A stretch of DNA of 38,435 nt from positions 40,440,456-40,478,890 of the forward strand of contig NC_068982.1 of assembly GCF_001194135.2 (NCBI RefSeq). The letters run 5' to 3'. The DNA is from Octopus bimaculoides. Lineage: Eukaryota. Position numbers and translations under genes: made by a program. Below, in pieces: positions 1 through 38,435 of the stretch. The number at the start of each line of letters is the position of its first letter. Positions within the stretch are counted from its first letter, which is position 1. Below the pieces are notes generated by a model. That model saw nothing but the letters and a program-made list of their open reading frames with translations. It was not told the DNA's origin and searched no databases.

Positions 1-1677
1 ATATATATATATATATACAGACACATATACGTGCGCGTATATGTATGCATATACGTATATGTTGGGCGATGAGAGCGGAATGAGAGAAAAGTAAGATTCA
101 TGGCAGATAGCAAACTCTTTCAATTCATGAAAACAGTATTGAAATAGCATTTTCAATGGAGACACCATCTCTTGTAACATCTTCAGATTTTAGCATTAAA
201 TTCAGTTTCGTTTTCACATTAGGAAACCTAACTATACACATAGAATTATCGTCAAGTAAATCAATAGACATTATGAGCATGAATATAACACGACCGAATT
301 CTAAGAGCAATTTTTGGTGCTAAGATAGTACTAATAAATAACTGTAATCGAATACTATACCATTAGGATATGGTTCCATAAGGAATTATATCTCACACTT
401 GTCTAAATTACTATTTGTAAATTATGCATAGTTTAGTTACGTTTCCTCTATATTACGGCGTTATATAGAAGTGGAAATTAAGTGAGTAAAAATAGCTAAG
501 GCAAAATCTCATTTGCCTGAAGTTCTATCAGTGTTCTACACTAATTTGTACTTTGATAATATCGGTAAGTGAAACATGTATCTACGTATGTATTCGATAT
601 GAATGTATGTATGGCAATGATTTTATCAGTATGTAGAGCATATGAAGGTGAAAAGAATAATTATAATTAATTTTCGTACACCTCAAATAAGAAAATGGAG
701 TTAGGAAAGTTTGCCAAAAATTGCTGTTGGGAGCTGTGATGAGAACATTTGGGCTGTGGCAGCTCCTTATTGGTTTGTGAAAGCAGAGAAATAAATTATA
801 TTTACTTTTAATTCTTAGCTGAAATCTACGTTAATAAAGGCTTTTATATATCTGGAACATCATTGATCTAAACAGGGAAAGTTCCTCACGCAGATGCCGC
901 ACCTAGTCAATACTATGGAATAGCAAGAGTTTGTAATACATGGTACACGTATCCAGTAAACATGAGTGAGACGAATAGGGCAGCTGTTTGACGCAGGTGA
1001 TTCGGCGTGGCTGACTAGACTTAGAACGTGTTTTAACAACTGTACTTCGTGGCACTGCTGACAAACACACATACGCACGCACATGCATGAACGGAAATAT
1101 ACACATGCAGTTAAAGAGAGTGACAGAGAGAGGGGGAAGAGAAGGAAGAGAGTAAGAAACGGAGAAAGAGAGAGAGAGAAATGCATTCACAATATATTGA
1201 CCGAACACAATTGGCAAACGCGTTGCTGCTCCTCCAAAACGGAAATATCCTGACACATAAACACAGATAGTGGAGGGAGAGAGAGAAAACGAAATTTCTC
1301 CGTCTGGTGTCAAGTAAGTCACCGTTGAATCTGCGACGCCAAATGGGTGAGCCAAAACCGTTGTGCTAGAATGTCTCATATTCTAGCAAACATTCCTCTC
1401 AGAACACAAAGACCCACAACAGACATCACAAGGAAGCTCGTTCGTCATTCTAGCAATTCCATTAGTCTATTTGCTCTGGAATGGTATATAATTTATCGCC
1501 ACCAAAGGATGACACACACTTCATATCGGTTACATATGAACTCAGAGCTCACAGAGCCAAAACAGACGGCCTAAAGCATTTGTATCCAACGCTATAACGA
1601 CCTCACTAATTCGATGCATTTATAGTAAAAATGTAGATGACATTGATATACCAGCAAAATATACTATTATATTGTAT

Positions 1678-1737
<60 letters not shown>

Positions 1738-1815
1738 TATATATACATATGCACGCACACACACATATACATGTATGTATGTATGTATGTATGTACGTGT
1801 GTATGTAAGAATATA

Positions 1816-2374
1816 CAGGGTTATTCAAATGGAATGAACCGATTTTATTACGCAACATTTTAATAAGGAAAAGTAACAGAAAACTCCAGCTAAGTCACAA
1901 GTATTTACTCACAATTAACTTTTATTTCCTGTCTTACAAGTATTCAATGTAGCCACCAACTGTAGCACGGACACCACCAATGCGATATGAGAATTCCTCC
2001 TAAATGCGTATCAGCATGTCTCGATCCACTGAGTTGATCGCTGTTATTCGATGTTTAAGGTCATCGAGGTTAGTGGGTAGCGGTGGAGCATAAATGCGAT
2101 CTTTTACATATGCCCACAAGAAAAAATCCTGAACATCGAATAACAACAGCGATCAAATCAGTGGATCGTGATATGCTTATACGCGCCTGGGAGGAATTCT
2201 CCTATCGCACGGATGTTGCCTGAGCTGCAGGTAGTGGCCACATTGAACACTTGTAAGACAGGAAATAAAAGTTGATTGTGAGTAAATACTTGTGACTTAG
2301 CTGGAGTTTTCTATTGCTTTTCCGTATAAAAATATTGCGTAAAGAAATCGGTTCATTCTTTTTGAATAACTCTG
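1816..2374. mobile_element. Fold-back Tc1/mariner-superfamily derivative made of two inverted transposase 3' ends
   Basis: Flanked by TA at 1814-1815 and 2375-2376. Ends CAGGGTTATTCAAA...TTTGAATAACTCTG. Arms 1816-2056 and 2132-2374 are about 85% identical inverted copies by eye. The minus arm reads FFLWAYVKDRIYAPPLPTNLDDLKHRITAAINSVDRDMLIRI*EEFSYRIGGVRATVGGYIEYL*; the plus arm reads HRITTAIKSVDRDMLIRAWEEFSYRTDVA*AAGSGHIEHL*, a typical transposase C-terminus. Confidence 0.85.
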
Positions 2375-2387
2375 TATATACATATAT

Positions 2388-2553
2388 AAGGGCAGGCGTG
2401 CCTGTGTGATAAGAAGTTTGTATCCCAACCACATAGTTGCGAGCTCAATCCCAATGCGTGGCACGTTGGACAAGTGTCTTCTACTATAGCCTCGGGCCGA
2501 CCAAAGCCTTCTGAGTGGATTTGATGGATGGAAACTGAAAGAAACCCGTCGTG
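2388..2553 (+). mobile_element. SINE family A, 5' (tRNA-like) half
   Basis: Matches the head at 5877-6043 (A/B-box-like head, then caagtgtcttctactatagcctcgggccgaccaaagcc...gaaactgaaaga). Runs into (TA)n and a gap. Confidence 0.8.
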
Positions 2554-3054
2554 TATATATATANNNNNNNNNNNNNNNNNNNNNNNNNNNNNNNNNNNNN
2601 NNNNNNNNNNNNNNNNNNNNNNNNNNNNNNNNNNNNNNNNNNNNNNNNNNNNNNNNNNNNNNNNNNNNNNNNNNNNNNNNNNNNNNNNNNNNNNNNNNNN
2701 NNNNNNNNNNNNNNNNNNNNNNNNNNNNNNNNNNNNNNNNNNNNNNNNNNNNNNNNNNNNNNNNNNNNNNNNNNNNNNNNNNNNNNNNNNNNNNNNNNNN
2801 NNNNNNNNNNNNNNNNNNNNNNNNNNNNNNNNNNNNNNNNNNNNNNNNNNNNNNNNNNNNNNNNNNNNNNNNNNNNNNNNNNNNNNNNNNNNNNNNNNNN
2901 NNNNNNNNNNNNNNNNNNNNNNNNNNNNNNNNNNNNNNNNNNNNNNNNNNNNNNNNNNNNNNNNNNNNNNNNNNNNNNNNNNNNNNNATACGTAGAAAAG
3001 GTTTAATATATTAAATATGTCAGAATATAAACAAGAATATATAGTAACACTTAT

Positions 3055-3305
3055 ATACGTGCGTGCTTGTGTGCCAGTGTGTGTGTGTGCGTGTGCGTGC
3101 GTGCTTGTGTGCGAGTGTGAGGGAGTGCGCGCGTGTGTGTACGTGTGTGTGCTTGTGTGATTGTGTGTGCATGTGTGTGTGTGAGTACTTGCTTGTGTGC
3201 GAGTGTGTATGCGCGTGTGTGTGAGTACGTGTGTCTGTGCTTGTGCGTGCTTGTGTGCGAGTGTGTGTGTGTGTGAGTTTGTGTGTATGTGCGCGTGCGC
3301 GCATG
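3055..3305. repeat. Compound (TG/GC/TGC) microsatellite
   Basis: Directly visible imperfect TG dinucleotide tract. Confidence 0.9.
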
Positions 3306-3644
3306 ACCCTGTTTGTACTTCTAACCTTGGCGTAAAGCAATTTCCGAACTGTTTAGATTTGGAAATTAGTGTTTGAGAGAATATTTTTCAATCCACCAGA
3401 GAGTATGTGGTTTCTTGTTTTACACCAAGGCTAAAAATATTTTCTGATATGAAATTTCTTCAAATTCTGTACGGCGTGATGCGTAATTCTTTCTCCTAGT
3501 CAAACTGCAAAAGTGTTGAGGTTCTGAATGAAGTCTAAACTGGTTGTCAAATGTAACAAATTAAGATATCAGTCTCAATATACAAGGATATAAATATTAC
3601 AGTGTGGGCACATATACAAATAAACATGTATAGATATCTTTTAT

Positions 3645-3850
3645 CCTTTTTTGTACTGGTTTCAGTCATTGAACTGCGACCATGCAAGAGCAAATCCCTG
3701 AAAGATTTAATCAAACAAATCGCCCCCAAGACATTTTAAAGCGTAGTACGGTACTTATTCGGTCAGTCTTTTTCCCCGGACCGTTAAGTAGAGGGATGCA
3801 CACAAACCAACACCAGTTTGTAAGTCATGGTGGACAAATACAAAGGCACA
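3645..3850 (-). mobile_element. Degenerate SINE family A 3' half
   Basis: Similar to 5304-5510 (ttcagtcatt.actgc..ccatgc ... gtacttatt ... cacaccaacacc). Confidence 0.6.
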
Positions 3851-3884
3851 CTCACTGTATATATATATATAGGTGAAAAAAGAT

Positions 3885-4853
3885 TAAAACAGGGGACACA
3901 TGATGAAAGGAATGTTCTTTATGTTGCCTGTCTCGCTTCTCTATTTGTTTCTTTCTTTGTCGAAAAAAGTTCGTTTTTTAAGTTCTCGTTTCTCATTTTG
4001 TTGACGTTTTTTTTTTAAAGTCCTGTACCCATATATGCATGTATATATACATATATATGTAGGCATGTACATATATGTATGTATATATGCATATATTTAT
4101 ATATTATTTATAATATTATATGATCGAACGCCACGCATCCATTTTCAAGTAAGTTTTATCTTTATAATTCTGATGCGCACTCTATCCCTCCCTATTCTTT
4201 CTATGTATCTCCCTCTCTTGTTTTTCTTCCTTTCTGTTTTTCTCTCCCACCCTTTCCCTATTTTTCTCCTCTCCCCTTCATCGTTCCCTCTCTCTCTCAC
4301 TCTTCTTCCTTGACTCTCTCATTGCTTACACGTGACCAACGGCTATCCATCTTTCTTTCTTCCACTTCCTTCCTAAAGACAAACGTGCTTTTGCCTGTCT
4401 CTTCTGAAAGCTCGTTTTTCCAGCGTTCACCGCTTCACATCGTCTTGGCTTAACAGCCCTCACCGTTTGTTTTTACTGTTTTGTTCTTACTGTCCTGTTT
4501 TTGTTACCACTTTAACCCTCCGCAAAAAAAAATCCCAAATTTAATTTAATTTGCTTTGCGGGAAGGACTGTTTTAACAAAGTCACGTCTTATCCCTACCT
4601 TCGAAACGCGGAGTAGATAAAACAGGGGACAACTGATGAAGGGAATGTTCTTTATTTTGTCGGTCACGTTTCTCTATTTCTTTCTTTCGTTGTTCGAAAA
4701 AAAGTTCGTTTTCTATTTTTTTGCTTTTTATGTTCTCGTTTCCCATTTTGTTGACTTTTTTAATATCCTGTACCCATGTACCCATATATGCATGTATATA
4801 TACATATATAAGTAGGCATGTACATATATGTATGTATATATGCATATATTTAT
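3885..4853 (+). mobile_element. Terminally redundant non-coding repeat (about 733-bp period) with hammerhead-like boxes; Penelope-pLTR/retrozyme-like
   Basis: 3885-4098 and 4618-4853 are direct repeats. About 4310-4853 matches the minus strand of 36543-37070. Contains CACGTC-TTATCCC...GAAACGCG...GGGACAA-CTGATGA at 4583-4639. Confidence 0.6.
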
Positions 4854-4881
4854 ATATCATCTATATCATATTATATATATA

Positions 4882-4920
<39 letters not shown>

Positions 4921-5077
4921 NNNNNNNNNNNNNNNNNNNNNNNNNNNNNNNNNNNNNNNNNNNNNNNNNNNNNNNNNNNNNNNNNNNNNNNNNNNNNNNN
5001 NNNNNNNNNNNNNNNNNNNNNNNNNNNNNNNNNNNNNNNNNNNNNNNNNNNNNNNNNNNNNNNNNNNNNNNNNNNNN

Positions 5078-5215
5078 TAGAAATAGCACAGAAGTAAGTG
5101 GACTTGAGCAACGTGAAATAAAGTGTCTTGCTCAAGGACACAGCATTTCGCCGGCAATTTAACGCACGACCTTACGATCGTGAGCCAATTGCCCCAACCA
5201 CTAAGTGACGCGCCT

Positions 5216-5218
<3 letters not shown>
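5078..5218 (-). mobile_element. SINE family B head fragment
   Basis: Reverse complement (gaaggcgcgtcacttagtggtt...gtgtccttgagcaagacactttatttcacgttgct) matches 18292-18400. Confidence 0.75.
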
Positions 5219-5285
<67 letters not shown>

Positions 5286-5303
5286 CATATGTATATATAT
5301 ATA

Positions 5304-5720
5304 CTCTTTTACTCTTTTATTTGTTTCAGTCATTTGACTGCAGCCATGCTGGAGCACCGCCTTTAGTCGAGCAAATCGACCCCAGGACTTATTCTTTGTA
5401 AGCCTAGAACTTATTATATCGGTCTCTTTTGCCGAACCGCTAAGTTACGGGGACATAATCCCACCAGCATCGGTTGTCAAGCAATGCTATGGGGGACAAA
5501 CACAGACGCACAAACACACACACACATATACATATATATACATACATATATATACGACGGGCTTCTTTTCAGTTTCCGTCTACCAAATCCACTCACAAGG
5601 CTTTCGTCGGCCCGAGGCTATAGTAGAAGACACTTGCCCAAGGTGCCACGCAGTGGGACTGAACCCGGAACCATGTGGTTGGTAAGCAAGCTACTTACCA
5701 CACAGCCACTCCTGCGCCTT
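5304..5720 (-). mobile_element. Full-length SINE family A with internal microsatellite
   Basis: Minus strand: tRNA-like head (TGGCTGTGTGGTAA A-box-like, GGTTCAGTCCC B-box-like), body, internal (TA/TG)n at about 5510-5554, 3' body ending in (AAAAGAGT)n. Confidence 0.85.
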
Positions 5721-5876
5721 ATATATATNNNNNNNNNNNNNNNNNNNNNNNNNNNNNNNNNNNNNNNNNNNNNNNNNNNNNNNNNNNNNNNNNNNNNNNN
5801 NNNNNNNNNNNNNNNNNNNNNNNNNNNNNNNNNNNNNNNNNNNNNNNNNNNNNNNNNNNNNNNNNNNNNNNNATAT

Positions 5877-6043
5877 AAGGCGCAGGAGTGGCTGTGTGGT
5901 AAGTAGCTTGCTTACCAACCACATGGTTCCGGGTTCAGTCCCACTGCGTGGCACCTTGGGCAAGTGTCTTCTACTATAGCCTCGGGCCGACGAAAGCCTT
6001 GTGAGTGGATTTGGTAGACGGAAACTGAAAAGAAGCCCGTCGT
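5877..6043 (+). mobile_element. SINE family A head, exact inverted copy of 5555-5720
   Basis: Base-for-base reverse complement across the gap at 5729-5872. Confidence 0.85.
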
Positions 6044-6046
6044 ATA

Positions 6047-6077
<31 letters not shown>

Positions 6078-6078
<1 letters not shown>

Positions 6079-6205
6079 CGACGGGCTTCGTCTGCAAATC
6101 CACGTGCAAGGCTTTGCTCTTGGTCGACTCAGAATTATGGTAGAAAACATTTACTCAAGATGCCATATAGTGAGACTGAACCCAAGGCCACAGGATTGGA
6201 AAGGA
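6078..6205 (-). mobile_element. Degenerate SINE family A head
   Basis: acgacgggcttc...aaatccac...caaggcttt...gactgaaccc similarity to family A. Confidence 0.6.
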
Positions 6206-6649
6206 AGCAATTTTACAAAAGTAATCCTAAAATAAGGATAACTATATCTCGTATAAATATATCTAGTTACATTTTTTCCGAATAAAATGCAGGACGGTCT
6301 CGCATGGAATAGCTTTAATCGTACTTCTCCTGGATCCCAATTAATCTTCAACTAAACCAGCAGTAACTATACGCGCGTGCATATATATATATATCTCCCC
6401 TGTATTCTCCACTCTAACTGTCCATTGTTGACTATAAATTAAACCTTCAGCCGAGTGTAAATTCTGTGTTATTTTACTTCTCTGTCTAAAGAATTTCTTA
6501 TAGGGCATATCTTATGTTTTTCTTTTTATGTTCAACTTTGTATCACTTATTATGAAATGAAACACGTATGATAGGGAATAAATAATGCCAAATATTTTTC
6601 CAATTTTCAGCTTGTATGTATGTATGTATGTATGTATATATGTATGTAT

Positions 6650-6685
<36 letters not shown>

Positions 6686-6722
6686 GACCCTCATTTATCG
6701 TTCACGACGGGAGAAACCCCTG

Positions 6723-6787
<65 letters not shown>

Positions 6788-6789
<2 letters not shown>

Positions 6790-6911
6790 CCACATTATTC
6801 TGGGTTCAGTCCCACTGCGTCGCCCCTTAGGCGGGTGTCTTCTACTATAGACTCTCACCGACCAAAGCCTTGTGCGTGGAATTAGCAACGGACACTGAAG
6901 GAAGCTCGTCA
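6788..6911 (+). mobile_element. SINE family A head fragment
   Basis: gggttcagtcccactgcgt...gtgtcttctactatag...accaaagccttgtg. Confidence 0.7.
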
Positions 6912-6924
6912 TCTATCTATCTAG

Positions 6925-6961
<37 letters not shown>

Positions 6962-7107
6962 CAAGCATGCTTACGTACATTTATACATACATGCACACAG
7001 AATACATGCACATTCCTATATATAAACATGCGCATGCAATACACGCATACACATGCAATCAGAAATGTTTTCGTTATTATGATCTGGTGTGATTTTAATC
7101 TACGAGC

Positions 7108-7271
7108 GACGTCATCAGAACGGAGGTGCATGCACTTTGTGTTTGGCTGTCGGTAGTTATATCGATGCTATTGGCTCTGCTCTGACTGACGCGTTGGTGG
7201 TATCATCATACTTTAGTGACGCCTCTATTATCAAAACTGGTCTTGACGTCATAACCTTTTACTGCTTGACG
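7108..7271. promoter_or_regulatory. Cluster of CRE/ATF-type sites (candidate enhancer)
   Basis: TGACG sites at 7110-7114 (minus, within GACGTCA), 7187-7191, 7217-7221 and 7267-7271, plus a full TGACGTCA palindrome at 7244-7251, in non-repetitive-looking DNA. Confidence 0.35.
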
Positions 7272-8389
7272 TAGTTGTTGACTGGAATTTCTTGCCTCAG
7301 TTGACAAACTAATACTATAAAATAGCATACGTATTGATCTACCAATCAATCAGTGATATTCTATTACAATAACGTTACCATCACAAGCAATATCTGCATG
7401 AAATATTTGGTGGCTAGGCTGTTGACATATGATGATTACGACAAAGATCAATAGTGAACTTCTATATAAATTTACATGTGTGAATGCTCGTACCCATATG
7501 AGTGTATATGCGTGAATGTTCGTACGCATGTGTGTATATGTGGGTGAGTGCGGGTGCAAGGTATAGTTTACGATGTCTATGAAAAATCGTAAGCAATATA
7601 AACCACAGTATATTTAGCTATGTCTGGAATTAAAATGATTCCAGTTCACCAATGACGTAGACTTTCTCTTGATCTTTCCCCCCTCAGGTCCCCTCCTATA
7701 CAGTATATGCAGTGCTCACCCTCATGAAAATTGCAGCATTGCGATTTAGCTTCCGTTTTGGAACAACATTTAACATTTAACCTACTTTAGTTATTAACAT
7801 TCAACAATATTCGGATAGGGTCCACTACATACTGCTACCACAAAGAAAAGCCATCTACACGATTGCCCGATCTCCTAGAAATAGCAGCCAAATCTCAATC
7901 TCGAATCACATCCTATTGATTTGAAAAGGGAGAGACACGTTGGATAAAGTAGTCCTAGATATGCTAGATATGCAATCATCAAGAAGAGAGCGTAGTGGTC
8001 ATGGTTGGAACTTCTTGCATGTGTGAATATGTTGCTGAATGTGATGAATGATTTAATTTGTTTTGTAATGTAGGTAAGAGTAGGTGGTACTATTTTAAGT
8101 GACGTATTCTAGATTATTCTTTTAGCGATGGAGTGGTTGTGAAACTATATCTAACGAATGGCGGAAGGATATGACTAGACTGTAACTCCATCTATGTCAG
8201 AGGTTGTATATACGTTTTGAGGACAGAAGGGAAGGCTGTACCCATATAGATTTAAACGAGTGACTGAAAGTTCTGATACCAATGAAACTTCATTGAGGAA
8301 GTTACAGATTCTAGATTTGTTACTTTTGATATTGTTGTTGTCGCAGCTACTGCTGCTGTTGTTGTTGTTGTTTATTACATAGGCTTGGC

Positions 8390-8590
8390 AACTTGAAATA
8401 TACTTGAAATGTCTGAGGAACAGACAAGGCTAACCGGCAGGAGACTGAAAGATAGACCCCGAGCGAGATAGTTGGGTAATAGCCATAGCTTCGTTTGGGT
8501 GCCCAGAAGGAATATTTAGTGACCAGACCATGTATGAGAGCTCTAACTGCAAAACTCTCACAGGGTTATTAGACGAAGATGGCTGGTTAC
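8390..8590 (+). mobile_element. Possible RTE-like LINE 3' remnant
   Basis: One frame reads TRLTGRRLKDRPRAR*LG, resembling the G(K/R)RxRGRPRxRWxD motif after the RT domain. Very decayed. Confidence 0.3.
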
Positions 8591-8604
8591 CTGGCTGAAT
8601 GAGT

Positions 8605-8613
8605 GCCTGGTTG

Positions 8614-8662
<49 letters not shown>

Positions 8663-8710
8663 ATGGATGGATGGATGGATGGATGGATGGATGGATAGAT
8701 GGATGGCTGA
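8605..8710. repeat. (TGGC)n(TGGA)n compound tetranucleotide microsatellite
   Basis: Directly visible. Confidence 0.95.
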
Positions 8711-8969
8711 CAGATGGTTGTTGTGTTATTCCTAAAAGTATCGCTTACTATTTTGCGTACAAGTGGTTAGCGAACCGGCTGAAGCCGAGAGATTTCTTCG
8801 TGCCTATGAGAGTTAAGACGGTGCATGTCGACTTACTTTTTGTTGCCTTCTAGATTACTTATTATTTTTTGTTACTGGAGCCATCAAATATTTTTCGTTT
8901 AACGTTCGTCAAATGCGTAATCATTAAGGGCAGTGATCTGAATTTAAATTATAATTTATAATAAGAATA

Positions 8970-9826
8970 CGAGCTGGTATCAATAAGTTCCCGGATTATT
9001 TCTGTAGAGTGCCAACAAATGGCAGCACACGGTTTCATTCGCAATGAGAGCTAGCAGTGACCTTCACGAGGTAGTGTGCCGAGTGACATCGCTGTGTTTA
9101 CTCGCAAGTTGTGAAATTTGTGTTTTTGTGATCACGTGTATGCTGTAGTCAGAGATTTTTGCCATGGACAGGAAGTTGGAACAAAGAGTCAAAATGAAAT
9201 TTTGCGTTAAACTTGGGAAGTCTGCTACAGAGACATTGAGCATGCTTCGGCGAGCTTACAGCGACGAGGAAATGGGTCATACGCAATGTTTCGAGTGGCA
9301 CGGGCGCTTCAAACGCGGAAGAACGTTCCTGGAAAATGATGAACGATTTGGAAGACTTGCTACGAGCGTCACCCCCAGAAATGTGGAGAAAAATCGTCAG
9401 CATCGTCGGGGGACAATCAACGGCATTGCTGCTACTTCTGGTCTGTTGCATGGGTCTGTGAAGACAATCCTAACACCGAGCTCTCCTCACTCGTGACTTT
9501 GCCGCCAAAAACAACATGGTATCCCTTCTACACCCGCCCTATTCACCAGATTTAGCACCTGCCGATTCCCATCTCTTCCCCAAGACGAAAATGCACTTCA
9601 AATGTTACTGTTTTAACACTGTTGCCGAGATCAAAAGCGAATCGCAGAAGCTCCTCGGCTCGCTTACGGAAAACGACTTCTAGGCCGGATTCCAGAAGTG
9701 ACAGGATCGCTGGAGCCTATGCATTGCTGCGTGAGGTGACTATTTCGAAGGAGATGATATTAAGACTTAAGGTAAGTTATTTTTTATTAGACATAACTAG
9801 TCCGGAAGCCTTTTGAAACCACCTAG
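8970..9826 (+). mobile_element. Internally deleted mariner element
   Basis: TA-flanked imperfect TIRs (CGAGCTGGTATCAATAAGTTCCCGGA / TCCGGAAGCCTTTTGAAACCACCTAG). Transposase remnants are listed separately. Confidence 0.9.
9164..9765 (+). pseudogene. Mariner transposase pseudogene
   Basis: N-terminus MDRKLEQRVKMKFCVKLGKSATETLSML...FEWHGRFKRGR (mariner HTH). The C-terminal HPPYSPDLAPAD motif is near 9530, followed by stops. The central DDD domain is largely deleted. Confidence 0.9.
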
Positions 9827-10149
9827 TATTCACGTGTTGGTGATATCAACGGTAAACTTTTATTGGATATATTAAAGCGCACCTAGTAGTGATGAATCTT
9901 AGGTTTAAATGCTATAAGCCTTTAAATATATCATAATAATTTTACCTACTTTCTAGATTCTTGGGATTTGGTAATTTTGATATCAATAGAAGATATCGGC
10001 AAATTGGCTAATGCAATATTTTCTTCATATTATTGATATGTTTTTGGTGTGAACTTGTAATTTAGTTATTGCCCTGAGGCTTTTGTGTCTTCTGATTTCG
10101 ACAGTGAATGTACGAATCTATGTTTTATTTTATTCCTGTCCCCTTTTTT

Positions 10150-10276
10150 GCGTTTTGCGTGTGAGCGCGTGCGCATGTGTGTGTGTGTGCGCGCGTATGT
10201 CTGTATGAGTGCATGTGTGAATGTGTGTGTATGTGTGTGTGTGTGTGCGCGTATGTCTGTATGAGTGCATGTGTGA

Positions 10277-10314
<38 letters not shown>

Positions 10315-10469
10315 GTGTCTACGTGTGTGAATGAGTTTGGAAAAGTGTTTGATAGAAACGTTTGTATAAACATACATGCATACGCATATATATATGTCTA
10401 TATATAGAGAGAGAGACAGAGACAGAGACATATAGACAGAGAGACAGACAGAGAGACAGACACACACTC

Positions 10470-10502
<33 letters not shown>

Positions 10503-10526
10503 AGTTTGTGTGTACGTATACGTGTG

Positions 10527-10572
<46 letters not shown>

Positions 10573-10575
10573 TAC
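10150..10575. repeat. Compound TG/GA/GACA/TA microsatellite block
   Basis: Directly visible, with an internal duplicated TG-rich unit. Confidence 0.9.
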
Positions 10576-10811
10576 ATATATGTTCCAGTCAACAGCAATG
10601 GTGAAACCTAGGTAGGAACTAAATATTTATACTAGTGTTCATCTTAATTTTCCACTAAATATGCTCTATATATCATAACTAGTAATACCACTAAGTACTG
10701 TGGGCGACTAACCACTATACTAGAAACCGACTGGATAATGATAATCTACATGGAGCTCTAGCTCATACAATAGAAGTCGTATACCTAACCATACAAACAA
10801 GATATATTTAT

Positions 10812-11245
10812 CTTTTATCGTTTACTTGCTACAGTCATTAGACTGCGTCCATGTTGGGACACCGCCTTGAGGAATTTTTAGTCGAATGAATCGATCTCCG
10901 TACTTATATTTTGTGAAGCCTGGTACTTATTTTATCTGGTACTTTTGTCGGGGACGTAAACACACCAACACTGGTTGTCAAACGGTAGTGGGGGACAAAC
11001 ACAGACACAAAGACACACACACATGTACATACATACATACATACAAACAGACAGACAGACAGACAGACATACACACACAGGCACGCACCCAGACACACGC
11101 ACATACATACACACACAGTAACACACACACACATATATATAATTTACATGGAGTTCAAGCTCATACAATAGTAGTCGTACACCTAACCATACAAACAGTT
11201 TTAGTTTCCGTCTACCAAATCCACTCAAGAGGCTTTGGTCTCCCC
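10812..11245 (-). mobile_element. SINE family A, interrupted and head-truncated
   Basis: Tail 10815-11010, microsatellite, a 53-bp insert, then tttccgtctaccaaatccactca at 11204-11226. Confidence 0.75.
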
Positions 11246-11719
11246 GACACACAGGGATATTTATAAAGCAACATCAATAATGGCGATGGCAGTGTTGGTT
11301 AATTTTTCGAATCTTAATTCTGCCTGTTGGCAATCAGTATTGTTTGGTACTAGGGTATATTGTTTACATTGAAATATAATCAAATGAAGATGATTAATAG
11401 TACATAAAAGTATCGTAGATAGAGTAAATAACCTAGTGAAACATACCCGTTAACCAATGATGTATCAAATGTCCTTCTTATGACAGTGAGGTGTTGTTTG
11501 AAAGCGATTTACTGCTGTTTTTAGCAAAACTGGTAACCACTTACTAGCAAACGAATTAGTCGAATGTGAGAAAATTGAAGACTTTGGTGATGACATGCAT
11601 CTATAACATTAGTGCTTTTCGTGTTCCTAGTTTATTCTTTTGAATGTTTGCAATCTATATCTAATGGACGATGTTATGTATACTACGATACCTTGATCAA
11701 AATTTGGGCTGTCCTCTTC

Positions 11720-12013
11720 TTCTATTGATAATAACTAGGAGTTCTACGATATTGTTTTTATGTAATATCTCCTGTGATAACGATGCTTTTACTTGGATAA
11801 AAGTTCTGTTGTCCATTTCTATTGATAGCAATTAAGTATTACAGTATTGATTTTATGTAATATAGCAATGAATATCTTCTGTGATAACGATAATTTTAGT
11901 TATATAAAAGTTATGCTGCCCACTTCTATTGATAGCAATTAAGAAAAGATTTTATGTAATATAGTAATATGAATACCTCCTGTGATGAAGAAGTTAGTTA
12001 TATAAAAGTTATG
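11720..12013. repeat. Diverged tandem repeat, three units of about 100 bp
   Basis: Units start TTCTATTGATA at 11720, 11817 and 11924. Each contains ttttatgtaatat, ctgtgat and ataaaagtt. Confidence 0.85.
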
Positions 12014-12045
12014 TTTAAGCGTGTACTGCTCGTTATATTGTAGAT

Positions 12046-12170
12046 CAGGGGTCTCCAACCGCCCGATTGTGGACCAGTACCGGACCGTAAATCATTTGGT
12101 ACAGGGCTGCAAAGAAAAAATAAATTTTTGAATTCTATTTTATTCACTATTGCCATCTACAAAGGATTTT
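12046..12170 (+). mobile_element. hAT (Charlie-like) terminal fragment
   Basis: Starts CAGGGGTCTCCAACC...GGACCAGTACCGG, a typical hAT/Charlie MITE terminus. No second end seen. Confidence 0.55.
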
Positions 12171-12204
12171 TGCGTTATATATGTAATATATGTGTAATAT
12201 CATT

Positions 12205-12690
12205 TATCTTTTACTTGTTTCAATCTTTGGACTTTTAGGCACAATGTTGAAGCTTTTCTTTTCTTTTTTTTTTTTGTCTTTTACTCTGACAAATCGACCC
12301 CAGCACTTATCTTTTAAAGTCTAGCACTTATTCTACCAGTCTTTTTTGCCGAAATGCAAAGTTATGGAAATGTAAACAAACTAACACCGGTTTATAAGCG
12401 GTGGTGAGGGACAAACACAATCACACACACACACGCGCATACACACATACATGATACATACATANNNNNNNNNNNNNNNNNNNNNNNNNNNATATATATA
12501 TATATATATATATATATACAAAGAGAGAGAGAGATAATACGGGCTTCTTTCAGTTTCTGTCTGTCAAATCCACTCACAAGGCTTTGGTCCGTTCAGGCCT
12601 ATAGTACAAGGTATTTGCCCAATGTGGAACGCAGTGGGACTGAATTGGGAACCCTGTGGCTGGAAAGCAAACTTCTTACCACACAATCAC
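12205..12690 (-). mobile_element. Full-length SINE family A (gap in internal microsatellite)
   Basis: Same tail/microsatellite/head order as 5304-5720. Confidence 0.8.
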
Positions 12691-13267
12691 CCCTATATTA
12701 TATATGTAATAAATAAATTATATATTATGCACTTCATGATTTTGTTATGCGAGAAAAATTGTCTTGCATGAAACCAGTGCGTGACGCAGATGTTGGGGAC
12801 CAATGTTGTATGATTAGTTATTTTTCGTCATGTGCATGTGACGTACATTTTAAAATTGGTTCTTGTGTTTTAAAGAATATGTTTGTTGATTTCATTTTGT
12901 GAGAAGCTGTTTACAGGAAAAACAAAATAATGGCCGTACCTTCAATTATCTCTAAGTTGTGTTGCATGATTTATAGGTTTTTTAAAAAAATTATCTATTC
13001 TGACTATTTGTATGTGCGATAGTATTTTGGTACGATGTTGTTTACTAGAGAAAGATTTTAGTACATGTTTCCCATAAAGTCGTCACCTTCAAATTCCATA
13101 ATGTTAAACCGTTCGTTGCCCTATATGTTACTTGAATATTCCAATTTTGACCGTCGTTCCAGCTTTGACCATCAACATTTTTTTCTGGTATATCATATCC
13201 ATATTCACTGATGTTCTATCGTCACCCATTTCAGAGCAGTAGCTGAAAGGATGATGTTTTAAGACAG

Positions 13268-13490
13268 ATTTGGCGGTCAGCTGGCAGACTCGTTAACACG
13301 CCGGACAAAATGCTTTGTGACATTTCTTGCGGCTCTTTACGTTCTGAATTCAGGTGCCTCCGAGATCGTCTCTGCCTTTTATCCTTTCGGATGAAAAGTA
13401 CCAGTCAAACTCTGAGGTTGATGTAATCGACTTGCCCGCCCCCTCCTCTAAAATTCCTGACCTCTTGCCAAAATTAGAAAGAACATTTCT
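13268..13490 (+). mobile_element. SINE family C
   Basis: ggcggtcagctggcaga..cgtta.cacgccggacaaaatgc...gttctgaattc...tcctttcgg...aagtaccagt...gatgtaatcgac...gccaaaatt. Similar to 15110-15320. Confidence 0.75.
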
Positions 13491-13539
13491 GGCATATCAA
13501 GCGAATGCAAGATGGGGTTTTTTTTTCGCTTTTTCTGGT

Positions 13540-13574
<35 letters not shown>

Positions 13575-14464
13575 TTTTTGCTATCATGATAACTAAAACA
13601 AGAAATGGCTTGTATATTTAAAAGCCTAGAAATATATTCTTAATGAATGGGTGATGATTTAACATATCCTAATTAGCATTTCGCTGTATTTTCATATTAC
13701 TTCTAACATAAAGCATAATCACTTTCTTCTTCTTCTTCTTCTTCTTCTTATTGATTTCCTTCTTCTTCTTCTCCTCCTCCTCCTCCACCTCCTTCTTTTT
13801 CTGGATATTGGCGATATCTGGATAAGGCAAAATCTAACTTAATGAGATTCGGATTCAGAACGTAAAGGACTTTATCATCCAACTGACCAATCATAGCAAA
13901 CATATGCTTATTTAACGTATGCATGACTCAGAGCACATAGCAAGCTATATGTGCTTCTGGTATCGCTAATTCAGTTCAAAAAGACAATTCTAAAACAGTA
14001 CATCATATTCTTATATAATAAACAGACTATATTTAATCTCTTGAGCGTGCTACAAGTCTTATACGAGTATAATGTACAATGTATCATCTCTATGGCGATA
14101 CAAATGACCTTTCTTAATATGAAAATAATATTTAGTTTTCTTTTTATATAGAGCCAGTTGAAACAGATTAAACGTTATTCAGTTGCTCGAATTTAGCTCA
14201 CATTTTATTCGCTCTCTTCTATGTCTTCAGCGTCTGCATTGACATTTGGTTTTCAAAATATTAAAAATAAAAAACGTATTCGTATGTTCATCGTTTATGT
14301 GGAGATTAATTTTCAAGAATGTAAATTACTGCCCATGTGCACACTCACATATGCACGCAGGGGTATAATTTAAATTCTTGTGTATTAATTTACATATGAA
14401 CGATGAATACACACGCTCACTCGCTCACCCACAAATACATATGAGCAATCGTATATGAATGATA

Positions 14465-14525
<61 letters not shown>

Positions 14526-14724
14526 CATACATACATACATACATATATGTTTGTGTATGTATATGTATGTATGTATATANNNNNNNNNNNNNNNNNNNNN
14601 NNNNNNNNNNNNNNNNNNNNNNNNNNNNNNNNNNNNNNNNNNNNNNNNNNNNNNNNNNNNNNNNNNNNNNNNNNNNNNNNNNNNNNNNNNNNNNNNNNNN
14701 NNNNNNNNNNNNNNNNNNNNNNNN

Positions 14725-14756
<32 letters not shown>

Positions 14757-14842
14757 TGTAGATATATATTTATATATACATACATATATAAATATATATA
14801 CTGTATATTTATGTTCGTAAAGATATATTTAACTGTGCACTG

Positions 14843-14844
<2 letters not shown>

Positions 14845-14894
<50 letters not shown>
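14845..14894. repeat. (GATA)n microsatellite
   Basis: Directly visible. Confidence 0.95.
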
Positions 14895-14895
<1 letters not shown>

Positions 14896-15042
14896 TTATG
14901 ACAAGAGAACAGCATTCATAATCATCTTCAGTAGCTTACAGTAGTTTCTGCTATAAGAAGCAGTGTACTCGGCGCTGAGTTCTTGAACAATATCATATGG
15001 CTTCCTCGGAGACATTACATTAATTAATATAACACTGTATGG

Positions 15043-15320
15043 TGTAGAGACGCGTAGCTTAGTGGTTAGAATGTTGCCCTCATAATCGTAAGATTGTTTT
15101 AAATATGACAACGAGCTGGCTAAATCGTTAGCACACCGGACGAAATGGCGATATACATTTCGTCCGTCTTTACGTTCATAGTTCAAATTCTACCGAAGTT
15201 GTCCTTGTCTTTCATCATTACGGGATCTATAAAATAAATATCAGTTGAGCACTGCGATTGATGTAGTCGTTTTACACCCGCCCACAAAATTGCAGGCCTT
15301 GTGCCAAAAGTTGAATCCTG
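15043..15320 (+). mobile_element. SINE family C preceded by a family-B-like head fragment
   Basis: gacgcgtagcttagtggttaga...aatcgtaag (B-like head) joined to gagctggctaaatcgttagcacaccggac...gttcaaattc...gccttgtgccaaaa. Confidence 0.7.
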
Positions 15321-16231
15321 TATTATGTTGTGTGTTTGCCTAATATTTTACTCCAAAAGCATAAATATATTGAGTTGTAAGAACTGGTTATTAGTTCTGC
15401 TACACCCAAGTGAAATCATAATATGTATGAGTGTGAGTTTTTGTGCAAGTACACACACAGACAGATCGCTCTAAAATACATGTATCTATAAACACTTATT
15501 GAGTGTGTTAACGCATCACCTATTTCAACTTAATATGTTACTCCTTTTTTTTTTTTCAACCTCATTCTAACCTTATATCTATTATCACTGCTTTCTAAAA
15601 AGCTTTGTTAAAAATATAATCTCTCTCATACGAAGTATCAGTCCCGAAACGTAAAATACCGCTTCTTCCATCGATATACAATTTATCAACAATCCTCTCA
15701 GGCTACACCATAATTAATCTTAGAGTGGTATTTTTCACGAAAATTGTTCACTAAATGTTGATATAAATTATGAATTATTCGGGGCCACGACATTGTCTGT
15801 ACAGTGAAAGAATGAAAGAAAAAGGTGAACTTCTGATACACAACATAAAGGTGTGGTGTATGATCTTACCTTGTAGTAAGTCTTCCGCTACGCAATGTTC
15901 TGATTCGAGAGTTATAGATATATCTCTCATCAGAAGGTATATGAATACAGAATCGCTCTGTCTCCAGAAGTATACGACTTATGGTCGTACGGATTAGGCA
16001 TGAAAGAACATGGAGTGGATGAATGTACCAAAGGAACAACGATTTTATATGTAAAATAATGGAACAATCTTTCAAAGAAAGTTATTTCGAAGTGTCCAAT
16101 ATGGAATTAACTTTCTTCGAGCTGTATATACCCACTAGCGTGGTATTAATTCACCATAATTAGTTTTAGAGAGGTAGTTTTCACAAAAATACGCAACAAC
16201 GCTTCACACTCCGTAGAAATTGTAGCTTATT

Positions 16232-16615
16232 CAGTTGTTGGCACTCCGTCGCTTACGACGTCGAGGGTTCCAGTTGATCCGGTCAACGGAACGGCCTGCT
16301 CGTGAAATTAACGTGCAAGTGGTTGAGCACTCCACAGACACGTGTGCCCTTAATGCAGTTCTAGCGGATATTCAGCGTGACACAGTGTGACAAGGCTGAC
16401 CCTTTGAATTACAGGCACAACAGAAACAGGAAGTAAGAATGAGAGAAAGTTGTGGTGAAAGAGTACAGCAGGGTTCACCACCATCCCCTGCCGGAGCCTC
16501 GTGGAGCTTTAGGTGTTTTCGCTCAATAAACACTCACAACGCCCGGTCTGGGAATCGAAACCGCGATCCTATGACCGCGAGTCCGCTGCCCTAACCACTG
16601 GGCCATTGCACCGCC
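16232..16615 (-). mobile_element. Full-length SINE family B
   Basis: Minus-strand tRNA-like head (GGCCCAGTGGTTAGG...GGTTTCGATTCCC). The 3' part (caaagggtcagcc...gtcacgctgaat...cacttgcacgttaa...ctggaaccct...gacggagtg) is shared with 18292-18590. Confidence 0.85.
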
Positions 16616-17084
16616 ACAGCTTATTTAGAGCCATGACATAAATTTATAGAGAGAAAGAAACTATATATGTCAGACGATATATTATGCAAACGTGTAGTAG
16701 TATATTAAGTATAGAGTGTCGTGTTGATTACTATAGTGTGATTACTTGCTTAGGTATCATATATAACAAGCCATATATTTAAGAATATGTATGTAAGCGA
16801 TAAATAAAATATGATTTATGGCATGATATAGTGTGAAATTATACGGAAATAACATGACGCACATCATGTGTTGTGGCAAGCACGATTTATTGGTGAATAG
16901 TATGACACAGCAGAATATGTTAAGTTATGCTATAAGCAAATGTCATTTGATATTTTGTTTGGTATGGTATTGTATTCATAGCTATGATACCGATTTCCAT
17001 TTAATATTTACAATTCTGATAATCATGGATTATTTTTGTTTAGCTATATATTGAATTTGATGGATTTTTTCTCCCATGGCTAAT

Positions 17085-17250
17085 TGTTGAAAGGCTGTGT
17101 GGTGAAGACTTTCTCTTCGTAACTACGTGGTTTCAAGATCGAGTTCTTTCCTTGGGGAAATGTTGTCTCCCATTTCTTAGAGCCGACTAGTATCCTAGAG
17201 TCTTATGAATGAAATTGGCTTGGTGGAAACTGTGCAGAAGCCTGTTGAAG
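17085..17250 (+). mobile_element. Degenerate SINE family A head
   Basis: ggctgtgtggtgaag...ccttgggaaatgttgtctc...tggtggaaactgtgcagaagcctg. Confidence 0.5.
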
Positions 17251-17419
17251 GGAGGGCTTCTATTTACCATTGTCAGTAGTATTGTAGTTGAGTGTATTCG
17301 TATGAATCTATGTTGAGATTTGGGGAGGTTATCGTGTGGATTACGGATGCCAAATCTTCTTATGATTCTTTTATGAGTACATGATGGATTTGTATGACAA
17401 TAGATTGGTATGATGTTAT

Positions 17420-17643
17420 TCTTTTATTCTTTTATTCTTTTATTCTGTTATTTACTTCAGTCATTTGACTGCGGCGATGCTGGAGCACCGCCTTTAGTCG
17501 AAGAAATCGACCCCAAGACTTGTTCTTTATAAGACTAGTACTTATTCTATCAGTCTCTTTTGCCGAACCGCTAGTTTACGGAGACGTAAACACACCAACA
17601 TCGGTTGTAAAGCGATGGTAGAGAGACAAACACAGACACACAA

Positions 17644-17687
<44 letters not shown>

Positions 17688-17905
17688 GTGTGTATGTATG
17701 TATGCATGCATGCATGTATGTATGCATGTATGTATGTATGTATGTATATTCGACAGGCTTCTTTCAGTTTCCGTCTACCAAATCCACTCACAAGGTTTTG
17801 GTCTGTCCGAAGCTATAGTAGAAGACACTTGCCCAAGGTGCCACGCAGTAGGACTGAACCCGGAACCATGTGGTTGGTAAGCAAGCGACTTAACACACAA
17901 CCACT
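17420..17905 (-). mobile_element. Full-length SINE family A with internal (CATA/TA/TATG)n
   Basis: Same architecture as 5304-5720. Confidence 0.85.
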
Positions 17906-18291
17906 CTAGACTTGTAATTTTACCCAGTATCCATAAACAATCGCGTATAAATATGGGATATGCTGCTTTAGGTGCATCTATAATTGTTTTATTAAAATTA
18001 TGAATTTGTGTATCTGGTATTGCTGAGTTAGAAAAACTCAATTCTGTTTCTTGTAAAAGCTGTCCATTTAGGTTTTTATGAAATTTTTAAAATCGCTTTT
18101 GCGCTCTTTCATTCAAGAGCGAATAACTTTTGATGATAATTGGTAGGCACTCCAAGAAAAGTTAAGGAAATGTTCGCTAAGAGCTAAGTGTGTGTATGGA
18201 GGTTGATCTCGGGAAGAGTTGTAGCTAATTCGATGATATGAATGCGCGTATGAGCGTATGTATCTATGCACTTTCTTCTTGAATGACATGT

Positions 18292-18590
18292 GAAGGCGCA
18301 TGGCTGAGTGGTAAGGGTATTCGGCTTACGATCATAAAGTCGTGAGTTCATTGTGTCCTTGATCCAGACACTTTATTTCACGTTGCTGCAGTCCACTTAG
18401 CTAGCAACAATAAGTGGCACCTGTAAATCAAAGGGTCAACCTTCTGTGTCACGCTGAATCTCCCTGAGAACTACGTTAAGGTATGCGTTCTTGTGGAGTA
18501 CTCAGCCACTTGCACGTTAATTGTCAAGAACAGGCCGTTACGTTGATCGGATCAGCTGGAACCCTTGTCGCCGTAACCGACGGAGTGGCA
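18292..18590 (+). mobile_element. SINE family B
   Basis: gaaggcgcatggctgagtggtaagg...gtgagttc head, CORE-like ttgtgtccttga...gacacttt, and a tail shared with 16232-16400. Confidence 0.85.
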
Positions 18591-18683
18591 TATATATATA
18601 TATATATATATATATGTGCCATGTATGTATGTATGTATGTATGTATGTTGGTATATATGTATGTATATATTTATGTATGTATG

Positions 18684-18771
<88 letters not shown>

Positions 18772-19744
18772 TGTACTTCGCTTACTAGTGTTATATGTTA
18801 TTTTCAAAGCTTGCATTTGTAGTGTCTCTTTATTTTATCCGTATTAGCTTACGAACGTCATTTGCGATATCTTTCAATTAAATCCCCAGTCTTTTGTTAA
18901 GTCTGTTATCAGACAAACCCCGTTGTTTCTGTCTCGTCTGATTTTAGTATAATTCAAACAGGTAAATATTCTGTGATCTGGTATTAATTGTGTTTTCCTG
19001 AATTAATGAACGGTGTGAATGATGATAAAATCTTTTAGTTCCATAAAATGTCTTTAATGTAGCTAGCGTGGTATTGCAGTATTTTTAGATTGTTTGTGTC
19101 ATGATTACAAAATTTATTTGATTATGAAGTGTTAATTTTTAAATATATTCTGTATTGACCTGTGACATTAGGAAACGAGATGGCGTTACTTCCTGTTTTG
19201 TTTTTTTTGTTTTTGTTTTTTTGTTACTGTCAGTTTTATTATTATTCTTCGCGCTAAATCGTATGTTTTTCTGGATTATTTGTGTATGAAGTTGCTTGTT
19301 GATTTTTCTACGTGTAACAGAGAAACTTTTTAAGAATATAGTTANNNNNNNNNNNNNNNNNNNNNNNNNNNNNNNNNNNNNNNNNNNNNNNNNNNNNNNN
19401 NNNNNNNNNNNNNNNNNNNNNNNNNNNNNNNNNNNNNNNNNNNNNNNNNNNNNNNNNNNNNNNNNNNNNNNNNNNNNNNNNNNNNNNNNNNNNNNNNNNN
19501 NNNNNNNNNNNNNNNNNNGTCACCCCTGTTCATGTTTTGCATAATCTATGGCCAAAAGCGTTCTAACCTAGACCATTCATTTTTCATTTGAGACATACAA
19601 TATTTTGCAACATATTCAATATGTTAGTTCGTTCTTTAAGATCGTGAGATGAATTTTTTGACCGATTTGGCTGTTATTTCCAGCAGGTTGAGCGATGACA
19701 TAGAGGGTACTCGCTGGCTCGTTGTGAAATGTATCGAGATATTG

Positions 19745-19890
19745 ATTTAAAGTTTGGCACAAGGCCAGAAATTTCGGGGGAGGGGTAACTCGATTACATC
19801 GACCCCAGCGTTCAAATGGTACTTATTTTATCGACCCCAAAAGGATGAAAGGCAAAGTCGACTTCGGCAGAATTTGAACTCAGCTTGCTG
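19745..19890 (-). mobile_element. SINE family C fragment
   Basis: tttggcacaaggcc...cgattacatcgacccca...ggtacttattttatcgacccc...gatgaaaggcaaagtcgac...atttgaactc. Confidence 0.8.
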
Positions 19891-20015
19891 CCTTCATGTA
19901 TCGAGATATTGTAGTGTAACCGTATTTGCAGTGTGACCCCAGTCAACTCTGACTGAACAGACTGAATGAAATTCAAAGATCACTACTCCAGTTAAATACC
20001 CACTAGAGTAAGGGA

Positions 20016-20206
20016 CAGAGCTACACATTCCTGCGTGAAGGGGTGGCATTACGCGCACCTGCGTGCAAGGAGGAGCTCTACGTGCACCTGTGTACAAGAA
20101 CGACACAACGCAATCCTACATATGACTTGCACAACGCACTCCTGCGTGCAGGGATAGCACAAAGCTCTCATGCGAGCAGGAAGGGCAACAACGCACTCCC
20201 GCGTAT
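20016..20206. repeat. GC-rich degenerate minisatellite, 7 units of 26-30 bp
   Basis: Core C(T/A/C)GCGTG-like at 20031, 20059, 20088, 20116, 20142, 20169 and 20199. Approximate consensus gcacaacgcactcctgcgtgcaggga. Confidence 0.75.
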
Positions 20207-22829
20207 ATATAGTCTTGTAGAAATCCATTCAAAGAGAGTTTCTTCTGCTGTTAACACGAGGCCCTATATGATAATAAATTCTACTAAATTTCACAGTGGA
20301 GGAGGAGAAGAGCAATCTGATCAGACTGCAAAACTTGTGGTACTGCACTGGTCATTAATGGTACTTTTCTCATCTCAAGACTTTCAGTTAGTGTTTATCA
20401 GAGCAGGGTGTCGTGTGACTTGTCAGTATTTTAGTGAGATTGAGTGGCAAAAGTTCGAATCGTTGTAGAGTAAACCGTTTTGAAAATATCAGGATCAAAA
20501 TAGATACTGCTGTACAGATATTCAGTCAGCTATAAATAGCCAAATTTTCTTGAAACTAACTCCTACCATCTTTAAAAAAGCAAAAACGAAGTTACATTAA
20601 ATAACTTACCCTAGTCTTAAGAACATTATTCTTGAACAAAAAAAAATGGATTCATCTTGCGTGGAATACATTTTAATACATTTTAGCATACGTCTGCTTG
20701 ATCAGTGATGACCTGCAGCTAAATAAGAACAATAACAGCCACAGCAACAACAACGATAACAACAAACAACCAAAACATCTGAAACCATTACCTACGGCCA
20801 TATGAATCTAAAACATTGAAGAATTCAGATGTATAACAACAGATCACATCTAGAATGATAGCTACAGTGCGATAAATTTAGTGTGTAGTAAGGTAGCTGC
20901 TTTTAATAGCTTTCATGTAATGTTGTTAGTTTCTGCTTTAACACCACAGCTTCTTGTCACATTTTATGATTGCTGTGTATATGTGGGGTTTTTTTTTAGA
21001 GGTTGAATAAATTAAAGTTAATAAAAAAAGAAAACTTGAGAAGTAGAGAGGGGAGATAAAAGAAAGAAAGAAAGAAAGAAAGAAAAAACAAATAATTATC
21101 GAAAAAGATAGAAAGAAAAGAATGAAAAGATAAAGCGCGTGAGACGATTGATTCGTCAAAGAAGAAAAAGAAAGACCAATGAGAGTGACGGCTAAAGCTC
21201 CAACCGAGCATGGAAAGAATATTCTAGTCTTGAAACGTGAATAGGAAAATAAAGTTCAGAATAATTCTTCAGTTGACATTTGCTTTTAATGACTTCTCAA
21301 TGACGTAAAACTCTTGTGAAACCTCTCCAATAGTTTTGGTAAAAGCAAATAAAATTCTTTCTCTCTCTATAGGTCATGGATGCTTCCGAGTCAAATATTG
21401 ATCAATAGTCAACTCCTTTTGCTATTGATTCGTGTCAAGTTATACTAATTACAAATAACATACGATCGATTATTTCTTTCTGGGTTAGGAAATGAAGCAT
21501 CGAAACATCAGCAATAAATGCATGACTCAGGAAATTTATTTACTTAACCATTTCAGAACATGCTGATTAGCATTTTGTATTATGTTCACAGTACTTCCTT
21601 ACATTAGTTAAGCCTTCTTGGGTTGTATAATCATATCCACGCTTCCATGGAATATAACACAGAAAACACGTTGAAAATATTTAAGACATTTGAAAATCTA
21701 TACTCATTGAAAAGGCTACGAGATTTATGTGGTTAATAATTTTGGTAGGAAGAAGAAAAAAATATAAAGAAACACAATCGTTGAGTATGTTTATAAGTTT
21801 TAACAACAGGACTTTTAAAATATAATAACAAAGATTTTATCTATGTAAGTATTGGAACTTATTAGATATAAACTCAACTGATACGTTTCTAGACTGAAAT
21901 AAATTTTAATTCTTAATCTCTTCAGAAAGTAGATATATTTTCAATCTATTCCGAATAGCTTTCCTCTTCATCGACATGTGAATGCTGTGAAGCAGTGTAA
22001 CCATTCATTCTTTTAAAAATATTCTCTGAAATACTATGAGTCATAGAGCTGAGGCTGTGACCTACGATATTAGAATATCCGTCATGTCACAGATAGACCG
22101 ACTGAACAATTGAGAGCTGTCTCGACGATGTACATATTTCAGTGTTGGTATCATGATATGAATGCCGATAAATCACCGTGGTGTTCGATTCAATACCCTA
22201 TCAATTCGAATTTTAGAAGCCTTCAAGGTTGCTGTTGAAAGATAACTAAATATAGACACTCTGTTGTAAGCATTCGGGCTGTCTCCTGTTTGGGGATACC
22301 TTCTTCGCTCTCACCGACCACTCTCGAAAGCTCTATAAGGGGTCATGAGCACTGCCTTCTCCCCTAACAGATAATATAATAACACCATTACATACCTTAT
22401 CGTAGTCCACTTGACAAACTGGGACAAATGGCATATCACAAGAATATCATAAAAACGACTACCAAGTAAGGTTTTCTGTGAGTGTGACAATGGGAATGTC
22501 TCTATACAATCATTCGATTGCTAGAAATAACGGCAAATCTCTATCAATTCACAACTTACTTTCTTAAGAAAAATAACACTGGATTATGTAAACCTGGATG
22601 GAATATGTCTAAAAATAAAATGAATGGCCCAGACTGGAAGATCTATTATTACTAGGTCTGCATTATCAGAAATGATTTAGGAATAAACAATAATAGCAGG
22701 AAAAACAGAAGCCCTCGATAGGATTTGGCACAAACTTGACTAAACAGGAGATATAACAATTGTTTCTAATTTAGACGCAAAGCAAACACTTTTGAGAGTA
22801 AAGGAAGTAGTTGATAGAATCGCCGACTG

Positions 22830-23335
22830 ATACTTTATTTATTTTTTTTTTTTGACACCGAAGTGATGAAGGGCAAACCTGACCGCAGCGTTTGCACTCT
22901 GAACGTAAAAAAGCTCGAGCAAATAAGGCAATTATTTTTCCCGACGCTTTAACGGTTCTGCCAATTCACTGCCGTCAAAACTTTCTCCAATTTTGACATA
23001 AGACCAGCATTTTTTAGAAAGGGGCTGTTGAATACATCATCCCCAATAAACAACCGGTACTTTTTGTCAATCCCGATAAGAAAAAAGGCAAAGTCGACCT
23101 CTGCGGACCACCCTTATTGGTTCTTTCTAATTTTGGCACAAGACTAGGAATTTTGAAGGGATGGGGCAATCGATTACATTGGATAGATTGCTCAATTGAT
23201 GCTTATTTTACCAATTCTAGAAGGATGAAAGACAATGTCAATCTCGGCAGCATTTGAACTCAGAGCGTAAAGAGCCTGATAAAATGCCGCCTAAACATTT
23301 TGTCTGGAGTGTTCTGCTAGCTCGCCGCCTTGACT
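22830..23335 (-). mobile_element. Cluster of two to three degenerate SINE family C pieces
   Basis: Repeated gatgaa(a/g)ggcaaa.tcgacc...tttgaactcaga.cgtaaa and ttttggcacaag motifs. Confidence 0.6.
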
Positions 23336-24002
23336 ATCTCTGACAATGATACATCGTTAGATTTCAAATTATAAAGAGGAGAAATTAACAAATTAACTAT
23401 ACTTAGAGATGAGTCTAAAGATGAGTTCTAGATAGCTATCACGATAAAGCAGTAAAATTATTGTGGCATTAACGAGTGGAATCTTTGGCTTGTAGTGTCC
23501 AATTTCATTCATTCAGCAGGAAAAGGCATGTTTTGTCTGGTGATGAAATTTGTTTCTCATGCACTTAACAATACGATAACTGGAGATAATCCCATGGATT
23601 GTGAGTTTCTCAAAGATGCATTTTGGAAAGCTGGAAATAAAATAGTTGTGATTGTCCTTGTTTTTGTTGTTATTGGTGTTGTTTATACTAGGTTAATCCT
23701 TATTGAACAAACTTATTATCAAAACATGTATGCCAAGACAAACCGGTTCCAGTTTTTCTCTTTTTGATTGGAAAATACTATGTCTCAGAGGTTTTTTTGA
23801 ACGGTGGAGGTAACTTGAGGGAAGTTTAGCTGTTATTTTTGTTGAAGTTTCGGTAATCTGAACCTCTAATCTCAAACTGAAGTCACGTGTGCTCACTTAC
23901 AATTACATATACTGCAGTCTGCCTAACAAAACCACAAGTGCTCTTTAGATTCTATGGCCAAAGCCAAACTCATTGGACAGTGACCTTGAGATAAAACTAT
24001 AA

Positions 24003-25240
24003 CCAGGGCCAAGTTAAGACCCACAGGGGCCCTAAGTACTTAAAAGATTTTGATGCCCCCATACGAGGTTTGATACCCAAAAGAAACCAAAATTTTGCAA
24101 TATTATTTTATACACTTAGTTTTACATGTTTACACTTTTACCACCTTCAAAGCATTCTCCATTTGAAGCAATGCATCAGTCCAGCCACGTTTTCTACTAC
24201 TCGAAGCAGTGCTGGAATCCTTGCAAAGTGATGCCCTTGAACGCCTCCTTCATTTTTTTTTCTTCGCCTCTTCCACATCTGCAAATTCCGTAGCACCAGC
24301 CTTGGTTACCAGTGATGACCTTCGAACAAAGGTCCGAATCAACTTCCAACTGTTCTTTCAGTCCACGACACTCATTCAGTCGAGGCCCAAATTTTGCAGC
24401 AACTCTTTTCATTTGCAATACCTCACTCAAAATCCGTTGGCAGGAGCTCCAGGACACGCCAATCAGACCAGCAAGTTCGTCAATTGTTCGGTGACGGTCC
24501 TCCAAGATCAATTCATGAATTTTCATGATGTTTTCATTCGTTTGGGAGTCGACGGTGGTCATGAACAAGGTTGATCTTCAAGTGATAAGTGACCATTTCT
24601 AAAGCGTGGAAGCCACTCGTAAACTTGTGTTTTGTTCATGGCAGCGTCCTTGTAAGCTGCTTGAAGCATGACAACTGTTCCGGTAACCATTTTGCCCAGC
24701 AGAAACAGAATTTCACGGAAGCACGCTGTTCCATCGTTTCAGCTATCGCAAAATCGACGAACTGGGGAGAAGTACTGCAAAATAAAGACGCACAACGTGG
24801 CAGTACGACATAACTGGACGATGTCGGTCGGCAGACTGATGCCTGAAGGTTGCATCAAGTAACGTTTCTAGTTACTTTTTGGTATCCTCTCGTATATTAG
24901 CAATTCAAAATATAAACAATGATAAACCATAATATAAATCTTAATTTTTCAAAATTACACAAAACTAACTGTAAGATGGAAAAGAATGCTTATTTTTGTA
25001 TACTTCCACTCTATTCACATTTGAAATAATAACAAAGTTTTTGATCAGATCCTCAAAGTTAATATTAATGTTACGTAACACATCTGCTTCTGTACTTAGA
25101 AAAGATAAGGGATTCCGAATAATATTTTAGTAAATTTAAAGGGTTTTCCTTTTGTGCCGTAAACCATTTAATATTTTTGTGGTGTCCCTTTCCCTTAATG
25201 CCAAAGCTCTTGCTTATCGTCACTATAAAAAGTCAGGCGA
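24003..25240 (+). mobile_element. hAT-like MITE host interrupted by a mariner
   Basis: Begins CAGGGCC...GGGGCCCTAAG. The sequence appears to resume after the mariner at 24893. The right boundary is approximate. Confidence 0.35.
24064..24892 (-). mobile_element. Internally deleted mariner element
   Basis: TA-flanked imperfect TIRs CGAGGTTTGATACCCAAAAGAAAC / GTTACTTTTTGGTATCCTCTCG. The minus-strand remnant reads MEQRASVKFCF...AYKDAAMNKTQVYEWLPRFRNG...LEDQP...ILEDRHRTIDELAGLIGVSWSSCQRILSEVLQMKRVAAKF, with frameshifts. Confidence 0.9.
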
Positions 25241-25378
25241 GTATCTCCGCTTGATCATTTTAATATGAGCTGTATTCTATTCGCTTCGACGTCTAGACAA
25301 TATTCACACCCGTGTGATAACTATTTTATCTCTCTCTCCGCTCCCTTTCTTGATGCATACATACATACAAACATACAT

Positions 25379-25436
<58 letters not shown>

Positions 25437-26244
25437 NNNNNNNNNNNNNNNNNNNNNNNNNNNNNNNNNNNNNNNNNNNNNNNNNNNNNNNNNNNNNNNN
25501 NNNNNNNNNNNNNNNNNNNNNNNNNNNNNNNNNNNNNNNNNNNNNNNNNNNNNNNNNNNNNNNNNNNNNNNNNNNNNNNNNNNNNNNNNNNNNNNNNNNN
25601 NNNNNNNNNNNNNNNNNNNNNNNNNNNNNNNNNNNNNNNNNNNNNNNNNNNNNNNNNNNNNNNNNNNNNNNNNNNNNNNNNNNNNNNNNNNNNNNNNNNN
25701 NNNNNNNNNNNNNNNNNNNNNNNNNNNNNNNNNNNNNNNNNNNNNNNNNNNNNNNNNNNNNNNNNNNNNNNNNNNNNNNNNNNNNNNNNNNNNNNNNNNN
25801 NNNNNNNNNNNNNNNNNNNNNNNNNNNNNNNNNNNNNNNNNNNNNNNNNNNNNNNNNNNNNNNNNNNNNNNNNNNNNNNNNNNNNNNNNNNNNNNNNNNN
25901 NNNNNNNNNNNNNNNNNNNNNNNNNNNNNNNNNNNNNNNNNNNNNNNNNNNNNNNNNNNNNNNNNNNNNNNNNNNNNNNNNNNNNNNNNNNNNNNNNNNN
26001 NNNNNNNNNNNNNNNNNNNNNNNNNNNNNNNNNNNNNNNNNNNNNNNNNNNNNNNNNNNNNNNNNNNNNNNNNNNNNNNNNNNNNNNNNNNNNNNNNNNN
26101 NNNNNNNNNNNNNNNNNNNNNNNNNNNNNNNNNNNNNNNNNNNNNNNNNNNNNNNNNNNNNNNNNNNNNNNNNNNNNNNNNNNNNNNNNNNNNNNNNNNN
26201 NNNNNNNNNNNNNNNNNNNNNNNNNNNNNNNNATATATACCAAT

Positions 26245-26403
26245 GACGGGCTTCTTTCAGTTTCCGTCTACTAAATACACTCGCAAGGCTTTGGTCGACC
26301 CGAGGCTATAGTAGAAGACATTAGGCCAAGGTGCCACGCAGTGGGACTGAACCCGAAACTATGTGGTTGGGAAGCAAGCTCTTACTACACAGCCACTCCT
26401 GTG
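26245..26403 (-). mobile_element. SINE family A head
   Basis: gacgggcttctttcagtttccgtctac...gtgccacgcagtgggactgaacc...cacagccactcctg. Confidence 0.85.
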
Positions 26404-26405
26404 CC

Positions 26406-27020
26406 TGTTGTTCGGTGACGGTCCTCCAAGATCAGTTCATGAATTCTCATGATGTTTTCATTCGTTTGGGATGTCGACGGTCGTCATGAACGAGGTTGGT
26501 CTTCAAGCAGCAGGTAACCATTCCTGAAGCGTGGAAACCACTCGTAAACTTGTGTTTTGCTCATGGCAGCATCCTTGTAAGCTATTTGAAGCCTAACAAC
26601 TGTTTTGGCAGTCGTTTTTCCCAGCAGAAAATAGAATTTCATGGAAGCATGCTGTGCCTTCGTTTCAGGCATCGCAAAAATCAACGACAAGGGGAGAAGT
26701 ACTGCAAAACAAAGATGCACCACGTGGCAGTACGACGTAACAGGACGATGTCGGTCGGCAGACTGATGCCTGAGAGTCGCATGAAGTGGCTTCTAGCGGC
26801 GGAAACCCGAACTACTAAGGGTTTGTCCCACAGAGAACGTTTCTTCTCGGATATATGTAATTCAAAATATAAACAATGATAGACCAAAACTAACGGTAAG
26901 ATGGACAAAAAATGCTTATTTTTGTATACTTGCACTTAAATTTACATCCCGAATACTTCCACTTTTTACCCATCCCTAATAATATTTTAGCAAGTTTAAA
27001 GGGTTTTCCCTTTGTGCTGT
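26406..27020 (-). mobile_element. Second copy of the mariner 5' half plus its flanking host sequence
   Basis: Aligns with 24483-25160 through the mariner and on into aattcaaaatataaacaatgat...aaagggttttcc. Confidence 0.85.
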
Positions 27021-27032
27021 ATGTATATATAT

Positions 27033-27526
27033 ATAAAGTAGTTGTATTCTGTCAACTTAACGTGACAGTCCCAATAAAGGAATCATGCTACTGCTATTTA
27101 GCCCTAGGAAGCTGAACTGTTTCCTGTCGGCCTTGACACATTTCCTGTGTCCTTATGTTTACGAGTGGGAGACAAGCACCTCCACCCAGCCTAGCCTGCA
27201 TTCAGGGAAATGTTTCTGAGTTTTTGCTCGTCATCAGCCTGAAGTAGCATGACTAGCTGGCTGAAGATGCCTGTCAAGCTCTCGTAAACATATATATTTC
27301 TAGTGAAACACATTCACTGATTACAAAAATTAGAAATGATTTATTTCTAAATCTCACAGATAGACTTAAGCAGCAGTGTTACAATAAAGTAGTTGTATAT
27401 TGTCAATAGCATTAGTATGATTCCTTTATTGGGACTGTCACGTTAAGTTGACAGTATACAACTACTTTATCGTAACACTGCTGCTTAAGTCTCTCTGTGA
27501 GATTTAGAAATAGATCATTTCTAATT
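27033..27526 (-). mobile_element. Retrozyme-like element: 351-bp unit with terminal redundancy and an inverted end
   Basis: 27033-27055 repeats at 27384-27406. 27407-27526 is an inverted copy spanning the unit junction. A type I HHR lies inside. Flanked by (TA)n and (GATA)n. Confidence 0.7.
27201..27243 (-). ncRNA. Minimal type I hammerhead ribozyme
   Basis: Minus strand: TTCAGG-CTGATGA-CGAG-caaaaa-CTCA-GAAA-CATT-TC/CCTGAA. Perfect 6-bp stem I, intact core boxes, stem II GAG/CTC with a C-A mismatch at its base, near-palindromic minimal stem III, UUC cleavage triplet. Confidence 0.75.
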
Positions 27527-27582
27527 ATATATATAGAGAGAGATAGATAGATAGATAGATAGATAGTGTATTATATATCCAT

Positions 27583-27985
27583 CAGGGACATGCCGCCTAC
27601 GTAGGCAAGGTAGGCAGTGCCTACCTTAAATAAGATAGATCGATAGCAAAATTTTCCTTTTATGGTAAAATACGTACGTAATACAATAAAATTATGAAGG
27701 TTACTCTGATTACTATGCATACAATGCAAAATATTTTATTTTTTGAAAATTAGGTGGGCATAATTCACCCCTGCTTTTCAATCTCAGTATTTAAGCTACC
27801 CATGGTACTACTCTTATTACACGTGCTGCGTACACTCCGACAGCACCGTTTCTTTTACATGCTATAAAGGCAGAAGTAAATCTGCCTTTAACTCAGTCGC
27901 GCCTCTGCGTCTCACTTATTTTTTGTGTTTTACTACATAAAAGTCACCAACTGCCTACCCTGAGTAATTACTGACAGCGCGTAAC
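27583..27985. mobile_element. Probable hAT-like MITE
   Basis: CAGGGAC...GTAGGCAAGGTAGGCAGTG at the left end and CAACTGCCTACCCTG near the right end (subterminal inverted motif). TSD not resolved. Confidence 0.4.
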
Positions 27986-27987
27986 TT

Positions 27988-27989
27988 AT

Positions 27990-28031
<42 letters not shown>

Positions 28032-28135
28032 ATACACACCCACATGTATATATGTATACCCATTACCCATATTCTTTCTTTGCTTTTCATCTCCTGTCTG
28101 CTTTTCTTTCTCACTCTCTCTCGTTCTCTCTTTCT

Positions 28136-28184
<49 letters not shown>

Positions 28185-28280
28185 CGACAGTTAACACTAA
28201 ACACATATGCATACATACATGCATACATACATACAAACATACATGCATACATACATACATACATATATATATATCTGTCT
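27988..28280. repeat. (CA)n, (CT)n and (CATA)n microsatellites
   Basis: Directly visible. Confidence 0.9.
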
Positions 28281-29700
28281 GTATTTCTGTCAGTTCCCAA
28301 CCCATTCTGAAACGGCTCAACCGAATCAAAAAATCAAATCAAATTTTACATGGTAATAGTATCAGACGCCATAAATGTCAACATGTAATTTTTTCCTCAT
28401 TTGGATTAAAACAATACAATATTGCCACTGGTTCGGTATTGCATGTCAAAAGTGAAAGAATAAATCTATATTGTAATGTGATATAATATTGTTTTTCACT
28501 TTTAATTCTGTTATGAGACTGATGTTGTTCACTTTTAATTCTAATTATATCCTAATGTGAACAACATTACGCAGCATCGGCAATTTTCTGTCTTTACGGC
28601 CACGACAGCAAAATGGCGTGTCAGTGTATGTGTTGACTGACATAATGAACAGCTGGAGGTGAAACTCTTGACAAAATGCAGTGAGGTGGCAGGTCCAAGG
28701 TATATAAATTACACATTTACCGTTCAATTACCAGTTAATAATTATCGCAGCAATTGCAAATTTACCGTTGAATTAGCAGTTCATACATGTTTTTCTATTT
28801 GGTTAATTTGCTTATATTTGATTAATTTATACTGCATACAAAAGTAAAGACATACTACATATATACAACTCCTTACAATAATAGAGATTACTGTATAATT
28901 TCTTCTATGTTCGTAATTTTTGTTTTGAAATATTGAAAAAAATACGCCACCAAAGAAAAGACGTAGTCTCTCCAGAAACAAGTATAAAGCGAGGAGGATT
29001 GAAGAAAACCGAAGGCGAGACTCTCAAGAGAGAAAAGAGATGAGACTTTCTCAAGATCAACAAAGGCATCTTGCAGTACGTCAAATGGAATCTCAGTGCA
29101 GAAGGGAGATGTGACTTTCCCAGGATCAGCAAACGCGAGATTTTTCCCAAGATCAGCAAACGCACGCTGCAGCATTTGATGCCGAATCATTAAAACAACG
29201 GTCCAATAGAATAGCTCTCAGAAACTACGTACAGATTCTTTCTTCACAACACCTGGAGCTGCTTCAGATATGATCCATCCCATTCATATAAAAATGATAA
29301 TTTTGTCCAACTTGGTGTGCTAAACTGAAATTGTCATTTACTGCAAAACTTTAAAATTCCGAAATGAAACTAATGGCATGCACTGCTCAGGCAGTAAGGT
29401 AAGATTGCCAGCACTACCAGCTCCTCCTCAACTTCTGATAGATTTTTTGGAAAGTACTTTCATCAAGTCAAATGATTTTCTGAACAATATCAGACAATAC
29501 AACTCTGCATTTCAAATGACATCGTTTGGTGCATCTAAGGAGATAGTTGAACATGGATTTACACTGACGTTCAAAGTTCAAGTGCAAGTCTATCACCTCA
29601 TTGGTTCCCTGTTACCTACAAATCAACAACTACAGTTCCTCCAAATTTACTTTATGAATGATATAGGACAACAAAACCGAAGGAGGTGTCAAAACTTCAG
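28270..29700 (+). mobile_element. Truncated Helitron (5' non-coding part plus start of RepHel)
   Basis: 5' tctgtctg...aaacggctcaaccgaat motif typical of non-autonomous Helitron ends, followed by the RepHel remnant. The 3' CTAG end was not identified. Confidence 0.75.
28944..29695 (+). pseudogene. Helitron RepHel N-terminal region pseudogene
   Basis: (ACG)PPKKRRSLSRN..ARR...LSQDQQ repeats with a stop, then frameshifted RYDP...KFRNETNGMHCSGSKVRLPAL..PP and FLNNIRQYNSAFQMTSFGA...FKVQVQVYHLIGSLLP...FLQIYF, which are hallmark Helitron motifs. Confidence 0.9.
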
Positions 29701-30120
29701 ACGATGGGTCATGTTAGACGCAGCGCCGACTGCCGCAAAGGGGAGTATATCCACTGACAACTTTTCGGTGCGTTAAAAAATCACATATCACCCCACCCCC
29801 AATTTTCCATGATTGCTTGCCTAGTTAGCGGGGTGGCGTCTTTTAAAGGATAAAACAATGCAACAGTGCATTGTGACCAGCGACGTGTAGCAACATTTGA
29901 TAGCCTAGTCGGTCACGTGATCACTATGATACATATTACTATTCAAACTGTGATCAATATACACTATCATAAAAGTAATTTTACTATTCCACAGAAACAG
30001 ATTAGTTCTGACTTTTCGAATATATGCGAGCTCATCTCTTATGCTTACTGTTAACAATTGTCCTCTTTTATGAGTTTTGTTTACCTGGGTTTCTTTTTTT
30101 GTTTGCTTTTTTCTTTGTTT

Positions 30121-30153
<33 letters not shown>

Positions 30154-30980
30154 NNNNNNNNNNNNNNNNNNNNNNNNNNNNNNNNNNNNNNNNNNNNNNN
30201 NNNNNNNNNNNNNNNNNNNNNNNNNNNNNNNNNNNNNNNNNNNNNNNNNNNNNNNNNNNNNNNNNNNNNNNNNNNNNNNNNNNNNNNNNNNNNNNNNNNN
30301 NNNNNNNNNNNNNNNNNNNNNNNNNNNNNNNNNNNNNNNNNNNNNNNNNNNNNNNNNNNNNNNNNNNNNNNNNNNNNNNNNNNNNNNNNNNNNNNNNNNN
30401 NNNNNNNNNNNNNNNNNNNNNNNNNNNNNNNNNNNNNNNNNNNNNNNNNNNNNNNNNNNNNNNNNNNNNNNNNNNNNNNNNNNNNNNNNNNNNNNNNNNN
30501 NNNNNNNNNNNNNNNNNNNNNNNNNNNNNNNNNNNNNNNNNNNNNNNNNNNNNNNNNNNNNNNNNNNNNNNNNNNNNNNNNNNNNNNNNNNNNNNNNNNN
30601 NNNNNNNNNNNNNNNNNNNNNNNNNNNNNNNNNNNNNNNNNNNNNNNNNNNNNNNNNNNNNNNNNNNNNNNNNNNNNNNNNNNNNNNNNNNNNNNNNNNN
30701 NNNNNNNNNNNNNNNNNNNNNNNNNNNNNNNNNNNNNNNNNNNNNNNNNNNNNNNNNNNNNNNNNNNNNNNNNNNNNNNNNNNNNNNNNNNNNNNNNNNN
30801 NNNNNNNNNNNNNNNNNNNNNNNNNNNNNNNNNNNNNNNNNNNNNNNNNNNNNNNNNNNNNNNNNNNNNNNNNNNNNNNNNNNNNNNNNNNNNNNNNNNN
30901 NNNNNNNNNNNNNNNNNNNNNNNNNNNNNNNNNNNNNNNNNNNNNNNNNNNNNNNNNNNNNNNNNNNNNNNNNNNNNNNN

Positions 30981-31012
<32 letters not shown>

Positions 31013-31299
31013 TAGTTTTTTAAGCTCAAGATATGCATTCATTCATTTCTCATTCTTTGAAATTTCCTGTATCACTAATACGATTTAAACGTATTGTTGT
31101 CATTGCAGTTTAAATTCAGTCTGAATGTTTATCTTCGGAGGCCTTTCACAATGAAAGCAAATCACTTAAGAACTAAACAAAACCTCCCTATACAAAGATA
31201 TCTTCTGTTAGTTCTCTTGCTAATTTTGATAATTTTGTAAATCTGCTCATTCCAAATCCAAATGCGATAAACATGTCATTCAAGAAGAAAGTGCATAGA

Positions 31300-31408
31300 T
31301 ATGCACACACACACACATATACACACACATGTTCATACACACCTGCGCGCGCATACACACACACGCACGCACATGCACTCACATACACACAGACATATAT
31401 ATATATAT

Positions 31409-31462
<54 letters not shown>

Positions 31463-31550
31463 TTATGCACAGGAACATATATATCCATAAACCCGCATAT
31501 ATATTCTTCATATAATAAACATGTATACAAGTGCACAGTATATGTATGTA

Positions 31551-31588
<38 letters not shown>

Positions 31589-31698
31589 ACATAAACAATA
31601 TACACCATATGTATATGCATCCACACATAGAACAGACATACCATACATACAGACAGACAGACAGACAGACAGGCAGACAGACAGACAGACAGACAGGC

Positions 31699-31731
<33 letters not shown>

Positions 31732-31745
31732 GGCAGACAAACAAT
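31300..31745. repeat. Compound CA/TA/(GACA)n microsatellite block
   Basis: Directly visible. Confidence 0.9.
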
Positions 31746-32680
31746 ACTTCTCTCTCTCTGTCTGCTTATATTTGTGTGGGTCTGTCGATTTCTGCGAAGT
31801 GGACAGCCGCCTAAGATTTTACGTTGAATCATTTTCATGATCATTTTTGTGTCTGCCACAAAACCATCTAAGCATACGTACCCTATTTAATCTTATTATT
31901 TTACCCGATACAAAGGAGAAAAAATTTCGATCCAAGGACTGAGCATCTACGTGGTTGTTCACCCGAATACACAAACAGCTAAATACCTATCAAATCGTAT
32001 CATTTAGAGACACCACATTGATTGCATGAGTGTTCCTTTAACCATTTAGGGAGTAAGAATCTGTGGAGCAAACTCTTCTATAGATGCATTGAAAACTCTA
32101 GTTTGCCTTCTTTTTCTTCTTTTTTTTTTTGCACTTTGTGTCACTTGTTCTACAGAAGCAAGTGGCTCAAAGTTTCTGGTATATCATTCTACGAACAATT
32201 ATGTGTCATATGTAATTCTGCTTAGCATTTAATTTATTCTTCACAACAGCTAACGTCTACCTTGACATAGCATCAACAGAACCCCCACAGAAATATGTGT
32301 GCGTTCATCTCACATTTTTCGGTGATTTAGTTTTTTGCGCACATTTAACTTAACAGCATAAATTAACTTGCAGAAAGGAAAGCATTTAGATTATCCACTG
32401 ACATGCTCAGAGCTGATCCGGGGTTCAGCAAAAACAAACAGCAAGATCTAAAATTTTAACACTGTATATCGAGATCTTAGGTTCCGAGAAAGCTGTGGGT
32501 TTTTTTTTTAATGCCAGTTACAAGGCGATGTCACGTTAACATTGATCACTGTAAAGCCAAAACTAAAATCATGTCTGTATTATCAGTAAAACATTATGTA
32601 ACAAAACAAAATTATAGAAACCAATTTGAAATTTTGAAATATTGAAATATTTTCATTCCATATATATCTGCATCTGACCT

Positions 32681-32805
32681 TTGTTGTTGTTGTTGTTGCT
32701 GCTGCTGCTACTGCTGCTGCTACTGCTGCTGCTGTTGTTTTTGTCGCAGCTGCTGCTGTTGTTGCTCTTGTTCATGTTGCTGTGCTTGTGATGGTTGGTA
32801 CTGTT
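32681..32805 (-). repeat. CAG/CAA trinucleotide tract
   Basis: (GTT)n(GCT)n on the plus strand. Confidence 0.9.
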
Positions 32806-33635
32806 GCATTCCAGATCAATCTTGATCAAAACAAAATTGTGATCAAAGTCGTTTCTGTTGCGACCATTCGTTTTATTTATAGTTCTATATTTACTTATTT
32901 TCTTCGATTTTAAGGAAAAACATTGCACAATTATTCTAGACCAACTTCAGGTCAGATGTAGCTGCTAATTCTAGCGAATCGAACGACTGCATAGAAGCTC
33001 GTTTGGCTTTTTGCCGTTTCTGTCTACTTCACTCAACTTACTCTTAACACAGAATGATTCGTCTTGATGAATTCAAAATTTCATCCAATCATATTTTTCG
33101 CCATGTTGAAATAACCCGATCATTTCATAAGTTCTAGTCTTGATTCTTTTATTTACTTATTATTGTAGGTTGTCGACTGCATATTTCGATGTATGTTCTT
33201 AGATGTTATTGTTTTCAAATGTTAAAATCGTTATGTAGCTTTGTCGCAATAGCTGTTGTTGTTGGTATATACTTGTTTCACTGAGATTATTGTTTAGTAA
33301 ACTTAAGCAGGTATAAAGTATCAATCAAAGCCGCTGAGGACTTCAGAAAAAGATGATAACAAAAATTATTTGAAAAGCATCAAGCAGAAGACAGACGTCT
33401 GGGAATGAATCTATGAATAAATAAAAACACTTCAGAAATACGGACCTTTGTCATCTTGTTAAGACCTATTATATCATATATATTCACCGATAAAAGATTA
33501 TGAAACACCATTATAGTATATGCAGCCTTTTGATATGCTCGACATAACGATTAAGAATTCATAAATAATGATTAAAAATTGACAGGAATGTAATTTTAAT
33601 AGTTTTTAATGTATGTTTGTATGTATGTATCTCTG

Positions 33636-33696
<61 letters not shown>

Positions 33697-33761
33697 NNNN
33701 NNNNNNNNNNNNNNNNNNNNNNNNNNNNNNNNNNNNNNNNNNNNNNNNNNNNNNNNNNNNN

Positions 33762-33804
<43 letters not shown>

Positions 33805-34316
33805 TGAAGGCAAGTACACATGTCCATGAATGCGTCAGTATTACATCTGTAGCTACATATAGCTACACAGGAGTATACACGCATGATTTTCATAAATGCA
33901 CACATTCTTGCACTCAGAAGAAATATTGATACAGAAATATTAATGTGTTTGCTGTATGTGAGTTTGTGCGTGTGCATAGGTGCAGTGAGTGTGTGTACGT
34001 ATGTCTGCCTATGCATGTAGAAATAAACTATAACATGAAATTAATACCATGGCTTTGAGCTGGTATTCCACTGGTTATAAATCTGGGTGGGTTTAGAGAA
34101 GGTCGGTGATCATAAAGGAAGTTTAGAAACATGAAATCAAGATAGAAATATTACGTATTTCTCTCTAAGGAAGTACTGACTACTTTAATGTTTCCAGGCG
34201 TAAAGTCATTCACACTTACTGCATGTGTATTTACATGGCGGTGCTGAATGTGTATATACATGGCCGAAACGAGTAAAAAAAAAGAGTATATATGTATATA
34301 TATATAATATATAAAC

Positions 34317-34372
<56 letters not shown>

Positions 34373-34769
34373 GCAAACATATATACACTTGCATCCAAAT
34401 GGAAACGCATACATATATATGTTCTTGTGTGTGTATACGTGCGCGTGCATGTATGTGTGTGTGAGTGTGTATGTGTATGTGTGTGTGTATATGTATGTGT
34501 GTATGCGCGCGCGCGCGCGTGAATGCTTTCAGACACAACATCAATATTATCTTCTAATACGACTGCAATCGAGTCGATACGTTTGATTTTCGAGAGAGAA
34601 CAAAGCTATTAAATAACAACACTTTGATAACGCGAGAATGATCAGGACGTTGACTGTTAGAAAATTCGTATTTTAAGTGCAACTACATTCTATTACAACA
34701 CCTACTATCTTTCAATTCAGTTACTATAAATATATATATATATATAAAGATGATTCGAATTTTTAAAAA

Positions 34770-34910
34770 AATCTGCTTCGCGACCAGATGCTTTTGAGTA
34801 CAGTTCCATCGGGCGACGCATTTTGAAATTGTCAACTAGTACAGACGTGGGGCCAAGTAAGGACTTCTGAGTGAATTTGCTAGGCGGTAATCGTGCAGAA
34901 GCCCGTTATC
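34770..34910 (+). mobile_element. Degenerate SINE-like fragment
   Basis: gtacagttcca...ggggccaag...gtgagtgaatttg...cagaagcccgt resembles family A. Confidence 0.45.
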
Positions 34911-35062
34911 TCTGGGTATGTATATGTATACACACACACACACACACATAATTAAATATATATAAAATTTATGTATGTTATATAAAGAACTCACTCTTGA
35001 GCTGCTTCTATTGTATAATTCGAAGTATATAGATATATACATACATACAGATAGATAGATAT

Positions 35063-35600
35063 AAAAATAAGTGTGCATTTAAACACAAAAGAGGTGACCC
35101 TAACAGGACTCCTAACATGCTAGAAGGAGCAGTTAAAATCCAAACCACGGTTAGGGGTAATTTCGAAGGAAATGAAAAATAAAAACTTTTACCATATTTT
35201 GTTACCGGACCATGGTTTCGAACTTTAATTAGCAAATGAAATAATTTGCAGGGCGAAGTTCTTATCAGCGGGTACGCCAAAGATTAACATGTAATTATAA
35301 GGCAAAATAGCACACGTCTCATCTTTATATATTATAATTTTTCAAATCCACCGCACAAGCGCAGTTTTTGTCGGCAGCAAATAAAAATGTCGACTTACTT
35401 CAAAATTACTAAAATCAAATTCCGAAAAATATACAGGGTAGGAAAATTATAGAAATGTTTCTACCAGTGGCCTAGCATGCAGAAAATAGTCAATAGACTA
35501 TATATTATTCATATAAAATTAGTGTACATTTAAACACAAATGAGTTGACCCTAACAGGACACCTAACATGATAGATGGAGCAGTCAAAATCCAAACCCCG
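35063..35600 (-). mobile_element. Retrozyme-like element: 451-bp unit with about 87-bp terminal redundancy
   Basis: 35063-35149 and 35514-35600 are direct repeats at offset 451. A type I HHR lies inside. (GATA)n on both sides. Confidence 0.7.
35203..35274 (-). ncRNA. Type I hammerhead ribozyme with one core substitution (G8A)
   Basis: Minus strand: TACCCG-CTGATAA-GAACTT-cgccct-GCAAAT-tatttc-ATTTGC-taatta-AAGTTC-GAAA-CCATGG-TC/CGGTA. Perfect 6-bp stem II plus a 6-bp distal hairpin, palindromic stem III (ACCATGGT), GUC triplet, short bulged stem I. Confidence 0.7.
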
Positions 35601-35604
35601 ATTT

Positions 35605-35610
35605 CCTAAT

Positions 35611-35666
<56 letters not shown>
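35605..35666. repeat. (GATA)n microsatellite
   Basis: Directly visible. Confidence 0.95.
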
Positions 35667-36542
35667 CTTTAATGTCGAACAGTCAGAGTAAGTGTTCAAC
35701 ACCGCATTGGCACATATATATTCCTTGCTTGTGCGCTAATAAAGCTACAAATAACTTTATTTAAAGAGGGATCTCTTTACAATTTTCTAGTCCAACGGAT
35801 AACGATTTGGGGTGTATTTTGCTTTTATTTCTGAACGAAGTTAAATGCTGCGTATATCTTTCATCGAAGATATTTCCCGTCACTCCGATATAAATTCAAA
35901 TCCTTAATGCCAGTCTTGTATAGTAATTCGTTTTCCTGGCACCTATTGTTCAGGATCTATAATTACAAGATCATCAGTGGATTTTTTTAATATTATTTTA
36001 TTGTGGTTGAAAATGATTGACTCTATTGAACATCCTGTGATACGTATGTGAGTGAGGAAAGTGGTTGTCTATGTTTCAGGAATTTTCTAGCTATATTCGT
36101 AACTACATACATGAATGTAGCTACGTACATGAATGTAGCGACGAACATATCTGGACGTGCACGAGCGTTTTCGCATAAGATGATTAAGGAATTAAATAAT
36201 CCACGGTGAACGCAGTTCATTACAAAAATAAAACTAAGGGCTTATGCAAGGGAGACAACAATTAAGATTACCTTCTAAGCAAACTCCCATAATATGTATA
36301 TTTATTTATTCCGAAATCCCGTACAGTTTCGAGTAAACTCGTGTATTCTCATCCAAAGTGGTTACGAGTACCTACCTTCCCATGTGGCAGGCTTAAAAAT
36401 TGTAACATATCTCTCTTTACATTAAACCTTTGGTACCGGTGTCAACCTCCAAAAAGGAAGAATATATATATATATATATATATATATACAACATATAATA
36501 TAATATATTATGATATATATATGTGTGTGTGTGTGTGTATAA

Positions 36543-37070
36543 GCATATATGCATACATATATGTACATACCTACATATATATGTATATATACATGTATTT
36601 ATGGGTACAGGACGTTAAAAAAGTGAACAAAATGAAAAACGAGAACACAAAAAAACAAAAACATGGAAAACGAACTTTTTTTCGAAAAACGAAAGAAACA
36701 AATAGAGCAACGAGACAGGCAACATAAAGAACAATCCCTTCATCAGTTGTCCCCTGTTTTATCTACACCGCGTTTCGAAGTTTGGGACAAGACGCGATTT
36801 CGTTAAGACAGTCCTTCCCGCAAAGCAAATAAAATAAAATTTGAGATTTTTGCGGAGGGTTAAAATGGTAACAAAAACATGACAGTAAGAACAAAACAGT
36901 AAAACAAACAGTGAGAGATGTTGAGACATAACGAGGTAAAGTGGTGAACGCTGGAGAAAGGAGCTAAGTCAGGAGACAGGCAAAAGTAGGTCTTATCTCT
37001 TCTAAAGCAAGAGGAAGAAAGAACGATAGCCGCTGGTCACGTGTGAGCAACGAGAGAGGGAGAGAAAGAG
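36543..37070 (-). mobile_element. Second copy of the 3885-4853 repeat family
   Basis: Reverse complement aligns with about 4310-4850 (cacgtgacca.cggctat, ccctccgcaaaa, tttgctttgcgggaaggactgt, cgaaacgcgg, ctgatgaaggga, tcctgtacccat). Confidence 0.85.
36733..36801 (-). ncRNA. Permuted hammerhead-like motif
   Basis: Minus strand: CGCGTC/TTGTCCC-aaa-CTTC-GAAACGCG-gtgtagataaaacag-GGGACAA-CTGATGA-AGGGA. Stem I (7 bp) and stem III (5 bp) are perfect; stem II is weak. Confidence 0.4.
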
Positions 37071-37076
37071 AACGGT

Positions 37077-37119
<43 letters not shown>

Positions 37120-38117
37120 CAAAATAAGCAAAAGGATATCAAGTAGTGATACAGTACGACTGTTTCAAGCGACTCCAGTTAATTGAACAATGCAATCATT
37201 ACATTAATTTAATACTTGATACTTTGTTGCTTACTTTGNNNNNNNNNNNNNNNNNNNNNNNNNNNNNNNNNNNNNNNNNNNNNNNNNNNNNNNNNNNNNN
37301 NNNNNNNNNNNNNNNNNNNNNNNNNNNNNNNNNNNNNNNNNNNNNNNNNNNNNNNNNNNNNNNNNNNNNNNNNNNNNNNNNNNNNNNNNNNNNNNNNNNN
37401 NNNNNNNNNNNNNNNNNNNNNNNNNNNNNNNNNNNNNNNNNNNNNNNNNNNNNNNNNNNNNNNNNNNNNNNNNNNNNNNNNNNNNNNNNNNNNNNNNNNN
37501 NNNNNNNNNNNNNNNNNNNNNNNNNNNNNNNNNNNNNNNNNNNNNNNNNNNNNNNNNNNNNNNNNNNNNNNNNNNNNNNNNNNNNNNNNNNNNNNNNNNN
37601 NNNNNNNNNNNNNNNNNNNNNNNNNNNNNNNNNNNNNNNNNNNNNNNNNNNNNNNNNNNNNNNNNNNNNNNNNNNNNNNNNNNNNNNNNNNNNNNNNNNN
37701 NNNNNNNNNNNNNNNNNNNNNNNNNNNNNNNNNNNNNNNNNNNNNNNNNNNNNNNNNNNNNNNNNNNNNNNNNNNNNNNNNNNNNNNNNNNNNNNNNNNN
37801 NNNNNNNNNNNNNNNNNNNNNNNNNNNNNNNNNNNNNNNNNNNNNNNNNNNNNNNNNNNNNNNNNNNNNNNNNNNNNNNNNNNNNNNNNNNNNNNNNNNN
37901 NNNNNNNNNNNNNNNNNNNNNNNNNNNNNNNNNNNNNNNNNNNNNNNNNNNNNNNNNNNNNNNNNNNNNNNNNNNNNNNNNNNNNNNNNNCGGGAAATAA
38001 TCCCAAGAATCAAGATTTCTCCCAAGATGACATGGCATTCAAAAAAAGGAGATATTTTTAATAAATCGCTGATTTACGCTATATGACATCTGTATTTCTC
38101 TATATATATACATATAT

Positions 38118-38340
38118 ACTCTTTTACTCTTTTACTTGTTTCAGTCATTTGACTGCGGTCATGCTGGGGCACCGCCTTTAGTCGAGCAAATCCACCCCAG
38201 GCCTTATTCGTTGGAAGCCTAGTACTTATTTTATCGGTCTCTTTTGCCGAACCGCTAGGTTATGGGGACGTAAACACACCAGCATCGGTTGTCAAGCAAT
38301 GTTGCGGGGACAAACAAAGACACAAACACATACGCATACA
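38118..38340 (-). mobile_element. SINE family A 3' half, running into its internal microsatellite at the window end
   Basis: Nearly identical to 5304-5515. Confidence 0.85.
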
Positions 38341-38347
38341 CGCACAT

Positions 38348-38435
<88 letters not shown>

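What the first reader, a model, noticed from the sequence alone, without database searches (positions are those of the whole stretch)
27033..27526. 351-bp hammerhead-bearing unit with a junction-spanning inverted end: retrozyme/circRNA signature
Seen: a type I HHR (27201-27243, minus strand) sits at the apex of a longer rod. ccagcctag (27186-27194) pairs imperfectly with ctagctgg (27253-27260), and tatgtttacgag (27154-27165) pairs perfectly with ctcgtaaacata (27281-27292). The first 23 bp recur 351 bp later. The next 120 bp (27407-27526) are the reverse complement of unit end plus unit start (79-bp arms 27328-27406/27448-27526, then 27056-27095), so the template was a head-to-tail multimer or a circle. 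There is no ORF, and the element sits in (TA)n/(GATA)n. Established: minimal type I HHRs with palindromic stem III occur in Penelope-like pLTRs and in metazoan non-LTR retrozymes of a few hundred nt that self-cleave into circular RNAs, and PLE insertions often carry an inverted end. Inference: this is a retrozyme-like family member, possibly undescribed in cephalopods. This copy has slightly decayed (stem II base C-A; ACATTT rather than the palindrome ACATGT).
Basis: partly seen in the sequence, partly recalled or inferred. Interest (0 to 1): 0.88.

Follow-up and report, generated by a model that had tools for sequence, protein, structure and literature searches.

The report
Decayed hammerhead-ribozyme retroelement copy in microsatellite
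This is a real but mutated copy of a small non-coding mobile element that carries a self-cleaving hammerhead ribozyme and sits in a (TA)n repeat in the tandem-plus-inverted layout typical of Penelope-like retroelements; it is a known kind of element, not a new one.

Summary
All the repeat coordinates hold. There is a 351-bp unit (27033-27383). Its first 23 bp recur at 27384-27406. A 122-bp inverted segment (27405-27526) spans the unit end-to-start junction. The hammerhead on the minus strand (27243->27201) is the only hit to a generic type I descriptor in the window, and 1 of 1000 shuffles gives any hit. Its loops (UAC/U and CAAAAA), 6-bp helix I and 4-bp helix II match 16 covarying type I hammerheads fetched from metagenomes. 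This copy has C10.1/A11.1 where 13 of those 16 have G-C (2 G-U, 1 unpaired). It has U16.2 where all 16 have G. It falls far below Rfam thresholds, so it is probably inactive.

The ribozyme-sense RNA folds much better than shuffles (z -7.3). The element has no ORF and no RT nearby, and both outer ends abut (TA)n. This anatomy (partial tandem, inverted 5'-truncated copy at the 5' end, microsatellite target) is the published signature of Penelope-like element insertions. Animal non-LTR retrozymes are thought to be non-autonomous derivatives of those elements.

Not shown: that it belongs to a multi-copy family, that it self-cleaves, that it forms circular RNA, or which organism it comes from. No other copy turned up in the window or in any reachable collection. 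I rate it a probable new member of a known kind, of modest interest.

The parts
27033..27383 (-). One complete 351-nt unit (U). In ribozyme sense, U1 = 27383 and U351 = 27033. It is non-coding, GC 0.41, with 5 CpG against 14.5 expected.
   Evidence: Direct repeat at spacing 351. Longest ORF 44 aa. Composition. The minus-sense RNA has MFE -124.9 kcal/mol, z -7.3; the plus sense has -106.9, z -4.9.
27186..27260 (-). Hammerhead domain: closing stem CCAGCUAG/CUAGGCUGG, UGC/GCA pairs, internal loop 1 (UAC / U), and the ribozyme core.
   Evidence: Sequence. Rfam HH9 alignment at 20.2 bits, E 0.003 within this stretch. Fold of the isolated domain -27.3 kcal/mol with helices I and II formed.
27201..27243 (-). 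Type I hammerhead core: helix I UUCAGG/CCUGAA, CUGAUGA, helix II CGAG/CUCA (C10.1/A11.1 mispair), loop 2 CAAAAA, GAAA, helix III ACAUUU, C17. The predicted cleavage site is between 27207 and 27206.
   Evidence: Only descriptor hit in the window, with 1 of 1000 shuffles giving any hit. It scores 39.8 bits against model R1, built from 16 metagenome hammerheads (partly circular, see report).
27154..27292 (-). Imperfect rod of about 140 nt with the hammerhead at its tip.
   Evidence: Inverted repeat I3. Continuous pairing U92-U228 in the MFE and centroid structures.
27384..27406 (-). Partial upstream tandem copy (U329-U351, 23 nt). With the full unit it gives the head-to-tail junction CTACTTTAT|TGTAACAC.
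   Evidence: Direct repeat D2, 91%; alignment.
27405..27526 (+). Inverted 5'-truncated copy, U286-U351 followed by U1-U56. It lies head-to-head with the direct copy, with a 2-nt AA overlap at 27405-27406. It carries the same unit junction (CTACTTTAT|CGTAACAC). It differs from the direct copy at 7 distinct positions of 122.
   Evidence: Inverted repeats I1 and I2; alignments; mismatch list.
27021..27032 (.). Left flank, (TA)n run abutting U351.
27527..27566 (.). Right flank, (TA)n(GA)n(GATA)n abutting U56 of the inverted arm.

Best explanation
27033-27526 is an old, mutated insertion of a small non-autonomous retroelement. The element carries a canonical metazoan type I hammerhead ribozyme. This is the kind called a non-LTR retrozyme, and recent work regards such elements as non-coding derivatives of Penelope-like elements (PLEs).

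**Inferred mechanism.**
1. The 351-nt unit was transcribed as a head-to-tail multimer, or existed as a circular RNA after hammerhead self-cleavage and ligation.
2. A PLE reverse transcriptase/GIY-YIG endonuclease encoded elsewhere nicked a (TA)n microsatellite.
3. cDNA synthesis was primed on that template from both target strands.
4. This gave two head-to-head copies: 374 nt on the minus strand and 122 nt on the plus strand. Each reads through the same unit end-to-start junction, and each ends against (TA)n.
5. Since insertion the copy has drifted. The arms differ by about 5-6% and CpG is depleted. The ribozyme has lost the 10.1-11.1 pair and the helix III palindrome needed for dimeric cleavage, so this copy is most likely inactive.

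**Shown:** the hammerhead motif, the unit, the shared junction, the inverted arm, the microsatellite flanks, the strong strand-biased RNA fold, and the absence of coding capacity.

**Inferred:** the RNA intermediate, the PLE machinery, the circular form, and past catalytic activity.
For: **Hammerhead.** It is the only descriptor hit in the window, with 1 of 1000 shuffles giving any hit. Its UAC/U loop 1, CAAAAA loop 2, 6-bp helix I and 4-bp helix II are the same as in 16 metagenome type I hammerheads. The stems of those 16 covary: 96.9% of cells are paired, and 9 of 12 pairs show compensatory changes. The best Rfam family is Hammerhead_HH9.

**Unit junction.** The same junction is present in both arms.

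**Layout.** Partial tandem, plus an inverted 5'-truncated copy at the 5' end, plus (TA)n at both ends. This matches the PLE insertion features described in PMC8557442: partial tandems, an adjacent inverted 5'-truncated copy, (TA)n as a preferred target, an extra 'tail' at one end, and non-autonomous derivatives giving head-to-tail insertions.

**RNA fold.** The ribozyme-sense RNA folds at z -7.3 linear and -7.2 circular. It is 18 kcal/mol more stable than the opposite strand.

**Coding capacity.** No ORF is longer than 44 aa.

**Size.** 351 nt lies within the published retrozyme range: consensus lengths of 51-972 bp, with class means of 313 bp (insects) and 342 bp (an anthozoan) (10.64898/2026.07.22.740005). 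Solitary monomers are reported as common there.
Against: **No family shown.** No second copy of the unit was found anywhere: not in the window, metagenome contigs, viral contigs, prokaryotic genome contigs, or among proteins via a six-frame trick. These collections hold little animal DNA, so this is weak evidence of absence, but a repeated family remains unshown.

**Rfam.** It reports no hammerhead at gathering score, nor at E<=10 over 800 nt. The HH9 hit is 20.2 bits against a cut-off of 52.

**Ribozyme defects.** The 10.1-11.1 positions are C/A, where 13 of the 16 comparators have G-C. Reaching G-C would need two changes. That means either heavier decay than the rest of the copy suggests, or a family variant (C-G, one CpG transition away).

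**3' ends.** The two arms end at different unit positions (U351 and U56). PLE copies normally share a 3' end, and the 56-nt overhang is longer than the published 30-40 bp tail.

**No partner element.** No RT or GIY-YIG domain is found in the window's ORFs of 55 aa or more.
Confidence: 0.68

Rival explanations
1. It is a severely reduced copy of an autonomous Penelope-like element: a solo pseudo-LTR or an internally deleted copy. It would then not be a member of a dedicated non-coding retrozyme family. The ribozyme and the tandem/inverted layout would be those of the parent PLE's terminal repeat.
For: The layout and the microsatellite target are PLE hallmarks. Hammerheads sit in PLE pseudo-LTRs (PMC4209133). 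In Xenopus, retrozyme consensus sequences match PLE termini, so the two are hard to tell apart from one copy.
Against: The full period is only 351 nt. Both arms read straight from unit end into unit start with no coding sequence between them. The ribozyme is the canonical type I form, not the minimal form described for metazoan PLEs, which has a long helix II, a short helix I and no helix III. No RT or GIY-YIG remnant is found in the window.
Confidence: 0.12
2. It is a remnant of a hammerhead-bearing tandem satellite array that was cut down and partly inverted by DNA-level events such as replication template switching, foldback or unequal exchange. No separate retrotransposition into this site took place.
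For: Only 1.07 direct units remain. The inversion point has 2 nt of microhomology (AA at 27405-27406), as template switches do. The arms end at different unit positions.
Against: Both outer ends abut the same (TA)n tract, as expected for an insertion into one microsatellite. The inverted copy lies at the 5' end of the direct copy, exactly as in PLE insertions. Nothing else of such an array is in the 38-kb window.
Confidence: 0.1
3. The inverted arm is an assembly artefact of a draft scaffold, created by wrongly joining reads from different copies of a repeat.
For: The window is a gapped draft with 3511 N. PLE tandem/inverted structures are known to trouble short-read assemblies. Another zero-spacer palindrome at 5526-6071 spans an N run.
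Against: The arms differ at 4 of 79 and 3 of 66 positions, so this is not a duplicated read. The join shares only 2 nt, which is too short for a k-mer misjoin. No N run lies within 27033-27526.
Confidence: 0.05
4. The hammerhead resemblance is a coincidence inside an unrelated hairpin-rich repeat, for example a foldback or MITE-like element.
For: There is no Rfam call at curated thresholds. Two positions that define active hammerheads are wrong. The 79-nt arms score as generic miRNA-like hairpins.
Against: Chance expectation is about 0.001 per window for the bare descriptor. On top of that, three features not in the descriptor also match real type I hammerheads: UAC before helix I, the CAAAAA loop 2, and UG after helix I.
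Confidence: 0.03

Closest known systems
Metazoan non-LTR retrozymes (Cervera & de la Pena 2020, PMC7229834; Li, Clavereau & Pollet 2026 preprint, 10.64898/2026.07.22.740005)
   Same: A non-coding unit of a few hundred nt with GC below 45%, a canonical type I hammerhead, head-to-tail unit junctions, highly self-paired RNA, and dispersed monomers reported as common.
   Different: Only one complete unit and one ribozyme are present here, and the ribozyme is mutated. An inverted junction-spanning arm is attached. Family copy number, circular RNA and cleavage are untested. The host organism is unknown.
Penelope-like element insertions and their non-autonomous derivatives (Craig et al. 2021, PMC8557442; Cervera & de la Pena 2014, PMC4209133)
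   Same: A partial tandem (pseudo-LTR), an inverted 5'-truncated copy next to the 5' end, a (TA)n microsatellite target, extra sequence at one end, and a hammerhead in the repeat.
   Different: There is no RT/GIY-YIG ORF. The ribozyme is the canonical type I form rather than the minimal PLE form. The one-sided extension is 56 nt rather than 30-40 bp, and the two copies do not share a 3' end.
Rfam Hammerhead_HH9 (RF02275), the conserved amniote type I hammerhead
   Same: UAC before a 6-bp helix I, CUGAUGA, a 4-bp helix II closed by a CAAAAA loop, GAAA, and UC before the 3' strand of helix I (alignment).
   Different: It scores 20.2 bits against a cut-off of 52. The stem sequences differ, helix III is much shorter (4 nt against 9 nt unaligned), 10.1/11.1 is mispaired, and the genomic setting is different.
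L1 'twin priming' inversions
   Same: Two cDNAs primed from the two strands of one target site, joined head-to-head at a short microhomology.
   Different: That mechanism is established for LINE-1, not for PLEs. Here it is only an analogy for how the inverted arm could form.

Membership tests
Hammerhead ribozyme, canonical metazoan type I | Conserved core: C3-A9 (CUGAUGA), G12-A14, A15.1-U16.1, H17 | tested here: met
   All of these positions are present at 27243->27201 on the minus strand.
Hammerhead ribozyme, canonical metazoan type I | Helix I of 6 bp, open-ended (type I topology), followed by internal loop 1 and a closing stem | tested here: met
   UUCAGG/CCUGAA is perfect. Loop 1 is UAC / U, followed by UGC/GCA and CCAGCUAG/CUAGGCUGG.
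Hammerhead ribozyme, canonical metazoan type I | Helix II of 4 bp closed by the G10.1-C11.1 pair | tested here: not met
   The sequence is CGAG/CUCA, so 10.1/11.1 is C/A. In the 16 comparators this pair is G-C 13 times, G-U twice and unpaired once.
Hammerhead ribozyme, canonical metazoan type I | Loop nucleotides of the loop 1 / loop 2 tertiary contact | tested here: met
   UAC and CAAAAA are identical to the HH9 consensus and to the metagenome hammerheads. The contact itself cannot be tested here.
Hammerhead ribozyme, canonical metazoan type I | Short helix III with a palindromic loop, allowing dimeric cleavage | tested here: not met
   The sequence is ACAUUU, one change from the palindrome ACAUGU. 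C15.2-G16.2 is present in all 16 comparators.
Hammerhead ribozyme, canonical metazoan type I | Score at or above an Rfam hammerhead gathering threshold | tested here: not met
   No hit at gathering score. No hammerhead hit at E<=10 over 26900-27700. HH9 scores 20.2 bits against 52 on a 76-nt stretch.
Hammerhead ribozyme, canonical metazoan type I | Self-cleavage | not testable with these tools
   This needs in vitro transcription of the monomer and the dimer.
Non-LTR retrozyme | Tandem array (two or more units), each unit with a type I hammerhead | tested here: not met
   There are 1.07 direct units plus a 0.35-unit inverted fragment, and a single hammerhead. Head-to-tail junctions are present in both arms, so the source was multimeric or circular. 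Solitary monomers are described as derivatives.
Non-LTR retrozyme | Non-coding, low GC (below 45%), unit of a few hundred nt | tested here: met
   The longest ORF is 44 aa. GC is 0.407 and the unit is 351 nt.
Non-LTR retrozyme | Multi-copy family in the host genome | not testable with these tools
   No other copy is in the window. There were no hits in the reachable collections, which hold little animal DNA. The source genome is not available.
Non-LTR retrozyme | Expressed as unit-length circular RNA | not testable with these tools
   No transcriptome data were available. The only indirect evidence is a stable, strand-biased fold.
Penelope-like element insertion | Partial tandem (pseudo-LTR) with an inverted 5'-truncated copy adjacent to the 5' end | tested here: met
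   In ribozyme sense the order is inverted 122 nt, then 23 nt partial, then the 351-nt full unit.
Penelope-like element insertion | Insertion into a microsatellite, often (TA)n | tested here: met
   (TA)n lies at both outer ends.
Penelope-like element insertion | 30-40 bp 'tail' extension at one end only | tested here: inconclusive
   The inverted arm runs 56 nt past the unit end (U1-U56). This could be such a tail, but it is longer than described.
Penelope-like element insertion | ORF with RT and GIY-YIG endonuclease | tested here: not met
   There is none in the element or in the window's ORFs of 55 aa or more; only Mos1 HTH fragments were found. So at most this is a non-autonomous derivative.

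The most novel reading that the evidence does not exclude
The unit represents an uncatalogued retrozyme family, possibly with an unusual C10.1-G11.1 closing pair in helix II, which is one CpG transition away from this copy. The family would still be active elsewhere in the genome as a 351-nt circular RNA. On this reading, the locus is a fossil of reverse transcription of that circle, primed from both strands of a (TA)n target. The two arms end at different points of the circle, and each reads through the ligation-independent unit junction. That would be direct genomic evidence for circle-templated, twin-primed integration by PLE machinery.
Probability: 0.2. Interest if true: 0.5.

Novelty: new member of a known kind. 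Interest (0 to 1): 0.3.

Why it matters
Hammerhead-bearing retrozymes and PLE-associated ribozymes are already known across animals, including molluscs, so finding one more decayed copy changes little.

Two things give it modest value. Second, the two head-to-head arms both cross the unit junction and end at different unit positions against (TA)n. That is a clean single-locus record of how such elements integrate, and the literature calls this step of PLE biology unresolved.

Tried and rejected
1. **Rfam.** The whole window at gathering thresholds gave nothing. The 800-nt region at E<=10 gave only generic miRNA-hairpin matches to the 79-nt inverted arms and no hammerhead. I reject the miRNA matches as artefacts of a long perfect hairpin.
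2. **Other copies in the window.** Sensitive blastn found none.
3. **Family-specific DNA patterns in public collections.** The hammerhead pattern gave 0 hits in viral and metagenome contigs. A 22-mer from the conserved terminal hairpin gave 0 hits in prokaryotic genome contigs and viral contigs.
4. **Pseudo-protein trick.** A six-frame translation of the unit, with stops as X, was searched against 5.8 billion predicted proteins to catch spurious ORFs called on other copies. It gave 0 hits.
5. **Exact-ORF look-ups.** These were meant to find the source contig and organism. Nothing was on record.
6. **Organism identification through a mariner ORF.** It returned only anonymous JGI SETMAR-like proteins. 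The organism stays unknown.
7. **Partner PLE.** A Pfam scan of all non-repetitive ORFs of 55 aa or more found only Mos1 HTH_48 fragments. Passing whole frames as DNA references is not accepted by the tool.
8. **Model R1.** It gives 39.8 bits, but I do not use its E-value as independent evidence. The seeds were fetched with a pattern abstracted from the candidate, so about 20 fixed positions match by construction.
9. **Similarity to the second element.** A test between unit U and the second tandem element at 35064-35603 found none above shuffles.
10. **tRNA scan.** It was run to test a SINE origin and found none.

Full report
**What is in the sequence**

The window is a gapped draft of a eukaryotic, animal-like genome. 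It has 3511 N, GC 0.365 and dense microsatellites, and Mos1/mariner HTH fragments are the only recognisable protein domains.

- 27033-27055 recurs at 27384-27406 (23 nt, 91%, spacing 351).
- 27328-27406 is inverted at 27448-27526 (79 nt, 95%).
- 27033-27098 is inverted at 27405-27470 (66 nt, 95%).

I number the unit in ribozyme sense (minus strand), with U1 = 27383 and U351 = 27033. The locus then reads as two head-to-head copies:
- On the minus strand: U329-351 followed by U1-351, ending at 27033.
- On the plus strand: U286-351 followed by U1-56, ending at 27526.

The two copies meet at 27405/27406 with a 2-nt AA overlap. Each contains the same end-to-start junction, CTACTTTAT|(T/C)GTAACAC. 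They differ at 4 of 79 and 3 of 66 positions. Both outer ends abut (TA)n, which on the right continues into (GA)n(GATA)n.

**Is the hammerhead real?**

The minus strand 27243->27201 reads UUCAGG-CUGAUGA-CGAG-CAAAAA-CUCA-GAAA-CAUUUC|CCUGAA.

I scanned both strands of the window with a generic descriptor taken from the published description of type I hammerheads. It asks for a 6-bp helix I, a 4-bp helix II (one mispair allowed in each), CUGANGA, GAAA and UH. This site is the only hit. Only 1 of 1000 dinucleotide shuffles of the window gives any hit, and none does at the stringency actually observed.

Rfam does not report a hammerhead at curated thresholds, nor at E<=10 over 800 nt. On the 76-nt domain alone, the best family is Hammerhead_HH9, at 20.2 bits against a cut-off of 52, with E 0.003 for that small search. 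That alignment shows three features not in my descriptor:
- UAC just before helix I.
- A CAAAAA loop 2.
- U after the 3' strand of helix I.

To check that these features belong to real ribozymes, I scanned metagenome contigs for TAC-N6-CTGATGA-N4-CAAANA-N4-GAAAC and got 45 loci. At least 16 of them are complete type I hammerheads whose stems covary. In these, 96.9% of cells are paired, 9 of 12 pairs show compensatory changes, and slid controls reach only 21-45%.

These comparators share the candidate's architecture. That is the 'canonical metazoan' form of PMC4209133, not the minimal PLE form. A model built from them scores the candidate at 39.8 bits. That score is partly circular, because the fetching pattern came from the candidate.

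The comparison also shows what is wrong with this copy:
- 10.1/11.1 is C/A, where the 16 comparators have G-C 13 times, G-U twice and no pair once.
- 16.2 is U, where all 16 have G. This breaks the ACAUGU palindrome that lets two copies form an extended helix III.

So the motif is hammerhead-derived beyond reasonable doubt, but this copy is probably inactive. A11.1 could come from G by a CpG transition, which would imply an ancestral C-G pair. That cannot be checked without relatives.

**The RNA**

The ribozyme-sense unit folds at -124.9 kcal/mol against -86.5 for shuffles (z -7.3). The opposite strand folds at -106.9 (z -4.9). Folded as a circle, the ribozyme-sense unit gives -120.1 (z -7.2).

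The hammerhead sits at the tip of a rod of about 140 nt (27292->27156). In the whole-unit fold it is held in a non-catalytic pairing. This matches what is described for ribozyme-bearing circular RNAs, but a fold prediction does not show that such an RNA exists.

**What it is**

The element has no ORF above 44 aa. No RT or GIY-YIG domain was found among the window's ORFs of 55 aa or more.

Its layout matches point for point the published description of Penelope-like element insertions (PMC8557442):
- Partial tandems that form pseudo-LTRs.
- An inverted 5'-truncated copy adjacent to the 5' end.
- A bias for microsatellites, often (TA)n.
- An extra tail at one end.
- Non-autonomous derivatives that give head-to-tail insertions.

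Animal non-LTR retrozymes are non-coding tandem units of 51-972 bp with type I hammerheads. They often occur as dispersed monomers and are now argued to be non-autonomous PLE derivatives (PMC7229834; 10.64898/2026.07.22.740005).

The best reading is therefore a decayed insertion of such an element. Its template was multimeric or circular, because both arms cross the unit junction.

Two details depart from the textbook PLE picture. The arms end at different unit positions (U351 and U56), and the one-sided extension is 56 nt rather than 30-40. Priming at A/T-rich internal sites of a repeating or circular template by a (TA)n target end would explain both, but that is inference.

The 5-6% arm divergence and the CpG depletion (5 observed against 14.5 expected) suggest an old event.

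**What could not be shown**

I found no other copy of the unit in any reachable collection. I also could not identify the organism.

In the papers I could search, no article reports hammerheads or retrozymes in cephalopods. Only PLEs are mentioned there.

**Rivals**

I considered four rivals:
- A solo pseudo-LTR of an autonomous PLE.
- A rearranged satellite remnant.
- A misassembled inverted arm.
- A chance look-alike.

The evidence for and against each is given in the rival entries. None of them fits as many features as the retrozyme/PLE reading.

**A second element**

A second partial-tandem element lies at 35064-35603. It is a 451-bp unit plus an 89-bp repeat, flanked by (GATA)n, with a weak hammerhead-like motif. 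It hints that PLE-style insertions recur in this genome. However, its ribozyme motif is not convincing, and it is unrelated in sequence to the first unit.

**Verdict**

This is a known kind of element, of modest interest.

Noticed in passing
window 35064-35603 (motif at 35203-35274, minus strand): A second partial-tandem element: a 451-bp unit followed by an 89-bp repeat of its start (89% identical), flanked by (GATA)n on both sides. On the minus strand it carries a weak hammerhead-like motif, UAC-CCG-CUGAUAA-GAAC...GUUC-GAAAC-CAUG-GUC-CGG. The motif has G8->A, a 34-nt loop 2 and only a 3-bp helix I. It scores 13.2 bits, E 0.08, with model R1. Rfam gives no hit, the fold z-score is only -2.6, and there is no similarity to the 351-nt unit.
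   Followed up: partly
window 9164-9496 (+), about 24.2-24.8 kb, about 26.4-26.8 kb (-): Fragments of Mos1/mariner-type transposase N-termini (Pfam HTH_48, 20-32 bits), with broken frames. One lies just upstream of the hammerhead element.
   Followed up: partly
window 2398-2561, 5560-5715, 5886-6030, 12548-12694, 17762-17906, 26255-26380: A dispersed repeat of about 150 nt in at least six copies (77-94% identical, both orientations), usually next to microsatellites or N gaps. It may be a SINE-like element. ARAGORN finds no tRNA in the window.
   Followed up: no
window 5526-5798 / 5799-6071: A zero-spacer palindrome of 273 nt per arm, 98% complementary, that spans an N run. It looks more like a scaffolding or gap artefact than biology.
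   Followed up: no
window 1802-2048 / 2142-2388; also 4528-4729 / 36650-36851: An inverted repeat of 247 nt (85%) with a 93-nt spacer, foldback- or MITE-like. Separately, a 202-nt repeat (89%) is present in inverted orientation 32 kb apart.
   Followed up: no
loci L012, L016, L021, L027, L040, L045 (metagenome contigs): Contigs of 1.0-2.5 kb carrying a complete canonical type I hammerhead. They have direct repeats of 127-188 nt (98-100% identical) that reach the contig ends, so they are circular or tandem units of about 0.9-1.4 kb of unknown origin.
   Followed up: no
loci L028 and L041: Two metagenome contigs carry a hammerhead matching the Rfam HH9 consensus through its aligned core (CUGCAG helix I, GCUC/GAGC helix II). 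They are probably amniote host DNA in the samples.
   Followed up: no
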